DNA of 64,000 nucleotides from Myxococcota bacterium (GTDB taxonomy: Bacteria; Myxococcota_A; SURF-8), in assembly GCA_965140415.1 (NCBI GenBank), contig OZ223209.1, positions 1,856,001-1,920,000 of the forward strand, written 5' to 3'. A program made the translations under genes and the position numbers. The notes beneath the pieces are model-generated. The model made no database searches. It was not told the origin of the DNA and was given only the letters and a program-made list of their open reading frames with translations. This document shows positions 1 to 64,000 of the stretch, piece after piece. Every line of letters begins with the position of its first letter. Positions within the stretch are counted from its first letter, which is position 1.

Positions 1-1
1 C

Positions 2-631
2 TGGCCGGAAAGTGTGTGCTATTTCCGTTTGCCGCGTAACGAGGCCGGTGACATCGTAAGCGGTTATGTCGGCTGCCGTACGGAAAACGATTTATACTTC
101 GACCGGCAGAAAATGACCATTGATAACAACCCGTTAGATGTATTGGAGAGCGATACCGAATGCAACTGGGATTCCAATGACCGCGCGCTGGGCGAAGTGG
201 AATGCATCGATGATGAAGATTGCCCATCCTGGCATCTGTGCGATTGGGATAAGGGGATGGTTTGTGTAGAAGGCTGCCTGCTAACTGGTTGCGAAGCGGG
301 GCAGGCCTGTGTGCCGTACCGAAACGAATGTACCAGTTGCGAACTGGATTGCCCGCCGGGTTCCGCCTGTAAAATCGGCATGTTTGCCGTCGGTGAGCCC
401 TATCCGACGCTACGACATTGTATTTACGATTGTCCCACCGATTGTCCGCGCGAGCAATGCGATCCGCTGACCGGAACCTGTATGCCTCCCTGTGAGTTAT
501 CCTGTGATGAAGGGCTGGTTTGCCAGTATTATCGCGACGACTATTACTGTCTGCCTCCTTTCGATTCGGACTGTCCGCTGGAATGGGTTCGATCCAATAC
601 CGGAGAATGCATGTCAGAACCGGTCTGGTAG
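2..631 (+). CDS. Cys-rich, probably exported protein, 5' truncated by the window edge
   Basis: Frame is open from position 2. Many short Cys modules (ECIDDEDCP, CPPGSACK, CDEGLVC) typical of disulfide-rich surface proteins. Confidence 0.7.
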   Translation, partial: WPESVCYFRLPRNEAGDIVSGYVGCRTENDLYFDRQKMTIDNNPLDVLESDTECNWDSNDRALGEVECIDDEDCPSWHLCDWDKGMVCVEGCLLTGCEAGQACVPYRNECTSCELDCPPGSACKIGMFAVGEPYPTLRHCIYDCPTDCPREQCDPLTGTCMPPCELSCDEGLVCQYYRDDYYCLPPFDSDCPLEWVRSNTGECMSEPVW

Positions 632-734
632 ACGTTTCGAAACGCTCACCCCCATTTTCCAAGTTGCGCATGACTCTTGACGGCTTGTGAAAGTCGTGCT
701 AAGCACGGGCATCAACTTTGTTTAGGAGGACCAC

Positions 735-1760
735 ATGGGAGCGCAACTGCCGAAAAAATACGCCGACTCAGAGATCAGCCGCCTGTTGATCAGCCAGGGA
801 ATGCAACGCTTGCACCAGGGAAAGGTACGCGATACGTTTGCCTTGCCGAATCACCCGGATCTGCTCTTTTTAGTCGCCACCAACCGACTGAGCATTTTCG
901 ATTTCGTACTGCCGGGCCTGGTGCCGGATAAAGGCGCGGTGCTGACGGCGCTGACCGTGTTCTGGATGACGAACGTATTGAAAGGCATCGAACACCACCT
1001 GGTGGCCTTTGGTTCGGGCATCGACGAATTCTTGCCCGAAGCGGCGCGGGGTAACAAGGAACTTCAAGCACATGCGATGATCGTGCGCAAACTCGACATG
1101 CTGCCGATCGAATGCGTGGTGCGCGGCTATCTGACCGGTTCCGGCTGGGGTGCCTACAAGCGCGGCGGTGAAGTCTGCGGTCACAAACTGGCCGAGAATC
1201 TGCATGATGGTTCCAAGCTGCCTGCACCGATCTTCACCCCCACCACCAAGGCGGAAGAGGGTCACGACGAGCACATCTCCTTTGAAAGCGTGCGTGCGGA
1301 TTTCGGCATGGAGCCGGAGAACTGGACTCTGAATGTATACGGTCAGTTGCACGATCACGCCAGAAACCACGGCATCATTCTGGCCGATACCAAGTTCGAA
1401 TTCGGCAAGGGCGGCGTACTGGGCGACGAAGTCGGCACACCGGATTCCTCGCGTTTTTGGGACATCGGGGAATGGGAAGTGGCGGTTAAGGAGCAACGTT
1501 CGCCGGTCGGCTACGACAAACAGCCGGTGCGTGAATGGGGCAAGACCATCGAAACGCCTTTCTCCTCCGATGGCGCGGCCATCGTGGGCATTCATAAACT
1601 GGATACCGAGGATGCCGAGCACTTGCAGTTCGTTCACGAACAGATCGAAGTGCCCGCCGATGTGCTGGCCGCCACAACTAAACGTTACCGGGCGATCTTC
1701 GAACGTCTGACGGAACAGAAACTGGAAGACTTCCAGCGCGACACGATGAAAATCGTGTAA
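735..1760 (+). CDS. purC: SAICAR synthetase
   Basis: Motifs GKVRD, RLSIFD, PIECVVRGYL.GSGW, FTPTTKA, LADTKFEFG, DEVGTPDSSRFW and DKQPVR; SD AGGAGG upstream. Confidence 0.96.
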   Translation: MGAQLPKKYADSEISRLLISQGMQRLHQGKVRDTFALPNHPDLLFLVATNRLSIFDFVLPGLVPDKGAVLTALTVFWMTNVLKGIEHHLVAFGSGIDEFLPEAARGNKELQAHAMIVRKLDMLPIECVVRGYLTGSGWGAYKRGGEVCGHKLAENLHDGSKLPAPIFTPTTKAEEGHDEHISFESVRADFGMEPENWTLNVYGQLHDHARNHGIILADTKFEFGKGGVLGDEVGTPDSSRFWDIGEWEVAVKEQRSPVGYDKQPVREWGKTIETPFSSDGAAIVGIHKLDTEDAEHLQFVHEQIEVPADVLAATTKRYRAIFERLTEQKLEDFQRDTMKIV

Positions 1761-1786
1761 GCCAGCTACTACTGTTCAGGTTGAAT

Positions 1787-1823
1787 GAAAACGCCCCGTA
1801 CCGGGTTTCCGGACGGGGTTTTC
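1787..1823. terminator. Probable bidirectional intrinsic terminator
   Basis: GAAAAC-GCCCCGT...ACGGGG-TTTTC hairpin with A and T tracts, between convergent genes. Confidence 0.7.
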
Positions 1824-1842
1824 TACTTGATGGGGTTGAATC

Positions 1843-3678
1843 TTACTTCGAAATGACCAGCCAGCTTTGTAGACGGATATTGGCGCCCGAACCGGTGTAG
1901 GGTGCGTCGTTATAGAAGCCCTGATAGTCGAAGTTGTTCGATGCGCCGAGAGTGACCTGATCGGTGATGTCGAAGACTTCCACCGGTACCTCCATACCAG
2001 GACACCAGCCGCTGCGCCCGTACCACCAGGTGCCGTATTGATTCGGAACCGCGCCGACTGCCACCTGTTTCATGCAGCCTTCGTCATCGCCGATATAGGG
2101 GAAGTCGCGCATGTATTCGTGGCCGTTGACGAAAAAGTGGTGGGTGGTATTGCAGAATTCGGCGCAGTTGCCTGGCTCGGACATACCGTGACCGCTGATG
2201 ACGCTGGCCAGTTCCACCTTAACGGCGTCGGCGGGTATGTCGATGGAAATCGGGTCGTACTTGTCGTTGTAGGCGGCGGAAAAATCCCCACCGGTAAAGA
2301 GTGCAACGGTTTCCATCGGGCGCGCTGCTTTGGTCTGATTGCTGAATCGCAGGGAAAGCGAAACGTTGTACAGTTGCGTGGAGTAGAATTCGAAACGCCG
2401 CTCGCCGCCTTCTCCCAACAGTGGCAATAAGGAGCTGACGTCGTGTACCCAGCGTCCTTCGCGGTGATAGGTGGTGATCCAGCGTCCGAATTCGATGTTG
2501 CAGGTTGTAGGATCGTCGGCGTCGCACAGGTACAGATACACCAGATAATCCCAGGGCGGGCAGGTACCGTATTCGCCCACGCCCACACAGTCGAGCGTCA
2601 GATCCAGGCTCAATGTATCGAAATTCGCCATGCTTGCTGCGTCCGGTAGCTGCACCACGGCGCTCCCGCGCGTACCGGCCCAGCCTGTATCGGAAATTTC
2701 CACGTTGTCGAAGATGGGAACGACAGTTGCCTGCTCGGCCTGCATGGCCTGATCGCGCGTCGCCTCGAAGTTGTAGTAGATCGCCTCGTTGGCGGCCATG
2801 GCGAGATTCGGAGCGAACCAGCTCTTGTTGGCGTCGTAGCGGCTGTGATCGGCGAAACTGCCAATATAGCGCACCCGCTGGAAGCGGTCGATGCCCGCTC
2901 CCCAGCGCGGACTAGTCATGATCTCCCCCAGCCAGCCGCCCACGTCGCGGCAGTGCTGGTTGACGTAGTGGATGTGCGACTGCCAGTGCGTTTGCTGCTC
3001 CGTCGTCATGCCTGCCAATACGGCATCGACCTTGATTTTCAAGTCTGCCAGCTTGGCGTCGATGTCTTCCTGCGTGCTGCGGTAGGTCATGAAAAAGACG
3101 TGTACGTTATTGGGTAGCAGTTCGAACAGGCGTTCGGTGTCGCGCTCCCAGATCTCGATCGGCCAGGTCAAGGTCTGCTTGGGAACGTCGGGGATAAAGA
3201 GGTAGCTTTCACAGCCGGTCCAGTGCTCGCGCAGGTTCCAGTCGCCCTCTGTGGTGGGCAGGGTGAAGTCGGCGGCATCGGCTAACAATGTTGCGTCATC
3301 CACCGCTGCTTTAAAGCGACGTGTCGGTTCGCCCAGTTGCAGGCAGAAGGGATGCTCCTGAAACGGCAGATCCGTGTCGCCATCCGTACTATCGCCGTCC
3401 GGTAGGTCGCCGTCGGGCAGGTCGCCATCGAGTTGGTCGCCATCAGATGTATCTCCGTCGGAGGTGTCGCTTTCCGTAGCGTCTCCATCTGCGGTATCGG
3501 CATCCGTCGAGTCGCCGTCGGGTGTTTCGATTTCCGAAGAGTCGCCATCGGTTACTCGGTCGGTATCGCCATCGATAACATCTCCGTCCAGGGAGTCGGA
3601 GGCGTCGTCGCATGAAGCAACAAAAAGCAGCAGGGAGCACAATAACAGGACAGGCAACATCCAGTGGTTATGGGACAT
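1843..3678 (-). CDS. Peptide-N-glycosidase F-related lipoprotein with DGD-repeat linker
   Basis: Lipobox-like FVASC, then a DGD-rich linker. PNGase F-like motifs WDY, EFGRWITTY, SGHG...CAEFC...HHF.VNG and GTWWYGRSGWCPG. Start placed at the ATG of MSHNH. Confidence 0.78.
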   Translation of the reverse strand: MSHNHWMLPVLLLCSLLLFVASCDDASDSLDGDVIDGDTDRVTDGDSSEIETPDGDSTDADTADGDATESDTSDGDTSDGDQLDGDLPDGDLPDGDSTDGDTDLPFQEHPFCLQLGEPTRRFKAAVDDATLLADAADFTLPTTEGDWNLREHWTGCESYLFIPDVPKQTLTWPIEIWERDTERLFELLPNNVHVFFMTYRSTQEDIDAKLADLKIKVDAVLAGMTTEQQTHWQSHIHYVNQHCRDVGGWLGEIMTSPRWGAGIDRFQRVRYIGSFADHSRYDANKSWFAPNLAMAANEAIYYNFEATRDQAMQAEQATVVPIFDNVEISDTGWAGTRGSAVVQLPDAASMANFDTLSLDLTLDCVGVGEYGTCPPWDYLVYLYLCDADDPTTCNIEFGRWITTYHREGRWVHDVSSLLPLLGEGGERRFEFYSTQLYNVSLSLRFSNQTKAARPMETVALFTGGDFSAAYNDKYDPISIDIPADAVKVELASVISGHGMSEPGNCAEFCNTTHHFFVNGHEYMRDFPYIGDDEGCMKQVAVGAVPNQYGTWWYGRSGWCPGMEVPVEVFDITDQVTLGASNNFDYQGFYNDAPYTGSGANIRLQSWLVISK

Positions 3679-3808
3679 TAGTGCGGACCTTTCCAAGGCG
3701 TTATGGTTTCGAGTTGTCTTTGAGCCGGGCGTTGTGGCGGAAAACGTGATTTCCCCGGCTCGCCGCTACAGTGTGCTATGCGGTCCGGGTAAAGTCAAGG
3801 GAAGCCGC

Positions 3809-3837
3809 TTGACAAGCGCCGCCGCTCTTTTTACGAT
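3809..3837 (+). promoter_or_regulatory. Sigma70-type promoter of maf
   Basis: TTGACA-17 nt-TACGAT. Confidence 0.65.
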
Positions 3838-3885
3838 CACACTCGAATGAAAACGGCTTTTTATCTTACGATCAAGCGAGGTCAC

Positions 3886-4479
3886 ATGACATCCACGAAA
3901 CGGCGATTGGTTCTGGCTTCCACGTCGCGCTATCGGCGCAGGCTATTGGAGCGTTTGCCGCTGCCCTTTGAAGTCTGCGCGCCCGAGTACAACGAGCCTC
4001 CGTTGAAACTGGAGCACGAGCAACTGGTGCTGGCTCATGCCGTCAACAAGGCGGGAAGTCTGGCGCGGCGTTTTCCCGATGCCTTGATCATCGGGTCGGA
4101 CCAACTGGTCAGCTTTGAAAACGAGGTGCTGGGCAAGCCGGGATCGGAGCTGGCAGCTATCGAACAGTTGCAGCGCCTCTCCGGCAAAACGCATCGCCTG
4201 TTGACTGCCGTGGCGGTTCTGGATGCCTCCAGCGGTCGCGCCGAAACGGCGGTGGATGTCCACGAAATGACCATGCGCACGCTCGACGAAGCCGCCCTGC
4301 GCGCTTATGTGGCGTTGGACAATCCTATCGACTGTGCCGGAGCCTACAAACTGGAAAAGGCGGGAATCGCGCTGTTCGAGCGCATTCAAGGGCAGGACGA
4401 TACTGCCGTCACCGGCCTGCCGCTTTTATTGCTGGTCAACCTGCTTGCCCGCCTGGGCGTGGAGCCGCTGGGAGTTTAA
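3886..4479 (+). CDS. maf: Maf-family nucleoside triphosphate pyrophosphatase (YceF-like)
   Basis: LASTS.YRR.LL, IIGSDQ, LGKP, LSGKTH and CAGAYK; GAGG precedes ATG 3886. Confidence 0.9.
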   Translation: MTSTKRRLVLASTSRYRRRLLERLPLPFEVCAPEYNEPPLKLEHEQLVLAHAVNKAGSLARRFPDALIIGSDQLVSFENEVLGKPGSELAAIEQLQRLSGKTHRLLTAVAVLDASSGRAETAVDVHEMTMRTLDEAALRAYVALDNPIDCAGAYKLEKAGIALFERIQGQDDTAVTGLPLLLLVNLLARLGVEPLGV

Positions 4480-5894
4480 AAATACTCCTGCAAGCCGCGG
4501 CGCGTGGCTTCGTATGCAAGAATCTCTTCGGGCAGAGGATTCGCCGGTTCCGATTCATTGCTTGAGGTGGATTGCAGTGCCTTTTCCAACTGAAGGCGGC
4601 CCGATTCGGAAAGCAGTGTGTCGGAAAGATGCGGTTGCTTTTCCACAAACAGGTGGAATTTCGGCGTCAGTTTGATTTCCTTGAAAAGACGGCGGTAGCT
4701 GTTCTGGGCCGAAAGCAGCGCTTCGGAATAGGCGGCTTTTATTTCAAGTCCGGTAAAGTCCACTTGCGACCAGAGCCGCTCATGGAAAAAGAGACGATCC
4801 TTTTTGGCGCTAAGAGACCAGGTGGAGCGGTCTGCACCGGCGCTTTCGAAGCGCTCGGCCTGGCGGGCTAAAGCCTCTTCGGAGCCGGAGAGCGTCAGGC
4901 AGCGAATGAAACCGCTGGGAGTGACGCTTTCGTAGGGTTGCGAAATGTGCGGCGCGCTACGGCGTCTGGCGGCAGCGCGCTGATAAAAGTGCTTATATAC
5001 AAACGAGCAGTAGTTGATAGGCAGTTCGATCTTTTCCGCACGAGCGTGGTCCATTAGCGCTAAAGCGGTCGATTCGGATTCGAGCACGGTCACTTTCTCA
5101 CCGTGCAGGAAAGTATAAGGGTGCATCAGCAGCTTGGCGCTGTTAAACGGCGTAAGCCGCAGTTGATGCAGGTTCAGGTGATTCACTCCGGCATCGTGCA
5201 ATTGCGGGAGCAGAGCTTTCAGTTTCTCACGATCTTCGGGAATGGCCGGAATTTCCACCGTGATGCAGTCGATGGTCCCGGCGGCCAAAGCGATTCGGTT
5301 CACATCGTAGTTCACCGCGCTCAGATCGAAGCGCAATTCGTTCAAGCCAGCGGCTTTAAGTGCCTGTGCGCGTTCGGCGGTCAGCAGGGTGCTATTGGTG
5401 TAGAGCCAGATATGCAGCGCGTCGCCTGCGCTCTTCCGAACGGCTTCGATGTAGCGAAGCGACTGCTCGAAGGTCAGCAGCGGTTCTCCGCCGCTGATGC
5501 TGACGCCGCGAAATCCGAAATGGCGGATGTAGGCCACATAGTCCTTCGGTCGCCGAAACGGAATCCGGTTGGTCGTTGGAACGCTGATCGAATCCTGGGT
5601 GGTGGGACAGTAAAAGCAGCGGCAATTGCATTTTCCATTGATGAACAGACAGGACCAGCCACCCTCGGTGCAGATTTTACAACCCGGCGAGAGTGGGCCG
5701 AGATGAGGTTTGGTTCGGTTGCAGGATTGTGTGACGGCGGTGTCCATGGCCGCAAGCAATGCGCTTCGTTCCTGCTCCGCCGTTTCTGCCTTTTCGGGCG
5801 TGACCCAGTTCATATCTGGCGACAACACACCGTATTCCGCTTCATTCGCCACGACGAGTTGCTGTCGAGAGGGAAGGTTTGCTTTTACGAACAT
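4476..5894 (-). CDS. Radical SAM protein (COG2108-like, PFL-activase related)
   Basis: LSPGCKIC..G.W.CLFI.G.CNCRCFYC, SISGGEP and LNELRF. Start uncertain (5894 to 5993). Stop overlaps the maf stop. Confidence 0.8.
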   Translation of the reverse strand: MFVKANLPSRQQLVVANEAEYGVLSPDMNWVTPEKAETAEQERSALLAAMDTAVTQSCNRTKPHLGPLSPGCKICTEGGWSCLFINGKCNCRCFYCPTTQDSISVPTTNRIPFRRPKDYVAYIRHFGFRGVSISGGEPLLTFEQSLRYIEAVRKSAGDALHIWLYTNSTLLTAERAQALKAAGLNELRFDLSAVNYDVNRIALAAGTIDCITVEIPAIPEDREKLKALLPQLHDAGVNHLNLHQLRLTPFNSAKLLMHPYTFLHGEKVTVLESESTALALMDHARAEKIELPINYCSFVYKHFYQRAAARRRSAPHISQPYESVTPSGFIRCLTLSGSEEALARQAERFESAGADRSTWSLSAKKDRLFFHERLWSQVDFTGLEIKAAYSEALLSAQNSYRRLFKEIKLTPKFHLFVEKQPHLSDTLLSESGRLQLEKALQSTSSNESEPANPLPEEILAYEATRRGLQEYF

Positions 5895-6086
5895 GATCGT
5901 TTTTACCCTGTCTGAAAAATAGGCGAGTGACCGCCTGGGCGTGAGCAGCTTTGCCAATTCAAAGCTCGAAACTATTGTAACACAGGGTGTCAATCATGAA
6001 ACGCACGCGCAACAATTTGCGAACGTCTAGTTGGGTTGTATTTTCTTTAACATTATGAAATAATAAGACTATTCTGGTTGTTGTGT

Positions 6087-7058
6087 TCAAGCCGTTGCTG
6101 TTTGCAATGTTTCCGGGGCATCCTCGAACAATCCCATGGCGCGTACCGCTTGACCGCAGTTGCTGCCGATTTCGTCTTCGCGACCATCACCGATACTGAT
6201 GATCACTTCGTAACCGGCTTGCTCCAAAGCCTGGCAGTCGGCGCTTAAACGGTCGGCGCGGTCACCGCGCAGAATGGTTTGCAGGCCGTTTTTGTCACCC
6301 CGGCTGGTGGGATTCAACGGCGTCAGTTTGACGGCGAACACTTCCGGGCTAAAGAGCGTTTGCACTGTTTTCAGGTCGAAGGGAATGTCCATTGCCAGCG
6401 CGAAATTCAACACAGGTTTTCTGTCGCCGGGCCGGTAGAAGCGTTTACCGTAGGCGGCGACCTGCTCCAGACTCCATTTGCGGAAGGGCATCAGCCGGTC
6501 GCGTTCGACCGGATCGGTGGTATTGATGGAAAACTGAAGCTGGAAGCGTCCGAAGTAAATTTCGTTTTTCAGATCCAGCAACTTCTCGAACCACTCGTCC
6601 CGGTTTCTCGGTGCGACGGTGGGCATGCAGCACCACAAACCTTTGGCGCCTTTCAATTCGGGAAGTTCAGGCAGCGCGCGCATGGCGTCTAACACGGCGT
6701 CGTTCAGCGACGGTTCTCCCATGCGGGCGAAATGCACTTTCAGTTTGCCGCAGGTCGAGGGTAGTTCGGGATGGCGTCGCAGAACGTGGCGTACCTGCAA
6801 CAGCAGTTCCTCTTTCGTCAGATTCCCACGAAAATCGCCGCCCGCATCGCAGAAGACGCAACCGACCGGGCAACCGAACTGCGTGGATACATTGACGATC
6901 CACTTGTCCTCGCGTTTGAAGCGCGTATCCAAGCCGTCTACGAATTCAATGGCCGGACCATCTGCACCGCGCATACGGGCCACGAAAACCTCGGCCACAT
7001 CGGGGCGACCGGACACGTTCAGTATTTCCATTTCGGGAGTGACTTCGTTCTGCGACAT
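6087..7058 (-). CDS. RlmN/Cfr-like radical SAM protein
   Basis: STQFGCPVGCVFC, MGEP and C-terminal SNCGQ; SD AGGAGG before ATG 7058. Confidence 0.82.
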   Translation of the reverse strand: MSQNEVTPEMEILNVSGRPDVAEVFVARMRGADGPAIEFVDGLDTRFKREDKWIVNVSTQFGCPVGCVFCDAGGDFRGNLTKEELLLQVRHVLRRHPELPSTCGKLKVHFARMGEPSLNDAVLDAMRALPELPELKGAKGLWCCMPTVAPRNRDEWFEKLLDLKNEIYFGRFQLQFSINTTDPVERDRLMPFRKWSLEQVAAYGKRFYRPGDRKPVLNFALAMDIPFDLKTVQTLFSPEVFAVKLTPLNPTSRGDKNGLQTILRGDRADRLSADCQALEQAGYEVIISIGDGREDEIGSNCGQAVRAMGLFEDAPETLQTATA

Positions 7059-7180
7059 AAAAGCCTCCTGTTCGAATCGTTCCGCAACATTGATAGCGCG
7101 ACGCACACGAGCGCAAGCGGGCGCACGTTACCGAAACGATCGGGATGCTCCGTTGCCGGACCTGACATAATCGTTGAGTA
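7059..7180 (-). ncRNA. Candidate cis-regulatory leader with mutually exclusive pairings
   Basis: GAUCGUU can pair with either of two AACGAUU copies; contains a UCCG-GCAA-CGGA hairpin. See findings. Confidence 0.35.
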
Positions 7181-7186
7181 TGGGAT

Positions 7187-7215
7187 CTTATACCACAGCC
7201 CAAAGTGGAAATCAA
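7187..7215 (-). promoter_or_regulatory. Putative promoter of the RlmN-like gene
   Basis: TTGATT-17 nt-TATAAG, with TG before the -10. Confidence 0.45.
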
Positions 7216-7335
7216 GGACGGTTGACTTTGAATTTGGAAGTGGGCAACAGACAAACCTATGGCGCAGAACGGGAGCCCAATTCTAACGTGAGAAGTGGGT
7301 AAGGTATTGAAATGAAACGAGTTGTGCGACTAGAT

Positions 7336-8361
7336 CTATTTCTTGTTTTGCAGGAAACGAGTAAGCAGTTCATTGGCGGCGCGGGTTGGAGTGCTTGTGC
7401 CGTGTAGTAACGCGTCTTCCAATGAGGGTGCGAGCTTTCGTATACCCGGATGGTTTTTCAATTCCATCATCAGGCGATCTTCAAGCTGGGTCCACATCCA
7501 GTCAAGCAGTTGACTTTGGCGCTTCTGCTGCCAGCCGCCATCGGCCTGCAAAGCACTGCGATAGGCATTGACGGTCTCCCAGAGTTCGTCCAACCCCTGG
7601 TTTTCCAGACCGCTGACCGCCAGCACCGGCGCCTGCCATCGCGGATCGTGAGGCCGCATCAGATGCAAAGCGCTTTCCAGTTCACGCCGGGCTTTATTGG
7701 CTTTAAGCTGATTGTCGCCATCGGCTTTGTTGATGGCGAAGATATCGGCCAACTCCAGAATGCCACGCTTGATGCCCTGTAATTCGTCGCCGCCGCCGGA
7801 AAGCATCAGTAAAACGAACACATCCACCATCCGGGCGACCGTCGCCTCCGACTGTCCCACGCCTACCGTTTCCACGATGATCACGTCGAAGCCAGCCGCT
7901 TCGCATAACAGCATGGTCTCGCGTGTACGGCGCGCAACGCCGCCCAATGTGCCGGAACTTGGCGAGGGCCGGATGAAGGCATTCGGATCGGCGGACAGTT
8001 TTGCCATGCGGGTTTTATCGCCCAGGATGCTGCCGCCGCTGATGGCGCTGGAAGGATCGACCGCCAGCACTGCGACTTTGTGCCCCTGGGCGGTCAGATT
8101 GCTTCCGAAATGTTCGATCAAGGTGCTCTTTCCCGCGCCGGGAACGCCGCTGATGCCGATGCGAATGGCCGCCCCAGTATGCGGTGTCAACCGCACCAGT
8201 AAATCCTGAGCCAGTTGCTGACGGTCGGGATGGCGGCTCTCGATCAGCGTGATGGCCCGCCCCAAGATGGCGCGGTCACAGGCCAGCACGCCCCGAGCGT
8301 AATCATCCAGATCCAGATGTTTGCGCCGAGGCGGCAGGGCAGGTGGTGTAGAGCGACTCAT
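7336..8361 (-). CDS. meaB: Methylmalonyl-CoA mutase-associated GTPase
   Basis: GISGVPGAGKST, AVDPSS, GSILGDKTRM, ETVGVGQSE, GDELQGIKRG and NKAD. Confidence 0.96.
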   Translation of the reverse strand: MSRSTPPALPPRRKHLDLDDYARGVLACDRAILGRAITLIESRHPDRQQLAQDLLVRLTPHTGAAIRIGISGVPGAGKSTLIEHFGSNLTAQGHKVAVLAVDPSSAISGGSILGDKTRMAKLSADPNAFIRPSPSSGTLGGVARRTRETMLLCEAAGFDVIIVETVGVGQSEATVARMVDVFVLLMLSGGGDELQGIKRGILELADIFAINKADGDNQLKANKARRELESALHLMRPHDPRWQAPVLAVSGLENQGLDELWETVNAYRSALQADGGWQQKRQSQLLDWMWTQLEDRLMMELKNHPGIRKLAPSLEDALLHGTSTPTRAANELLTRFLQNKK

Positions 8362-8371
8362 TACAAATCCA

Positions 8372-10573
8372 TTACTGCTTGAGTTGCGCGATCATTTTTT
8401 CCAGCAATTCCGAAGCAGCTTTGCTGATGACCGTGCCGGGACCGAAGATCGCCGCGACGCCCTGCTTGTACAGCTCGTCGTAATCCTGCGGAGGAATGAC
8501 GCCGCCTGCGACGATCAGGATATCCTCGCGTCCGAGTTTCGCCAATTCATCGCGCAATTTCGGAATCAGTGTCAGGTGACCGGCGGCCAGCGAACTGACG
8601 CCCACGATGTGCACGTCGTTTTCAACCGCCTGCCTGGCTGTTTCTTCCGGCGTCTGGAACAACGGGCCGATATCCACGTCGAAGCCCAGATCGGCAAAGG
8701 CGGTGGCGATGACCTTCTGGCCTCGGTCGTGACCGTCCTGGCCCATTTTGGCAACCAGAATGCGCGGGTTACGGCCTTCCTCTTCGGCAAAGCGCCGGGT
8801 CAGTTCCAACACGTGTATGCCTCCTTCATCTCCGGCGAGTTCGTTCTGATATACACCGCTGATAATGCGGATGGGCGCTTCGTGGCGACCGTAAACCTTT
8901 TCCAGTGCCGAACTGATTTCACCGACGGTGGCTTTGACACGAGCCGCCTTGACGGAAAGATCCAGCAGGTTGCCCTCGCTGCGATCGGCAGCATTGGTCA
9001 AGGCTTCCAGGGCCTGTTCAACCTCACGCGGGTCGCGGTCGGCGCGCAGTTTTTCCAAACGTGCCACCTGGGAGTCGCGCACGGCACTGTTGTCGATTTT
9101 CAGAATTTCAAGTTCCTGTTCCTGTGTGGGTGGATATTTGTTTACTCCGATAATGGCCTGGCGATTGGAGTCGATACGCGCCTGGGTGCGGGCGCTGGCT
9201 TCTTCGATACGCATTTTCGGCAGACCGGTTTCGATGGCCTTGGCCATACCGCCCAGCGATTCGATTTCGTTGATGTGTTCCAGGGCGCGGTCGTAGAGGT
9301 CGCGGGTGAGCCGTTCGACGTAATAACTTCCGCCCCAGGGATCGGCCACGCGGCAGGTGCCGTTTTCCTGTTGCAGGAAAAGCTGCGTGTTGCGACTGAT
9401 GCGCGCGGAGAAGTCGGAGGGCAGCGCCAGCGCTTCGTCCAGTGAATTGGTGTGCAATGACTGCGTATGACCCTGGGTGGCGGCCATAGCTTCGATGCAG
9501 GTGCGCACCACATTGTTGAAGGGATCTTGCGCCGTTAAACTCCAGCCGGAAGTCTGGCAGTGTGTGCGCAACGACATCGACTTCGGATTTTGCGGATTGA
9601 AGGGCTTGAGCAGCCGAGCCCATAAAAGCCGGGCGGCGCGCAGCTTGGCGACTTCCATGAAGAAGTTCATACCCACTGCCCAGAAGAAACTGATGCGCGG
9701 TGCAAAGGCGTCGATGTCCAGGCCGGCGCGAATACCCGCACGGATGTACTCCAGACCATCGGCGATGGTGTATCCCAGTTCGATGTCCTGGGTCGCACCC
9801 GCTTCCTGCATGTGATAACCGGAAATGCTGATGCTGTTGAAGCGTGGCATGTTCTGAGAGGTGAAACCGAAAATGTCCGCGATGATACGCATGGAAGGTG
9901 TAGGCGGATAAATAAAGGTGTTGCGCACCATGAACTCTTTCAAAATGTCGTTCTGGATGGTGCCCGCCAGTTGCTTGTGCTCCACGCCTTGTTCTTCGGC
10001 GGCGACGATATACAGCGCCATCACTGGCAGCACCGCGCCGTTCATGGTCATCGAGACGCTCATCTTGTCCAGCGGGATGCCGTTGAAAAGGATGCGCATG
10101 TCGTAGATGGAATCGATCGCGACGCCCGCCATGCCGACATCGCCGGTTACACGCGGGTGATCGGAGTCGTAGCCGCGATGGGTGGCCAGATCGAAAGCGA
10201 TGGACAGACCCTTCTGTCCTGCGGCGAGATTGCGGCGGTAAAAGGCGTTACTGGCTTCGGCGGTACTGAAACCGGCATACTGGCGTACCGTCCAGGGACG
10301 CATGACGTACATGGTCGAATAGGGGCCGCGCAAGAAGGGCGGTAGACCCGGCGCGGTATGCAGGTGATCCAAACCATCCAGATCCTGCGCCGTGTATAAA
10401 GGTTTGACCTGGATGCCTTCCGGTGTCGTCCAGTTCAATTCTTCAGGAGCTTTACTGTCCGCTTCCTTGGCGAGTTGCGCCCATTTATTCGCATCGGCTT
10501 CACTATTGCCGGGTTCGAACGGAAGGGAGGAGAAGTCCGGAAACTCGATGGGATTCGTTTTTTGATAGCTCAT
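8372..10573 (-). CDS. mutB: Methylmalonyl-CoA mutase, catalytic B12-binding subunit
   Basis: [31 protein letters not shown] and [11 protein letters not shown] (B12-binding DxHxxG). Confidence 0.97.
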
Positions 10574-12696
10574 GCCAACACTCCGATCTCCGACAGAGTC
10601 GTGCGCAGGGTTTCGTATACGTCGCAGCCGAGGTAGATGAATGCATCCACTCCCGCCGCTTTATAGTCGGCTTCTTTTTCTCCGGGACGCCCTGCCAATA
10701 ACAGGTGCTTGACTCCGGCGGCTTTCAGAGCCGGTGCGACATCGGGAACGCTTTCCGGGTAGAGATCGTCGGAGGAGCATATGATAGCGATATCGGCCTT
10801 GGATTCCGTGAAAGCGGCGGCGCAGTCGGTGGCGTTATTGAAGCCGTCGTTTGCGACGATTTCGAAACCACCCGCCTGGAAGAAATTGGAGGACCATTCG
10901 GCGCGGCCTTTGTGTTTGGGAATCGGTCCCATGTTCGCCAGGAACACGCTCGGTCGTCGTCCGGTTTTTTGCAGGTGCGCATCGGATGCGTCGCGCAGTT
11001 CTTCGAACGGTGCGGCTTCGTTGTTGAAGGTAAAGGCCGGAATGTGACAGCCTTCGGTGTTGGCGAAAAGCGCGCTGGAGAGCGTTCCCAAACTTGCGCC
11101 ACTCTTAGCAGCTTCAATGGCGGCGGCGGTGCGCTCTGCCAGTTCGAAACTGTTTTCCATCAACACCTGAGCGGCGGTTTTCTGATCGTGTTCCTTTCGC
11201 AGCGCTTGTAAGGATTCCGCCATTCGAGTTTTCACCGTGGCTAGATCCTGTGATGTGCGCTCGATCGATTTTTCCTCGACGTTGGCGAATTCGCTGACGC
11301 CGGTAATCGGATCTTTGCGTTTTTGTACCGCTTTGCGTTTTGCAGAATTGACCGTAGATAACTGTTGCTGGAACCAGCCGTTTTGCAGCACTTCGGACAT
11401 GCCTCCCTGGCTTTCGATCTGCTGGAACAGGGTCCAGGCCGCTTCGCAGAGCTGGTTCGTGAGATTCTCGACATACCAACTACCGCCAGCCGGATCGATG
11501 ACCCGATGCAGGTTGGCTTCTTCTTTAAGAATCGATTGCGTGTTGGTGGCAAGGCGGCGGCTGAAATTCTCGCTCATGCCCAGCATCTCGTCGAAAGGAG
11601 AGGTACTGATGATTTCCGCTCCGCCTGCAATGGCCGAGAAGCATTCCGAGGTGACGCGCAACAGATTGACCCAGGGATCGCGCGCGGTCTTGCTGCGGCG
11701 GCTCGTTTGCGCACGTAGGTAAAGACGTTTAGCGGTTTCATCACCGCCAAGCGCCTCGATCAAGCGCGACCAGAGCAGGCGCAGCGCACGAAGCTTGGCG
11801 ATTTCCGTGAAGAAGTCGCGGCCCACGCTGACACTGAAGAGCAATTGATTCGTTGCCGTTTGCAGCGAAATGCCGCGCTGGTTGACCTGCTTGATGTAGT
11901 TCAACCCGGTGGCCAGAGCGGCGGCAAGTTCCTGCACCGCCGTGGCTCCGGCTTCGGGATAAGTCGTTGTATCCACCAACGTCGTGCGCAGTTTGGGGGC
12001 GTGTTCGTCCGCCCAGGCCATCATATCGGCCATCAGGTCGAAGGCGTTTTGCAGCGAAGTTGGAATGGCATTGTTGCGGGCCAATGCACCGAGCGGATCG
12101 TATCCCAAACTACCGGTCAATGTTTGCGCGTCGGCGTCTTTTTTGGAAGCCAGCCACAGCGCCAGATAGGGCAGGGCGTTGGCACCGGTTTGCAACGAGA
12201 TCGGCGTGCTCGAATCCAGACCGTTGAAGAGACGATTGAAGTCCTCTGCGGTTTGGACGCAAACGCCATCCTGGCCGATATAGTCGGCGGCCTTGGGATC
12301 GTCGGCATCTTGCCCCTGTTGACCGGCTCGATCCATCATTACCCAGACGGAGGTTGCACCTCGCTTCAGATCGTTTCGCATGGCTTCGTTACAGGCGGGG
12401 GCATCAGCCAGCGAGTAGCATTGGCGGACATCCCAGCCGTTTTCGACTGCGCCCAGCGGGGTTGCTCCGCGTGTGTAGGGTGCAGAACCCGGAACGCCTC
12501 GCCCCGCTGTTTCAGCTACGGCATTTTCCATCATGTACAATGGGTTGATAGAAAAGCCTTCGTGCGTTTTCGTGACGAGACGTTTTTCAAAGGGAGCACC
12601 TTTGAGGTCGCGTTGTACAACCTCATGCCATTGCTCCGGAGTCACATCGGGAAAATTTCCCAAACGTACGGTCTTTGTTTCCTGCGTATCGGACAT
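10570..12696 (-). CDS. mutA: Methylmalonyl-CoA mutase, non-catalytic subunit
   Basis: Mutase-like throughout ([42 protein letters not shown]) but lacks DxHxxG; overlaps the mutB start. Confidence 0.92.
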
Positions 12697-12819
12697 TGCC
12701 TATTCCCTTCTCCCAATCTGATCAAAACCGGGCGACAGTGTACAAACTTCCCCACGATTAGTAAAGGTTCCTGCGATCAGGTTTTCTGGATGGATACGTG
12801 TTTTGGCCGAACTATTCCC

Positions 12820-13866
12820 TTATGAAGCGCTTGAGCCGTTTGAACCGCCGTTATCGTTCGGATCGTTGGGGTCGGTCAAGCGCCGGGCTCCAAGCACGAT
12901 CTGCCAGACGCTGTCGAAGTCCTCGTTGGTAAAGGAGGGTACATCATACCCAAGATAGGCGAGTTTCTCCAGTAAAACCTTTCCTGCGTTATAAAGATCC
13001 GGATCGGTGGTTTTCAACTCGGTCATGAGTTGTTCGTTGCAGGCGATATTGAGTCTGGCTGCGATATCTTGCAGGAAATTGGTGCAAAGATCGCGCAGGA
13101 TGGGTTGCATCTTGCTGGAAGCGGAAAAAGTGGCCACTTTATTAACCAGCATGTTCGGTGTGCCTAGCTGTCGTGCGAAAGCCAAATGTGTATTGGAATG
13201 CGGCAGGGTGAGAATGCTGGCCTGTAGAGATCGGATATCCTCGGTGATCGTATCCGGTGAAAGAAAAATAGGAGTGGTTTTGCGCCAGGCGCCGTTCGTT
13301 CCCCTAACCACTACGCCATTGCTTACCAGCCATTTCCAGGCATTGCGGAACTGCTGTTCCGTTTCCTTACGGCTATAACCTTCCGTAACACGCCACAGGT
13401 TGGTTCGTGCCGTTACCCATTTGGGGATTTCTTTTTCATGAACAGGAAAACCCTTTAAATCCAATATGTTACGCAGTAAGGAACATTCCGGGGAAATCCA
13501 GTAGATCAGGCTTTTTACCGGGCTGTCGGTCGGGTCGATCTCTACCAGCTTGCGAACGATGGTCTGTGCTCGGGATTGCAGCCGCTTGCGATTGGTGGAA
13601 GTGCTGAAAGCGGCGATAATTGCCAGTAGTTCGAAGTATGAGCCTTGCAGGCGATTGAATTTCAATGCACGTTTCCAGGCCGCAATATGGTTGATGACCA
13701 GGCGTTCATGCCCATTGAAAACCAGCCCAATGGCCTGGGGGGTTAAACCGATGCGCTTTGAAAGCTCGGAGAAAGTGACAGGGCGGTCTTCCTTCAACCC
13801 TGCAAGGTAGGTTTGTAATGTATAGTGTTTGAATACGTTTTGCAAAAGTGACTCCAACTCGTACAT
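12820..13866 (-). CDS. N-terminal HTH protein, TIGR02147-like
   Basis: VF..Y....YL...K....TFSELSKRIGLTPQAIGLVFNGHERL...ALKF....SYFELL resembles the Fibrobacter/Bdellovibrio TIGR02147 N-terminus; the C-terminus is not recognised. Confidence 0.55.
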   Translation of the reverse strand: MYELESLLQNVFKHYTLQTYLAGLKEDRPVTFSELSKRIGLTPQAIGLVFNGHERLVINHIAAWKRALKFNRLQGSYFELLAIIAAFSTSTNRKRLQSRAQTIVRKLVEIDPTDSPVKSLIYWISPECSLLRNILDLKGFPVHEKEIPKWVTARTNLWRVTEGYSRKETEQQFRNAWKWLVSNGVVVRGTNGAWRKTTPIFLSPDTITEDIRSLQASILTLPHSNTHLAFARQLGTPNMLVNKVATFSASSKMQPILRDLCTNFLQDIAARLNIACNEQLMTELKTTDPDLYNAGKVLLEKLAYLGYDVPSFTNEDFDSVWQIVLGARRLTDPNDPNDNGGSNGSSAS

Positions 13867-13878
13867 GTATAGCAGAAC

Positions 13879-13928
13879 GAAACCAAGGTTTCATATCACT
13901 GGGTTACTCATCGAAAAACCCAGTGATA
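13879..13928. promoter_or_regulatory. Two perfect inverted repeats upstream of the HTH gene
   Basis: GAAACC-AA-GGTTTC (13879-13892) and TATCACTGGGTT-N11-AACCCAGTGATA (13894-13928). Confidence 0.55.
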
Positions 13929-14293
13929 GAGTGATAATGCGGCGCGTCGTTTTGAATGCCAGCAACAAAACTAATGTTTACCTAAGACATTTTCTGTCAC
14001 ACATTATCCGATATTTCAAGTCCTGTGACTGTTTTTTTTGTATTTGATTATCAGGATTGACAATGGGTGTCATAACTGGTTGATATAAAAGTTGAATACA
14101 AATACTGCAGAAGTGCTTTCTTATGGAAAAATTTGCTTTTGGAGTCTGTTGGAGTTGAAATTTCAGGCAAATTGGCAATGGTTTTTGAAAAAAATGAAAG
14201 GGAGTGAAGAAATACGGGGATTGCTGTGAAAATCGATTGACTATGACGACAAGGTTTGTCAGAATAGAACCTACTAGGACCGCCACCTAATTC

Positions 14294-14323
14294 TTGACTT
14301 TTTACTAACCACTATGTTAGCTT
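14294..14323 (+). promoter_or_regulatory. Putative promoter of the Cys-repeat lipoprotein
   Basis: TTGACT-18 nt-TAGCTT with an extended -10 TGn. Confidence 0.45.
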
Positions 14324-14438
14324 TTCCCCCTTCCTGCGAGATAGGATTCGCTGGGACAAGGTAAGTACTCATGCATAGATGTGCGTAGGTTATACCAGAG
14401 TGGGGTATTGTTCAAACGTAATGAAGGAGGAATGTAGG

Positions 14439-16604
14439 ATGAAGAAGAGTTTATGGTTAATGCTGGTGTTGTTGCTGGCGTTCTCGCTCGTCGCATTCGG
14501 TTGCGGCGGTGATGACGAGGATCCGGCCGATGGCGACACCGCCGATGGCGACGGTACGGTTGATGGCGATGGTACGGTCGATGGCGACGGTACGGTCGAT
14601 GGCGACGGTACGGTCGATGGCGATGCTACTGACGGCGATGCCACTGACGGCGATGCTACTGACGGCGATGCTACTGACGGCGATGCCACTGATGGTGACG
14701 CCACTGATGGCGATGCCACTGACGGCGACACCGTAGCTTGTGCTGGTGGTTGTGGCACGAACGCTCACTGCGACGAAGTCAATGACGTGTGTGTGTGCGA
14801 TACTGGCTACGAAGAAGTTAATGGCAACTGCGTTCTCGACGTTGGTCCGGATGCGTTCGAAGCCTGCACCTTTGGTCAGGTCAATCCGACTGCGGGCGAC
14901 TGCTCCGGCGGCGCGTCTTGCATCGGTATGCATGCCACTCCCGATAGCGGCGGCACCCCGGCTCCCTGTTTGACTGACGATGAATGTACCGCTGATATGG
15001 GTTCCATCGCGACTTGCGCGTATGGCTACTGCGGTATCGCCTGGTGTGCGCCGCCTTGCGTCACCGACGATGACTGCCGCCAGATCGACAGCGGTGCCTG
15101 CTGTGGTCCGGTCGGAACCGACACCATGTGCTACCATCCCGATTTCTGCGATGCTCCTGGCGAGCAGGATTGGTTTGAGCCCTGTTCCTTCGGCGAAGTG
15201 AATGCCGATGCCGGTGGTTGTTTGTCCGAGCTGAACTGCATTGGTATGCATGCGGATTCCACCACCAGCCAGCCTGCTCCCTGCACCGCGGATGCGGACT
15301 GTGCCGCTTCTCTGGGTGAGCATGCAGTTTGCGCCGCTGGCTACTGCGGTATTTCCTGGTGTACCGGTGCTTGCACCACCGATGACGATTGTACTGCCAT
15401 CGATGACGGCGCCTGCTGTGGTCCGGTCGGCAGCGACACCATGTGCTACATCTCCGATTTCTGTTCGACGGTCGAACCGGGTGATCAGGAAGCGGGCGAA
15501 GCTTGTACTTTCGGTGCGGTCAACGCTGATGCCGGTGGTTGTGTCCAGGGCGCTTCCTGTATCGGTATGCATGCTGATTCCAGCACCACTTCCCCTGTGC
15601 CTTGCACCGAAGACGCCGACTGCGCCGCCGATTTGGGCGATCGTGCCGTTTGCGCCACGGGTTTCTGTGGAACTTCCTGGTGTGCCGAAAGCTGCACCAC
15701 CGATGATGATTGTGATGCTGTCGGCTACGGTGGTGGTTGCTGTGGTCCGGTTGGCAACGACACCATGTGCTACATCAACGATTTCTGCGCCCAGGCGGGC
15801 GATCAGGAACCTGGCGAAGCCTGTGCTTTCGGCGATGTCAATGCCGAAGCCGGTGATTGTACTGCGGATGGCTCCTGCATCGGTATGCACGCCAATGCCA
15901 GCTCGACTTCTCCTGCGCCTTGCACTGCAGACGCCGACTGTACGGCGGATCTGGGCGACACGGCTGTTTGCGTGACCGGTTACTGCGGCGTGTCCTGGTG
16001 TGCCGAAAGCTGCACCACCGATGACGATTGTACGGCGGCTGGTTATGGTACCAACGGTGGTTGCTGTGGTCCGGTCGGCAGCAGCACCATGTGCTACATC
16101 GAAGGCTTCTGTGCGACTCCTGGCACCAACGACAAGGGCGAAGCCTGTGCTTTCGGTGATGTCAATGCCGAAGCGGGTAACTGCCTTGAAGCTCTGAACT
16201 GCATCGGTATGTATGCGGATGCCGCATCGGCTCAGCCTGCGGCCTGCACCGAGGATGCGGATTGCGCTACCGTGATGGGCTCGGAGGCGGTTTGTGTGTC
16301 CGGTTACTGCGGCATCTCCTGGTGTACCGAAGAATGCACTACCGATGACGATTGTACCGACACCGGTTACGGCGCCGAAGGCGGCTGCTGCGGTCCGGTC
16401 GGCGACGACACGATGTGCTTCGTCGGTGACTTCTGCGAGCCTGTTGTTGATGGCGACGTGGATGGCGATGTTGACGGTGACGTGGTTGTCGACGGCGATG
16501 TGGTCGTGGACGGCGATGTGGTTGTCGACGGTGATGCGGTCGTGGACGGCGATGCGGTCGTGGACGGCGACGTGGTCGAAGACGGCGATGCGCCTGTCGA
16601 ATAA
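14439..16604 (+). CDS. Lipoprotein with five ~105-aa Cys-rich repeats flanked by DGD-repeat tracts
   Basis: SD AAGGAGG; signal MKKSLW...VAFGC; repeat unit C.FG.VN..AG.C....CIGM.A...CCGPVG.DTMCY...FC occurs five times. Confidence 0.85.
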   Translation: MKKSLWLMLVLLLAFSLVAFGCGGDDEDPADGDTADGDGTVDGDGTVDGDGTVDGDGTVDGDATDGDATDGDATDGDATDGDATDGDATDGDATDGDTVACAGGCGTNAHCDEVNDVCVCDTGYEEVNGNCVLDVGPDAFEACTFGQVNPTAGDCSGGASCIGMHATPDSGGTPAPCLTDDECTADMGSIATCAYGYCGIAWCAPPCVTDDDCRQIDSGACCGPVGTDTMCYHPDFCDAPGEQDWFEPCSFGEVNADAGGCLSELNCIGMHADSTTSQPAPCTADADCAASLGEHAVCAAGYCGISWCTGACTTDDDCTAIDDGACCGPVGSDTMCYISDFCSTVEPGDQEAGEACTFGAVNADAGGCVQGASCIGMHADSSTTSPVPCTEDADCAADLGDRAVCATGFCGTSWCAESCTTDDDCDAVGYGGGCCGPVGNDTMCYINDFCAQAGDQEPGEACAFGDVNAEAGDCTADGSCIGMHANASSTSPAPCTADADCTADLGDTAVCVTGYCGVSWCAESCTTDDDCTAAGYGTNGGCCGPVGSSTMCYIEGFCATPGTNDKGEACAFGDVNAEAGNCLEALNCIGMYADAASAQPAACTEDADCATVMGSEAVCVSGYCGISWCTEECTTDDDCTDTGYGAEGGCCGPVGDDTMCFVGDFCEPVVDGDVDGDVDGDVVVDGDVVVDGDVVVDGDAVVDGDAVVDGDVVEDGDAPVE
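14529..14729 (+). repeat. Coding tandem repeats (DGDGTV)x4 and (DGDAT)x7
   Basis: 18-nt and 15-nt units visible in the DNA. Confidence 0.9.
16449..16590 (+). repeat. C-terminal DGD(V/A)VV coding repeats
   Basis: Nine DGD units, 12-18 nt period. Confidence 0.85.
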
Positions 16605-16652
16605 GATCTAGAGGGTTCTCCCCGCTAGATTCACCGATTCTACGGTGATCCC

Positions 16653-16686
16653 CGAGGGGCGCGGTTTTCCGCGCCTCTCGCTTTTT
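16653..16686 (+). terminator. Intrinsic terminator, preceded by two further hairpins
   Basis: CGAGGGGCGCGG-TTTT-CCGCGCCTCTCG-CTTTTT. Confidence 0.8.
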
Positions 16687-16770
16687 ATGCGGTTATTGAC
16701 AGGAAAGCAGCAGTAGGTTGGGTTGCTTTTGCTACCCGTATCTTATGCATAGCGCGGGTTTTAGGTACAT

Positions 16771-16842
16771 AATAAAAGCGCCCTCAACCTGCACTTGAGA
16801 GCGTTAACCAAATAGATCGAAAGGATTTGTTTGTTTGGTTGG
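16771..16842 (-). ncRNA. Candidate ~70-nt small RNA
   Basis: Upstream TTGACA-18 nt-CATACT (16877-16848); AACCAAA/UUUGGUU stem with a UCCUUUC loop; minus-strand-specific terminator with a U tract. Confidence 0.45.
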
Positions 16843-16938
16843 TTTTAAGTATGACTCATGGTATTGGGATTTGTCAAACCCAATTCGCTACAACACCAAA
16901 ATCAGCAGCAGCAGTAGAAATAAGAGCCCAGCAAGATG

Positions 16939-18069
16939 CTATGGCAGGCTAACCGTGGCCCAAACCGGCAGGTGGTCGGAAAGGTCATCGAAAACGCTTT
17001 TTTCGCCGATGTCGGGCTGGGAAAATACATCTTCTGTTGCGAGCAGGATGTCCAGAATCAAGCCGTAGCCGACTTTGGTCCCTCGTTGCTGCACGTCGAG
17101 AGTGGCGTGTGCATCTACATAGCCCGCATGTAAAAACGGTGCGATGGTTTGATCCGATACGGTGCCGAATTCGAGATCGATGGCATAATAGCCACTGTTG
17201 AAGTCACCTCCCAACACCGCAGGATGAGTAAGAGTGGAAAGAGATTGACGCAGTTCCTCTCCTTGAAGGGCGCGGTAGGTTTCCGTGCCGTCGGATTCGA
17301 AGTGAATTGAAGTGACATGAAGCAACTTATCACCATTTTTAACATCAGCAGATAGCGAGATGCGCCCACCAAGGCGAGGTTCCTCCGTTCCGTACCAGAC
17401 GCGCTGATCTTTGTGGCGCAGCAGGGTGACGTTGCCGAGCGGATAGCGGGAAAGAATGGCATTGCCGTGTTCGCAGGTCGCTTCTACCGTGCCGCCGGGA
17501 CCGCCCTCGCGCGGCAACTCGACGAATTCCACTCCGTACACGTAGTTCATCGATAAATGCTGAGCCAGTTCGCGCGTGATGTGACGGTTTCCGGTGCGGC
17601 TGCAACCGCGATCCGATTCCACCAGCAGAATCACGTCCGGTGTCGGCGCATCGACTCCCTCCTGTAGAATCTGCATGATGCGGTCGATCTCATAGCCGCG
17701 TTCGATGTTGTAGGCCATTACCAGCAACTCGTTTTTCGGTTCGGCAGGTGTTTCGATAAAACTTTCACCTTCAATGTCGCAATCGATGGCGATTTTATCC
17801 GCTGCCGATTCAGGGTCATCGGCGTCCGGGCAAAGGAAGTCTTCCATGAAGTCGCGCGGTTGATTTAGCCAGGCGAATTCTTCAAAGTAAAGGGCAGGGG
17901 TATCTGTTTCTGTGGCTTCGGAGTCTCTATCCGCTTCACTGACTTCTGTATCGATTTCATTGTCGCCATCGGGCAGGGAGGAATCGTCATCGGAGGAGCA
18001 GCCGCTTTGTATACCAAGCCAGAAGACGATCGTGGTTGCGAGGCACAGCAAATGGAAAAACTTGTTCAT
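16939..18069 (-). CDS. Endonuclease/exonuclease/phosphatase (EEP) family lipoprotein
   Basis: Lipobox-like QSGC; YNIERG, DVILLVE.D, GNAILSRYP, LGGDFN, LD.L and SDHLPV. Confidence 0.85.
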   Translation of the reverse strand: MNKFFHLLCLATTIVFWLGIQSGCSSDDDSSLPDGDNEIDTEVSEADRDSEATETDTPALYFEEFAWLNQPRDFMEDFLCPDADDPESAADKIAIDCDIEGESFIETPAEPKNELLVMAYNIERGYEIDRIMQILQEGVDAPTPDVILLVESDRGCSRTGNRHITRELAQHLSMNYVYGVEFVELPREGGPGGTVEATCEHGNAILSRYPLGNVTLLRHKDQRVWYGTEEPRLGGRISLSADVKNGDKLLHVTSIHFESDGTETYRALQGEELRQSLSTLTHPAVLGGDFNSGYYAIDLEFGTVSDQTIAPFLHAGYVDAHATLDVQQRGTKVGYGLILDILLATEDVFSQPDIGEKSVFDDLSDHLPVWATVSLP

Positions 18070-18113
18070 TCCGGTAATCCTTATTGAGGGACTTTAAAAA
18101 CCTTCGATTCCGG

Positions 18114-18143
18114 ATCTTATGGCGAAAGGGGAGAGAGGGTCAA
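18114..18143 (-). promoter_or_regulatory. Putative promoter of the EEP gene
   Basis: TTGACC-18 nt-TAAGAT. Confidence 0.45.
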
Positions 18144-18186
18144 GTTTCGTTTTGGTTATAAGAAGAATCTCTAGCAAATGGGAGGA

Positions 18187-18759
18187 TTAAAACAGAATGC
18201 CGTGTTCGCGCAGGATGTTGAAGCCGATGCCGATCAATACCACGCCGCCGACGATTTCCGCCACCGGTCCGATGCGCTTGGCCGAACCGAGCAAACGACC
18301 CAGGTGCAGCCCGCTTGCCGTCAATACAAGCGCCACCACTCCGATAACTAAGGCCGGGAACCAGGCATCGACTTCCAACAGGGAGAAGCCCAGTCCCACC
18401 GCAAGTGCATCGATACTGGTTGCTACGGAAAGAAAGACCATGGTACCGCCGCGTGTGGGGTCTTTGCAGGCTTCGTTTTCCTCTTTGCGTGTTAGAACGT
18501 CGTAGATCATACGGCCGCCTACAAACAGCAGTAAGGCAAACGCCACCCACGGCGCAATGTTCATGACGAAGGGGCGTATTGCCGTGCCCAGCGTCCAGCC
18601 GATCAAGGTCATTCCCGCCTGGAACAGACCGAAATGCCAGGCCAGCCGAAAGGTCTGGCGTGTATCGACCTTGCGAAGCATGACACCGGTGGCTACCGCC
18701 ACGGAAAAGGCATCCACGGCCAGAGCAATTGCCACCAGAAAAACCGAAATGAAATCCAT
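18187..18759 (-). CDS. mntP: Manganese efflux pump MntP family
   Basis: AIALAVDAFSVA, FGLFQAGM and ATSIDALAVG; SD GGGAG before ATG 18759. Confidence 0.9.
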   Translation of the reverse strand: MDFISVFLVAIALAVDAFSVAVATGVMLRKVDTRQTFRLAWHFGLFQAGMTLIGWTLGTAIRPFVMNIAPWVAFALLLFVGGRMIYDVLTRKEENEACKDPTRGGTMVFLSVATSIDALAVGLGFSLLEVDAWFPALVIGVVALVLTASGLHLGRLLGSAKRIGPVAEIVGGVVLIGIGFNILREHGILF

Positions 18760-18962
18760 TGTATCTCCCGACATCCGTCAGCACGTCCAAATCAGTGTAC
18801 ATTGAGTCTGTATTTCGCGCCAAATTATTCCCAACGTCGGTTTCCAGATTAAAAAATGGAAATAACCCGAGGATTTCCTTTATCCTGCATACAACGCATG
18901 TACAGCACGATCATACAGCGATGTTCAACAGATAAATTCGAGTTCAAAAAGAGGAGGCAATT

Positions 18963-19424
18963 ATGGTGGAAGAAGGCAAAAAGATTCCGGCATTTTCCTT
19001 GCCGGATCAATCGGGCGAAAAGAAGAAACTGAAGGATCTGGCGGGTGAACAGGGGGTAATCCTGTATGTTTATCCCAAAGACAATACCCCGGGATGTTCC
19101 ACCGAGGCGCAGGATTTCCGCGACCGGGCGGATGACTTGAAAAAGCTCGGCTATAACGTGGTGGGTATCAGTAAGGACTCGGTGCAGTCGCACTGCAATT
19201 TTACCGACAAGTTCGAACTGAACTTTCCGCTGCTTTCCGATCCCGACGTGAAACTGATCGAGCCGCTGGGTGCGTGGGGAGAAAAGAAAAACTACGGCAA
19301 AACCTACATGGGGATCATTCGCAGCACCTTCGTGATCGACAGCAAGGGCAAACTGCTGCGCGCCTATCGTAACGTGCGTGCCAAGGGACATGCCGAGCGT
19401 GTCTATAAGGATTTGACGAGTTGA
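18963..19424 (+). CDS. bcp: Peroxiredoxin BCP/PrxQ
   Basis: YPKDNTPGCSTEAQDFRD, GISKD, LLSDPD and RSTFVID. Confidence 0.93.
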   Translation: MVEEGKKIPAFSLPDQSGEKKKLKDLAGEQGVILYVYPKDNTPGCSTEAQDFRDRADDLKKLGYNVVGISKDSVQSHCNFTDKFELNFPLLSDPDVKLIEPLGAWGEKKNYGKTYMGIIRSTFVIDSKGKLLRAYRNVRAKGHAERVYKDLTS

Positions 19425-19433
19425 TCGACGCGG

Positions 19434-20210
19434 TTATTTGCGTCGACCCATTAAAAAGCGCTGGTTTTTCTTTAACCAGCGTTCCGCTTCTTCATAACGC
19501 GGGTAGCGATTCATCCACTGCTTGAAACGTCTGCCGTGGCGGATGTGTCGCCCGTTGACAACTTCGCTTTTAATGTGTGCGTGTATCATCTCGTGGTACA
19601 GGATCGACTCCACCACGTAGGCGGGAACGCGTTTGTGATCCAGCACCGGATGCATGCGGATCAGGTTCTGATCTTCCGAGTAGCTACCCAGCTTGATCGA
19701 ACGCCTGCGACGTGAAAGACCCACGGACATCCAGGTCAATCCGGCATCGATGCTGTTGTCGAAGTAGCGCCGGTTCAATTCATCGAATATCGGTTTCAGA
19801 TCGTACTGTTGCCCCTGTGGGTGTTGCTGCACATGGCGTTTTTTAGGGGGGGCTTGCTTTCGTGCCTGGGCGATATGACGGTTGATAAAGGTGTTGAGTG
19901 CAGCCGGCCATTTCTTTCGTCGACGTTCTACCACGGCAGCGATCTGCTCGATCAGTTTGTCCGGAGCCTGTTGAAACATGTTGTGAATGCGAAGTTGCGG
20001 CGGTGTACGATCGGTGCGGTAGGAAATCATGGTGCTACGGTTACGAGTCCACACGATGCGCCAGTTCAATGCGGTTGCTTTATCAAAAAGCCGCTCGAAA
20101 TGTTCGTTCGGTTTTTCCTGCCCGTCATCCGTGCATGTTTCGAAATGGAAAAGCAGCGGCAAAGGAAGCTGAATGAACGTTGGTTTCGGTCGTGAGGTCG
20201 ATCTGGGCAT
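19434..20210 (-). CDS. SprT-like zinc metallopeptidase
   Basis: DL..IFDELN.RYF, KLGSY, I..HPVLD and YHEMIH. Confidence 0.7.
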   Translation of the reverse strand: MPRSTSRPKPTFIQLPLPLLFHFETCTDDGQEKPNEHFERLFDKATALNWRIVWTRNRSTMISYRTDRTPPQLRIHNMFQQAPDKLIEQIAAVVERRRKKWPAALNTFINRHIAQARKQAPPKKRHVQQHPQGQQYDLKPIFDELNRRYFDNSIDAGLTWMSVGLSRRRRSIKLGSYSEDQNLIRMHPVLDHKRVPAYVVESILYHEMIHAHIKSEVVNGRHIRHGRRFKQWMNRYPRYEEAERWLKKNQRFLMGRRK

Positions 20211-20212
20211 GG

Positions 20213-21103
20213 TTATTCGATAAGATGACCCATGCGGGAAAAGCGGATGCCGTCCAGAGATGAACTGGACCACCACACGACGATGGCTCGTCCCTTCACG
20301 TTATCCAGCGGCACTTGGCCCCACACGCGGCTGTCGGCGCTGTTGTCGCGGTTGTCACCCATGACGAAAAGGTGTCCTTCTTCCACGATATATTCGCCGC
20401 CCTGGTGATTGCGGCGCGGGTTGTAGATTAGATCGAATTCCGCCTCGCCCAGCTTTGCCGGACGCAGGACGCAGTCCCGTTTGTCACCACTGACTTCATC
20501 GTTGTAGGTATACAGCGCTTCCTTGCCTAGTTCCACTTTCTCACCGTTGACGAACACATCCTCGCCACTGACGCGGATGCGGTCGCCTGGCAGGCCGACG
20601 ACTCGTTTGATGTAGTCTTTGGATGGATCGTGCGGATAAACGAAGACAATCACTTCTCCGCGCTTGGGCTGGCCCCATTCCACGATGCGCTTGTTGATGA
20701 TCGGGAGCCGGATGCCGTAGATGAACTTGTTTACAAAGATATGATCGCCTACCAATAGGGTCGGGATCATCGAACCGGAAGGAATTTTGAAGGCTTCCAA
20801 CACGAAAGTGCGTAGAAACAGTGCGATTAACAGCGCCACTAATAGCGACTCGGTCCAGTCGCGCAATGCACTTTTTCGTGCAAAGGAGAAGTCGTTGTCC
20901 AGTAGCGCCTGTAGATTTCGCAATTCCCGGCGGCAATCGACAAGTTCCTCTGTCTCAAATGCCCGCTCCAACGCGCTTAACGTCTGCAAAAGCGGTTCCA
21001 TCTGAGAAGCAGTCAGTTTGGCGCTCCATTTTGAGATGATGCGTCGTGCTTCTTTAACTGGATAGCGTGCTTCATTTCTGCATTTGCGAATATCACGATT
21101 CAA
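20213..21103 (-). CDS. lepB: Signal peptidase I with an N-terminal helical extension
   Basis: IPSGSMIPTLLVGD, DYIKRVVGLPGD and GDNRDNSADSRVWG. Confidence 0.95.
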   Translation of the reverse strand: MNRDIRKCRNEARYPVKEARRIISKWSAKLTASQMEPLLQTLSALERAFETEELVDCRRELRNLQALLDNDFSFARKSALRDWTESLLVALLIALFLRTFVLEAFKIPSGSMIPTLLVGDHIFVNKFIYGIRLPIINKRIVEWGQPKRGEVIVFVYPHDPSKDYIKRVVGLPGDRIRVSGEDVFVNGEKVELGKEALYTYNDEVSGDKRDCVLRPAKLGEAEFDLIYNPRRNHQGGEYIVEEGHLFVMGDNRDNSADSRVWGQVPLDNVKGRAIVVWWSSSSLDGIRFSRMGHLIE

Positions 21104-21155
21104 CGGACCACTTTCTTTCTAGCCAGACTTTGGTGACAAATCCAATGGCGCAGGC

Positions 21156-21184
21156 ATTATAGGTCTGCCATGGAGAAAAGTAAA
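21156..21184 (-). promoter_or_regulatory. Sigma70 promoter of lepB
   Basis: TTTACT-17 nt-TATAAT. Confidence 0.6.
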
Positions 21185-21387
21185 GCGAGTGTCTAACAAT
21201 ATGAATTTAAATCGTTTTCCTTTAATTTGGCAATCATTTTGCTGCGAATATGATGGCTATTTCGGAAACGGATATCTGCCATGCATCATGATTGCTCACT
21301 CCCTCTAATAAAATACAACCTACCGGGTTGGCTATTTGTTCCCAATTCTTCAATATTTTATGATTTGTATTGCAGCAGTTCTGGATT

Positions 21388-23184
21388 TTAAGGTGTGGGT
21401 TGTATTCCCTGACTTTCAAGTAACTTGCGATAGGGACCGTTTTGGGCCGTCAGTTGTTCCGGTCTGCCTTCTTCCACGACTCGTCCCTGATGCATTACCA
21501 CTACTTTGTCGGCGTGGCGCACGCTGGATAGGCGGTGGGCGATCATCAGCACCGTTCGTTCCTGGCCAATTTCTTCGATAGCCCTGGCGATGGCCGCTTC
21601 GTTATGGGCATCGAGCGCGCTGGTGACTTCATCCAGCACGATGACCGGTGCACCTTTGATAAACGCCCGCGCCAGCGCCACCCGTTGTCGTTCGCCTTCG
21701 GACAAGCGCGCCCCACCTTCTCCGATAGGAGTGTGAAGTCCCTGCGGCAGATTTTCGATCAACGTTCGCAGTTGCGCCCGTTCGATTGCTTCCCATAGTT
21801 GAGCTTCCTTAGCCTCCGGTCGTGCCAGTTGGATGTTTTCGCCAATGGTTGTATCGAAGAGCAAAGGTCGCTGTTCGACGCTCACAACCAGGCGGCGTAT
21901 GCTATCCAGGGTGATGTCGGATAAAGCGATGCCGTCGATTGTGATGCGACCCGTGTCCGGCTCGAAATGCCGCAGTAACAGTCGAAGCAGTGTACTTTTT
22001 CCTGCGCCCGATTCTCCAACGAGGGCAACTGTTTGCCCGGCTTGCAGGGAAAAATCGACGCCGCAAAGCGCCTGCCGTTCTCCATAACCGAAGTGGAGAT
22101 TTTCGAAGCATAAACGGTCGTGAAGTTCTTCGACCTGTTGCCGTCCTCGATCCAATTGGCGTTCATCCGGCCAGTCGAGCAATTCGAATACCCGGTCCGC
22201 CCCGGCCCGCCCCGATTGGATGTAAGTATTGACGCGCCCTAGGTTTTTCATGGGTTCATAGAGTAATAGCAGGCTGGCGAAAAAGGAGACGAAATGCTCC
22301 GGCGCCAGTTCACCGCTACCGATGCGCCGCGCCGCCAGCCAGATCGTGGCGCCCAGTCCCACTGCGCCGATGATTTCCATCAATGGAGAAGCCAGCGCCC
22401 GAATTCGGAATGAACGCAGGCTGGCACCAAGATAGGCGCGATTACTGGTTTTAAAACGTTTCAGGCGTTGCTGGCTCAAGTTGAAATCGCGAATGACGCG
22501 TTGGGCGCGGATGTCTTCGCGCACGTGAGAAACGATGTCGGATACCTGCCGCTGGCGGTCGGTGGCGGTGTTTTTCAGTCGCTTTCCCACGTTTACGATC
22601 GGCCAGGCTACAAGCGGCAGAATCACCAGCGTGACCAGCGCCAACCGCCAGTCCAGCCACAGCGCCAAACCCAGTAAAACCAAGACCTTCATGCTGTCGG
22701 AAACCACCGTGGCGGCGGCGTGAGTGACCGCTTCCTGTAAAAGCGGCAAGTCCGAAGCGATGCGTGATATCAGGTCGCCACTTGGTGTTAGGTCATAGCG
22801 CTCCACCGGCAGGCGGTGTAGTTTTTGCAGCAGATCCGCGCGCAGATGATACACACCGCGTTCCCCCACCCAGCCCATCAAGTAGAACTTTCCGTACTGT
22901 GAGGCACCTTTAAGCAGCGCGGAGAACAAAATCAGCAGAGGCAGCGCCCACAGGAGATAGTCGCTGCGTTCCAACTGAGGTTCTAGCCCCATCCCGCGCA
23001 AAAACGAGGTTAAACTGTCCTGTTCTTTCAAGCCGCCAGTGAAGAGGAACTTGACAACCGGTCCGATTAAGTAGGCATACAAGCCGGTTGCAAGAGCATT
23101 GGTTACCATGCAGACCAGCGCCGCCAGAAATCCGGGAAGACCTGGATGCAGATAATGCAGGATTCGCTGCGTGGTCGAGGTCAT
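21388..23184 (-). CDS. MsbA-like ABC exporter (fused TMD-NBD)
   Basis: Hydrophobic N-terminal TMD; GESGAGKST, LSEGERQR and LDEVTSALD. Confidence 0.88.
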   Translation of the reverse strand: MTSTTQRILHYLHPGLPGFLAALVCMVTNALATGLYAYLIGPVVKFLFTGGLKEQDSLTSFLRGMGLEPQLERSDYLLWALPLLILFSALLKGASQYGKFYLMGWVGERGVYHLRADLLQKLHRLPVERYDLTPSGDLISRIASDLPLLQEAVTHAAATVVSDSMKVLVLLGLALWLDWRLALVTLVILPLVAWPIVNVGKRLKNTATDRQRQVSDIVSHVREDIRAQRVIRDFNLSQQRLKRFKTSNRAYLGASLRSFRIRALASPLMEIIGAVGLGATIWLAARRIGSGELAPEHFVSFFASLLLLYEPMKNLGRVNTYIQSGRAGADRVFELLDWPDERQLDRGRQQVEELHDRLCFENLHFGYGERQALCGVDFSLQAGQTVALVGESGAGKSTLLRLLLRHFEPDTGRITIDGIALSDITLDSIRRLVVSVEQRPLLFDTTIGENIQLARPEAKEAQLWEAIERAQLRTLIENLPQGLHTPIGEGGARLSEGERQRVALARAFIKGAPVIVLDEVTSALDAHNEAAIARAIEEIGQERTVLMIAHRLSSVRHADKVVVMHQGRVVEEGRPEQLTAQNGPYRKLLESQGIQPTP

Positions 23185-23933
23185 GACACCAACTCGTCTT
23201 CCAGCAGTTCCAAGGTTCGCAAGGCTCTTGGAACCTGAGACTGCAACAGCGAGCGACTGACCGCCTCGATCTGATGCAGCATCTCACGCGACAGACGAAT
23301 CGTTCCCAACCCGTGCAAAGGACCGTCCAGAATGCGTTGCATTGCGTAGCGCGTTGCATCCGAAATGGGAATCAATCGGGCAGGATATGCCGTCCCCGCT
23401 CGGGCAATCATCAACTGGCGGTCGGGGTCGAAGTAGGATTCGCCGCTTAACTCCTGGCCGCAATCGCCACAGAAACTTAAATCCGGACGATTTCCCAAGA
23501 GATCCAGCATGCGAAGTTCAAAGAAGATGCGGTGCTTGATACTGGCTTTTGCTTGTTTGAGTCGCCCCAGAAAGAATAGCACTAACTCGAAAACCTCCGG
23601 GTATTGTTCGCCTTCTACCAGTAGCAGATCCAGTAGTTCACAATAATGCGAGGCCAGATAAATCGATGCCAATGAGCCGTGTAGTTCGGCATGGGCGTCG
23701 ATCAATTCGGCCTGCTGCAATCGATCCAGATCCTGGTCCCGACGCACGGAAGAGACGATCTGAAGGTGGGCGAAAGGCATCAGAGCGCCGGAAAAACGTT
23801 TACGGCTTTTACGTGCATTCTGTGCAAAAACGTTTCGCCGTCCCCGATTATGTGTCAGTAGGTGCAGGATACAGTTCGCTTCGCCCGTTTCGATCACCTT
23901 GAGCACCACGGCTTCGTCGGTAAAGGAGGGCAT
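23181..23933 (-). CDS. recO: DNA repair protein RecO
   Basis: AVVLK....GEAN....LLT...G...A.NARKSRKRF.GAL.PF and FFELRML..LG..P....C..C; true start taken as the internal ATG at 23933. Confidence 0.9.
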   Translation of the reverse strand: MPSFTDEAVVLKVIETGEANCILHLLTHNRGRRNVFAQNARKSRKRFSGALMPFAHLQIVSSVRRDQDLDRLQQAELIDAHAELHGSLASIYLASHYCELLDLLLVEGEQYPEVFELVLFFLGRLKQAKASIKHRIFFELRMLDLLGNRPDLSFCGDCGQELSGESYFDPDRQLMIARAGTAYPARLIPISDATRYAMQRILDGPLHGLGTIRLSREMLHQIEAVSRSLLQSQVPRALRTLELLEDELVS

Positions 23934-23941
23934 TGGCGTAC

Positions 23942-25297
23942 CTAGAAAATGAGAAGAGTGGCCATTGCCATGTAAATGTACATGCTGACCAGATCCATGG
24001 AAGTTGTGACTAGCGGTCCGGTGGCAATGGCCGGGTCGATCTTCAAGCGGGTGAGGGCCATCGGTACGGCACCACCCATTAAGGCAGCTATCAGCATCCC
24101 TGAAGCCTGTGAAACACCGACGACAATTGCGATATTGCCCACACTGGTACCGAACTGTATTTGCGCCACCGTCCCGATTGCCGCACCGTAGATCAATCCC
24201 AAACAAAGGCCGGTCATCGCTTCGATACCGACTGTTGATAAAAAGCGTGAACCATCGACTTTGCCGATAGCAAGACCACGTACGATAATGGTGGCGGATT
24301 GCTGGCCGACATTTCCTGACATTCCTAATATCACCGGGAAAAATGCGGTCAATGCAACTACGCCGGACAGTTTCTCTTCGTAGTAGCCAATCAGGTGCAT
24401 TACGAAAATGCCGCCGATCCAGGTCGCCAATAACCATGGTAAGCGACTGAGAACGTTGGTTTTTAAAGAGTAATCCTCCAGCAGTTCTTCGTCTGCACCG
24501 ACCAGTTTCAGGATATCCTCGGTATCCTCTTCGCGGATAACGTCGATGACATCATCGACTGTGATGATACCGATAACGTGGTTCTCTTCATCCACTACCG
24601 GAACGGCCAGCAAATCGTAACGGGCGATCATGCGCGCGACGTCTTCCTGGTCGCGATCCGGGCGAACCTTTGTAATGTCGGTTTCCATCAGGTCGCTGAA
24701 AAGCGTGTCTTCCTGCGCTTGAACCAGTTCACGCAGCGAGGCTACACCTGCGAGACGATCTTCTTCATCCAATGCATAGATGTAGAAAACCATTTCGGCT
24801 TCTTCACCGCTTTCCTGAATGGCCTGCAACACCTGGCGACAGGTATATGTTGCCGGAACGGCGATGAAATCGGTGGTCATCAAACCACCGGCGGTGTCTT
24901 CATCGTAGCCGATCAGTCCTTGCAGATCTTCGCGGTCGTCTTTTTTCATACGACCCAGAATCGCCTTGACCTTTTCCTCGCCCAAATCCTGGATAAGGTC
25001 GGCGGCATCATCATCGGACATGTATTGGATAATATCGACGATATCGTCTACGGAATAATCGGCGATCAGACGATCTGAAATGGATTGGTCCAGATTTTCG
25101 AGCAACTCGGCCCGCTGCTCCGAATTCTCCAGCAGGCCGAATAAAATTTCCTGATCGTCATCGTCTAAAAATCGAAAGGCTACCGCGAGGTCGGCCAAGT
25201 GGACGCGGCGGATGATATCCTGCACGCGCCGATACGCTCGCTTGCGCAAAAGCTTGGCGATTGTGTTGAGCAACACTTGTAATTTGCGTGAAAGCAC
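23942..25297 (-). CDS. mgtE: Magnesium transporter MgtE
   Basis: H.ADLA, DDAAD, TAGGLMT, CBS pair, GNVGQQS and DPAIATGPLVTTSMD. Confidence 0.95.
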   Translation of the reverse strand: MLSRKLQVLLNTIAKLLRKRAYRRVQDIIRRVHLADLAVAFRFLDDDDQEILFGLLENSEQRAELLENLDQSISDRLIADYSVDDIVDIIQYMSDDDAADLIQDLGEEKVKAILGRMKKDDREDLQGLIGYDEDTAGGLMTTDFIAVPATYTCRQVLQAIQESGEEAEMVFYIYALDEEDRLAGVASLRELVQAQEDTLFSDLMETDITKVRPDRDQEDVARMIARYDLLAVPVVDEENHVIGIITVDDVIDVIREEDTEDILKLVGADEELLEDYSLKTNVLSRLPWLLATWIGGIFVMHLIGYYEEKLSGVVALTAFFPVILGMSGNVGQQSATIIVRGLAIGKVDGSRFLSTVGIEAMTGLCLGLIYGAAIGTVAQIQFGTSVGNIAIVVGVSQASGMLIAALMGGAVPMALTRLKIDPAIATGPLVTTSMDLVSMYIYMAMATLLIF

Positions 25298-25386
25298 GCG
25301 TCACCTCTCGCGATATTCGCGGTTATGAACCTACACGATGGATAGGGGTCGTCTGTCATCCGTCGCCAGTCCTTAAAAGAGAAAAG

Positions 25387-26172
25387 CTAGTCCAAAAGCT
25401 GCAAGTATTTCTTGCATTCCTTCGCTTCGTCGGTCACTCCTCCCAACTCCAAACATTTTTGTAACGCTGGGCGGGCTCGCTCATTGTCGCGTGCCTGAAT
25501 TGCGGCAAGCGCCAGTTCATAATAACCGAAGAAAAACGTATCACATTGGGAAACCGCCATCGAAAGCGCATCGATCGCCGCTTCATATTCGGCATTGGCT
25601 TTATAGATCCGGCCCAGATTGTACCAGGCATGGCAGTTTTGCACATTTTCAGTTGTAGCGGATTTTAACAGTTCAACCGCTTTTGCGCTGTCACCCAGTT
25701 TGAAATAACACCAGGCCATGTTATCGAACACGACATCTTTTCGTGGGTACATGATGTCCTGGGAAGGATACTCCAGTTCCTTGACGGCTTCCTGCCAGTG
25801 ACCCTGATCCATGTGCACCGAGGCCAGTCCGATATAGGCATCCGAGAATTTCGGTTCCAGGCGGATCGCTGCTTTGAAGTATTCTTCTGAAAGTGCATGC
25901 ATTTTCTTCGAAAGGAAAATCAAGCCGTATAGATATTTTACATGTTCGTTTTTAGGATTGTACTTTTCGGCTTCTTCAAGTGAACGTAGCGCTGCGATAA
26001 TGTTTCCGTTGGAAAAATCATTGACGGCAAGCTGATAGAAATTCATTGAAGCCATGCGATCTTTATCTGTGATCTGGCCGATTCTTGGTCCGCAACCCAT
26101 TGAAAGCACTGAAAACATCGCCAACAATAGTAAAAGCGGCAGTAACGACCGTAGCGCCTTTATGCCCCACAT
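25387..26172 (-). CDS. TPR lipoprotein, PilF/Tgl pilotin-like
   Basis: Lipobox-like SMGC, TPR repeats and a Y....V..N..WCY pattern. Start is 26172 or 26214. Confidence 0.6.
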   Translation of the reverse strand: MWGIKALRSLLPLLLLLAMFSVLSMGCGPRIGQITDKDRMASMNFYQLAVNDFSNGNIIAALRSLEEAEKYNPKNEHVKYLYGLIFLSKKMHALSEEYFKAAIRLEPKFSDAYIGLASVHMDQGHWQEAVKELEYPSQDIMYPRKDVVFDNMAWCYFKLGDSAKAVELLKSATTENVQNCHAWYNLGRIYKANAEYEAAIDALSMAVSQCDTFFFGYYELALAAIQARDNERARPALQKCLELGGVTDEAKECKKYLQLLD

Positions 26173-26203
26173 CGTCTTTTTCCCTTTAGTTGCTTCAGGC
26201 CTT

Positions 26204-27013
26204 TCAACGTTCATTCGAGGACACCTTTTCCGGCTTGCGCCGCTTGTCTAGCTCGATACAAGCATAGGCGTTATGGTTGTGAATCGATTCGATATTTTCC
26301 GATTCCACCCGAAACCAGCGTACATTTGGATCGTCGCGCAGTACAACCCCGATCTCACGCACGACATCTTCCACAAAGCGGGGATTATCATACGCGCGCT
26401 CGGTTACGAATTTCTCATCCTCGCGCTTCAATAATGCGAACAATGGTCCACTGCCTGCCTGATCCACCAACTCGATCAAATCTTCCAGCCAGACGAAGCG
26501 CCGTACATCGACTTCCAACGTTACATGACCGCGCTGGTTATGCGCGCCACGCTCGGAAATCTCTTTAGAGCAGGGACAGACCGTAGTGATGGGAACCACT
26601 ACTTTCATGGTGAATGTCGCCCGGTCCTGCTCGTCGATGGTGCCATAGTAGCCCACATCGTAATCCATCAGCCCTTCCAGTCCACTGACCGGAGCCTGCT
26701 TGGTGGCGAAGTATGGAAATTCGATTTCAATATGCGCCGATTCCGCGTTGAGTCGCTTTTTGACTTCAAGCAAAATCGTTTCGAAATGCCGGATATCGAT
26801 CGAGCCGCGATATTCGTTTAGAATCTCGATGAAGCGGCTCATATGAGTGCCCTTGAACTGGTGCGGAAGATTTACATACGCGTTGATGCGAGCTACGGTG
26901 TGTTGCTCGCCACGGTTTTTATCCAGCACCGTAATCGGATAGCGCAGCCCCTTAACACCGACTTTGTCGATCGGCATGGAGCGATGATCGGGCATTTGTT
27001 GCACATCCTGCAC
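26204..27013 (-). CDS. folE2: GTP cyclohydrolase IB
   Basis: IDKVGV, KGTHMSRF, TTVCPCSKEIS..GAHNQR, FVEDVVR and ESIHNHNAYA. Confidence 0.96.
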   Translation of the reverse strand: MQDVQQMPDHRSMPIDKVGVKGLRYPITVLDKNRGEQHTVARINAYVNLPHQFKGTHMSRFIEILNEYRGSIDIRHFETILLEVKKRLNAESAHIEIEFPYFATKQAPVSGLEGLMDYDVGYYGTIDEQDRATFTMKVVVPITTVCPCSKEISERGAHNQRGHVTLEVDVRRFVWLEDLIELVDQAGSGPLFALLKREDEKFVTERAYDNPRFVEDVVREIGVVLRDDPNVRWFRVESENIESIHNHNAYACIELDKRRKPEKVSSNER

Positions 27014-27034
27014 CGGGCTTCTCCCTTTTCGATT

Positions 27035-27370
27035 CTAGCGCTCGCGCCAGTTGTCCTCCAGCCGTTCCGCCCGCTCGATAAGCGCCTGTACGCGCTTTCT
27101 TAATTCGACAAGTTCCTCTCTGCGAGGGATCTTGATTGCACGGATTTTCTGGGAAACGAATTCATCGAGTCGTTCTTCCCACATCGTGCGCGTTTTCGCC
27201 GAGCGCGTCAGCAAATCCTCAACAAGTCCAATGGCTTCTTCTTTGGAAATGCGCTCTTTTTCTTCCAACCATTTGACTGTCCGCCGAATCGTGCCTTCCG
27301 CATCGCGCCAAAACGCATAAGGCGCGGAGGCCAGATCGCTGAGCAGTTTTACAATCGGATCTTTGGACAT
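27035..27370 (-). CDS. Phasin-like (PHA granule-associated-type) small helical protein
   Basis: L.E...IS.EEA..L...L and IP.REEL.EL.KRV.AL pattern. Confidence 0.55.
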   Translation of the reverse strand: MSKDPIVKLLSDLASAPYAFWRDAEGTIRRTVKWLEEKERISKEEAIGLVEDLLTRSAKTRTMWEERLDEFVSQKIRAIKIPRREELVELRKRVQALIERAERLEDNWRER

Positions 27371-27435
27371 AGACGGTACCTTCAAGCTGCGCATCCGGCA
27401 ATGAATAATCGAGAACCAAAATCAAAGCGGGAGAG

Positions 27436-27464
27436 ATCATACTTCCTCTCTTTTGGATTGTAAA
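27436..27464 (-). promoter_or_regulatory. Promoter of the phasin-folE2-...-msbA operon
   Basis: TTTACA-17 nt-TATGAT. Confidence 0.55.
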
Positions 27465-27635
27465 GGATTTTGCCGGAATGGGGATTGTTGGAAAAACCGA
27501 GTGGATTGATTAACATGTTGATAATACAATTATATCACGGGTTTTCACCCAAATTTGATGAGATTTGAAAACTGTAAAATGGCTTCGATGTATATAAGAG
27601 GTCGGATGAAACGGCACTGTTGATTGACGCATTTC

Positions 27636-28751
27636 CTAGTGAAGCAGGGCGCTTACAACATGTTCGATTTGAGTGGTTGTCAGGGCTGGAAATAACGGCA
27701 GGGTCAATACTCGATTACTGTAATTTTCTGTAATCTTTAATTTTGCATGGTTTAGACTTTCAAACTCGCTGAAGCGATGAATCGCCGGATAATGCACGCT
27801 GGTAAAAACACCTTGCGCCTTCATCGTTTCGATGCGCCTTCGGCGATTTTCGCCTTCGGGAAGCAGGATCGGAAAGATGTGAAACGAGCCGGATTGGCGC
27901 TGGGCAAAGGGAACCGTCAGGTTTCCTGTTTGGCTCAGCAATTCACGGTACTTCGAGGTGAGTAAACGTCGTTTCTCGTTTCGTTTTAACAGCTTAGGAA
28001 GTTGGATCCGTCCGATGGCGGCGCGTAATTCATCGAAACGATAATTGTACCCCAACTGGTTTACATCATACTGACCGGCGTGACCCACTTCGCGAGTACG
28101 AGTTTCTTCCGTCATGCCGTGACTGCGCAGTCGCCGTGCGCGCTCGGCTTGCTCTGCGTCGGAGCAGAGCAGCATGCCACCTTCTCCAGTGCTCAGATTC
28201 TTGTTTCCGTAAAAGGAGAAACATCCGAAATCGCCATAGCATCCCAGCATGCGCCCGTTTTCGTCTTTGCCGGGACCGTGAGCCGCATCTTCGATCACCA
28301 TTAACCCGTGCTGTTTCGCAAGTGCGAGTATTTCCGGCATATTGGCGGCATACCCGGCATAATGGACAACGATCACCGCCTTGGTTTGCGGTGTCAAGAC
28401 ACGTTCGATCGTTTTTACGTTAAGTAAGGGGGAGGTGAGCGATTCGATATCTGCAAATACGGGAGTCGCACCAACATAGCGTACGGCATTGGCGGTCGCC
28501 ACGAATGTCAGCGACGGCAGCACGACTTCGTCGCCCGGTCCCACATTTGCCAGTCGTAACGCCAGGTGCAGTGCTGCGGTACAACTTCCTACCGCCACGG
28601 CTTCATTATTTTCATGCAGCAGGGAGAATTCACGCTCGAAAGCTTGTACCTGTTCCCCTTGCGTCAACCAGCCCGAACGCAATACCGACAGTGCCGCCTG
28701 TTGTTCGGCGGGACCGAAACTTGTGTCGAACAGTGGAATACGCTCGGTCAT
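27636..28751 (-). CDS. DegT/DnrJ/EryC1/StrS sugar aminotransferase
   Basis: SGWLTQG, SCTAALHLAL, IEDAAH, FSFYGNKNLSTGEGG and GYNYR. Confidence 0.93.
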   Translation of the reverse strand: MTERIPLFDTSFGPAEQQAALSVLRSGWLTQGEQVQAFEREFSLLHENNEAVAVGSCTAALHLALRLANVGPGDEVVLPSLTFVATANAVRYVGATPVFADIESLTSPLLNVKTIERVLTPQTKAVIVVHYAGYAANMPEILALAKQHGLMVIEDAAHGPGKDENGRMLGCYGDFGCFSFYGNKNLSTGEGGMLLCSDAEQAERARRLRSHGMTEETRTREVGHAGQYDVNQLGYNYRFDELRAAIGRIQLPKLLKRNEKRRLLTSKYRELLSQTGNLTVPFAQRQSGSFHIFPILLPEGENRRRRIETMKAQGVFTSVHYPAIHRFSEFESLNHAKLKITENYSNRVLTLPLFPALTTTQIEHVVSALLH

Positions 28752-28771
28752 GAAAAGATTCCTTCGCCGGA

Positions 28772-29752
28772 TTACAAACCGTACTCCTGCGGACGATAAA
28801 GATCCAGATGGTCTCGTAGCCAGTCTGCGGTTTTCGCGATGCCATCTTCCAATGGTACTTCGACCTGCCAGCCGCAGTACTCCAGCGCAAAGGCCGGATT
28901 TGAAAGCAGCCTCATCACTTCACTGTTCATCGGTCGAATACGCTCTGCATCTTCCTCTATTTTCAGTTCCACCCCGATCGTTTCTGCACATAATGCGGCT
29001 AGATCGCCGATGGAAATCTCTCTACCGGTGCCGAGTTGTACTACACGTCCCAGTGCGACGTCGCTCATACCGACATCGATGATGCCGCTGGCGGTGTCGG
29101 TAACATAGGTCAAATCGCGAGTGGGTGCCAAAGCACCAAGATGCACCGTGCCGTCGTCGGAAAGCAGTTGAGTCAGAATGGTGGGAACCACCGCTCGCGT
29201 GGATTGTCTGGGTCCAAAGGTGTTGAAGGGTCGTACTACCACAACGGGTTGACCGAAACTGCGATAACAGGCAAGCGCCAGTTGATCGGCAGCGATTTTA
29301 CTGGCCGCATAAGGTGACTGGGCGTTTATCGGGTGTTCTTCGGTGATCGGAAGAAATTTTGCGGTGCCGTAGATTTCGCTTGTACTGATGCAGACCATTC
29401 TGCATCCGTTGGGTTGCTCGCGTGCCGCTTCCAGTATGTTAAGCGTGCCACCGACATTTGTCTCGATGTAAGAGGATGTCGCCATATAGCTGTAGGGAAT
29501 CGCGATCAGTGCTGCCAAGTGGAATACTGCATCGCAATCACGCATGATTTCACGCATGCGTCTTGGGTCGCGCACGTCGCCGGAAACGATTTCGATATCG
29601 CCGAGAATTTCCTTCGGCAGATCCGAAAGCCAGCCGATGGAACCGGCTGAGTTGTAATGCACCAGCGCCCGTACTTCATGATTTCTTGCGCACAGCTTTT
29701 CAACGACATGACTGCCGATGAAACCGCCTGCTCCCGTTACCAAAGCTTTCAT
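28772..29752 (-). CDS. NDP-sugar 4,6-dehydratase (LegB-like SDR)
   Basis: VTGAGGFIGSH, HLAALIAIPYSY, STSEIYG, YAASK and RPFNTFGPRQS.RA; start ATG 29752. Confidence 0.9.
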   Translation of the reverse strand: MKALVTGAGGFIGSHVVEKLCARNHEVRALVHYNSAGSIGWLSDLPKEILGDIEIVSGDVRDPRRMREIMRDCDAVFHLAALIAIPYSYMATSSYIETNVGGTLNILEAAREQPNGCRMVCISTSEIYGTAKFLPITEEHPINAQSPYAASKIAADQLALACYRSFGQPVVVVRPFNTFGPRQSTRAVVPTILTQLLSDDGTVHLGALAPTRDLTYVTDTASGIIDVGMSDVALGRVVQLGTGREISIGDLAALCAETIGVELKIEEDAERIRPMNSEVMRLLSNPAFALEYCGWQVEVPLEDGIAKTADWLRDHLDLYRPQEYGL

Positions 29753-30498
29753 GATTTTCTCCCGTTGGATCCATTCGGTGAAATGGAACCGGATAGAAAG
29801 CGCGCCGGATCGGCGGCAAATACTTCGTTGGCGCGTACATGGTCGCGCGGTGAGCCGATGTCCAGCCAGAGGTTGTCGGAGCGATACGCTTGTACAACTT
29901 CTCCTGCCTCGATCAGTTTGACCACCAGATCCGGGAAATCCAGGTGTTCGTTTTGCGGGATGTAGCTGAACACGCAAGGATCGTACACATAGATTCCCAT
30001 GCTGACCGAGTAATTAAGCCGAGGCTTTTCTTTGTAGCTGCGAATGCGTCCGGCGTTGTCTGCACCGATAACGCCCATGTCGATCTGTACGGCGCGTTCG
30101 CTGCTGGCGATAGTCAATGCTGCGTCGGAATGTTCGTGATAGACCATCAGGCGTCTGAAATCCATGTCGGTAAGGATGTCGCCGTTCAATACCAATAGCG
30201 GTTCTTCCGGCGGTGGTTGCAGCATCGATAGAGAACCGGCGGTACCCAGCGGTTGGGGCTCTTGCACGTAGGTTAGCGTCATACCGATGGGAACGCGCTC
30301 CGGCTGAAAGTAGGCGCGGATCAGGCTTTCAAGGTACCCGACGCTCAATACCACATCTGTAAAACCGGTTCTAGCCAACTGATTCAAGAGAATCTCGAGG
30401 ATCGGCACTTCTCCGATGGGAACCAGCGGTTTTGGTAGCACCATGGTATAGGGATACATGCGAACGCCCTGTCCGCCGGCCAGGATAAAAGCCTTCAT
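29749..30498 (-). CDS. Sugar-phosphate nucleotidyltransferase
   Basis: ILAGGQG.R..P.T..LPKPL, EPQPLGTAG, NGDILT and WLDIG. Confidence 0.92.
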   Translation of the reverse strand: MKAFILAGGQGVRMYPYTMVLPKPLVPIGEVPILEILLNQLARTGFTDVVLSVGYLESLIRAYFQPERVPIGMTLTYVQEPQPLGTAGSLSMLQPPPEEPLLVLNGDILTDMDFRRLMVYHEHSDAALTIASSERAVQIDMGVIGADNAGRIRSYKEKPRLNYSVSMGIYVYDPCVFSYIPQNEHLDFPDLVVKLIEAGEVVQAYRSDNLWLDIGSPRDHVRANEVFAADPARFLSGSISPNGSNGRKS

Positions 30499-30564
30499 TA
30501 ATACTGTTCCTTCATGCTAAGGATTGGCTGAATAAACGAATCGCTGTCGATCCATCGCACGGTA

Positions 30565-32916
30565 TTACTTCTTGTCAAGTGCGGCTTTCAGTAGCTCGGC
30601 CATTCTTCCGCTTGCAATGACGTCACTCTTAACCTGGGAATCACGACCCGATTCCCTTTTGCGGTTACGACCGCCGCGTCCTTGTTGCCCAGGTCGGTTG
30701 CTACGATTACTCGACCTATCCGAGGGTCTACGCTCGTTCCGGCGCGATTCAGAGCGTTGTTCCGGCGGTTCGGGTAGTGTCTGTTTGCGAGATAGCCCGA
30801 TGCGCTTGCGTTGCACGTCCAATTCGATGACTTTAACGGAAATCGGATCGCCGGTTTTAAAGATCTGAGCTGGATCGGGAATGTATTGATGATCCAGTTC
30901 CGAGATGTGGATCATGCCGTCCTGGCCGATACCCAAATCAACGAATACCCCGAAATTGGTAACGTTTTTCACTTTTCCGCTTAACTGCATGCCGACATCG
31001 AGATCGTCGATGCGTCGGATTTCATCGGCGTAGGCATCCGCAGAGAAAGCCGGAATATCACGCTTGGCCGGTTCTGCCAGTTCTTGCAGAATCCACGTGA
31101 TAGCGTGTTCGCCCAATTCGGCAGTGGTATATTCCGCCGCTTTCAGATTGTCGAGAACCATACGATTGCCGATCAGGTCTGCCACCGCCAGGTTAGAGTC
31201 GGCAGCGATCTTTTGTACGACGGTTTCATGTTGCGGATGAACGCCGGTTGCGTCCAAGGGATTTTCCCCTTTCACACGTAAAAAGCCTGCTGCCTGATCG
31301 AGTTGTTCACCGGAGAGGCCATTGACTCGCGACAATTCCTGCCGTGTACCAAAAGCTCCGTTGGCGGTTCGGTCGGCAACAATGGCCTGCGAGGAAACGT
31401 CATCCAATCCGGGGATATAACGCAACGTTGTTGCATCGGCTTCATTCACGTCCACACCAAAGGCAACGGTCTTGGTGCGCACGGTATCGAGCAGGCGCTG
31501 TTTCAACCAGGGAGACTCGCTTTGGATAGGAGAGGTCCGCCCGAATTCCAAGGGGCCGACTGCCAGATACTGTTTAAGCGGATTTTGAAGACTACGCGCC
31601 AGGGCCAGTAATTGCCGGTGACGCACACTCCATTGTTGTGTTTCCGCTATGAAAACCGAACTGCCGGCCAGTGTTTTGCTGGATTCGGTATCCATTAGCA
31701 GCAGATAGCAACCCTCGACCTGCTTGTCCTGCAAGTAGCGTCGCAACAGCTTAAGACTATCCTTGTTTTTGCGATCTTTACGAACCGCCAGCGCTGCTGG
31801 GTGTTTGATTTCGCGTAACTCGTCCATCGCAGCAAACAGGGACGCTTGCATCTGCTCTGCTTCCGCGATTGGAACTTCTCGTTCTTCCACCAAATTCCCG
31901 TTTTCATCTACAAGAATCAGCAACAGGGCTTCCGGTCCACTGCCGTCCAGTGCGATGAGCGGAACATTTCCCAGTGGTGCTTGTTTTAATATCAAGTCCA
32001 ATTGTTTCAGGGTGTCGGATACTTCGGTCGAATCGCTTTTTTGACGTAGTCGCTCGCGCAATTCGGATTCGATATGCGGTGCCAGCAGGCGTTCGTAGGC
32101 ATTGCGAATCGACTCGAGCAGGGTGCGTTTCCAGATGGAATTCGGGTTCGTGATGATTTCCTCATCCAGAATGGCATAGATTTCATGGGGATCCACTTTA
32201 ATACGCACCGAAAGTTGCTTGTTCTTCAATCCGTGTGAAATTGCTGCAAAACGTGCCGGGCGGATGTCGCGCACCGGTTCGCTACGTCGGTTGAAAGACT
32301 CGTAATTGCCGGAGAATTCATTGGGTTCCACCAGTACGTGGCATTCCAGTTCGCCTTCGCGCCAACTTACATCGCGAATGCTGCTGCGAATTTCGGGGTC
32401 CATGAAAATGCGTTCGGCGATGATATCCTTAGCACCATCCAATGCTTCTTCCGGGTTGGAAAGCGAGACCGAGCGCCCATAAACCTCAACGATTTCATTG
32501 GGTAGCCCCTCTTCGTCCTTTTGCTCCAGAATACGTAAAGCCAGCGGTTCCAGCCCCAGTTCCAACGCCACTTGTCCTCGCGTGCGTCGCCCCTTACGCA
32601 ACGGCATCAGCAGGTCTTTTAACTCCATGCGATCAGAGCAGCTTTCCAGTTTTCCGCGCAAATCGTCGGTTAATTTACCTTCTTTTTCCAGTTCGGCGAG
32701 GGCATGTTCCTTTTCAGCGCATAATTTCTCGAAGGCGTACACGCGGTCCAGGATATCAAACAGGGTCTGTTCGGACAGCCCGCCGATGTCGTCCGGGCGA
32801 TAGCGCACCAGGTAAGGAATGGACAATCCCTGCTCCAACAGCGCTAACGCTTTAGAGACATCCTCTGCGGGTAAAGACAGATCGTTCGCGATCTCGACAG
32901 CTACATTTTCCTGCAT
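30565..32916 (-). CDS. Tex-like protein (HtH, YqgF-like, HhH and S1 domains), divergent
   Basis: IPYLVRYR, GVDVN.A, AAGFLR, NPLDATGVHP and S1 motif GKVKNVTNFGVFVDLG; SD GAGG before ATG 32916. Confidence 0.85.
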   Translation of the reverse strand: MQENVAVEIANDLSLPAEDVSKALALLEQGLSIPYLVRYRPDDIGGLSEQTLFDILDRVYAFEKLCAEKEHALAELEKEGKLTDDLRGKLESCSDRMELKDLLMPLRKGRRTRGQVALELGLEPLALRILEQKDEEGLPNEIVEVYGRSVSLSNPEEALDGAKDIIAERIFMDPEIRSSIRDVSWREGELECHVLVEPNEFSGNYESFNRRSEPVRDIRPARFAAISHGLKNKQLSVRIKVDPHEIYAILDEEIITNPNSIWKRTLLESIRNAYERLLAPHIESELRERLRQKSDSTEVSDTLKQLDLILKQAPLGNVPLIALDGSGPEALLLILVDENGNLVEEREVPIAEAEQMQASLFAAMDELREIKHPAALAVRKDRKNKDSLKLLRRYLQDKQVEGCYLLLMDTESSKTLAGSSVFIAETQQWSVRHRQLLALARSLQNPLKQYLAVGPLEFGRTSPIQSESPWLKQRLLDTVRTKTVAFGVDVNEADATTLRYIPGLDDVSSQAIVADRTANGAFGTRQELSRVNGLSGEQLDQAAGFLRVKGENPLDATGVHPQHETVVQKIAADSNLAVADLIGNRMVLDNLKAAEYTTAELGEHAITWILQELAEPAKRDIPAFSADAYADEIRRIDDLDVGMQLSGKVKNVTNFGVFVDLGIGQDGMIHISELDHQYIPDPAQIFKTGDPISVKVIELDVQRKRIGLSRKQTLPEPPEQRSESRRNERRPSDRSSNRSNRPGQQGRGGRNRKRESGRDSQVKSDVIASGRMAELLKAALDKK

Positions 32917-32975
32917 GAAAACCTCTAGTTCGCCTTCCGATAAGCGTAATTGAGTTTCGGCCAATAAACAAAGCC

Positions 32976-33120
32976 AGTCTACAGCGATCACGGGCCGTAA
33001 GTCAACTTTGGGGCACCGCTTTTTGCCACTTGTAGGAGAAACAGTGTGACTACCCTTTATAGAGATTGCTTTTGAAGTGGCGAGTGTTTCTTTGACTTTC
33101 AGCGTTCGATTTGCTAGCGT
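32976..33120. promoter_or_regulatory. Divergent promoters for the tex-like and GAF genes
   Basis: Minus strand TTGACT-18-TAGACT (33005-32976); plus strand TTGACT-17-TAGCGT with TGn (33092-33120). Confidence 0.5.
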
Positions 33121-33186
33121 TTAGAGCTATGATTCGGTTCAGTTTTTTCGGGAGGAACGACACCATTCCGTGAGGAGGACAAACCT

Positions 33187-34917
33187 ATGCCGCGCTATGA
33201 AGTGTTTATTCCAGCCAAACCAGGCACCGACGGGCAAAGTACCACTGTAGAGGTGGAGGCGTCGAGTTGGCTTTTAGCCCTGCGATCGGGCATGAAAGAG
33301 ATCGGAGAACAAGGCGATTCGTTGGCATCGATCATGTGCGAAAACCGACCGGACGGAACGGTAGTCGTTAAGGATCCGACTTCTCGTCGTATGTTCCGCA
33401 TCAAGGAATGTGCAGAGGACGCCGGGGCGAAAGTTACCAGCGAACAGATCGCTCAGCAGCGCGAGCAGGAAGAAGCCGAAGCGGCTCGTTTGCGTGAGGA
33501 AGCCGAAAAGGCAGCCAAGGAACGTGAGCTAGCGGAAAAGGAATTACAGGAGAAAATCGCCCGCGAGAAGGAAGCCGAAGAGAAGGCGCGCCGCGAGCGG
33601 GAAGAGGAACGCCAGCGAAAAGCCAAGGAAGAGCAAGAGCGTAAAGCCAAAGAGGAAGCTGAGGCTAAAGCCAAAGAAGAAGCCGAACGCAAGACCAAAG
33701 AAGAGGCTGAGCAGAAGGCCAAGGAAGAAGCTGAACGCAAGGCGAAGGAAGAGGCGGAGCAGAAAGCCAAAGAAGAGGCCGAGCGCAAGGCCAAAGAAGA
33801 GGCTGAACGTAAAGCCAAGGAAGAAGCCGAGCGTAAGGCTAAAGAAGAGGCTGAGAAGAAGGCTAAAGAGGAAAAAGAGCAGTTAGCAAAAGAAGAAGCT
33901 GAAGCAAAAGCCAAGGAAGAGACTGAACGTAAGGCGAAAGAAGAGGCTGAGCAGAAAGCCAAGGAAGAAGCTGAGCGCAAAGCCAAAGAAGAGGCCGAGC
34001 AGAAGGCCAAGGAAGAAGCTGAACGCAAGGCAAAGGAAGAGGCCGAGCGTAAAGCCAAAGAAGAAGCCGAGCGTAAAGCGAAAGAAGAAGCCGAGCGCAA
34101 AGCCAAGGAAGAAGCGGAGCGCAAGGCCAAAGAAGAAGAAGAGCGGAAGCAGAAAGATAAGGAAGAGCGCAAGCGGCAGAAGGAAACAGCCAAGAAAGCC
34201 GCCAAAGCTGCCAAGGAACGTGAAGAGGCGGAGCGCAAACTTAAGAAAATCCGTGAGAAAGAAGAACAGGCCAAAAAGGCTGCCGCCGACTCTCAAGAGG
34301 GTAAAAGTCGCGAAATCAAAGTGACGCACTCCCGCTTGACTGCCGCCGAAATCGAGCAGGTTTTCGGCGAGGCAGAGGATATCCAGGAACCTTTCGACGT
34401 GGAAGACGTGTTGAGCGACTTGTTCCTGGACGTTATGGATATTGCCGAGATGGACGAACGCGCGGCCACGGATTTTGTGTTGGATCTGGCCATGAATGCC
34501 ATTGCCGCTGAAGCCGGATCGGTGATTCTGTCCGATATCAACTCGGCGTTGCACGATCTCCACTTTGCAGCTGCCAAAGGCAAGGTGGCCGAGCAGCTTA
34601 AGTCCATCCGCATTCCGCGCGGTCGAGGAATTGTGGGTTTCTCCGTTCAGGTCGGTTGCGCCATGGCTGTTAACGATGTAGACCAGAATCCGAATTTCTA
34701 CCGCGCCGTCGCCGATAAAACCGGCTATACGACACGTTCGATTCTCTGCGTACCGGTTCAGCACGACGAGCGTACCTACGGTGCGATGGAGTTGATCAAC
34801 AAAAAAGACAGCAACCGCTGGACCCCCGGAGAACTGAGTGTGTTACAATTCCTGGCCGGAAAACTTGGCGAGCATTTGAACCGGTTCCACGAAGCGGTGC
34901 CATTGGATCTGAAATAA
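33187..34917 (+). CDS. Protein with a small N-terminal domain, charged helical repeat and C-terminal GAF domain
   Basis: SD GAGGAGG; EEAERKAK repeats; GAF-type motifs GRGIVG, VNDV...F...V..KTGY.TRSILCVP and ELINKK. Confidence 0.82.
   Translation: MPRYEVFIPAKPGTDGQSTTVEVEASSWLLALRSGMKEIGEQGDSLASIMCENRPDGTVVVKDPTSRRMFRIKECAEDAGAKVTSEQIAQQREQEEAEAARLREEAEKAAKERELAEKELQEKIAREKEAEEKARREREEERQRKAKEEQERKAKEEAEAKAKEEAERKTKEEAEQKAKEEAERKAKEEAEQKAKEEAERKAKEEAERKAKEEAERKAKEEAEKKAKEEKEQLAKEEAEAKAKEETERKAKEEAEQKAKEEAERKAKEEAEQKAKEEAERKAKEEAERKAKEEAERKAKEEAERKAKEEAERKAKEEEERKQKDKEERKRQKETAKKAAKAAKEREEAERKLKKIREKEEQAKKAAADSQEGKSREIKVTHSRLTAAEIEQVFGEAEDIQEPFDVEDVLSDLFLDVMDIAEMDERAATDFVLDLAMNAIAAEAGSVILSDINSALHDLHFAAAKGKVAEQLKSIRIPRGRGIVGFSVQVGCAMAVNDVDQNPNFYRAVADKTGYTTRSILCVPVQHDERTYGAMELINKKDSNRWTPGELSVLQFLAGKLGEHLNRFHEAVPLDLK
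33619..34143 (+). repeat. 24-nt coding tandem repeat (KAKEEAER-like, roughly 20 units)
   Basis: 8-aa periodicity with synonymous codon variation. Confidence 0.9.
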
Positions 34918-34960
34918 CGGTCTTAGTTTGAAAGATCGAACGTATTTGTCTGGAGGAATC

Positions 34961-36508
34961 ATGCGATCGGCACAACTGTTCCGTCTGTCATCGATTGTGG
35001 TGCTTGTTGTGGTGTTGGTCCTGTTCGGTTGTGCTTCGCAGCGCGCGGCGCAGCAACGGGAGTTGGGTGCGGGTTATCTGAACCAGGGCGATCTGGTCCA
35101 GGCTCGGCAGGCTTATGAACAATCGCTGGCAGAGGAAGACAATGCATTGGCACATGCTCAGCTTGGGCATATCCTGGCCAAACAGGATCTGTGTCTGGAT
35201 GCTCTGCCGCACCTACAGGCAGGGTTGTCAGCTCCCGATGGTCTTCGCCGGGTACGTTTGGATCTGGCCGCTTGCCATATGAAATTGCAGAACTGGGGTG
35301 AGGCCGCCGAGCAGTTTCTGCTGGTTATCGAAGATGACCCTGCCGATTCAACAACCGCCGTGCAGAGCGCCGATCTCTGGCCGAACCTGGACAACGATCC
35401 CCGGTTGGAAGGTTGGTTAGAACGGATGGTCAAGGCGCAGCCGAACAATCATTATGGTTGGGCCTATACCGGTAATCACTTCTATCGACAGGGGAAATGG
35501 AAAGAGGCGTCTTACTGCTACCGGAAGGCGTTGGAGATCTTCCCGACTTCCTCTCCGGTTCTGATTCGTTTCGCTGCTGCCGAGTCGCGCCAGGGAAACC
35601 TGGAACTTTCCGAGAAGTTATATCTGAAGGCTCTGCAACTGGAAGATTCGTCTTCTGCTCGCTTTGGGTTGGCGGGTGTTCTGTTTTTGAAAAAGCAGTA
35701 TCCCGAAAGCTTGGAACAACTGGCGACCTTATTGAAGGCGCAGCCGGACAATCCCCAGGCTCTGGCATTGGCGTGTCAACTCCATTACATGTTGGGCGAT
35801 CGTGCTGCTGCCTTGCAGGCGGGAATCAAAGCGTTGGAGAAACTGGGTGACAACCTGGCGTTATTGCGCCTTGTTGCCGGGTTGGCATTCGATGAAAAGG
35901 ACTATGCCAAGGCGGCGGAATATTATCACCGTCTGATCGGTATCAACGAAAAAGATGCTGTTGCCTATCAGCGTTTAGGTGTCTGCCAGGCCAAGCTCGG
36001 TCAGGCCAACAATGCCCAGCAGAGCTTGGTGCGCGCCATCATGATCGATCCCAAAATGGCCGTGGCGCATCGAGAGCTTGGGCGATTGTATCGCGATTAC
36101 AAACAGAGTGCTCCCGCCTTGGCGGAGTTGTCTGAAGCCGTGCGGCTGGATCCGAACGACGGTGAAGCGCAACTGCTTTATGGATTGACGTTGTTCGATC
36201 AGGGACAGGCTAGTTACGCCAAGGCCGAAGCACCGTTATTGGCGGCGGTGGAGCGGTTGCCGGATAATCCGATTTCCTACAGTCGTCTGGCGGTTATCTC
36301 TATTTCCAAGCGTTATTTCTCCGAAGGGCTCAGTCGCTTGGAGCAGGCAGTGGAAATGGGTTTCGACGATCTCGCTTTTCTCGAAGGCCCCGGTTTTTTG
36401 AAGGTCAAGTATGGTCCGCGCTTTTTGGCCGTCAAGCAGCGCTTGGAACAGAAGCTCAACGAAGCGGAAGTTCCCCCGCTGGCACCGATTCAACTGGTAG
36501 CGCCGTAG
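34961..36508 (+). CDS. TPR-repeat lipoprotein
   Basis: SD GGAGG; lipobox LFGC; many TPR-like repeats. Confidence 0.82.
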   Translation: MRSAQLFRLSSIVVLVVVLVLFGCASQRAAQQRELGAGYLNQGDLVQARQAYEQSLAEEDNALAHAQLGHILAKQDLCLDALPHLQAGLSAPDGLRRVRLDLAACHMKLQNWGEAAEQFLLVIEDDPADSTTAVQSADLWPNLDNDPRLEGWLERMVKAQPNNHYGWAYTGNHFYRQGKWKEASYCYRKALEIFPTSSPVLIRFAAAESRQGNLELSEKLYLKALQLEDSSSARFGLAGVLFLKKQYPESLEQLATLLKAQPDNPQALALACQLHYMLGDRAAALQAGIKALEKLGDNLALLRLVAGLAFDEKDYAKAAEYYHRLIGINEKDAVAYQRLGVCQAKLGQANNAQQSLVRAIMIDPKMAVAHRELGRLYRDYKQSAPALAELSEAVRLDPNDGEAQLLYGLTLFDQGQASYAKAEAPLLAAVERLPDNPISYSRLAVISISKRYFSEGLSRLEQAVEMGFDDLAFLEGPGFLKVKYGPRFLAVKQRLEQKLNEAEVPPLAPIQLVAP

Positions 36509-36533
36509 GGGATCATCCCAAAAGCGATTCATG

Positions 36534-36569
36534 AAAATGCCGGGCAGAGTTGTTGCCCGGTATTTTTTT
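36534..36569 (+). terminator. Intrinsic terminator
   Basis: AAAATGCCGGGCA...TGCCCGGTATTTTTTT. Confidence 0.75.
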
Positions 36570-36575
36570 GCAACG

Positions 36576-36601
36576 AAAACGGGGCGGCAAAAGCCGCCCC
36601 G
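36576..36601 (-). terminator. Intrinsic terminator of the dcw operon
   Basis: CGGGGCGGC-TTTT-GCCGCCCCG-TTTT on the minus strand. Confidence 0.75.
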
Positions 36602-36624
36602 AGAATCGAAAAGGTGCGAAGGAA

Positions 36625-37893
36625 TCAGACGTTGCCGCCGCCATTCTGTTTGCCGTCTACGCGGCGACGGAAGCTTGGAATCTTGATCTGCTGTTCGTCC
36701 AGATCCGGCTCGAAAATGCGATTGAACGAGTTCGAAATCTTGACCTCGCGGGAATCGTTCATTAACTGCTCCGGGATCGGAGGCGGGGTCGTGGCCGTGA
36801 AGCTATGCGTTTCGTTGCGTTCGCGATTTTCCCGGCGTTTGACGGTTGGAATGTCCAGGTTTTCCATGATCCCGCGCTGACGCGGACGGCGCTCGGGTTT
36901 GTCTTCGTTCGTTTCCGGGAAGCCGGTAGCGATTACCGTTACCTTGACTTCGTCCTGCATGTTCTCGTCAACGACGTAGCCGAAGATGAAGTCGGCGGCA
37001 GGATGCGCACTTTCCTGGATGAAGCCGACAGCCTCGTCCACTTCCTGCAACGTCAGGCTGCTTGGACCGGTTACGTTAACCAGGATGCCTTGGGCACCGT
37101 TGATCTTCAGGTCGTCCAGCAGCGGGCTGCTGATGGCTGCCTGAGCCGCTTCCAGGGCGCGGTCTTCGCCGCTGGCGGTAGCGCTACCCATGATTGCCAT
37201 GCCCATATTGGCCATGATGGTGCGAACGTCGGCGAAATCGACGTTGACGTAACCGGCGGTGGTGATCAGGTCGGAGATGCCGCGCACGGCGTTGACCAGG
37301 ATCTCATCGGCCAGTCGGAAGGCATCCATCATACCGATATTCATGTCTTCGATTTCAAGCAGCTTTTGATTGGGAATGACGACCAGCGTATTGACCGATT
37401 CTTTCAGTTCCTGCAAACCTCGGGCGGCGAGTTGCTCGCGTTTTGGGCCTTCGAAACGGAAGGGCTTGGTAACGACGCCGACCGTCAGAATGCCCATTTC
37501 CATAGCCTTGCGGGCAATGACCGGAGCTGCGCCGGTGCCGGTGCCGCCGCCCATGCCGCCGGTGATGAAGAGCATATCGACGTCTTTGATTTCTTCTTCA
37601 ATGGCCGCGATGGATTCCTCTGCCGCTCGGCAGCCGACTTCCGGGTTGCCGCCTGCGCCGAGTCCACGCGTCAATTCTTCGCCGATCTGAACTTGCAGTT
37701 GTACCGGTGAGCGTTGCAGCGCCTGGATATCCGTGTTGCAGATCATGTGCGACACGTTTTCCACGTTGCGCGCCACCATGGTGGCTACTGCGTTTCCGCC
37801 TGCGCCGCCTACACCGATCACAGCCAGCTTGGCTCCCTTGTAGCTGACCGGATCGAAATCAAACTTCAACCGTTCCTGATCCGTCATGTTCAT
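36625..37893 (-). CDS. ftsZ: Cell division protein FtsZ
   Basis: GVGGAGGNA, NTDIQAL, GMGGGTGTGAAP and NVDFADV. Confidence 0.98.
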   Translation of the reverse strand: MNMTDQERLKFDFDPVSYKGAKLAVIGVGGAGGNAVATMVARNVENVSHMICNTDIQALQRSPVQLQVQIGEELTRGLGAGGNPEVGCRAAEESIAAIEEEIKDVDMLFITGGMGGGTGTGAAPVIARKAMEMGILTVGVVTKPFRFEGPKREQLAARGLQELKESVNTLVVIPNQKLLEIEDMNIGMMDAFRLADEILVNAVRGISDLITTAGYVNVDFADVRTIMANMGMAIMGSATASGEDRALEAAQAAISSPLLDDLKINGAQGILVNVTGPSSLTLQEVDEAVGFIQESAHPAADFIFGYVVDENMQDEVKVTVIATGFPETNEDKPERRPRQRGIMENLDIPTVKRRENRERNETHSFTATTPPPIPEQLMNDSREVKISNSFNRIFEPDLDEQQIKIPSFRRRVDGKQNGGGNV

Positions 37894-37968
37894 TCCTCCT
37901 TTTCCGATCCCATGTCCTTGCGTTTCTTCGTTTCTGTGTTCCCAAAAAAATATAAAACGTAGAAATAA

Positions 37969-39192
37969 TTATACGAACGTATCCCACCAATTCTTCAGTT
38001 TATTCTTGATGCGGCCCATTACGGAGACTCCGCTGCCCGGATAGTTCTGGGCATGTTTGACCGCGTATTGCAATAAGCCTACGCTGCTGGCGTAAATCGG
38101 GTTGCGCACGAGATCGATCAATCCGGCTACTTCGATGGGTGCGGCGCAACGCACGCGCATGTCCATCAGTTCCTCCGCCAGTCGTGCCAGACCGGGCAGG
38201 TTGGTGACTCCGCCCGTCAGTACGACACCCGCTCCCAGTAATTCTTCGACTCCGGTTTTGCGGATTTCTTTGTTGATCAGGGTGATGATTTCCTCGGCGC
38301 GCGCTTCGATGATGTCGCATAAGACCTGCTGGCTCATCTGTTTTACTTCGCCAGAGCCAACGGTCGGAACGTTGATCGATTCGGTTTTCTCCACCATGTG
38401 CGCCATGGCGTAGCCGCATTCCTGCTTGAGCTTTTCGGCTCCGGCCATCGGGGTTCCCAGGCCGACCGCGATGTCATGCGTAATCAGATCGCCACCTAAA
38501 GGCAATACCGAGGTATGGACTACGTTCCCTTTCAGGTAAATGATCAAATCGCTCGTGCCACCGCCGATGTCAATCAGCGCCACACCCAACTCGCGCTCGT
38601 CTTCGCTAAGCACTGCCAAAGACGACGCCAGTGGCTCCAGTACGAGTTCCGCAACGCTAAGTCCAGCCTTGTTGCAGCAGCGCACTACGTTTTCAGCTGC
38701 CGAAATCGCGCCGGTCACGATGTGCACTTTAGCTTCCAGGCGAATGGCGCTCATACCGATGGGATATTTGATGCCTTCCTGGCCATCGACCACGTAATCC
38801 TGCACGATGGTGTGCAACACTTTCTGATTGATCGGAATCGCCACTGCGTTGGCCTGATCCACCACGCGCTCGACATCCTCTTCGGTGATCTCCTTACCTT
38901 CGACTTTTACGATGCCGTGCGAATTAAAGCCGCGAATATGCTGTCCGGCGATTCCCGCGAAAACCTGGCTGATCGCCACACCGGCCATCAATTCGGCTTC
39001 CTGCACCGCTTCACGGATGGAGTCTACGGTTGCGCCGATATCGGTGATGACGCCGTTCTGCATACCCTTGGAAACGTGGGTGCCGCAGCCGATTACTTCG
39101 ACTTTTCCGTTGTCCTTGATTTCGCCCACCAATGCCACCACCTTGGTGGTGCCGATATCCAGGCCGACGATGATTTCTCCCTTACTTGCCAT
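37969..39192 (-). CDS. ftsA: Cell division protein FtsA
   Basis: GLDIGTTKV, LIDIGGGTSD and VLTGG. Confidence 0.97.
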   Translation of the reverse strand: MASKGEIIVGLDIGTTKVVALVGEIKDNGKVEVIGCGTHVSKGMQNGVITDIGATVDSIREAVQEAELMAGVAISQVFAGIAGQHIRGFNSHGIVKVEGKEITEEDVERVVDQANAVAIPINQKVLHTIVQDYVVDGQEGIKYPIGMSAIRLEAKVHIVTGAISAAENVVRCCNKAGLSVAELVLEPLASSLAVLSEDERELGVALIDIGGGTSDLIIYLKGNVVHTSVLPLGGDLITHDIAVGLGTPMAGAEKLKQECGYAMAHMVEKTESINVPTVGSGEVKQMSQQVLCDIIEARAEEIITLINKEIRKTGVEELLGAGVVLTGGVTNLPGLARLAEELMDMRVRCAAPIEVAGLIDLVRNPIYASSVGLLQYAVKHAQNYPGSGVSVMGRIKNKLKNWWDTFV

Positions 39193-39225
39193 TGTTCCTC
39201 CGCAGCCGCCACCGCTTTATCGCGG

Positions 39226-40080
39226 TTATTGTTTCCCGGTCGGCTTGCTGTTTGCTGTCACGTTATCGGCGTACTTTACGGTTACGCGCTCGGGTTCGTT
39301 TCGATTGTCCAGGTGGATCGTTTCCGCGTGCTGTCCCTGCTGGGCCAGGCTTTTCCACAATTTGGCTGCACGGTCGAGAGCTTCGCTTTGCACGCTTTGC
39401 CCGAAAACCAGCGTACTGGGCAAGTCACCCACCAATAACTCCAAGCCGTTATGGTGATAGCGGATACCCTTAAGCTTAGCCAGCACCGACATCGGGTGCT
39501 CGTTGTATTTCTTTTGCAACTGCAATGCGCGCAGCATCTTGCGTTGCCCCGCTTCCAACGGTTCGAAATCCGAGTTATGCAGTCCTTCGATCAGCACCAG
39601 TTCTTCCAAGCTGGAATCATCTGCGAATTTGAACGGCGTGCCTTCCTGGTTGACGTAATACATCCGGTCCAGCTTGACGCGCGCCATAGGTTGATTTTCC
39701 ACAACTTCCACCAGTAGCGCATCGGGCAGACGACGTGACACGCGCGCCGATTTGATCCAGGGATGTGATTCAACCTGCAACGCCGCTTTTTTGACGTTTA
39801 CATCGAAAATCGGTCTATGCGTGGACAGATGTCCGTATGCCAGAATTTCCGCATTTGGAACGCGCTCATTGCCGACGATGTCGATGGCGAGAACGTCGAA
39901 CCAACCTTGGGCCAGTACGCCACGATACAGTTCCTGCCAGACCAGAAAAACCGCCACGAACACGACATAGATCACAATCAGGGAAACCAGTCCCTTCAGC
40001 GCCGATTCAAACAAGGACGGTTGCACGTCCTGGCGCTTGACGTTTTTCGTCGTTCGCTTGTTGCCCTTGGCGGGCGTCAT
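39226..40080 (-). CDS. ftsQ: Cell division protein FtsQ/DivIB
   Basis: Single TM; POTRA motif (GN.RV...HPWIKSA.VSRRLPD.L.VEVVE); operon position. Confidence 0.88.
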   Translation of the reverse strand: MTPAKGNKRTTKNVKRQDVQPSLFESALKGLVSLIVIYVVFVAVFLVWQELYRGVLAQGWFDVLAIDIVGNERVPNAEILAYGHLSTHRPIFDVNVKKAALQVESHPWIKSARVSRRLPDALLVEVVENQPMARVKLDRMYYVNQEGTPFKFADDSSLEELVLIEGLHNSDFEPLEAGQRKMLRALQLQKKYNEHPMSVLAKLKGIRYHHNGLELLVGDLPSTLVFGQSVQSEALDRAAKLWKSLAQQGQHAETIHLDNRNEPERVTVKYADNVTANSKPTGKQ

Positions 40081-41030
40081 TTGGCGGTCTCCTCGTGGCT
40101 ACTCAGTTCCAACGATGCTCCAAGTAGAATTCGTTCGCACAACTGCTCGAACGAGATTCCTTCGCCCCGTGCGGTTTTCGGCACCAGCGAGTGGGATGTC
40201 ATCCCCGGCATCGTATTGATTTCAATCACGGATATGGAGCCATCTTCACCGACGATCATATCGGTTCGGGTCACTCCCTGAGCACGCACCGCCCGGTGCG
40301 CGTTCTCCGCGAATGCCATACACATACGATATACATCTTCCGGCAACGGGGCAGGGTAGATGTATTCAGTAGAATCTACCAAGTATTTTGCCTCATAATC
40401 GTAGAAATTACCAGAAGGTTTTATCCAAATTATTCCAATTGCTTTTCCATCGAGTACCGTGACCGAAATTTCCATGCCCGAACAGTATTTTTCGATCAGG
40501 ATATAAGAATCTTCCTGAAACACCGATTGTAGCGCAGAGTCAAGCTCTGTCTCGTTCTGAACTATTTTGACGCCTACCGACGAGCCGCTGGCGTTGGGTT
40601 TGATGACCGCCGGATAGTCAAAAGGCAGTTCGATGGGCATTCCGGAAAATTTTTGTTTTTCCAGTAGAATCCAGTCTGCAACCGGAAGATTTTGCGAGGA
40701 AAAGAGCAATTTGGCAATATGCTTGTCCATCGCAACAGCCGAAGCGAGCACTTTTGAACCGGTATAGGGAATCCCCATAACTTCCAAAAGTCCCTGTACC
40801 GCGCCGTCTTCGCCATAGCGTCCATGTAGCGCCAGAAAGGCGATTTCGATCTGGTGATCGGTCAATTGCTGGGCCAGGTCGCGTTGCTGATCGAGCAAAA
40901 CGGCGTTATAGCCGCGCGCGAGCAGAGCGTTGTGAATTGCTGCCCCCGTTTCCAAAGAAACGTTTCGTTCGCTGCTGAGTCCGCCATACAACACGGCGAT
41001 TTTTCGCGTTAGCATCTCTTCGCGTGTCAT
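40077..41030 (-). CDS. ddl: D-alanine-D-alanine ligase
   Basis: GGLSSER.VSL, LHGRYGEDG, GSSVG, YDYEAKY and EINTMPGMT. Confidence 0.97.
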   Translation of the reverse strand: MTREEMLTRKIAVLYGGLSSERNVSLETGAAIHNALLARGYNAVLLDQQRDLAQQLTDHQIEIAFLALHGRYGEDGAVQGLLEVMGIPYTGSKVLASAVAMDKHIAKLLFSSQNLPVADWILLEKQKFSGMPIELPFDYPAVIKPNASGSSVGVKIVQNETELDSALQSVFQEDSYILIEKYCSGMEISVTVLDGKAIGIIWIKPSGNFYDYEAKYLVDSTEYIYPAPLPEDVYRMCMAFAENAHRAVRAQGVTRTDMIVGEDGSISVIEINTMPGMTSHSLVPKTARGEGISFEQLCERILLGASLELSSHEETAK

Positions 41031-41033
41031 GAA

Positions 41034-42446
41034 TCAGCCTTTCATGTCGGAACGTTGGCTAAGCAAATCAAGCAGTTCCGGCGCCGCCTGTTTGACGTTG
41101 CCAGCTCCCAGGGTGATGAAAAGATCGCCCTCGGCGGTTTCCTCACTGGCAATTTTCGCGGCGTCGAACATATTCGGAAAATAGCGTACATCCGGATGTC
41201 CGGCTCCTTTGATGGCTTCGCTCAGACGCTCTGCCGTAATGCCGGGAATCGGCGTTTCTCCTGCCTGGTAGATGTCCGTTACCAGCAGCACATCGGCGTC
41301 GCCGAAGGAGGCGGCAAAGGCGTCGAACAGATCGCGTACGCGGCTGTAACGATGCGGCTGGAATAGCGCGAAAACGCGCTTGTTGAAGTTGTTTTTCGCA
41401 GCACGCAATGTGGCGCGGATTTCCTCCGGGTGATGCGCGTAGTCGTCCACGACCGTGACGCCGCCTACCATGCCTTTGACCTGGAAGCGTCGGTCGATGC
41501 CTTGGAAGCTTGCGATTGCGCTGGCAATGGTATCGAAGGGCAGTTCCAGATCGAGCGAACAGGCAATGGCCGCCAGTGCATTCTGTACGTTGTGACGACC
41601 GGGCAGGGGAACGAAAACTTCTCCCATCGTCTGCCCTTGTACGCGAACCTTAAAGCGAGTTCCCAGCTTTTCGGGTTGCAGATCGAAAGCCGACACGTCG
41701 GCCTCTTCCATCAATCCGTATGTGACGAAACGGCGCGTGATGCGCTCGCGGATTTCTGCAACCTTGGGATGATCCAGGCAGATGACATTGGTGCCGAAAA
41801 AAGGAACGCAGTTGGCGAATTGTACAAAGGCATCCACGAGATTGTCGTAGCTGCCGTAATGCTCCAGATGCTCGGGGTCGATATTGGTGATCACGGTCAA
41901 AACCGGAGTCAAGCGCAAAAAGGAACCGTCGGATTCGTCCGCCTCGGCCACCAGATAGGCGCTTTCTCCGAGCTTGGCGTTGCTGTCGAAGGATTCCAGC
42001 CGTCCGCCTACCAAGCAGGTGGGGTCTACGCCGCCTTCGGATAGAATCCAGGCGATCAGGCTGGTTGTGGTGGTTTTGCCATGCGTTCCGGCAATGGCGA
42101 TGCCTTCTTTCATACGCATCAGTTCGGCCAGCATTTCCGCACGGGGGATGATCGGAATACCGCGTTCTTGCGCCTCGATAAATTCAGGATTGTCGGGGTG
42201 GATGGCCGAACTGTAAACCAGCACGTCGGCAGCACCGACATTTTCGGCGCTGTGGCCGATGAAAATCTTCGCGCCCAATCCACGCAGACGGCGCACGTTG
42301 GCACCGTCGTGAATGTCCGAGCCGCTGACTTCGAAGCCTTGCGTCAATAAAACCTCGGCGATGCCGGACATGCCGATGCCGCCGATGGCCACCAGGTGAA
42401 TCCGTTTGATTTTCGTTTTTAAAAAGCCTTGATTGCGTTTACTCAT
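41034..42446 (-). CDS. murC: UDP-N-acetylmuramate-L-alanine ligase
   Basis: IGGIGMSGIA, GTHGKTTTT, EADESDGSF, DDYAHHP and FQPHRYSR. Confidence 0.97.
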   Translation of the reverse strand: MSKRNQGFLKTKIKRIHLVAIGGIGMSGIAEVLLTQGFEVSGSDIHDGANVRRLRGLGAKIFIGHSAENVGAADVLVYSSAIHPDNPEFIEAQERGIPIIPRAEMLAELMRMKEGIAIAGTHGKTTTTSLIAWILSEGGVDPTCLVGGRLESFDSNAKLGESAYLVAEADESDGSFLRLTPVLTVITNIDPEHLEHYGSYDNLVDAFVQFANCVPFFGTNVICLDHPKVAEIRERITRRFVTYGLMEEADVSAFDLQPEKLGTRFKVRVQGQTMGEVFVPLPGRHNVQNALAAIACSLDLELPFDTIASAIASFQGIDRRFQVKGMVGGVTVVDDYAHHPEEIRATLRAAKNNFNKRVFALFQPHRYSRVRDLFDAFAASFGDADVLLVTDIYQAGETPIPGITAERLSEAIKGAGHPDVRYFPNMFDAAKIASEETAEGDLFITLGAGNVKQAAPELLDLLSQRSDMKG

Positions 42447-43575
42447 GATTGGATTCCGTTTCATTGCGCGAAGATGCCGTACTAGAAGATAATCCAGCTA
42501 AACGCTTTAGTAATTCAACCGTATCAACCGTTGCCTTTGGGCGTCCGGCCATTTTTGCTGCTTGCCCACGCCGGGTCAATTCTTCGGGATCGGCCAGGCG
42601 ATCCTTTAGAAAAGAAGCCAGGAAATCCGGCGTGAATTCCGGCTGACGCACCATCCAGGCGCCGTCGTTGTCCACAAGTTCCTGGGCGTTGGCTGCCTGA
42701 TGATCGTCGGCGGCGGTAGGTAGCGGAACGAATAACGCCGGGCGTCCGACGATTGCCAATTCCGCGCAAGTGCCTGCGCCCGCTCTACAAATTACGAGAT
42801 CCGCAGCTTGATAGGCCGAGATCATGTCGTCGATGAATGGGGAAACCTCCGCTTGGACGTTCGCTTCTGTGTAGGTTTGTTGCAGCCAGGGAGCGTCTGC
42901 CGAGCCGGATTGATGGTGGACGAACAACCGCTTATGGTAATCGGGCAATTGAAGCAGGGCTTTGGCGACCGTTTCATTGATTGCGTGTGCACCCTGACTG
43001 CCGCCTGTGACTAGTATCCTTATGATATCGGATGTCTTTTCCTGTTTGGTCGTTTCCTGTTCGGCTTGTTCCAGAATGCGTGTCCGTATTGGATTTCCCA
43101 ACCGATGCACTTTTTCAGCAGGGAAAAACGCCTCGGCACGGGCGAAATGCGTGATGACCGCCCGCACTCGTTTTCCTAGAATTCGATTGGTTACGCCGGG
43201 GCGGGAGTTCTGCTCGATAATCGCAGTCGGACGACCCAGAAGCCAGGCCGCCAGCACTAATGGACCGGAGGCATAGCCGCCCACTCCAAGCACCATATCC
43301 GGCCAGAAGCGCAACACAATCCAACACGATTGCAACAGACTAATCGGAAGTTTGATGAGGTTCAATAGTGTTTTAAATAACCCCATGCGCTTTAGGCCGC
43401 CGACAGTAATCAGTGCCAATGGGTAGTTCAATTTCGGTAAAATGCGTGCTTCTATGCCGTTCTTTGTCCCGACGAACAGCAATTCGTGATTGCCTTCTTC
43501 ACTAAGTATTTCAGCTACCGCCACACCGGAAAAAAGATGTCCACCGGTGCCACCGCCTGCGATTAAAAGTTTCAT
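42439..43575 (-). CDS. murG: Undecaprenyl-PP-MurNAc-pentapeptide GlcNAc transferase
   Basis: AGGGTGGH, GGYAS, EQN, GNPIR, GGSQGA and RAGA; true start ATG 43575. Confidence 0.96.
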   Translation of the reverse strand: MKLLIAGGGTGGHLFSGVAVAEILSEEGNHELLFVGTKNGIEARILPKLNYPLALITVGGLKRMGLFKTLLNLIKLPISLLQSCWIVLRFWPDMVLGVGGYASGPLVLAAWLLGRPTAIIEQNSRPGVTNRILGKRVRAVITHFARAEAFFPAEKVHRLGNPIRTRILEQAEQETTKQEKTSDIIRILVTGGSQGAHAINETVAKALLQLPDYHKRLFVHHQSGSADAPWLQQTYTEANVQAEVSPFIDDMISAYQAADLVICRAGAGTCAELAIVGRPALFVPLPTAADDHQAANAQELVDNDGAWMVRQPEFTPDFLASFLKDRLADPEELTRRGQAAKMAGRPKATVDTVELLKRLAGLSSSTASSRNETESNHE

Positions 43576-44744
43576 CGCCGACCTCCCCGGAAATTGGAAT
43601 AGTTCACGGTATAGCGACTGATATTCAGAAGAATACCTACAGCGGCCAGAGTCGATAGCAGCGCCGATCCACCATAGGAAATAAAGGGCAGAGCCAGTCC
43701 TTTGGGGGGCAGTACACCCAGCACGACGCCGGAGTTGAAGAGGAACTGTAGCGATAACAATGTCGTTAAGCCGAAAGCCAGGTAGCAGCCGAAGGTGTCC
43801 GGCACTCGTAGTGAAATCTGGTAGCCGCGTATCGCCAGCACCGCAAACAAAAACAGTAACAGTGCCACTCCGAAGAATCCGAGCTCCTGTCCCAGTGTCG
43901 CCAGGATGAAATCGCTGTGGGCTTGCGGTAAAAAGAACATTTTCATCGTTCCTTTGCCAAGTCCTTCTCCGAAAAAGCGACCCGAGCCGAAACTGATCAG
44001 GCTTTCGCGTACCTGATAGCACAACAGCGTATAATCCTCCTTTTCACCGAGGATCGTCAGGATCTGATTCATAAAGGCCGTCAAGCGCCCCAGCGCGTGC
44101 GGGAAAATCAACATCATACTGCTGATCAAAGGCAGCAGAACGGCACCCGCCACCAGCAGGTATCGCATGGGTGAACCGGATACGAAAAGCATGGCGATAA
44201 TCGCCAGCAGCATCAAGGCGGTGGTACCGAAATCGGGTTCAATTAAAATCAGCGCCAGCATACCGATGGGAATCAGCAGGTGATTTAAGAAGCCGGAGAC
44301 AAAAGTCTTGTTGCGCTCTTTCTGTTTGCTGACCGAATAGGCAACGTACATAATCAAAATCAGCTTGGCCAATTCGGAAGGTTGCAGATGGAACGATCCA
44401 ATGGGTATCCAGCGGCGCGCACCACCGATCAATCTGCCTACACCGGGAATCAAAACGGCGATCAGCATGATGAGCAGTACTGCCAGCATCGGATAAATCA
44501 GCTTTTCATAATTTTTATAGTTGATGTGGCTCGTGATGAACAACACAACAAAACCGCCAACAACAAAAGCCAACTGGCGATAGAAAAAGAAAAATTCGTC
44601 GCCGATGCGGCGCTCGGCAAAGAAGGCGGAAGAAGAGAAGACCATCACCAGCCCGATGGCAAGCAGCAACAGCGTAACCGCCAACAGGATCAGATCGATC
44701 TGTCGTGCAGCCAGGGTTTGAGATGATGTCTTCCGATTCGCCAT
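43572..44744 (-). CDS. ftsW: Peptidoglycan glycosyltransferase FtsW
   Basis: GARRW, QPSELAK, EPDFGT, LPQAHSDFI and LPFISYGGS. Confidence 0.96.
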   Translation of the reverse strand: MANRKTSSQTLAARQIDLILLAVTLLLLAIGLVMVFSSSAFFAERRIGDEFFFFYRQLAFVVGGFVVLFITSHINYKNYEKLIYPMLAVLLIMLIAVLIPGVGRLIGGARRWIPIGSFHLQPSELAKLILIMYVAYSVSKQKERNKTFVSGFLNHLLIPIGMLALILIEPDFGTTALMLLAIIAMLFVSGSPMRYLLVAGAVLLPLISSMMLIFPHALGRLTAFMNQILTILGEKEDYTLLCYQVRESLISFGSGRFFGEGLGKGTMKMFFLPQAHSDFILATLGQELGFFGVALLLFLFAVLAIRGYQISLRVPDTFGCYLAFGLTTLLSLQFLFNSGVVLGVLPPKGLALPFISYGGSALLSTLAAVGILLNISRYTVNYSNFRGGRR

Positions 44745-44754
44745 CGTAACTCGC

Positions 44755-45840
44755 TTAGAGGTTGAATTTCAGTTTCAAGGTGGCCAGTCCCAACAGTGCT
44801 AAAATGATGGAGACGATCCAGAGCCGCACCACCATTTTTTGTTCCGCCCAGCCGCGCAGTTCCAGGGAATGATGGAACGGAGCCATGCGGAACACGCGCT
44901 TGCCTGTCAATTTGAAGGACGCTACTTGAATGATGACGCTTAGCGTTTCCATTACGAAAATGCCACCGACCAGCACCATTAGTAGTTCGTTTTTCGTGGC
45001 GACCGCCACATAGCCCAATGACGCACCCAGGCTCAAGCTACCGACATCACCCATAAATACCGAGGCGGGATGCGTGTTGTACCAAAGAAAGGCCAGGCAG
45101 GCTCCGAAGATCGCACCCGTGAAGATCGTCAGTTCTCCCGACATGGCGATGTGCGGCACGTGCAGGTAGCTGGAAATGACCATGTTTCCGGATATATAGG
45201 CTAATACGGCATATACCAGCGAGGTCGTCATCACCGGACCTACTGCCAGACCGTCGGCACCGTCTGTCAGGTTAACGGCATTGGCCGTGCCGACGATGAT
45301 CAGCGCTCCGAAGGGCAGAAAGAACCAGGCCGGAAGATCCTGAATTGGATGCCACAGGAAAGGAATCGCCAGATCCGTGGTCATATCGGTGTGGGTGAGC
45401 AGGTAAAACACCAATACAAAGGATAGCGCAAACTCGATCACGATTTTATAGGAGCCTTTGAAACCGTCGGTATTCTTTTTGGAAACCTTCAGGTAATCGT
45501 CGATAAAGCCGACCAGGCCAAAACCACCTGCTACCGCCAGGGCGATCCAGGTGACGTGCGTGTCCAGCCGAGCCCACAAAAAAGTGGAAAGAGCTAGCGA
45601 CAATAAGATGATGCCTCCACCCATGGTGGGGGTGCCTTGTTTGGCAAGGTGCGACTGGGGACCGTCTTCGCGGATTGTCTGGCCATATTGATGGTTTTTC
45701 AAGGTACGGATAAACCAGGGTGCGAACACGAAAGTGATTAGAAATGCGGATAGAACCGCCATAAAGGTTCGGAAGGAAATGTATCGGAAAATGCGAAATA
45801 CGGTTTCCGATCCGAAGATTTCATAGAGATAGTAAAACAT
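44755..45840 (-). CDS. mraY: Phospho-MurNAc-pentapeptide transferase
   Basis: KQGTPTMGG, DDYLK, NAVNLTDG.DGL, FMGDVGS and MAPFHH. Confidence 0.97.
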   Translation of the reverse strand: MFYYLYEIFGSETVFRIFRYISFRTFMAVLSAFLITFVFAPWFIRTLKNHQYGQTIREDGPQSHLAKQGTPTMGGGIILLSLALSTFLWARLDTHVTWIALAVAGGFGLVGFIDDYLKVSKKNTDGFKGSYKIVIEFALSFVLVFYLLTHTDMTTDLAIPFLWHPIQDLPAWFFLPFGALIIVGTANAVNLTDGADGLAVGPVMTTSLVYAVLAYISGNMVISSYLHVPHIAMSGELTIFTGAIFGACLAFLWYNTHPASVFMGDVGSLSLGASLGYVAVATKNELLMVLVGGIFVMETLSVIIQVASFKLTGKRVFRMAPFHHSLELRGWAEQKMVVRLWIVSIILALLGLATLKLKFNL

Positions 45841-45842
45841 GT

Positions 45843-47255
45843 TTACTCGTTTCTCCCCACCCGGTTCTCGATAGCGGCGAAACTACGCTCCATGCGCGAA
45901 CCGCGCGAACCCTTGATTAAAATCAGGTCTTCCGGCAACAGAATTCGTTCGATGGCTGCCTGGTAGTCATCCCAGTTTTCATAGGCTTGTGCCTGTTCAG
46001 CAGACAATCCCGCCTCTTGCGCCCCTGCGACCGTATACTGTGAAAAGCGCCCGAACGCCAGCAATATATTCACTTGATTTTCGACTGCTGCCGCTCCGAT
46101 TTCGCGATGTAATTGTTCCGACTGTACGCCCAGTTCCAACATATCGCCGAGTAAGGCGATTTTGCGTTTGTTTGGTCCCAGTTCTTTCAATAATTGCAGC
46201 GCCGCCTTAGTGGAAGAGGGGTTCGCATTGTAGCAGTCATCCAGAATCGTATAACCTTTATATGTCGTCACCAGTTTCAATCGACGACCCGGAATTTCGA
46301 CCTTGGCGATACCGGCAGGCATACAGCTTGGCTCAACTCCTGCCGCCCAGGCTCCGGCCATAGCACACAGCAGGTTCGAAATATTGTGGCGACCCAGTAG
46401 CGGCAGAGTCACATCCACCCGATCCTGCCCAAGACGCACGGTTGCCTGGAAGCCTTCGGAAGAGGGGCGGATGTCTTCCGCCTGGACATCGGCGGTGGGA
46501 TCTTGCAATGAAAACGTAAGGGTACGCGCCCGGCATTGTTCGCCCAGCATACGTGTATGTGGATTGTCCAGATTCACAATGGCCACGGCTTCCGGTCCCA
46601 GTGCATCGAACAACTCGCCTTTGGCACGTCGAATGGCATCGATGCTGCCCAGAAATTCAAGGTGCGCCGGGTGAACGTTGGTGATCAACCCGATATCGGG
46701 TGCGCCGATTTTCGCCAGCCGTGCAATCTCGCCCAGCGCGTTCATGCCCATTTCCATCACGACGGTCGGTTCGTCCCGTAACGAGAGCAGGGTCAATGGA
46801 CCGCCGATCAGGTTGTTCAGGTTGCCTTCCGTTTTGTGAACCGGGGTCTTTTCCGCCAGAATGGCGGCGAGTAGCTCTTTGGTCGTGGTTTTCCCATTGG
46901 AGCCGGTAACGGCCAGTACTTTGGGCGCTTGTTTCATCCGCCAGAAATGCGCCAGATCGCCCAGGGCGCTCAGGGTGTCATCCACAACGAAGGCTGCCGC
47001 AGTTGGATGAGCTTGCAGCAAGTGGTCCAGATCGTCGCAGCGGGAGACGATCAGGGCTGTGGCACCAGTGTCCAAAGCCTGCGACAGATAGTTGTGGGCA
47101 TCGAAACGGTCACCGATCAACGCCACGAACAGTTCATCGGTTTTCAAGCTACGGGTGTCGGTGCAGACCGATCGCACCATGCCTTGCTGTGCGCCTCTCC
47201 AATGAGAGAGACCGAGCGCCTGTGCGATCTGTTGAAAACTCAGCTTCATGCTCAT
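45843..47255 (-). CDS. murF: UDP-MurNAc-tripeptide-D-Ala-D-Ala ligase
   Basis: TGSNGKTTTKE, EMGM, DCYNANP, GDMLELG and KGSRG. Confidence 0.96.
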   Translation of the reverse strand: MSMKLSFQQIAQALGLSHWRGAQQGMVRSVCTDTRSLKTDELFVALIGDRFDAHNYLSQALDTGATALIVSRCDDLDHLLQAHPTAAAFVVDDTLSALGDLAHFWRMKQAPKVLAVTGSNGKTTTKELLAAILAEKTPVHKTEGNLNNLIGGPLTLLSLRDEPTVVMEMGMNALGEIARLAKIGAPDIGLITNVHPAHLEFLGSIDAIRRAKGELFDALGPEAVAIVNLDNPHTRMLGEQCRARTLTFSLQDPTADVQAEDIRPSSEGFQATVRLGQDRVDVTLPLLGRHNISNLLCAMAGAWAAGVEPSCMPAGIAKVEIPGRRLKLVTTYKGYTILDDCYNANPSSTKAALQLLKELGPNKRKIALLGDMLELGVQSEQLHREIGAAAVENQVNILLAFGRFSQYTVAGAQEAGLSAEQAQAYENWDDYQAAIERILLPEDLILIKGSRGSRMERSFAAIENRVGRNE

Positions 47256-48790
47256 GGTGAGCCCTCTGTATTTTCGTATTTGAGCGCAAGTGCCTCGGCT
47301 GCTTCCTTGCGATCATCGAAGTCGTGTTTGACCGTACCAATGATTTGATAGGTCTCGTGGCCCTTGCCCGCGATGAGAATCACATCCCCTGTACGTCCAG
47401 CATTGACGGCAAAGCGGATGGCTTTCCGGCGATTTTCGATTACGACGAAACTATTTCGTTTCATGGCGGCAGGATCGTAGGGGTTGCCTTCCTGCAAGCC
47501 GCTTTTGCGAACACCTGGAACGATCTGTTCCAGAATTTCAACCGGATCCTCGGTTCTTGGATTATCGCTGGTAATGACGGCAATATCTGCCAGTTCTCCG
47601 GCAACTTTCCCCATTAATGGTCGTTTGCCCTTGTCTCTGTCGCCGCCACAGCCCATTACCACGATTAGCCGTCCAACTTTCAACTGTTGCAGCACTCCCA
47701 GTGCGTTTTTCAATGCGTCAGGCGTGTGGCTGTAATCCACGAAAATATGCAGGCCATTAGGATCGGCGACGCGCTCCAGTCTTCCTGGGATCACCTGAAG
47801 CGTTTCCAAGCCCGCGATGGCGTCGTCGGGGTCCAGCCGACAGGCCAAGCCGATGCCCAGAACCTGTAACAGATTGGAGACGTTGTAATCACCGATCAAA
47901 GGAGACCGCAGGGTATAGGTTTTACCGTTGATTTCGAGTTCCGCCAGTGAGCCCTTGATCGTGACGACATTGTGTGTGCAACGTAAATCGGCTCGCCAGT
48001 CGTCTTTGAGCGAGGTACGCAATACGCGCCCGCTGAATCCTACGATCAGGGAATCGGCTACCGGATCGTCGGCATTGATGACCGCCGTTTTGTGCAGCTT
48101 GGCGCTTTTTTCCAACAACGGTACGAACAATCGCCGCTTGGCTTCCGCGTAGCGACCCATGGTCTCATGATAATCCAGGTGATCGCGGCTCAAATTGGTG
48201 AACAGAGCACAATCTAGCTCAATGCCATCGGCGCGTCGCTGGTCCAGGGCGTGGCTGGAGATCTCGACGAACAGATGCGATACTCCATGCTGCACCATGT
48301 CACTCAACAGTTTCTGAAACGTGATGGGACCGGGCGTGGTGTTGGGTGCGTCCTGAACGATATCGTCATAGCGGTAGTTAACCGTGCCGATGACGCCCGG
48401 TTTCTTACCGGTGGCTTTCAACATGGCTTCCGACATGTAGGTGATCGAAGTTTTTCCGTTGGTGCCGGTGATCCCGCAGATAAATAGCTTTTTGGAAGGA
48501 TGACCGAAAAAGTGCGAAGCCAACGACCCGACGATGTTGCGGGTGTTTTCAAAGCGCGCAAAGGAGATACCTTCCGGAAGATCGGTTTCGGTCTCGGCGA
48601 TAATGGCGGTTGCACCTTTGTCCAGCGCCGATTGGATGTAGCGGTGTCCGTCTGCCGCAGAGCCACGGGTGGCGATAAAGCAGCAACCGGGCTGTACCTC
48701 GCGGGAATCGGTGGTGATTTGTGCGATTTCTGGATCGAGCGAATTGTGCTGCAAAGGTGAAAAGGGTTGAATGAGATCGAGAAACTTCAT
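47252..48790 (-). CDS. murE: UDP-MurNAc-dipeptide-mDAP ligase
   Basis: TGTNGKT, EISSHAL, DHLDYH, DNPR (mDAP specificity) and AGKGHE. Confidence 0.96.
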   Translation of the reverse strand: MKFLDLIQPFSPLQHNSLDPEIAQITTDSREVQPGCCFIATRGSAADGHRYIQSALDKGATAIIAETETDLPEGISFARFENTRNIVGSLASHFFGHPSKKLFICGITGTNGKTSITYMSEAMLKATGKKPGVIGTVNYRYDDIVQDAPNTTPGPITFQKLLSDMVQHGVSHLFVEISSHALDQRRADGIELDCALFTNLSRDHLDYHETMGRYAEAKRRLFVPLLEKSAKLHKTAVINADDPVADSLIVGFSGRVLRTSLKDDWRADLRCTHNVVTIKGSLAELEINGKTYTLRSPLIGDYNVSNLLQVLGIGLACRLDPDDAIAGLETLQVIPGRLERVADPNGLHIFVDYSHTPDALKNALGVLQQLKVGRLIVVMGCGGDRDKGKRPLMGKVAGELADIAVITSDNPRTEDPVEILEQIVPGVRKSGLQEGNPYDPAAMKRNSFVVIENRRKAIRFAVNAGRTGDVILIAGKGHETYQIIGTVKHDFDDRKEAAEALALKYENTEGSP

Positions 48791-50538
48791 TTGACCTCCG
48801 CGAAACTTTGAGTCTTGGTGGTGCATACACCCAATAACGGTGCGGATTTCTCCGCGATTTCCTTGAATGCCGGGCCGGCTACGTCGCCGCCGTAATATTT
48901 TTTCCCCATCGGTTCGTCCACCATCACGGCGATTAAAAGCTGGGGATTGTCAGCTGGCAGAAAGCCGACGAAGCTGCTGGTCCAGTAATCGCGAACCTTG
49001 TATTTCGCATTTTTAGCGAGCTTTTCCGCCGTACCGGTTTTTCCAGCAACCGGACAGCCTTCCACCTGCGCCTGCGTTCCGGTGCCGCCTTCCTGTACCG
49101 CAGCGACCAGCATCTGGCTGACCTGCTCGGCGATTTCTTCGGAAATCACGCGGCGTACTTCAACCGGTGGAAAGTCTTTCTTCACTTCACCTTCGGCGGT
49201 CAGCACTTGCTTGACTAGTCGCGGACGCATCAGGCGGCCTCCGTTAGCAATTACCGCAAAGGCGCTGGCCAATTGCAGCGGTGTGACGTTCAAACCCTGA
49301 CCGAAGGAAATGGTGGCCAATTCGACGGGTTGCCATCTTTCCGGTTTGGCCAGAATGCCACGTATTTCGGAAGGGAGGCGAATGCCCGTGGGCTGGGCAA
49401 AGCCGAAACGCAGCAGGTAGTCGTATAGCGTTTCTGCGCCTAATTCCGTTCCGATTTTGGCTACTCCAATATTGCTCGATTTGGCAAGCACGTCAGTGAT
49501 ACTCAACCAACCGTGTTTCTTGGTGTCGTGAATCGTGTCAGGACCGATGGTCAGTTCCCCGAAACCACAGTAAATTTTATCCTGCGGTTTATGCATTTCC
49601 TCCGCCAGTGCGGCTGAAATGATCATCGGTTTCAAGGTGCTACCCGGTTCATAGCTGTTTTCAATGGCGAAATTGTGCAGCCGTTCCTGGGGTATGCCGT
49701 TCAAATCATTCGGATCGAAAGTCGGGTATTGCGCCATGGCCAGGATTGCGCCTGTTTTGGGCTGCATGACGACCACGATCCCGCTTGCGGCTTTGTGTTC
49801 CTTAACCGTTTTCTTGATAACGTGTTCGGCGGCGAATTGCACGCCTTTGTCAATGGTGAGCAGTACATGATCGCCGGTCGGTGGGTCAAGGGACAGATCC
49901 AGCGTTTCCAGCGTGACGTTACCGAAGAGATCCTTCAGGCCCTTCAACTTGACGGCGTCGCTTTGCAGATCGTCATCGAAACTGCGCTCGACCCCCATTT
50001 TCCCATTCAAGTCGATATTGGTGAAACCAAGAATAGGCGCAGCCAGGCTGCCATTGGGGTAGAAACGCTTGTTTTCATCGGAGAGCAGCAGTCCGCGCGG
50101 ACGGTCGTCTTCCGGCAATGCGTTCATGGCGGATTGAAAACGGTCTATTTCTTTCTCGTTTAAACGGCGCTTGAGCCAGACGAAGTAGCGGTCGTAGTCG
50201 ATGCGTGCCAGTCGGTTGGCACGATTGCCGATGGTTTTTTTCGCTACCTGACGAGCGAATTCCTTTTCTTTGGGAGTCATGTTGCGCGGTTGTGCCGCTA
50301 AAGAGGGCACCTGCTTGTTGGTGGCCAGTAAGCGCTTCTGACGGTCGTAGATTTCACCTCGGCGCGGATGGATAACGATGGAGCCGATCGTTTGACGATT
50401 GGCCATGTTCCAGTGTTTTTCCCCATCGACTACCTGAATCGAAAACGCACGAATACCGATCAAGGCCATAAACATCAGCACCAGCGCCATGATGATGCCG
50501 ATTCTCAAATGCGTTTTTCGGTAGTTGCGGTCGAGCAT
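48787..50538 (-). CDS. ftsI: Penicillin-binding protein FtsI
   Basis: RGEIYDR, EPGSTLK (SxxK), SSN and KTGTA. Confidence 0.95.
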   Translation of the reverse strand: MLDRNYRKTHLRIGIIMALVLMFMALIGIRAFSIQVVDGEKHWNMANRQTIGSIVIHPRRGEIYDRQKRLLATNKQVPSLAAQPRNMTPKEKEFARQVAKKTIGNRANRLARIDYDRYFVWLKRRLNEKEIDRFQSAMNALPEDDRPRGLLLSDENKRFYPNGSLAAPILGFTNIDLNGKMGVERSFDDDLQSDAVKLKGLKDLFGNVTLETLDLSLDPPTGDHVLLTIDKGVQFAAEHVIKKTVKEHKAASGIVVVMQPKTGAILAMAQYPTFDPNDLNGIPQERLHNFAIENSYEPGSTLKPMIISAALAEEMHKPQDKIYCGFGELTIGPDTIHDTKKHGWLSITDVLAKSSNIGVAKIGTELGAETLYDYLLRFGFAQPTGIRLPSEIRGILAKPERWQPVELATISFGQGLNVTPLQLASAFAVIANGGRLMRPRLVKQVLTAEGEVKKDFPPVEVRRVISEEIAEQVSQMLVAAVQEGGTGTQAQVEGCPVAGKTGTAEKLAKNAKYKVRDYWTSSFVGFLPADNPQLLIAVMVDEPMGKKYYGGDVAGPAFKEIAEKSAPLLGVCTTKTQSFAEVK

Positions 50539-50555
50539 GACTCTTTCTGTTTCGA

Positions 50556-51044
50556 TTATTTCAGTTTCGTAATGTCGGAACTGCTAGGGCGGCGCATGCC
50601 GCGTTTTTCTGCATTTCGGATAATCAACTCCGGTTTCAAATAGGTCGTGATCTGGTTTTGAAGCTTTTCCTGTTGCAGATGCAAACTCTGCTCCTGGCGC
50701 ATTAACTCGGTGATTTTGAAGCGGGTTCGGCGATCGTGCACGACCGAGGACACGTAGACCAGGCAGATCGCAACCAGGGCTACGATAAGGGACACGAAAG
50801 CCAGTCGCTGAATGTTGCTGATCTGAAACGCGCCTTGTGGCTTGGCCACGGGCTTGGCTGCTTGGGCACCGGTATTGCGGCGGGTTTTGGTTTTTGCAGC
50901 GGCGGAGTTTGCATTGGCCAGTCTCACGCGGGTCGTGCGTGTTGCGGCGGTGCTACGTTTGGCCGTGCCGGATGAAGCGCTACGGCTTTTTTTCGGTAGG
51001 CTGATTGTAGCATAGCTCTTTTTCTGCTGAATGACATATTTCAT
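50556..51044 (-). CDS. ftsL: FtsL-like cell division protein with a long basic N-terminus
   Basis: Lies between rsmH and ftsI; single TM, coiled coil and A...GM..P tail. Confidence 0.7.
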   Translation of the reverse strand: MKYVIQQKKSYATISLPKKSRSASSGTAKRSTAATRTTRVRLANANSAAAKTKTRRNTGAQAAKPVAKPQGAFQISNIQRLAFVSLIVALVAICLVYVSSVVHDRRTRFKITELMRQEQSLHLQQEKLQNQITTYLKPELIIRNAEKRGMRRPSSSDITKLK

Positions 51045-51991
51045 CGGACACTCCTTTCCGCTACGCGCAGTTTGGCGCTACGGGCTCGGGGATTGGCCTC
51101 GATTTCTTTCTCGCTAGGCAATATCGGTTTCCGGGTCAGCACAACGGCTTCCCGGCGTTTATCACATCCGCAGACCGGCAGGTCCGGCGGGCAGATGCAG
51201 TCGATGGTCCAGTCGCGCATCGTGTGGCGCACGATACGATCTTCCAGGCTGTGATAGCTGATAACTGCAAGCCTGCCGCTCGGCTTGAGTGCATGCAGGG
51301 CCTGGGGTAGCAGTGCTTCCAGGCTGTCCAGTTCTCCGTTGACGGCAATGCGCAGCGCCTGGCAGGTCTGCGTGGCGGCATGAATACGCTTGGGATGAAA
51401 GCGGCGTGGAATCGCTTGCTCGACGATAGACGCCAGTTGGGTCATGTCGTTCAACTCACCTGCCTCCAACGCCTCTTTAAGCGCACGCGCAATGCGGTAG
51501 CCGTTGCGCTCTTCGCCGTAGCGGCTGATTATCGTCGCCAACTGTTTGGTGTCCAGTTGTTCGATCAGATCCTTCGCGCTGTTTCCTCGGCTTTGATCCA
51601 TGCGCATGTCGATGGGACCGGCGAAGCGGAAACTGAAGCCGCGTTCGGGATCGTCCAGTTGGCGGGAAGATAAACCCAGATCTGCCAGGATGCCATCTAC
51701 CGCTTCGATTTCAAGTTCCTCTAGTACCTGGGCCAGCTCGGCGAAGTTGGTTTGAACCATTTGCAAACGTTCGCCATAGCTGGACAGGCGCTGTCGGGTG
51801 TATTCGATTACCTGGGCGTCCAAGTCCAGACCGATCACCCGGCCTGTCGGTGCGGAGCGCTTCAGCATTTCTTCGATATGACCGCCGCCGTTTGCCGTAC
51901 AATCGACATACACACCGCCATCCACCGGTTGCAGCCAGTCCATGCATTGCGTAAGCAACACCGGCTTATGATGCAGCGCCAAACTCGTCAT
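51041..51991 (-). CDS. rsmH: 16S rRNA m4C1402 methyltransferase
   Basis: HKPVL, DCT..GGH, DLGLSS.QLD...RGFSF, ISYHSLEDR and NPRARSAKLR; start overlaps the STAS stop (TAATG). Confidence 0.96.
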   Translation of the reverse strand: MTSLALHHKPVLLTQCMDWLQPVDGGVYVDCTANGGGHIEEMLKRSAPTGRVIGLDLDAQVIEYTRQRLSSYGERLQMVQTNFAELAQVLEELEIEAVDGILADLGLSSRQLDDPERGFSFRFAGPIDMRMDQSRGNSAKDLIEQLDTKQLATIISRYGEERNGYRIARALKEALEAGELNDMTQLASIVEQAIPRRFHPKRIHAATQTCQALRIAVNGELDSLEALLPQALHALKPSGRLAVISYHSLEDRIVRHTMRDWTIDCICPPDLPVCGCDKRREAVVLTRKPILPSEKEIEANPRARSAKLRVAERSVR

Positions 51992-52323
51992 TACATCTGC
52001 TCCAGCGCCTGGCGAGGCGAGTCGAAACAATCGAAGGTCATCGGATAGCCGACTGCCGAGAAAATACTGGACACATAGTGGTTCATGCCCGCCAGTTGCA
52101 AGCTGCCATGTCTGCGACTCAATCGCCCAGCCACCGCAGCCAACAGATCGGCGGTGCGATAGTAAATATGCGAGGTGGCGCTTAAATCGATGACGAGTTG
52201 CCGGATGCCGTCGTCTTCCAGATTTTCCAGTGCGCGACGCAGCACGGGCAGGTCTTGACGGTCGATGACCGATCCTGCCGAAATAATGGCGATTCCCGTT
52301 CGTGGTTGACGAATGGTGAGCAT
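51991..52323 (-). CDS. STAS-domain protein
   Basis: G..ID...L...L..L....LVIDLS....I....L.L......V..IF..VG pattern; translationally coupled to rsmH. Confidence 0.75.
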   Translation of the reverse strand: MLTIRQPRTGIAIISAGSVIDRQDLPVLRRALENLEDDGIRQLVIDLSATSHIYYRTADLLAAVAGRLSRRHGSLQLAGMNHYVSSIFSAVGYPMTFDCFDSPRQALEQM

Positions 52324-52395
52324 ACTTCCGGTCTCCCAAGTTCCCAGTCGGTTATGAAAATCGAAAAGGCAATCAAATGAAAAATAGAAAAAATC

Positions 52396-52884
52396 TCAAC
52401 TGCTGAAATGGTGATTGTGCTTGAGCCACACATCGTGCGCTTTGGCGCGCAGCATATCGTCGATGGCTTCAAAGCGTTCCTTGGCCCAAAGTTCCATTTT
52501 CGAGCCGACACCGATCCACAGCACTTCGTTGTTCATCCCGGCCCAATCCCGGTAGAACTGTGGTAAAACCATGCGGCCCTGACGGTCCAGCTTGCATTCC
52601 ATCGCTCGTGAAATGTAACCGATGTACATGGCGTGGATCGCTTCCGGCTCTACTAGTCGGTTTACTTCCTCGCAACGTTGTTGCCATCCGCCCAAAGGCC
52701 AGATTTCGAAATAGCGTTGCTCCGGGTCATGGCCGGGAACGGCGATGATGCTTCCTGCTTCCTCTTCCGAAAGTTGGCTGCGGAAAGAACCGGGCATAAT
52801 CAGGCGAGCTTTGGCGTCGAATTCCTTCGCTACCATCCCCTGAAATAAATAGCCCTGTCGATCGTCCATGTTCACCATCAGCAA
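52396..52884 (-). CDS. mraZ: Division/cell wall transcriptional repressor MraZ
   Basis: FQG.....DAKARL.MP..FR and LDRQGRMVLP...GVG.K.ELW; start uncertain (52869-52884). Confidence 0.88.
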   Translation of the reverse strand: MLMVNMDDRQGYLFQGMVAKEFDAKARLIMPGSFRSQLSEEEAGSIIAVPGHDPEQRYFEIWPLGGWQQRCEEVNRLVEPEAIHAMYIGYISRAMECKLDRQGRMVLPQFYRDWAGMNNEVLWIGVGSKMELWAKERFEAIDDMLRAKAHDVWLKHNHHFSS

Positions 52885-52980
52885 ATGGTTGCGCCCCGAG
52901 GGGGAGTGTGTTAAAATCCCATCAATGTATTCGGGGTGTTAGCCCCGGTTTTCAACCCCCGAAGCATCCCCTTTTTTACA

Positions 52981-53020
52981 GAAAGTGGAAAAAAGTGGGC
53001 TAAAGTGGGCTGATATGGGA
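52981..53020. promoter_or_regulatory. MraZ-box-like direct repeats, four copies at 10-bp period
   Basis: GAAAGTGGAA AAAAGTGGGC TAAAGTGGGC TGATATGGGA, directly downstream of the mraZ -10. Confidence 0.75.
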
Positions 53021-53049
53021 ATTATAAGCAATACCCTATTATAGGGCAA
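53021..53049 (-). promoter_or_regulatory. dcw operon promoter
   Basis: TTGCCC-17 nt-TATAAT; includes the palindrome CCCTAT-T-ATAGGG. Confidence 0.7.
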
Positions 53050-53296
53050 GGTCTTTTTGGGACATCGTGTCTTTTTTTTCGTCGCTTTGCTATCTTGTAT
53101 GTCATCGCCAGGGAGGGCACAGGATATTGTGGTGTATAGTGCCTTGAACGGAGGATTTAAAAGCGACATGTAAAGGGCGATAGTCGTAAAAGATTAATAT
53201 CATTAATAATATAGGCGTTTTTAGTGTTGGAAGACCTTGGTTTGTGGTGATCGTTCCCAATCGGCTGGTAGTGTTTGTGAATGGGAGAAAGTGGGC

Positions 53297-55444
53297 ATGG
53301 CTCGTACCGTGGCTGAATACAAAGAAGACATTGCCCGACAGCGAGAGCAAATTCTTCAGATATATCTAACTCATTATCCGAACTACGACACCTCCCGTAT
53401 CGAAAAGGCAATGGATTATGCCGAGTTGTTGCATCGAGGTCAGATGCGTCGCAGCGGCAATCCCTACATTTTTCATCCCTTGGCCGTCACCCGCCTGGTG
53501 GCGGAAGCGGAACTGGATGAAAGCTGTTTGATTTCAGCCATTTTACACGACACGATTGAAGATACAGTCGCCAGTAAAGATGTGATTGCGGATAAATTCG
53601 ACCCGTACATCTCCGATCTGGTTCAGGCGATGACCAAGATCAAGAGCTATTCCGCTGAGCGCCGCGAAGAAGACAAGCGACTGACCTACAAGCGTATCCT
53701 GAAGGCGGCGAGTAAGGATATTCGGCCTTTATTGATCAAGATATATGACCGCTTAAATAACATGCGTGAGATGTCGCATATGCCCGAGGGGCATCGATTG
53801 CGGATTTCACGTGAGACTCTGGAGGTTTACGTTCCCCTGGCAAGGCGTCTTGGCATGAGCCGCGTAGAGCGGGAACTGATCAATCACTCCCTGAAATATC
53901 TCTATGCCAAACCCTATAAGGCGATCAAGGAACGTTTGGCCAAGGAAAGCGATCTACGCGAAGACGAAATCAGCGCAACGTTGGAACTCATCGATTCCAC
54001 CTTCCGCGCCCAGAATATCTGGTTGGAACTGGTTTCCGCCTGGCCGGCGGCTGCGGATTTCTACCAACCGAATATCGGTATTGCCACCGAAGGAGAAATT
54101 GAAGTACAGCTTAACCTGATCCTGCCGGAAATACAGAATTTATACCTGGCCTTGGGGATCATGCATCAGCTCTTCACTCCGGTACCGCTACAGATTCGCG
54201 ACATGGTGGCCAGCCCGATGGCCAACGGTTTCCGCGCGTTGTTGACCAAGGTGGTGATCGGGGGTCGTATCTATCGCGTGTCGATTTCCACGCCGGAAAT
54301 GTATCAGGTCAATCAACGTGGCATCGTTCACAACTGGAAGCAGAATCAGAACCGCCTGTCCGGTTATTACACCAATTACATGCAGATTCTGGAAGAACTG
54401 CTGGCCGACGAGGAAGTGCGCGTCGATGACGTGCTGCGTCAGTCCTCGGTGGATGGTCTGGCGATTTTCTCTCCGCGCAAAGATTTGTATATCCTGCCGG
54501 AGGGCAGCACGGTTATCGATTTCGCTTATGAGATCCACCAGCAGGTCGGTGAACACGCCAAAGAGGCGCTGGTAAACGGTGTCGCTCGACCCATCAGCCA
54601 CGAGTTGAAGACCGGGGATGTCGTGCGTATCATCACCGACAGCAAAGTACATCCGGAAAAGAACTGGGTGGATTTTGCGAAAAGCCCCAAAGCCCGGTCC
54701 AATATCAACAACTGGCTGCGGCGCGAAATGGAGCGGCGCATTGTCGAAATGGGGCGTTCTCTGCTGTTTGCGGAACTGGAAAAATACGGGCGCGATCCGT
54801 TGGTTGTAGTGGAAAGCGCGGAATTTAAGGAGATCTTAAAGCAGCATAAATTCAAGCTGGATGAGTTGTACCGGCGCATCGGATATCGGCAGATTATCGC
54901 GAGTCGCTTCGTTCGCAAGAACGGGATCATTCCGGCGGAACAGATAGACCGGCGTAAGCGCATCGAGCGGCAGTCGATCCGTGACCGTTTGTTCAATACG
55001 TTAAAGAGCAAACGCGGGCAGACCTGGAAGTTCAAAAAAGACGATATTTTCGTAAAATATGCGCGCTGTTGCAACCCGATCTTTGGAGACAAAGTGGTGG
55101 GAGTCTTAAGCGAAGGCAAAGGCGTGACCGTGCATCGCGACATCTGCCCGAATTTGAAAACGATCGAAGCCGACAAGCGTATTGAGGTGGAATGGGACAC
55201 CGAGGGTTTATCCACTTCAGCGCTTTTGAATCTGCATATCGGAGACCGGCAAGGTGTGATGGCCAAGATCCTGAATGTCGTCAACAAGCACGGCGTTAAT
55301 ATGAGTGAATTCAATGCCTATACGGTCGGTCACGAAGCCTTCATGAAAGTTCGGCTGGATGTGAATAGCCAGCGCGAACTGATAAAAATCGTGAACGATA
55401 TTCGTAAAATCGAAGAAGTGATCTCGATTACGCGCGAAGAGTAA
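53297..55444 (+). CDS. Long RelA/SpoT homolog (HD, degenerate SYNTH, TGS, ZFD, ACT)
   Basis: H.GQ.R.SG.PY..HP, LHDTIED, DRL.NMR, TGS (DFAY.IH..VG), CCNP..GD and a C-terminal ACT domain. Confidence 0.9.
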   Translation: MARTVAEYKEDIARQREQILQIYLTHYPNYDTSRIEKAMDYAELLHRGQMRRSGNPYIFHPLAVTRLVAEAELDESCLISAILHDTIEDTVASKDVIADKFDPYISDLVQAMTKIKSYSAERREEDKRLTYKRILKAASKDIRPLLIKIYDRLNNMREMSHMPEGHRLRISRETLEVYVPLARRLGMSRVERELINHSLKYLYAKPYKAIKERLAKESDLREDEISATLELIDSTFRAQNIWLELVSAWPAAADFYQPNIGIATEGEIEVQLNLILPEIQNLYLALGIMHQLFTPVPLQIRDMVASPMANGFRALLTKVVIGGRIYRVSISTPEMYQVNQRGIVHNWKQNQNRLSGYYTNYMQILEELLADEEVRVDDVLRQSSVDGLAIFSPRKDLYILPEGSTVIDFAYEIHQQVGEHAKEALVNGVARPISHELKTGDVVRIITDSKVHPEKNWVDFAKSPKARSNINNWLRREMERRIVEMGRSLLFAELEKYGRDPLVVVESAEFKEILKQHKFKLDELYRRIGYRQIIASRFVRKNGIIPAEQIDRRKRIERQSIRDRLFNTLKSKRGQTWKFKKDDIFVKYARCCNPIFGDKVVGVLSEGKGVTVHRDICPNLKTIEADKRIEVEWDTEGLSTSALLNLHIGDRQGVMAKILNVVNKHGVNMSEFNAYTVGHEAFMKVRLDVNSQRELIKIVNDIRKIEEVISITREE

Positions 55445-55483
55445 CCGGTTTCGCTCCTCTTTTCGTTTGACCATCAGACAACC

Positions 55484-55512
55484 TTGACAAGTACCTCAAG
55501 CTGACATAACCT
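55484..55512 (+). promoter_or_regulatory. Promoter of the metalloprotease gene
   Basis: TTGACA-17 nt-TAACCT. Confidence 0.6.
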
Positions 55513-55516
55513 ACCG

Positions 55517-55628
55517 GATCAAGAGCTTGATTCGCCATTTTGAATAACCCAGTCGTTATTTAGCGCAGTACTTTCGGAAGTATTTGCCAACAGGTGATAT
55601 GCGTTATACACGGCGCTTTCAAATGGCG
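55517..55628 (+). ncRNA. Candidate multibranch structured 5' leader
   Basis: Closing stem CGCCAUUU(U)GAA/UUCAAAUGGCG enclosing several internal hairpins. Confidence 0.35.
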
Positions 55629-55678
55629 TTGTCACGGCATACAAGTAGACATTTACCAGTAAAGCAGGAGGTTCGGTT

Positions 55679-58480
55679 ATGAATCGGAATATGGTGGCGT
55701 TTTTCGCCTTTTGCGTTGTATGGCTAGTAGCCGGTTCCGTCGCGGCGACCGAGCCGGGGCTTTCTCTGCAAGGCTTTACCGCCAAATATCCCACTGCCAA
55801 GTTGGATATCCAACAGGGGCAGGTGCGTATGATCGCCAATGTGAAGATTCCGACAACGGAAGCAAAAACGGCCACCCTGCGGGCGCAGTCGTTTTTACAG
55901 GCCAATGCCCGCTTATTGCAATTGGGTGACGTGCAGCGGGATTTCAGCGCGCAGAAGGAACTGACTCTGCGGCAGGGTAAGGTGGCTCATTTTATCCAGA
56001 CCTACCAGGGAATTCCCGTCTATCATGGGGAAATCAAGGTGGTGTTGGATGCAGAGGGCAATGTGACTCGCGTTCACAATCATGCTCGCCGGGTGGAGGG
56101 CTTGTCGCTCGTGCCCGCCATCAGTCCGAACGATGCGATCATGGAAGGCTGGGCGCAGGTTTACGGAGTGGCTGGAAATCAATTGACCGCTCGCGAGATG
56201 GATTCCAAATACGCCCGTCTGCTCGTGATGGGACATGGTGCAGGCGCGGTTTTAGCCTATGCCGTTGGGATGCCGATCGGACTGCCGACCGAGCGCCGGG
56301 TGGCTTTTATCGATGCGCACACTGGCGATTTTCTGGGTTCGATGAACCAGGTCGTGTACGCGCATATGGCGAACGTGTACGAATTCAATCCGGGTGGCGA
56401 TACAAGCAATCCGCAGGCGACCGTCGTGCGCGAGATCGGCTATATGGCGCCGGATCAAAAGCATTGCCTGGGCATGTTCCACTATGCTTATAACTGCATC
56501 GACGAAGGCGATACGTTCAATATTCCGTTCCTGGGCAGTATTCCGCGCTGCACCGAGCGTTACAAAGCCGAAGCCGATGAAAACTACGATTTCGACAAGC
56601 ACGTGCTGCCGGTACTTGGCGATGCCGAAACGGAAGGCGTGTTGGATGATGACTTCTCCGAAGTGCATCTGTTCTACCACGTCGATAAAATCTACACCTA
56701 CTTCCGCCAACTGGCGCAGCACATCGATGATACAGACCCTCCCTTTGAAACGCTGACGGAGCCGGTGCTCAATTGCGTGGCGAACTTCCGCACGTTGGAC
56801 GTCGAGGAGATCATGTCCACCGGCCAGATTCCCACCAACCCTGAACTTGCGCCGTTTAATAACGCCATGTTCGTAACGGGTGGTGGCTTGTTCGGCTTCT
56901 ATCCCGAGCGGGATTCCATCATCTTCGGACAGGGTTCCGGTGTAGACTTCTCCTACGATGCGGACGTCATCTACCACGAATTCACCCATGCCGTCGTGGG
57001 TAGTACGGCGGGACTGGCCTCGACGGCATACGACCAATACGGGGCGGCCACCGATCCGGGCGCGATGAACGAAGGCTATGCGGACTTCTTTTCCGCGACT
57101 TACGTCGGCAATCCCGAGATGGCCGAATATGTGGGTAATTTCCTGTCCGAGGAGAACTATCTGCGCAACTTGACCAACACGAAGAGCTGCCCGACCGACG
57201 TCAAAGGCGAAGTTCACGACGATTCGGAATGGTGGTCTGGAGCTTTGTGGACGGTGCGCGAGCAGTACAAGGCTTCCGATCAGGATCACTGGGACGTCGA
57301 TGCGGCGATTTTCAGTGCTATGATCACCCTGCCTGCCGAAGCTACGTACACCGAAGCCGCAACGGCAACGGTTGAAAGTATGCGCACCTGGTTCGGCGAG
57401 GATGCTGCCACGTTTGCAACTACCACCTTTACCAATCGCGGCCTGTTCAACTGTACTCGCGCAGTGCCCACCAATGCAGGGCAGGCGATCTCCTCCTACT
57501 CCTTCCCCAGCGACAGCAAAACGCCTTCCACTCCGGGCTATTTCCAGTTGGACATTCAAGGCGCTAGCAAGGATTACATCCGGGTTGAATTTCTGGCAAT
57601 CGCGCAGGGCGGCATTATGGGCGGTTCCACGGATGTCACGGTCTTCATCCGCAAGGATCTGCCGGTGACGTTTGAATACGATGGAGATACCGTTACGGCG
57701 ACGGCGGACATGGTGGTGAATCCGGTCAAATTCGGAACGATCATGAACCAGTTCGATCAGTACGTCGGTATCGCGCAAAACGAGGATGGCAGCCCCATCG
57801 GCGGTCATTACTATTTCGCGTTTGGCGTGGCCAGCAGTGGTGGCGGCATGTTCGATATGGGCGGCGGCACACTGTACAACCTGAAAGTGGAATTTTTAGA
57901 CGGCGTTCCCCCCTGCACGGCGGATGAGGATTGTGGCGATTGCCAGATCTGCAACGACGAGCATGCCTGTGAAGATGCCTATGGCGAATGCATGAACGAC
58001 TCAGACTGCGATAGCGGCTATGTCTGTGAAGACAACGAAGGCTGCGGCGGTCATTGCGAAGAAGTGCCCTTAGATGGCGATCTGACGGACGGCGACATGA
58101 CGGCGGATGGCGACAATGCTCCCGATGGCGATGTCGATGGCGACGATTCCGACGGGGATACGAGCGAACCGGACTGCACCGTCAGCGCGGATTGCGGCGA
58201 CTGTCAGATCTGCGTCAGCGGCGTTTGTTTGGATGCCGCGCCCGAATGCGAAGAGGATGAAGATTGCGAAGAGGGCGAAATCTGCGGTGAAGGCGAGTGC
58301 GGTGGTGAGTGTCAGGCGATCGACGGCGATCAGGCCGATGGCGATGAACCTGCCGATGGTGATACCGGCGTCGGCCAGAATGATGGCAGTGGCGGCGGTT
58401 GCGGACAGACCACGGGGTCGGCAGCCTGGCTATTACTGCTGGGCTTTGGATTGCTGCTGCTTCGCAGGCGCTTTGTCTGA
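55679..58480 (+). CDS. Secreted M4/M36-type zinc metalloprotease with Cys-rich and DGD regions and a MYXO-CTERM-like anchor
   Basis: Signal peptide; propeptide motifs (Q.YQGIPVY, IDAHTG); NNA, HEFTH, NEGYAD, GEVH; C-terminus GGGC..T....WLLLLGFGLLLLRRR. Confidence 0.85.
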   Translation: MNRNMVAFFAFCVVWLVAGSVAATEPGLSLQGFTAKYPTAKLDIQQGQVRMIANVKIPTTEAKTATLRAQSFLQANARLLQLGDVQRDFSAQKELTLRQGKVAHFIQTYQGIPVYHGEIKVVLDAEGNVTRVHNHARRVEGLSLVPAISPNDAIMEGWAQVYGVAGNQLTAREMDSKYARLLVMGHGAGAVLAYAVGMPIGLPTERRVAFIDAHTGDFLGSMNQVVYAHMANVYEFNPGGDTSNPQATVVREIGYMAPDQKHCLGMFHYAYNCIDEGDTFNIPFLGSIPRCTERYKAEADENYDFDKHVLPVLGDAETEGVLDDDFSEVHLFYHVDKIYTYFRQLAQHIDDTDPPFETLTEPVLNCVANFRTLDVEEIMSTGQIPTNPELAPFNNAMFVTGGGLFGFYPERDSIIFGQGSGVDFSYDADVIYHEFTHAVVGSTAGLASTAYDQYGAATDPGAMNEGYADFFSATYVGNPEMAEYVGNFLSEENYLRNLTNTKSCPTDVKGEVHDDSEWWSGALWTVREQYKASDQDHWDVDAAIFSAMITLPAEATYTEAATATVESMRTWFGEDAATFATTTFTNRGLFNCTRAVPTNAGQAISSYSFPSDSKTPSTPGYFQLDIQGASKDYIRVEFLAIAQGGIMGGSTDVTVFIRKDLPVTFEYDGDTVTATADMVVNPVKFGTIMNQFDQYVGIAQNEDGSPIGGHYYFAFGVASSGGGMFDMGGGTLYNLKVEFLDGVPPCTADEDCGDCQICNDEHACEDAYGECMNDSDCDSGYVCEDNEGCGGHCEEVPLDGDLTDGDMTADGDNAPDGDVDGDDSDGDTSEPDCTVSADCGDCQICVSGVCLDAAPECEEDEDCEEGEICGEGECGGECQAIDGDQADGDEPADGDTGVGQNDGSGGGCGQTTGSAAWLLLLGFGLLLLRRRFV

Positions 58481-58504
58481 GCGGTAACATAGTAACCGGT
58501 TATT

Positions 58505-58540
58505 GCGAACGGCCACTCATTCAGGGTAGCCGTTTTTCGT
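58505..58540. terminator. Probable terminator between convergent genes
   Basis: AACGGC...GCCGTTTTT hairpin. Confidence 0.5.
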
Positions 58541-58568
58541 AGTAAGGTTGTGTTGATATTCGCTTGAA

Positions 58569-58916
58569 CTATTCTTCGGGATGTTTATTGTGACGATAGA
58601 GGTGAACGAAAACCGGTTGCAGTGTAACCAGTCCCTCAGAGATCATTTCGTCCAGTTCCGGCAATAGGGCATCGATGCGCTCCTGCTTGTCTACGATTTC
58701 CACCACCATGGGTAGATCTTCAGACAGGCGCAGGATTTTACTGGTGTGAATGGTGCTGTTGGCACCGTACCCCAAACAGCCTCGAAGAACGGTCGCACCG
58801 GCCAGGCCCAGTTCCCGCGCACGCTCGACGATGACTTCGTACAGCGCCTGTCCCTGCCAGCTGTCGCTTTCTCCGATGAAGATGCGCAGCAGTTTCGCTT
58901 CGGATTGATGAATCAT
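58569..58916 (-). CDS. DUF190 (PII-like) protein
   Basis: LLRIFIGESD, LAGATVLRG..G.G and LS.DLP.VVEIVD; this family is commonly paired with crcB. Confidence 0.88.
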   Translation of the reverse strand: MIHQSEAKLLRIFIGESDSWQGQALYEVIVERARELGLAGATVLRGCLGYGANSTIHTSKILRLSEDLPMVVEIVDKQERIDALLPELDEMISEGLVTLQPVFVHLYRHNKHPEE

Positions 58917-58925
58917 CGTTTCCTC

Positions 58926-59303
58926 CTAAGCCATGCGACCCAGTGCGATGCCTGCGAACAAGGCGACGACCCCCAGGCCGTTTTGCAGGATGATGTTTCC
59001 AGCAGCCAGCACGTATTGCGCCTGGCGCAGCAGTTCTCCGGTTTCCAGTACAAAGGTGCTGAATGTCGTGAATGCGCCCATTAAACCGACCATGACGATC
59101 AGTCGCGTTTCAGCGGAGATTTGCAGGCGATATTCGAACAAGGCCCACAATAATCCGGCGATAAAGCAGCCGCTGATATTCACAACCACCGTTCCCCAAG
59201 GAAAGCTTACGCCGTTGATGCGGTACACAAGGCCCGATAATCCGTAACGCGCCAACGCTCCCAAGCCGCCTGCAAGAGCCATCCATACAAATTTCTGCCA
59301 CAT
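58926..59303 (-). CDS. crcB: Fluoride channel Fluc/CrcB
   Basis: GG.GAL.RY, FPWGT..VN..G.F and G..GAFTTFSTF..E. Confidence 0.93.
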   Translation of the reverse strand: MWQKFVWMALAGGLGALARYGLSGLVYRINGVSFPWGTVVVNISGCFIAGLLWALFEYRLQISAETRLIVMVGLMGAFTTFSTFVLETGELLRQAQYVLAAGNIILQNGLGVVALFAGIALGRMA

Positions 59304-59344
59304 GAAAAGATCCTCTTTGTTGCTGTCCATTCGTTTCTTTAACT

Positions 59345-59373
59345 ACTATACGCCCGCAGCATCTAAGGGGCAA
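59345..59373 (-). promoter_or_regulatory. Promoter of crcB-DUF190
   Basis: TTGCCC-17 nt-TATAGT. Confidence 0.55.
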
Positions 59374-59397
59374 GCCGTTCATCAGCGACGCTCACAC

Positions 59398-59430
59398 GAA
59401 ACCGCCCGAAGCGGTATCACTTCGGGCGGC
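59398..59430 (-). terminator. Terminator of the glyA-gcvT fusion
   Basis: CCGCCCGAAG-N8-CTTCGGGCGG with a short U tract. Confidence 0.65.
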
Positions 59431-59457
59431 GTTGGATCGCAATTTGTATGAGATCGA

Positions 59458-62400
59458 TCAGGCTTTCGGTTCCGCGGCATAAAGCGCCTCTTCGCGTACC
59501 AGATCCTTGGCGATTGGCTTTTGCGGGAAGCGGTCGATGATTTCAGCCTGTACCGGCAGTACCGTTTTCAGTTTTTCTTCCAGTTCCAGTGGCATTACCA
59601 GTCCCTTGCGACGATTTTCCGGCAGCATCGGGAACACGGCGATTTTGCCCGGTTTGGTGTATTTGCGCAGCACGTAGGCCAGACCGATCTGCAAGCCGTT
59701 CATGTCGGTGGCGCAGGAGGTGACGTTACCGATAAAGTCTCCACGCGAGTTGGCCACCGGATCGCCCGGTTTAAGCGGCTTGGTGCCTTTTTCCGGCACG
59801 CAGAAGCGCACCGTTTCGCGTGTACGTTCAGCTTCGGCTTTGAGCATGGCCTGCTTGCCGATGAAGAAGGGCTTGTGGAATTTCACATAGGATGGGAAGC
59901 CCGCGCCATGCGGCGTCAGGTCGAATGTGCCTTCCAGTTCGTGACCGTACAACGGCAATCCGGCTTCGGTGCGGGTGCTGTCACGCGAGGCCAGGCCGCA
60001 GGGCAACAGCCCGAAGGGCTGCCCGGCCTGCATCAGTTTGTCCCACATTTCCGGGGCGCGGTCGGGATGCACGAAGACCTCGAAGCCCATCTGCTCGCCG
60101 GTGTAGCCTGTGCGTGAAATGACCACCGGCAAACCACCCAATGTGAATTCACCACAGCCGGTGCGCTTGACGGCCAACAGGCGGTCGCGTTGCTCCGGCT
60201 CGATCAGCGCCAGTAACACGTCGCGGGAGCGCGGACCTTGCAGCGCCAAATTGACGCGGCAGTCCTCGCCGTGGGCACGGTCTTTCAGGTTGCGCAGTAC
60301 AGCGGGTTTCAGGATGCGTCGCTGCGGAATTTCGTAGTCGATCAAGACCTTACCTTCGTTCACCGCATTCATCCAGGCCCAGTCTTTATCTTCATTACCG
60401 GCGTTGACGACCACAAGGAAATGCTCTGCATTCAGGCGATAGACCATGATGTCGTCCAGCAGGTGACCGTTGGGTAGCGGCAGGTAAGAATAATAGGATT
60501 CGCCGTCGCGCACCCATTTCGAATAATTGGTGCTTACAAGATCCAGGAAATCGACCGCATTGGGACCGGTAATGTCGAAAACTCCCATGTGCGACACGTC
60601 GAACAGACCGCAGGTGCTGCGCACAGCGCGATGTTCTTCCAGAGTCGATGTGTACCAGACCGGCATTTCCCACCCGGCAAAGGGCACCAGTTTTTTCGTC
60701 AGCTTTTTATGAGTTTCGTACAGGGTGGTTCGCTTGAGTTCGCCTTCCTCTTCCTGCCAGCTGAATTCCGGCAGGTTTTCCGGTTTGTCGAAGGCGTCTT
60801 TCACCAGATTCTGACCGATGAAGTAGGGCTTATGGATGTCGAACCACTTTGTCTGTCCCTTTTCAATCAGTTCCTTTACGGGCGTTCCCGGTTCGGGGCG
60901 CTTGTCCGTTTCACGCAGTAATTTGTGCCCGCCGACTGGATGCTGGGTCCAACTGCGCAGCAATTTGCGTGTTACTTCTTCATGATCTTCCATCGGTACA
61001 ACCAGACGGACAAGATTCTCACCCTTTACCTGGGCCAGAATGACGCCATCGCGCCAGGTTTCGTCTTGCGCCAGAGAGGGAGCGCGTTTGCCGTACAGAT
61101 CGTAAACAAATACCCGGTCGGCTTCGTCGCAATCCTCGCTTGTCAGATCCTCAACGACCGCTGGTCCTTCCACCTTGGCGGTGATGTCAGCCGGTTCGAA
61201 CAGCAGGTAGCCGTCGGCATGGCCGCGCGTCCAGCTTAATACGCGCTGGGCGCGACCGGCGCTGGGCATCACGTAAAACCCGTTGTCCGATTTGTCGTCA
61301 CGCTCGCGGATTCGCATGACCACCACATCGTCTAGCACGTCACCTTCACCGGTCAGCATCAGCGTGCGCAATGCTTCACCGGGTTTGAGAACGGACAGAT
61401 CGTTGGTAACCTGGTTTTGCAGGTGCGCTTCCACGCGTTCGCCTGTCACGCGAATGATGCCGGTCGGAACCGGAATAAACACCGCTTCGGAGTTGACGAT
61501 ATCGTCATCGGCTCCCTCATCCTGGTGCTCTTCCGCCAGGATCTGGTAGTGCGGATAGCCGGAGGTTCGCGTGTCGCGGCCTTCCAACTCGTCCACCAGT
61601 TCGGCCACTTCCCGCTTGGCTTCTTCCAATACATCGAAATGCATTTTGCCGCGCGGCAAGGTGCCGGTCAGACCGTCGTATTTGAAGGGATGGATGTCGT
61701 GCAGGATTTTACTGATCACGTTGGCAAGTCGGGTCAGTTGTTCTTTGGTGATGCCACGCTGGGTCAGCCAGGGCGTTCCCATGCGTACGCCGGTGGCCAT
61801 GGCGGTCAGGTCGTCGCCGGGAATGGTGTTCTTGTTGGCGACGATGCCGCATAATTCCAGCATCCGTACCGCCATTTCGCCGCGCAGTTGCTCGTCCGTC
61901 ACCTTCGGCAGACCCTTCAGATCGGTCAGCAGCAGGTGAGTATCCGTGCCGCCGTAGGCCAACTTCAAGCCTGCTTCGGTTAATGCATTGGCGAAGTGCG
62001 CCGCATTTTCCACGATTTGCTTTTGCACCGCTTTAAAGGATTCCGTTTTCGCCAGTTCCAGCGCCACTGCCAGCGCCGTAATGGTGTTAACGTGCGGACC
62101 GCCCTGCTCGCCGGGGAAAACCGCCAGATCGACCATGCGGGCTTTATCCAGATCGGTAGTCAGAATGATGGAGCCGCGCGGACCCATCAGGGTTTTATGC
62201 GTGGTGAAAGTGGTGACGTCTGCCAGACCGACCGGACTGGGGTAAGCGCCTGCACTGGCCATACCCGCCGGGTGGGCGATATCCGCCATCAACAACGCGC
62301 CGCAACGATCCGCGATAGCGCGGAAGCGTTCCCAATCGGGCGCCCAGGGATAAGAGGTATACCCGGCGATGATCAGGTTGGGCCGATGCTCCATGGCTAG

Positions 62401-63009
62401 TTCTTCGATGCGGTCGTAGTCCAGCTTTTCCGTTACCGGGCTGATGCCGTAGGGAACGATCTTGAAGCGGCGGCCCGACATATGGAATTCCGAGCCGTGG
62501 CTCAAGTGACCGCCGTGCATCAGATCCATGCTTAGAATCGTGTCGCCGTCGTTCAAAAAGGCTTCGAAAACCGCCAGGTTGGCCGCTGCGCCGGAAAGCG
62601 CCTGCACGTTGGCGAAAATGTGGTCGGCGTCTACGCGCTCGTTGGCGAATACTTCCGCCGCGCGCCGGATGCACAGCGACTCGACCATGTTGGCGTAATC
62701 GGTGCCTTTATAGAAACGCCGGTCGGCGTAGCGCCGGTAGATCGACAACTGCCCGCGAAAGTCGGACAACTGCTCTTCGTTCATGTGCGATACCAGAGAA
62801 CTGGGGTAGCCCTCGGCGTAGAGGTTGCCGTATACACTCTGCATCGTCTGACGCACCAGGGGATGACAGAGGCTTTCAGACGGAATCAGGATGAGCCGTC
62901 GTGTCTGACGTTCTTCTTCCATGCGGATCAGGCTGTCAATGGCAGGATCGGCTTTTGCGAGCTCGCCTTCAAAGGGGAAAGTACCAACGGTTTTAATGCG
63001 GTCTGACAT
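59458..63009 (-). CDS. glyA-gcvT: Fusion of serine hydroxymethyltransferase, a partial GcvT-like domain and a full GcvT aminomethyltransferase
   Basis: SHMT motifs YAEGYP, GGHLSHG, TTHKTL.GPRG, GTDTHL and NKN.IP; GcvT motifs FAGWEMPVWY, FDVSHMG, SRTGYTGE and RD..R.EAGLPLYG. Confidence 0.92.
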   Translation of the reverse strand: MSDRIKTVGTFPFEGELAKADPAIDSLIRMEEERQTRRLILIPSESLCHPLVRQTMQSVYGNLYAEGYPSSLVSHMNEEQLSDFRGQLSIYRRYADRRFYKGTDYANMVESLCIRRAAEVFANERVDADHIFANVQALSGAAANLAVFEAFLNDGDTILSMDLMHGGHLSHGSEFHMSGRRFKIVPYGISPVTEKLDYDRIEELAMEHRPNLIIAGYTSYPWAPDWERFRAIADRCGALLMADIAHPAGMASAGAYPSPVGLADVTTFTTHKTLMGPRGSIILTTDLDKARMVDLAVFPGEQGGPHVNTITALAVALELAKTESFKAVQKQIVENAAHFANALTEAGLKLAYGGTDTHLLLTDLKGLPKVTDEQLRGEMAVRMLELCGIVANKNTIPGDDLTAMATGVRMGTPWLTQRGITKEQLTRLANVISKILHDIHPFKYDGLTGTLPRGKMHFDVLEEAKREVAELVDELEGRDTRTSGYPHYQILAEEHQDEGADDDIVNSEAVFIPVPTGIIRVTGERVEAHLQNQVTNDLSVLKPGEALRTLMLTGEGDVLDDVVVMRIRERDDKSDNGFYVMPSAGRAQRVLSWTRGHADGYLLFEPADITAKVEGPAVVEDLTSEDCDEADRVFVYDLYGKRAPSLAQDETWRDGVILAQVKGENLVRLVVPMEDHEEVTRKLLRSWTQHPVGGHKLLRETDKRPEPGTPVKELIEKGQTKWFDIHKPYFIGQNLVKDAFDKPENLPEFSWQEEEGELKRTTLYETHKKLTKKLVPFAGWEMPVWYTSTLEEHRAVRSTCGLFDVSHMGVFDITGPNAVDFLDLVSTNYSKWVRDGESYYSYLPLPNGHLLDDIMVYRLNAEHFLVVVNAGNEDKDWAWMNAVNEGKVLIDYEIPQRRILKPAVLRNLKDRAHGEDCRVNLALQGPRSRDVLLALIEPEQRDRLLAVKRTGCGEFTLGGLPVVISRTGYTGEQMGFEVFVHPDRAPEMWDKLMQAGQPFGLLPCGLASRDSTRTEAGLPLYGHELEGTFDLTPHGAGFPSYVKFHKPFFIGKQAMLKAEAERTRETVRFCVPEKGTKPLKPGDPVANSRGDFIGNVTSCATDMNGLQIGLAYVLRKYTKPGKIAVFPMLPENRRKGLVMPLELEEKLKTVLPVQAEIIDRFPQKPIAKDLVREEALYAAEPKA

Positions 63010-63126
63010 GGAAACTCCTTTCGATCAACCCAGCATGTCTTTCGATAAGAAGGGAAATTCAAGCTTTTATAAATCGTTTTCAACGGCCCGAAAGCGCAAT
63101 ACGGAAACCCGGGCCGACCGTTGGCT

Positions 63127-63185
63127 ATGATACCGTTTTAAAATTTCTTGTAAAGGAAGGATTCAGACTATTTCGGACTATTTCG
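63127..63185 (-). promoter_or_regulatory. Putative promoter with an upstream 10-bp tandem repeat
   Basis: TTTACA-16 nt-TATCAT (63154-63127); GACTATTTCG twice (63166-63185). Confidence 0.45.
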
Positions 63186-63247
63186 CAGCGTCAAGTTGCA
63201 CTCTTTTTCGATAGGAAAAATAACCTGATCGGCAAAGAAAATGTGGA

Positions 63248-64000
63248 TTACGGACCGCAGAAACCGCGATCCTTGTGCCAGCCCCAGGCATCTGCAACGA
63301 TGCGGTCCAATTCGCTGTATTTACGCTGCCATCCCAGTACGCTGCGGATTTTTCCGCTACTGGCGATCAGTTCCGCCGGATCGCCTTCGCGGCGTGGACC
63401 GATGGAATGCGGCACGCTTTGCTTGCAAACCCGCTCGATGGCGCGAATCACTTCGAACACGGAGTACCCGGTTTCACTGCCCAGGTTAAAGGCATGGCTG
63501 TCGCCGTTTTCCAGCAGGTGATCCAGCGCCAGCCGATGTGCTTCGGCCAGATCGATGATGTGGATGTAATCCCGGATGCAGGAACCGTCCCGCGTCGGGT
63601 AGTCTTCGCCGAAAACGGTCAGTGCCGGAATTTCGCCCGCCATGGCGCGCATGGCGACGGGAATCAGGTGGGTTTCCGGGTCGTGCCATTCGCCCGTACG
63701 GCCTTTGGGATCGGCTCCGGCGGCATTGAAGTAGCGCAGGGCGACGAACTTCAGGCCCCAGGCATTTTCGCAGTCGGCGAAGATCTGCTCCATGATACGC
63801 TTGGACCAGCCGTAGGGATTGATGGGGGCCTTGGGATGTTCTTCCGGGATCGGCACCTGTTGCGGTTCGCCGTAAACCGCCGCCGTGCTGGAGAAGACCA
63901 GACGCCTAACCTCGTGTTTTTTCATTGCGTTTAACAGGTTGATGGTTCCGCTGATGTTGTTGCGGTAGTAGCGCAAAGGGTCTTGTACCGATTCGCCTAC
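63248..64000 (-). CDS. galE: UDP-glucose 4-epimerase, 5' truncated
   Basis: VGESV..PL.YY.NN, FSSTAAVYG, YG.SK, LRYFN.AGA and DG.C.RDYIH. Confidence 0.95.
   Translation of the reverse strand, partial: VGESVQDPLRYYRNNISGTINLLNAMKKHEVRRLVFSSTAAVYGEPQQVPIPEEHPKAPINPYGWSKRIMEQIFADCENAWGLKFVALRYFNAAGADPKGRTGEWHDPETHLIPVAMRAMAGEIPALTVFGEDYPTRDGSCIRDYIHIIDLAEAHRLALDHLLENGDSHAFNLGSETGYSVFEVIRAIERVCKQSVPHSIGPRREGDPAELIASSGKIRSVLGWQRKYSELDRIVADAWGWHKDRGFCGP

Follow-up and report, generated by a model that had tools for sequence, protein, structure and literature searches.

The question raised by this locus is whether the DNA downstream of a gene for an endonuclease/exonuclease/phosphatase (EEP) family protein contains a separate small RNA gene or nothing more than the EEP gene's own 3' untranslated region and terminator. 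An earlier note on this DNA had proposed a trans-acting small RNA (sRNA) with a loop complementary to the SD of a glyA-gcvT gene, affecting glycine and one-carbon metabolism. We analyzed the locus in its 64-kb window (the window is the whole stretch of 64,000 nt under analysis, and coordinates count from its first letter unless a genome position is given) and calibrated its signals in the organism's own 5.98-Mb single-contig genome. The gene set used for calibration is a crude codon-usage ORF call (4089 ORFs with a minimum length of 80 aa and start codons chosen heuristically), and every genome statistic below inherits that crudeness. The features under discussion are collected in Table 1.

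Table 1. Positions of the features of the candidate locus and of its proposed target in the window
Feature	Position	Strand	Description and basis
EEP gene	16939..18069	-	376 aa; endonuclease/exonuclease/phosphatase family; stop TAG 16939-16941; ORF list
Convergent 741-aa gene	14379..16604	+	ORF list; own terminator 16653-16680 (+)
Near-palindrome	16863..16884		ATTGGG(A)TTTG-T-CAAACCCAAT, overlaps the -35; by reading
Promoter-like site, sigma-70-like	16848..16877	-	TTGACA 16877-16872, 18-nt spacer, CATACT 16853-16848; consensus scan
Hairpin 1	16806..16840	-	7-bp A/U-rich AACCAAA/UUUGGUU stem, 16840-16834 with 16812-16806; MFE and centroid
Loop segment UCCUUUCGAUC	16815..16825	-	First 7 nt identical to the 16S rRNA 3' tail (CCUCCUUUCU)
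Intrinsic terminator	16771..16803	-	Stem 16803-16795 with 16787-16779, 7-nt loop, tail CUUUUAUU
Direct repeat AGCAGCAGTAG	16706..16716 and 16907-16917		Exact, 11 nt; 201-nt spacing; brackets the promoter-RNA-terminator unit
SHMT and GcvT fusion ORF (glyA-gcvT)	59458..63009	-	1183 aa; Pfam SHMT 2.8e-113, GCV_T 3.5e-88; NCBIfam matches
Proposed target GAUCGAAAGGA	63016..63026	-	glyA-gcvT leader; overlaps the SD AAGGAG, 6 nt before the ATG at 63009

The product of the EEP gene matches Pfam Exo_endo_phos (E = 1.9e-09). Its 741-aa neighbor lies on the plus strand and has a strong terminator of its own, and the DNA between the two genes is therefore a convergent intergenic region, 334 nt in length. 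Searches of Pfam and NCBIfam returned no family match for the 741-aa ORF. Its C terminus (16440-16604, plus strand) ends in short repeats of the D-G-D/V-V type, and it is only in a repeat stretch at 16470-16582 that contigs from DNA sequencing runs depart from the window, with gaps of 1 to 3 nt and extra pieces, which suggests either that similar repeats exist elsewhere or that the assembly is ambiguous there.

Read along the minus strand from the EEP stop codon, the region consists of a CTG-rich stretch, a near-palindrome, the -35 and -10 elements, an A/C-rich stretch, and two hairpins. The promoter match is located ~60 nt 3' of the stop codon and scores 10/12 against the consensus, with a perfect -35. 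Based on the usual distance of 6 to 8 nt, the transcript start is predicted at ~16843-16840. The TTGACA-18-CATACT arrangement of the earlier note is present on the minus strand, and its -35 does lie inside the near-palindrome. Read on the minus strand (16884-16863), the latter is ATTGGGTTTG-A-CAAA(T)CCCAAT, and it occurs once in the 5.98-Mb genome (regular-expression search, with both strands matching at one place). It may be an operator, or the RNA of the EEP 3' region may fold there into a hairpin of 8 bp. A Pfam search of 8 ORFs in the neighborhood and 3 adjoining the locus found no transcription factor gene near it. Based on the flanking direct repeats, a mobile element was considered and rejected: the repeat is of low complexity and (AGC)n-like, and the enclosed 190 nt are single copy in the genome.

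The predicted fold of 16845-16768 contains both hairpins (-16.5 kcal/mol; z = -1.97; an equally good fold in 13 of 200 shuffles), and the terminator hairpin supplies most of this energy. The loop of hairpin 1 is 21 nt long (16833-16813) and reads CAAACAAAUCCUUUCGAUCUA. The terminator stem has 9 pairs in the scan, 5 of them G-C, and 9 to 10 bp in the fold, including one G-U pair, and the U-rich tail CTTTTATT, also given as CTTTTATTAT, stands directly 3' of the stem (16803-16779). The scan detects this terminator on the minus strand only; by reading, the opposite strand has a C-A mismatch in place of the G-U pair. Scan and fold thus agree with the earlier description of an AACCAAA/UUUGGUU stem followed by a terminator whose G-U pair restricts it to the minus strand. 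With its stable G+C-rich stem-loop and the strand-specific U-rich tract directly after it, the minus-strand intrinsic terminator is, judged from its sequence, genuine. It resembles bacterial Rho-independent terminators in its G+C-rich stem of 9 to 10 bp, 7-nt loop, immediate U-rich tail, strand specificity, and position downstream of a gene, and it differs from them in lying 136 nt past the stop codon, with a promoter-like site in between. Terminators in convergent regions of this genome have a median distance of 39 nt, and 153 of 235 lie 20 to 60 nt from the stop codon; since 50 of the 235 lie at least 130 nt away, the distance observed here is unusual but not rare.

According to the scan, this hairpin is the sole terminator-like site from the EEP stop codon (16939) to the convergent gene. 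As the sole intrinsic terminator for the EEP gene, it needs no RNA gene to explain its presence. The possibility that the hairpin simply terminates the EEP gene, which the earlier note had raised as a caveat, has thus become a main point: the hairpin would be the EEP terminator at least as certainly as it would belong to a separate small RNA. The sequence that follows the terminator (16747-16780, minus strand; TTTTATTATGTAC.TAAAACCC.GCGCTATGC) is 90.6% identical over 32 nt to genome positions 1140548-1140579 (plus strand), which also lie 3' of a terminator-like hairpin; the E value of this match was 2e-4 in one search and 0.27 in another.

The genome scan for promoter-like sites found 796 that score at least 10/12, of which 551 are intergenic, and their density per kb per strand is 0.33 in intergenic DNA and 0.024 in coding DNA, a 14-fold difference. 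A same-strand gene start lies within 300 nt downstream of 424 of the 551 intergenic sites. The gene-upstream sites favor spacers of 16 nt (120 sites), 17 nt (200 sites), and 18 nt (104 sites) over those of 15 nt (40 sites) and 19 nt (42 sites). Based on this intergenic density, the placing upstream of genes, and the enrichment of 16- to 18-nt spacers, the canonical promoter consensus is therefore in use in this organism. The -10 of the candidate, CATACT, departs from nearly all gene-upstream -10 boxes in not beginning with T. Intergenic matches that combine a non-T first base with an 18-nt spacer precede a gene in 14 of 28 cases, compared with a fraction of 0.79 for T-first matches and 0.39 for the random intergenic baseline. 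When the 334-nt region itself was dinucleotide shuffled, a 10/12 match appeared on the minus strand in 129 of 5000 shuffles (2.6%) and on either strand in 5.6%.

As a reference class, we took the terminators in convergent intergenic regions that lie at least 60 nt after a same-strand gene (n = 95). In ten of them, the DNA from the stop codon to the hairpin contains a promoter-like site; 30 shuffles yielded 1.17 +/- 0.86 such cases (maximum, 3), and the enrichment is ~8-fold. Three of these ten units are tRNA genes with perfect TTGACA elements and 16- to 18-nt spacers, indicating that the signature finds real RNA genes; the other seven, this locus included, are not tRNA genes, and no tRNA or tmRNA was found at the locus. 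Over all intergenic classes, 29 of 365 terminators have an upstream promoter-like site (5.2 +/- 2.1 in shuffles), and the convergent regions as a whole hold 32 promoter-like sites against 20.1 in shuffles, a modest excess. Taken together, the perfect -35, the correctly placed terminator, the compact product of ~70 nt, and the ~8-fold enrichment make it plausible that a small unit exists here, as the earlier note had it, while the atypical -10 speaks against it, and the ~70-nt unit is a candidate.

Other non-tRNA units in which an orphan promoter is followed by a terminator are candidate small RNAs of a like kind. They lie outside the window, with terminators, all on the minus strand, at genome positions 5668600-5668619, 578481-578503, 3325776-3325801, and 1733452-1733475, and with a further unit whose promoter -10 ends at 3059600 (plus strand). 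Among them, one has a 12/12 promoter and a product of ~93 nt, one has two hairpins in ~74 nt, and one has a CU-rich CUCUUUCUCCUCUU 5' of an 11-bp terminator.

We then considered whether the match between the loop and its proposed target exceeds chance. The loop segment UCCUUUCGAUC (16825-16815, minus strand) is the exact 11-nt complement of GAUCGAAAGGA (63026-63016, minus strand), and, by reading, a bulged G and three further A-U pairs follow the duplex. The complement over the glyA-gcvT SD, with its bulge and extension, is thus present as the earlier note described it, and, since every other element it listed was also found in place, no detail of its observation needs correction. In this genome, the 3' end of the 16S rRNA reads ...GGAUCACCUCCUUUCU, and 7 of the 11 paired loop bases (UCCUUUC) thus copy the ribosome's own anti-SD tail. 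That part of the match is generic anti-SD sequence had been offered as a caveat, and it proves to be central. The part of the pairing specific to glyA-gcvT is only the self-complementary GAUC. Throughout the genome, the 72-nt RNA has 179 non-self 11-mer matches, with 176.7 expected. Exact complements of at least 11 nt within -20 to +3 are found in 5 of 4089 genes, including glyA-gcvT. The longest, 13 nt, precedes a gene for a CGGC-domain protein, and the others precede SpoVR-like, ThiF-family, and thioesterase genes, with no shared pathway. GAAAGGA occurs in 170 of the 4089 SD regions, and a 4-nt extension is therefore expected by chance in ~0.7 of them.

Controls give the same picture. For 975 genomic 72-mers that carry TCCTTTC at the same offset, with their own antisense sites excluded, the mean number of SD-region matches of at least 11 nt is 4.35, with one or more in 97% of these 72-mers and five or more in 41%. 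Random 72-mers have a mean of 0.93. In the genome-wide ranking of targets, glyA-gcvT does not come out on top by either of two scorings: it is rank 31 of 4089 by cofold ddG (-12.7 kcal/mol, with the best region at -19.4 and 56 regions at or below -12) and a tied rank 12 of 4089 by the duplex energy of RNA nt 1-38 against -30 to +12 (-22.4, with the best at -26.6). For each of the 22 control 38-mers that were scored, 31 or more regions reach -22.4 or lower. The genes whose leaders rank above that of glyA-gcvT share no pathway; among their products are an AAA ATPase, a response regulator, and an ECF sigma factor. Full-length RNAduplex scoring without accessibility was discarded as uninformative, since the duplexes that it returned were implausibly long (-40 to -48 kcal/mol; glyA-gcvT, rank 2152 of 4089). 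We conclude that the complementarity to glyA-gcvT is no better than chance. A UCCUUUC loop matches several SD regions over at least 11 nt almost always, so that such matches alone cannot nominate a target.

As for the proposed target gene, open frames of 1080 to 1257 aa that are alike at the start and carry the SHMT-GcvT fusion are present in 7 of the order's 9 other genomes; a limited literature search found no account of such a fusion. In these 7 relatives the generic SD core, (A)AAGGA(G), recurs upstream of the fusion gene, whereas the GAUC flank does not, and no homologue of the candidate RNA is detectable in them. The glyA-gcvT leader (63010-63122, minus strand) lies after a 10/12 promoter-like site at 63154-63127, and within it the 8-nt sequence ATCGAAAG occurs twice as a direct repeat (63046-63039 and 63025-63018), at an offset of 21 nt. 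In the predicted fold of the leader, which has a stable 5' hairpin, the SD region is paired with an upstream CCUUCUUAUCGA; at a z score of -0.31, this fold is not better than shuffles. No Rfam family was found in this leader.

Searches for the candidate RNA in other genomes gave little. In 40 relatives, none of the same genus, blastn yielded only short chance matches, and a covariance model built from the candidate sequence alone (entered twice) gave best matches outside the locus of E = 0.23, 0.49, and 0.50 in the same genomes; the first two are dissimilar by eye, and the first apparently lies in coding sequence. The genome contains no paralogue that we could find of the RNA, the palindrome, or the whole intergenic region. 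At gathering score, Rfam has no match in the 64-kb window, including GcvB, cuckoo/CcsR, and the glycine riboswitch, and at E values up to 10 there are three snoRNA-type chance matches in 16000-17600, none of them on the candidate. Orthologues of the EEP protein, 45 to 53% identical and alignable to the last residue, occur in 5 of 9 other genomes of the order, and the regions downstream of their genes differ in sequence and in neighboring genes (compared by eye, unaligned). None of the 109 pattern matches from a metagenome scan with the EEP protein was confirmed, and a scan with an exact 24-nt loop pattern gave 0 matches. Contigs of the same organism from three DNA runs of one study are identical to the window over the candidate, with no variation. 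Neither the specific part of the seed nor that of the target was seen elsewhere, a weak sign against the co-conservation of the two that the earlier reading would lead one to expect. Hfq (PF17209) has no match in the single-contig genome, although controls in the same search matched in 5 of 14 genomes, and CsrA (PF02599) is present at genome positions 762904-763062.

Comparison with known systems places the candidate closest in architecture to 3'-region sRNAs. The type I 3'UTR sRNAs of enterobacteria, such as DapZ and MicL, have their own promoter and share the terminator of the mRNA. As in these RNAs, the locus has a promoter-like site near the end of the upstream gene, a short predicted RNA that runs to the gene's terminator, and a predicted single-stranded seed before the terminator hairpin; it differs in that the promoter-like site lies past the stop codon rather than within the coding region and in that no Hfq was found in the genome. 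GcvB (Rfam RF00022) is likewise a small RNA whose name and regulation link it to the glycine-cleavage system. It uses a G/U-rich seed against C/A-rich sites, a polarity opposite to that of an anti-SD loop, and it has no match to the locus in the Rfam scans.

Two further families bear on what the earlier note proposed. The CcsR ("cuckoo") RNAs of Rhodobacter sphaeroides and other Alphaproteobacteria are sRNAs from 3' regions that expose an anti-SD in a hairpin loop and are linked to C1 metabolism; they carry CCUCCUCCC in each of two loops, occur as tandem copies after a DUF1127 gene, and are processed by RNase E (PMC8034643). The candidate would share with them an origin in the 3' region of a protein gene and the display of an anti-SD in a loop, but it has one UCCUUUC loop in a single copy, an EEP gene upstream, and no Rfam match. 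In Neisseria gonorrhoeae, the sibling trans-acting sRNAs NgncR_162/163 pair with the gcvT ribosome-binding site and repress glycine-cleavage genes, which has been validated experimentally, and they act together with a glycine riboswitch (PMC13104608). This is the mechanism that had been proposed here; in contrast to that system, neither a glycine riboswitch nor another Rfam family is detected in the window, and the pairing at this locus is not above chance. Overall, the locus has none of the features that define CcsR or NgncR_162/163: the motif, the number of loops, the copy number, and the upstream gene differ, and there is no Rfam match.

The explanation that we consider to have about an even chance of being right is that the locus encodes a candidate species-specific small RNA of ~70 nt, transcribed from its own promoter and sharing the EEP terminator. 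A serious competitor, to which we assign a probability somewhat short of even, is that there is no separate RNA and the locus contains only the EEP 3' untranslated region and terminator, the promoter match being coincidental or the palindrome being a protein site or RNA hairpin. This account gains from the hairpin being the only terminator-like site available to the EEP gene, from the 50 of 235 convergent-region terminators that are at least as far as 130 nt from their stop codon, and from the missing first T of the -10, which puts the site in a subclass barely enriched before genes (14/28 against a baseline of 0.39). Shuffled sequence also yields the promoter match at a low but real rate on this strand or either, and the search of 40 relatives, of the genome for paralogues, and of Rfam returned no counterpart of the RNA. 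It is opposed by the ~8-fold excess of promoter-like sites 5' of terminators over shuffles in regions of this class (10/95 against 1.17), by a -35 as perfect as those of the three tRNA promoters of the same class, and by the fact that most stop-to-terminator distances in convergent regions are 20 to 60 nt. The same GAAAGGA that makes the minus-strand loop an anti-SD could also be read on the plus strand (16819-16825) as the SD of a small protein gene, 9 nt 5' of a TTG at 16835 that opens a 77-aa frame (16835-17068), in which case the "anti-SD" would be its antisense. We find this hardly credible: the codon score of the frame is -0.12, compared with a median of -0.07 for rejected ORFs and 0.19 for called short genes (5th percentile, 0.07), the product has no Pfam match, the frame runs antisense to the EEP gene over its final 130 nt, and there is no plus-strand promoter-like site past the terminator at 16653-16680.

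A reading in which the loop specifically represses glycine and one-carbon metabolism through the glyA-gcvT SD is, in our judgment, very unlikely. In its favor are the exact 11-nt complement that covers the SD and can be extended, a place among the best 1% of the 4089 translation-initiation regions in both scorings, the second ATCGAAAG copy 21 nt upstream, which by reading could give a second site of 8 nt, and the precedent of the Neisseria sRNAs that target the gcvT ribosome-binding site (PMC13104608). Against these stand the identity of most of the paired segment to the 16S tail and the frequency of GAAAGGA among SD regions, the five SD regions, of functionally unrelated genes, that match over at least 11 nt (best, 13 nt), and the controls, in which UCCUUUC-bearing 72-mers find SD regions as often and 22 of 22 38-mers have at least 31 regions at or below the glyA-gcvT energy. 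Moreover, the GAUC flank is absent in the 7 relatives with the fusion, where there is also no RNA homologue, the leader fold pairs the SD with CCUUCUUAUCGA (though at z = -0.31), and no Hfq was found in the genome. With ranks of 12 to 31 among 4089, control matches as frequent, and GAUC unconserved, an anti-SD sRNA that controls glyA-gcvT is unsupported. A more elaborate version, to which we give very little credence, is that the loop of a palindrome-controlled, Hfq-independent sRNA mimics the 16S anti-SD and masks the SD of the SHMT-GcvT fusion gene, which is specific to the clade, tying serine, glycine, and one-carbon flux to a signal sensed through the palindrome; in that version, both ATCGAAAG repeats of the leader might possibly be occluded.

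If the candidate small RNA with its own promoter is real, its working would be as follows. The promoter inside the EEP 3' region would fire and a noncoding RNA of ~68 to 72 nt would accumulate. Its A/C-rich 5' tail would be followed by a weak hairpin, whose loop has 21 nt, and then by the terminator hairpin, which it would share with the EEP mRNA in the manner of 3'-region sRNAs that have their own promoter. Were such an RNA to act in trans, it would do so free of Hfq, its UCCUUUC loop covering by base pairing the purine-rich SDs of several mRNAs. Among these, the glyA-gcvT leader would be one of ~5 to 30 equally good candidate sites and would not be singled out.

As it stands, the locus is, on the evidence of its sequence, an ordinary terminator region with a putative promoter, and a dedicated regulator of glycine and one-carbon metabolism is an unlikely reading of it, to be given only slight weight. 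The methodological lesson is that matches of a 16S-like UCCUUUC loop to SD regions are insufficient for nominating a target. Should the RNA exist, it would belong to a group of about seven non-tRNA units in the convergent intergenic regions of this genome in which an orphan promoter is paired with a terminator, and it would be among the first candidate riboregulators in a lineage without close sequenced relatives or a detectable Hfq.

Follow-up and report, generated by a model that had tools for sequence, protein, structure and literature searches.

The window analysed here, a 64,000-nucleotide stretch of a contig from a Myxococcota bacterium, carries a gene for a long RelA/SpoT homologue (RSH), and raises the question of whether this protein is still able to make (p)ppGpp or has become, as originally predicted, an enzyme of hydrolysis only. 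The gene, referred to as H-type, is located on the forward strand at 53297..55444, and was characterized through its open reading frame and start, Pfam and NCBIfam scores, and matches to PDB sequences of Rel, RelA and SpoT. The open frame extends from a TTG at 53237 to 55444 without internal stops. The ATG at 53297, with GGGAGA ahead of it, is a plausible start, and defines a protein of 715 aa.

Modules of the protein follow each other on the forward strand in the order typical of long RSHs. The HD (hydrolase) domain, with its catalytic motifs intact, occupies 53408..53857 (aa 38-187; Pfam HD_4 115.2 bits, cut-off 27.2). It is followed at 54014..54361 (about aa 240-355) by a pseudo-SYNTH domain in which the fold is kept and the catalytic motifs are gone; Pfam RelA_SpoT matches it partially, with 28.1 bits (cut-off 27) over model positions 32-108 of 113, compared to 141.6 bits in the paralogue described below. 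A Core/linker (54362..54451), shortened and remodelled in comparison with canonical Rel, connects pseudo-SYNTH with the TGS domain (54464..54637, aa 390-447; Pfam TGS 61 bits). The C-terminal part is comprised of a helical and zinc-finger (AH/RIS) region (54686..55168, aa 464-624; Pfam RelA_AH_RIS 28 bits) with the motif CCNPIFGD...HRDIC, and an ACT/RRM domain (55226..55435, aa 644-713; Pfam ACT_4 41.9 bits). Cys and His columns of the zinc finger (CCxP...HR..C) are invariant across the clade, and the AlphaFold2 (AF2) model of the ACT domain superimposes on known ACT structures with Z of 12-13.6 and rmsd of 1.2-2 Å. The retention of TGS, zinc-finger and ACT domains, claimed in the original prediction, is thus borne out by profile matches and by the zinc-finger motif.

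The presence of HD_4, a SYNTH fold, and TGS, helical/zinc-finger and ACT/RRM modules places the protein in the long-RSH superfamily. Its score with TIGR00691 (spoT_relA) is 450.4 bits, under the cut-off of 499.2, while the paralogue reaches 693.6 bits. Decay of the SYNTH region is consistent with this deficit, and homology is not in doubt (E 1e-134). Scores are far below the cut-offs of both equivalog profiles, NF008303 for SpoT of Beta- and Gammaproteobacteria (329.7 bits, cut-off 947) and NF008124 for RelA, the monofunctional synthetase (222.7 bits, cut-off 728). Together with a tree position apart from E. coli SpoT and RelA, this indicates that the protein is neither of the two.

To describe the state of the catalytic sites, we scored 8 hydrolase and 14 synthetase positions, chosen by us on the basis of the RelSeq literature, which we take to be the key ones. 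Hydrolase positions are R, H of HP, HD, ED, and D and N of DRLxN, and the synthetase positions are those constant in canonical Rel. The H-type protein of the window retains 8/8 of the former and 0/14 of the latter. In the alignment, its HD motifs read HRGQMRRSGNPYIFHP, ILHDTIEDT, KIYDRLNNMRE and ETLEVYVPLARRLG. On the synthetase side, GRxKxxxSIxxK is replaced by SAWPAAADFYQ, D..A.R by GEIEVQLN, KDYIAxPKxNGYQSLHT by RDMVASPMANGFRALLT, EVQIRT by RVSIST, and AAHWxYK by IVHNWKQ. Both observations on which the idea of a hydrolase-only enzyme was founded, intact HD motifs and replacement of every synthetase motif, therefore hold, each quoted string being present in the translation and aligned to the motif named.

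The same pattern extends through the H-type clade, in which 28/28 aligned sequences have HD 8/8 and SYNTH 0-6/14, with synthetase motifs gone. Genomes contributed 11 of these rows and metagenomes 17; among the metagenome rows, 3 are letter-for-letter copies of genome rows and 4 more are near-identical to them. In canonical Rel sequences used for comparison (n=27), values are HD 8/8 and SYNTH 12-14/14. In the catalytic EVQIRT column, a few H-type members (G018, G048 and P0005) still have Glu, and most members have kept an Asp aligned with the metal-binding Asp. As a whole, to judge from profile scores, the H-type HD domain is quite diverged: with the HMM of canonical HD it obtains 95-180 bits, no better than decayed HD domains of the S-type partner described below (117-242), compared to 265-317 in canonical Rel. 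Its AF2 model superimposes on small alarmone hydrolases and Mesh1 with Z of ~ 15 and rmsd of 2.3-2.6 Å.

Scores with the canonical SYNTH HMM are 49 bits in the window protein and 29-67 in the H-type clade, against 166-200 in S-type proteins and 207-234 in canonical Rel. In the AF2 model, pLDDT is mostly above 90 across pseudo-SYNTH, and the N-terminal part (HD+SYNTH) superimposes on those of S. aureus Rel and RelSeq with Z of 33-35 and rmsd of 1.8-2.2 Å, and on SAS enzymes with Z of ~ 13. The domain holds conserved clade-specific motifs, RDMIASPMANGYRALET and GIIHNWKVNQNRLSGY. Omega of pseudo-SYNTH is ~ 0.04 in the closest pair, G018/G048 (dN 0.069, dS ~ 1.8), the only one that gave usable values; it is a rough estimate, because dS is saturated in all pairs (at least ~ 1.6 even in the closest). 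The lowest dN among large domains in this pair is found in HD. Taken at the level of sequence and model, pseudo-SYNTH is a domain that still folds and is under purifying selection, not drifting. The remodelling of the Core is equally regular, the stretch between the S5 Trp and the TGS Pro being 47-48 aa in 28/28 H-type sequences and 54-55 aa in the 27 canonical ones. Core/linker identity is 0.57 within the H-type clade and 0.14 to canonical Rel.

The original prediction called for a search for a synthetase-active Rel in the rest of the genome, and a synthetase-competent long RSH is indeed present there. The window genome (G000) has exactly two matches each to PF04607 and PF13328, which correspond to two long RSHs, and no small alarmone synthetase or hydrolase was found in it by Pfam profile search. 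The second and only other RSH gene, the S-type paralogue, is positioned outside the window at C1:371779-373965 (370-2556 on the minus strand of the extracted locus L001). It has SYNTH 13/14 and HD 4/8, with the substitutions ED to VE, N to V and R to S. Residual hydrolysis by this copy may remain, because its metal-ligand His and Asp residues are kept. Among 11 S-type copies, 10 have a decayed HD, each in its own way (HD replaced by HQ, WY, QP, LA or HA). The exception is G030, in which the S-type HD is intact (8/8). Since decay is lineage-specific and G030 is nested inside family f1, at least three independent losses must have occurred within f1.

Both RSH copies are present in 11/11 genomes examined from the order of the window and one neighbouring family (the window genome, 9 others of the same order, and G001). 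A single long RSH is the usual finding in the remaining 390 genomes sampled from the phylum. The clade HMM gives more than 800 bits in only 9/401 sampled genomes of the phylum, all of them from the order of the window. The H-type gene is not a one-off, being conserved across this order-level group with a reciprocal partner that lies beyond the window.

In the trees, H-type proteins form a clade of their own, apparently within Myxococcota, with SH-aLRT support of 100, while S-type proteins form a clade supported with 88, 59 and 89 in three runs. The H-type and S-type trees are congruent in their internal branching orders. In a tree built without Moraxellaceae SpoT, the two E. coli proteins, RelA and SpoT, cluster among the outgroups and belong to neither Myxococcota clade. 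Overall identity inside the H-type clade is 40-63%, and the clade is a long branch without a specific sister. In-lineage duplication is compatible with the data, at an AU p of 0.22; this test used 37 rows and the LG+G4 model, in which long-branch effects are a greater risk than under a site-heterogeneous model. The origin of the H-type copy is, on these sequence comparisons, compatible with duplication within the lineage, and horizontal transfer may also account for it.

We have also addressed the question of how the H-type protein relates to known divisions of labour among RSHs. A complete split, with one long RSH paralogue for synthesis and another for hydrolysis, is, to our knowledge, experimentally documented only for Moraxellaceae. 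Their SpoT[Hs] (A. baumannii, 7QPR/7QPS) has, like the H-type protein, the order HD, pseudo-SYNTH, Core, TGS, helical, zinc finger and ACT/RRM, retains hydrolase motifs and has lost those of the synthetase, has a shortened Core linker, and has as partner a long RSH that only synthesises and supplies all of the alarmone. The available part of PMC9974481 describes Acinetobacter SpoT as experimentally hydrolase-only and synthetase-dead, with a regulatory pseudo-SYNTH, and there Tamman et al. tie the shortened Core linker to hydrolase specialisation; Atkinson et al. termed the Moraxellaceae case “complete subfunctionalization” in the accessible text of PMC3153485.

Differences between the two systems are also evident. 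Moraxellaceae belong to another phylum, and their enzyme apparently has another ancestor, the H-type protein being derived from Rel and not from beta/gammaproteobacterial SpoT. In sequence, the H-type protein scores 217.6 bits to 7qpr versus 282 to mycobacterial Rel, and its pseudo-SYNTH segment alone, used as a query against PDB sequences, does not match 7qpr at E<=10. Replacement SYNTH motifs are clade-specific, and the loop between alpha6 and alpha7 of HD is not shortened, in contrast to Acinetobacter SpoT. The independent evolution proposed at the outset agrees with the lack of a pseudo-SYNTH match to the Acinetobacter structure and with the separate clade. Foldseek ranks 7qpr as the top full-length match to the H-type AF2 model by E-value, with TM of 0.43, and the two superimpose with Z of 29.3 and rmsd of 18.4 Å over 462 residues, inter-domain placement in the model being uncertain (pTM 0.65). 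As the compact tau-state of full-length SpoT is not reproduced by this model, which is little guide to the arrangement of the protein itself, the mechanistic analogy is one of domain content only.

In E. coli, labour is also divided between two long RSH paralogues, RelA[hS] and SpoT[HS], and RelA has a degenerate pseudo-HD, as does the S-type partner. E. coli SpoT keeps weak synthetase activity, while the H-type protein is left without any of the synthetase residues. Canonical Rel[HS] of other Myxococcota resemble the H-type protein in length and architecture, and in the 20 examined all motifs are intact. They share ~ 30% overall identity with it, have a Core longer by 7 aa, and differ in that the H-type protein is always accompanied by a second long RSH. 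The likely ancestor of the H-type gene is such a canonical bifunctional Rel[HS] of Myxococcota.

Divergent second-copy long RSHs have been described as RshA-D, of uncertain origin by duplication or transfer, and in PMC3153485 they are given as [HS] with both domains conserved, RshB showing divergence in HD only and RshD being present in four deltaproteobacteria. RshD is, like the H-type protein, a second copy, and the loss of SYNTH sets the H-type protein apart from it by description, as the group is loosely defined. No member of RshA-D is from Myxococcota, the string “myxococc” not occurring in the main text of Atkinson et al. 2011 (PMC3153485). Jimmy et al. 2020 counted 13 long-RSH subfamilies, and the accessible part of their table gives Rel[HS],PbcSpo[H],Rel[S] for Myxococcus xanthus, Rel[HS] for Haliangium, and Rel[HS],MixSpo[H] for Sandaracinus. 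Full-text literature searches on hydrolase-only long RSHs and Myxococcota RSHs gave only work on Acinetobacter SpoT, related structural papers, and plant RSH papers. In this respect, the expectation that such proteins occur in few lineages agrees with the limited precedent, but not with sequences retrieved by the clade profile: 13/148 further representative proteins have HD 8/8 and SYNTH <=8/14 in a fast alignment that may misplace columns. They include a protein of Taylorella equigenitalis (P0241), one from a SAR324 MAG (P0129), and other MAG proteins, with 440-620 bits to the clade profile versus more than 800 in the core clade. Their sequences suggest that SYNTH decay recurs in further lineages, and is thus rarer in the literature than in reality.

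The neighbourhood of the H-type gene is a division and cell-wall cluster transcribed divergently from it, on the minus strand. The cluster starts with mraZ (52396..52884; Pfam MraZ 74.9 bits), and continues with rsmH (51041-52339; Methyltransf_5 360.7 bits), a small ORF without Pfam match at the position of ftsL (50556-51044), and an ftsI/PBP3-like gene (48787-50538; Transpeptidase 272.5 bits, PBP_dimer 62.5 bits). In the intergenic region of 412 bp (52885..53296), a simple promoter scan detected a sigma-70-like site on the minus strand (53049-53021), and none on the plus strand for the H-type gene. Rfam models disclosed no known RNA or riboswitch in the region, save a snoRNA model at chance level (E 0.37). 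Just downstream of the minus-strand promoter-like site, four xTGGx pentamers (GTGGA, GTGGG, GTGGG and ATGGG) follow with an exact period of 10 bp (52985..53019), and equivalent arrays of 10-11 bp period are found in the same region in three relatives. By comparison with E. coli, we take this array to be a putative MraZ-operator-like element. A palindrome, ATTAAT-N3-ATTAAT, lies upstream of the H-type gene at 53193..53207, ~ 90 bp before its start codon, and is conserved in this upstream position in G030, G054 and G024. In the whole 5.98-Mb genome it occurs at only two sites, the second being just upstream of dnaA. The head-to-head placement with the division operon, pointed out in the original prediction, is real at this locus but confined to 4/11 genomes. 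Synteny with the division cluster was rejected as a defining feature, being absent within ~ 8 kb upstream in 7/11 genomes.

The combination of retained HD residues, SYNTH residues lost from a domain that is itself retained, and a separate synthetase-competent long RSH corresponds to class [Hs]. We therefore regard the H-type gene as probably encoding a monofunctional (p)ppGpp 3'-pyrophosphohydrolase, analogous to Acinetobacter SpoT, of separate origin, and paired with an [hS] partner; motif states thus speak for the hydrolase-only function first proposed, as a prediction, intact motifs being no proof of catalysis. Public records of clade members name them “bifunctional (p)ppGpp synthetase/...pyrophosphohydrolase”, and a synthetase site of non-canonical kind could be imagined from the SYNTH fold preserved in the model and from the Asp that most members retain at the metal-binding position. 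Yet the labels are automatic names, the G-loop/GRxK and KDY...PK...Q..H motifs have disappeared, along with the catalytic Glu in most members, leaving SYNTH scores of 0/14 (window protein) and 0-6/14 (clade), and Acinetobacter SpoT with comparable losses is synthetase-dead in experiments (PMC9974481, in the part available). Bifunctionality is for these reasons the least credible of the readings, and we give it hardly any weight.

Loss of both activities, which would reduce the protein to regulatory tasks such as control of the S-type enzyme or action on the ribosome, would be in line with divergence of the whole protein, which lies under the TIGR00691 cut-off, and with a C-terminal part that is kept and conserved. 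It is nevertheless very unlikely, since HD catalytic residues that stay invariant at clade identities of 40-63% are hard to explain without catalysis, dN is lower in HD than in any other large domain, and the genome would be left with no RSH hydrolase, the HD site of the synthetase copy being damaged. Somewhat less improbable, though still unlikely, is a hydrolase whose substrate or role has changed, towards (p)ppApp or another 3'-pyrophosphorylated nucleotide, or in which the pseudo-SYNTH pocket serves as a ligand sensor. Strong divergence of HD from canonical Rel with key residues kept, the new and strongly conserved clade-specific motifs in pseudo-SYNTH and Core, and the presence among structure matches of HD-fold relatives with other substrates, the (p)ppApp hydrolase (7smg) and Mesh1 with NADPH, could all be read in this way. 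Against it, all 8 residues of ppGpp hydrolysis are unaltered in 28/28 sequences, and the best structural matches are N-terminal domains of Rel and not the (p)ppApp hydrolase. Moreover, (p)ppGpp has a dedicated synthetase in this genome, and the H-type protein is the one candidate for its hydrolysis, so removal of ppGpp needs the H-type gene.

Under the preferred reading of a dedicated (p)ppGpp hydrolase, catalysis is expected of the HD domain, and SYNTH would have been turned into a folded, conserved and non-catalytic pseudo-SYNTH. If Acinetobacter SpoT is a guide, pseudo-SYNTH probably serves the hydrolase, together with the remodelled Core, TGS, zinc finger and ACT/RRM, as a scaffold or an allosteric module. 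The alarmone would be made by the S-type [hS] copy and removed by the H-type copy. We infer that the order-level group inherited the pair from its common ancestor, in which the H-type synthetase site would already have been lost, and that the S-type hydrolase site was lost later, several times independently. In Proteobacteria, the HD function of RelA was lost first, according to the accessible text of PMC9974481; the order of losses would here be reversed, starting with the synthetase site in one copy. A broader scenario can be put forward only tentatively, as we consider it more doubtful than probable. In it, this Myxococcota order re-ran the RelA/SpoT split from a bifunctional Rel in the order opposite to that in Proteobacteria, with an early dedicated hydrolase carrying a re-purposed pseudo-SYNTH and short Core, repeated loss of the S-type HD, and the genus of G030 as an [Hs]+[HS] intermediate. 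In one sub-lineage, the hydrolase gene would in addition have been tied to the cell cycle through its position next to mraZ and the ATTAAT-N3-ATTAAT palindrome, so that alarmone removal, the start of replication and division would come under shared control.

Hydrolase-only long RSHs are already known, and what is added here is an instance in Myxococcota and a reciprocal pair. The Moraxellaceae split serves as a model for the way in which conformational constraint tunes RSH enzymes. An independent replicate in another phylum would allow convergent features of hydrolase specialisation to be distinguished from incidental ones, and the present one offers for this purpose different replacement motifs, a short Core, and a graded series of partners from intact to fully decayed HD. 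The finding also flags a systematic mis-annotation, as members of the H-type clade are called “bifunctional” in public records. In this uncultured Myxococcota group, the RelA/SpoT division of labour seems to have arisen anew and independently, and the H-type gene, as the predicted sole route of (p)ppGpp removal, is likely to be essential while the synthetase is present.

The gene at 53297..55444 (+), for which a hydrolase-only product had been proposed, is an unbroken ORF encoding a long RelA/SpoT homolog (RSH) of 715 aa from the ATG at 53297. Its frame is open from a TTG at 53237, and the ATG, with GGGAGA in front, agrees with the start of all relatives. Retention of the TGS, ZFD, and ACT domains was confirmed by Pfam matches to TGS (61 bits), RelA_AH_RIS (28), and ACT_4 (42), next to HD_4 (115). 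The RelA_SpoT model reaches 28.1 bits, barely above its cut-off of 27, and is covered only in part. The general NCBIfam model spoT_relA scores 450 bits (cut-off 499), and the equivalogs for SpoT and RelA reach 330 and 223 bits against cut-offs of 947 and 728. Against solved structures the best score is 282 bits, to a mycobacterial Rel, ahead of 256 to B. subtilis Rel, 220 to E. coli RelA, and 218 to full-length Acinetobacter SpoT (7qpr).

All motif strings listed in the original prediction proved correct when the protein was aligned with 27 canonical Rel proteins and with E. coli RelA, RelSeq, and B. subtilis Rel. GRxKxxxSIxxK is replaced by SAWPAAADFYQ, D..A.R by GEIEVQLN, KDYIAxPKxNGYQSLHT by RDMVASPMANGFRALLT, EVQIRT by RVSIST, and AAHWxYK by IVHNWKQ. 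Scored at 14 synthetase and 8 hydrolase positions, all constant in canonical Rel and chosen as the key ones after the RelSeq literature, the protein keeps 0/14 and 8/8, respectively, in line with the claim of intact HD and wholly replaced synthetase motifs.

Six-frame PF04607 and PF13328 searches of the whole 5.98-Mb genome gave two places each, corresponding to the same two long RSH genes, and disclosed no small alarmone synthetase or hydrolase. The second gene (G000:C1:371779-373965, 728 aa), located outside the window, is the anticipated candidate for a synthetase-active Rel. Its product matches RelA_SpoT with 141.6 bits and TIGR00691 with 694 bits and has 13/14 synthetase key positions, but only 4/8 hydrolase positions: HDAQVE stands in place of HDxxED and DRLQV in place of DRLHN, and the GQxRxSG motif lacks its Arg. 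Because of these reciprocal key-residue states, the window gene (hydrolase-type, H-type) looks able only to degrade alarmone, and its paralogue (synthetase-type, S-type) looks able mainly or only to make it.

The nearest H-type relatives come from records titled Myxococcota or "Myxococcales" MAGs. Among 5.8 billion proteins, a word-indexed search found 17 of them at 40–63% identity, the next matches being at about 31%. The profile built from these and the window protein (18 sequences) was run on 401 sampled genomes of the phylum, and detected a long RSH in 392. It exceeded 800 bits in only nine, all from the order of the window genome (families f1, 6/6; f4, 2/2; f3, 1/1); genome G001 of family f5 reached 607 bits, and canonical Rel at most 540. 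H-type and S-type copies are both present in all ten further genomes (the nine of the same order and G001), the H-type copy of G005 being very divergent, while most other sampled genomes of the phylum have one long RSH match.

Hydrolase positions are complete (8/8) in all 28 H-type sequences (11 genomic and 17 metagenomic, three of the latter being letter-for-letter copies of genomic ones and four more near-identical), with 0–6/14 synthetase positions; the most basal, from G001, retains the most synthetase residues. The 11 S-type sequences have 13–14/14 synthetase positions and, in ten of them, 0–5/8 hydrolase positions. The exception is the paralogue in genome G030 (G030:C2:772994-775168), which keeps all eight hydrolase residues, its ten counterparts having lost 3–8; the genus of G030 may thus still be in an intermediate state with one hydrolase-only and one bifunctional copy. 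Canonical Myxococcota Rel (20 sequences) and outgroups (7) have 8/8 and 12–14/14. Region HMMs were trained on canonical sequences, which score high by construction. The synthetase-region model gave 29–67 bits for H-type, 166–200 for S-type, and 194–234 for canonical proteins, and the HD-region model 95–180, 117–242 (the top value being G030), and 265–317. The H-type HD domain has thus diverged overall, with its catalytic positions untouched.

In the LG+G4 tree of 55 sequences, H-type copies form a single clade (SH-aLRT 100), next to an S-type clade (88) and a clade of sampled canonical Myxococcota Rel (98), and E. coli RelA and SpoT fall among the outgroups. The PMSF mixture model recovers the same three groups (100, 59, and 97). 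Internal branching agrees between the H and S clades, with G001, G005, and G012 deep in both and with G018+G048, G036+G042, and the group G000/G030/G054/G024 recurring, and therefore both copies are older than the radiation of the group. Forcing H and S into one clade (37 sequences, LG+G4) lowers the log-likelihood by 6.5 units, which the AU test does not reject (p 0.22); the data are compatible with duplication within the lineage, transfer being the alternative origin for the H-type copy. All H-type copies share the loss of the G-loop/GRxK and AAHW motifs, which suggests that impairment of the synthetase predates their divergence. The HD sites of the S-type copies carry different lesions at the same columns (HD to HQ, WY, QP, LA, or HA), and G030 with its intact HD is nested within f1 as (G024,(G000,(G030,G054))), with supports 99, 95, and 92. 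If loss is irreversible, S-type HD function would have been lost at least three times inside f1, and up to eight times over the tree as resolved. According to two published accounts, proteobacterial RelA lost its hydrolase soon after duplication, and the SpoT synthetase was lost only in Moraxellaceae (PMC9974481, PMC3153485). The order of losses appears reversed here, the H-type synthetase having gone before the S-type hydrolase.

The H-type synthetase domain, called pseudo-SYNTH here, is maintained and not decaying. It has clade-specific conserved motifs, WPxxxDFY, RDMIASPMANGYRALET, and GIIHNWKVNQNRLSGY, and its within-clade identity (0.42) is about that of the helical region (0.40) and lower than that of HD (0.58). 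For the closest pair, G018/G048, dN is 0.069 with a saturated dS of about 1.8, HD being similar at 0.053. The AlphaFold2 model of the protein (74-row alignment, mean pLDDT 84.9, pTM 0.65) is confident on this domain. For the HD and pseudo-SYNTH half of the model, the structural match extends over 321 residues of S. aureus Rel (Z 34.9, rmsd 2.2 Å) and 308 of RelSeq (Z 33.1, 1.8 Å), and the pseudo-SYNTH part matches small alarmone synthetases at Z about 13. The Core segment, from the last synthetase motif to TGS, is 47–48 aa long in 28/28 H-type sequences vs. 54–55 in canonical ones, with identity of 0.57 within the clade and 0.14 to canonical Rel. For Acinetobacter SpoT, Tamman et al. tied hydrolase specialisation to shorter linkers and a folded Core (PMC9974481). 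The HD alpha6-alpha7 loop is also shorter in that protein, but not in the H-type. The global domain arrangement of the model is unlike 7qpr (TM 0.43; Z 29, rmsd 18 Å), so the model speaks neither for nor against a tau-like state.

Head-to-head placement with the division operon holds for the window, where mraZ (52396-52884, −) is divergent and followed by rsmH, a small unassigned ORF, and an ftsI-type PBP gene, and for G030, G054, and G024. In the other seven genomes no such cluster lies within about 8 kb, which makes the arrangement a sub-lineage feature. The 412-bp spacer, without a match to any Rfam family, contains a sigma-70-like site facing mraZ (TTGCCC-17-TATAAT, 53049-53021, −). Just downstream of it, four xTGGx pentamers with an exact 10-bp period (52985-53019) form an array that we take to resemble the MraZ autoregulatory operator; similar 10–11-bp arrays (TAGGG/TTGGG) are present in the three relatives. 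An ATTAAT-N3-ATTAAT palindrome (53193-53207) precedes the H-type gene by about 90 bp, and its presence upstream of this gene is conserved in all four genomes with this arrangement. The only other site in the 5.98-Mb genome is just upstream of dnaA (G000:C1:150302-150316), dnaA of G030 is also preceded by the palindrome, and the reversed-pattern control gave 0 everywhere. The palindrome may be a shared putative operator for a common regulator.

Regarding other neighbours, the rsmH ORF (51041-52339, −) is listed as 432 aa and its MraW/RsmH match begins at residue 122; the listed start codon, a TTG, was probably set too far upstream, unless the protein has an unusual N-terminal extension. Directly downstream of the RSH gene, a 933-aa protein (55679-58480, +) combines a propeptide motif of the fungalysin/thermolysin type with weak matches to M36/M4 peptidases, and its match to DUF7107 scores 22.7 bits, slightly below the Pfam cut-off of 24.6; in the loci examined in relatives, it was not found beside the H-type gene. 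Adjacent DUF190 and crcB genes (58569-59330, −) represent a pairing typical of fluoride resistance.

With regard to known hydrolase-only RSHs, the H-type clade sits in a different phylum than Acinetobacter (Moraxellaceae) SpoT, the window protein scores lower to 7qpr (218 bits) than to Gram-positive Rel proteins, and its pseudo-SYNTH segment alone has no 7qpr match at E ≤ 10, RelA and Rel being matched at about 40 bits. These results favour the proposed independent evolution of a pseudo-synthetase hydrolase. Publicly named members of the clade (P0004, P0295, and P0296) are called "bifunctional (p)ppGpp synthetase/...pyrophosphohydrolase", probably an over-annotation contradicted by their motifs.

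The clade profile, run on 1.84 billion representative proteins, disclosed P0016 and P0018 of the core clade and 148 further proteins. In 13 of the 148, HD is 8/8 with at most 8/14 synthetase positions (by fast alignment, in which some columns may be off), including G012, G001, and G005 relatives. Outside the core clade, long RSHs with intact HD residues and a decayed synthetase include a SpoT-like protein of Taylorella equigenitalis (P0241) and a SAR324 MAG protein (P0129), both among the 13, and also P0123, P0126, P0135, P0164, P0208, P0213, P0218, and P0234. Because of these 13 proteins, hydrolase-only long RSHs seem to arise repeatedly, and they may be more widespread than described.

The hydrolase-only RSH observation is thus real and its interpretation supported, the activity being predicted from sequence; the partner gene, the order-wide distribution, and a likely history are added to it. 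The H-type clade would be a further, apparently independent case of complete RelA/SpoT-type subfunctionalisation, an outcome already known.
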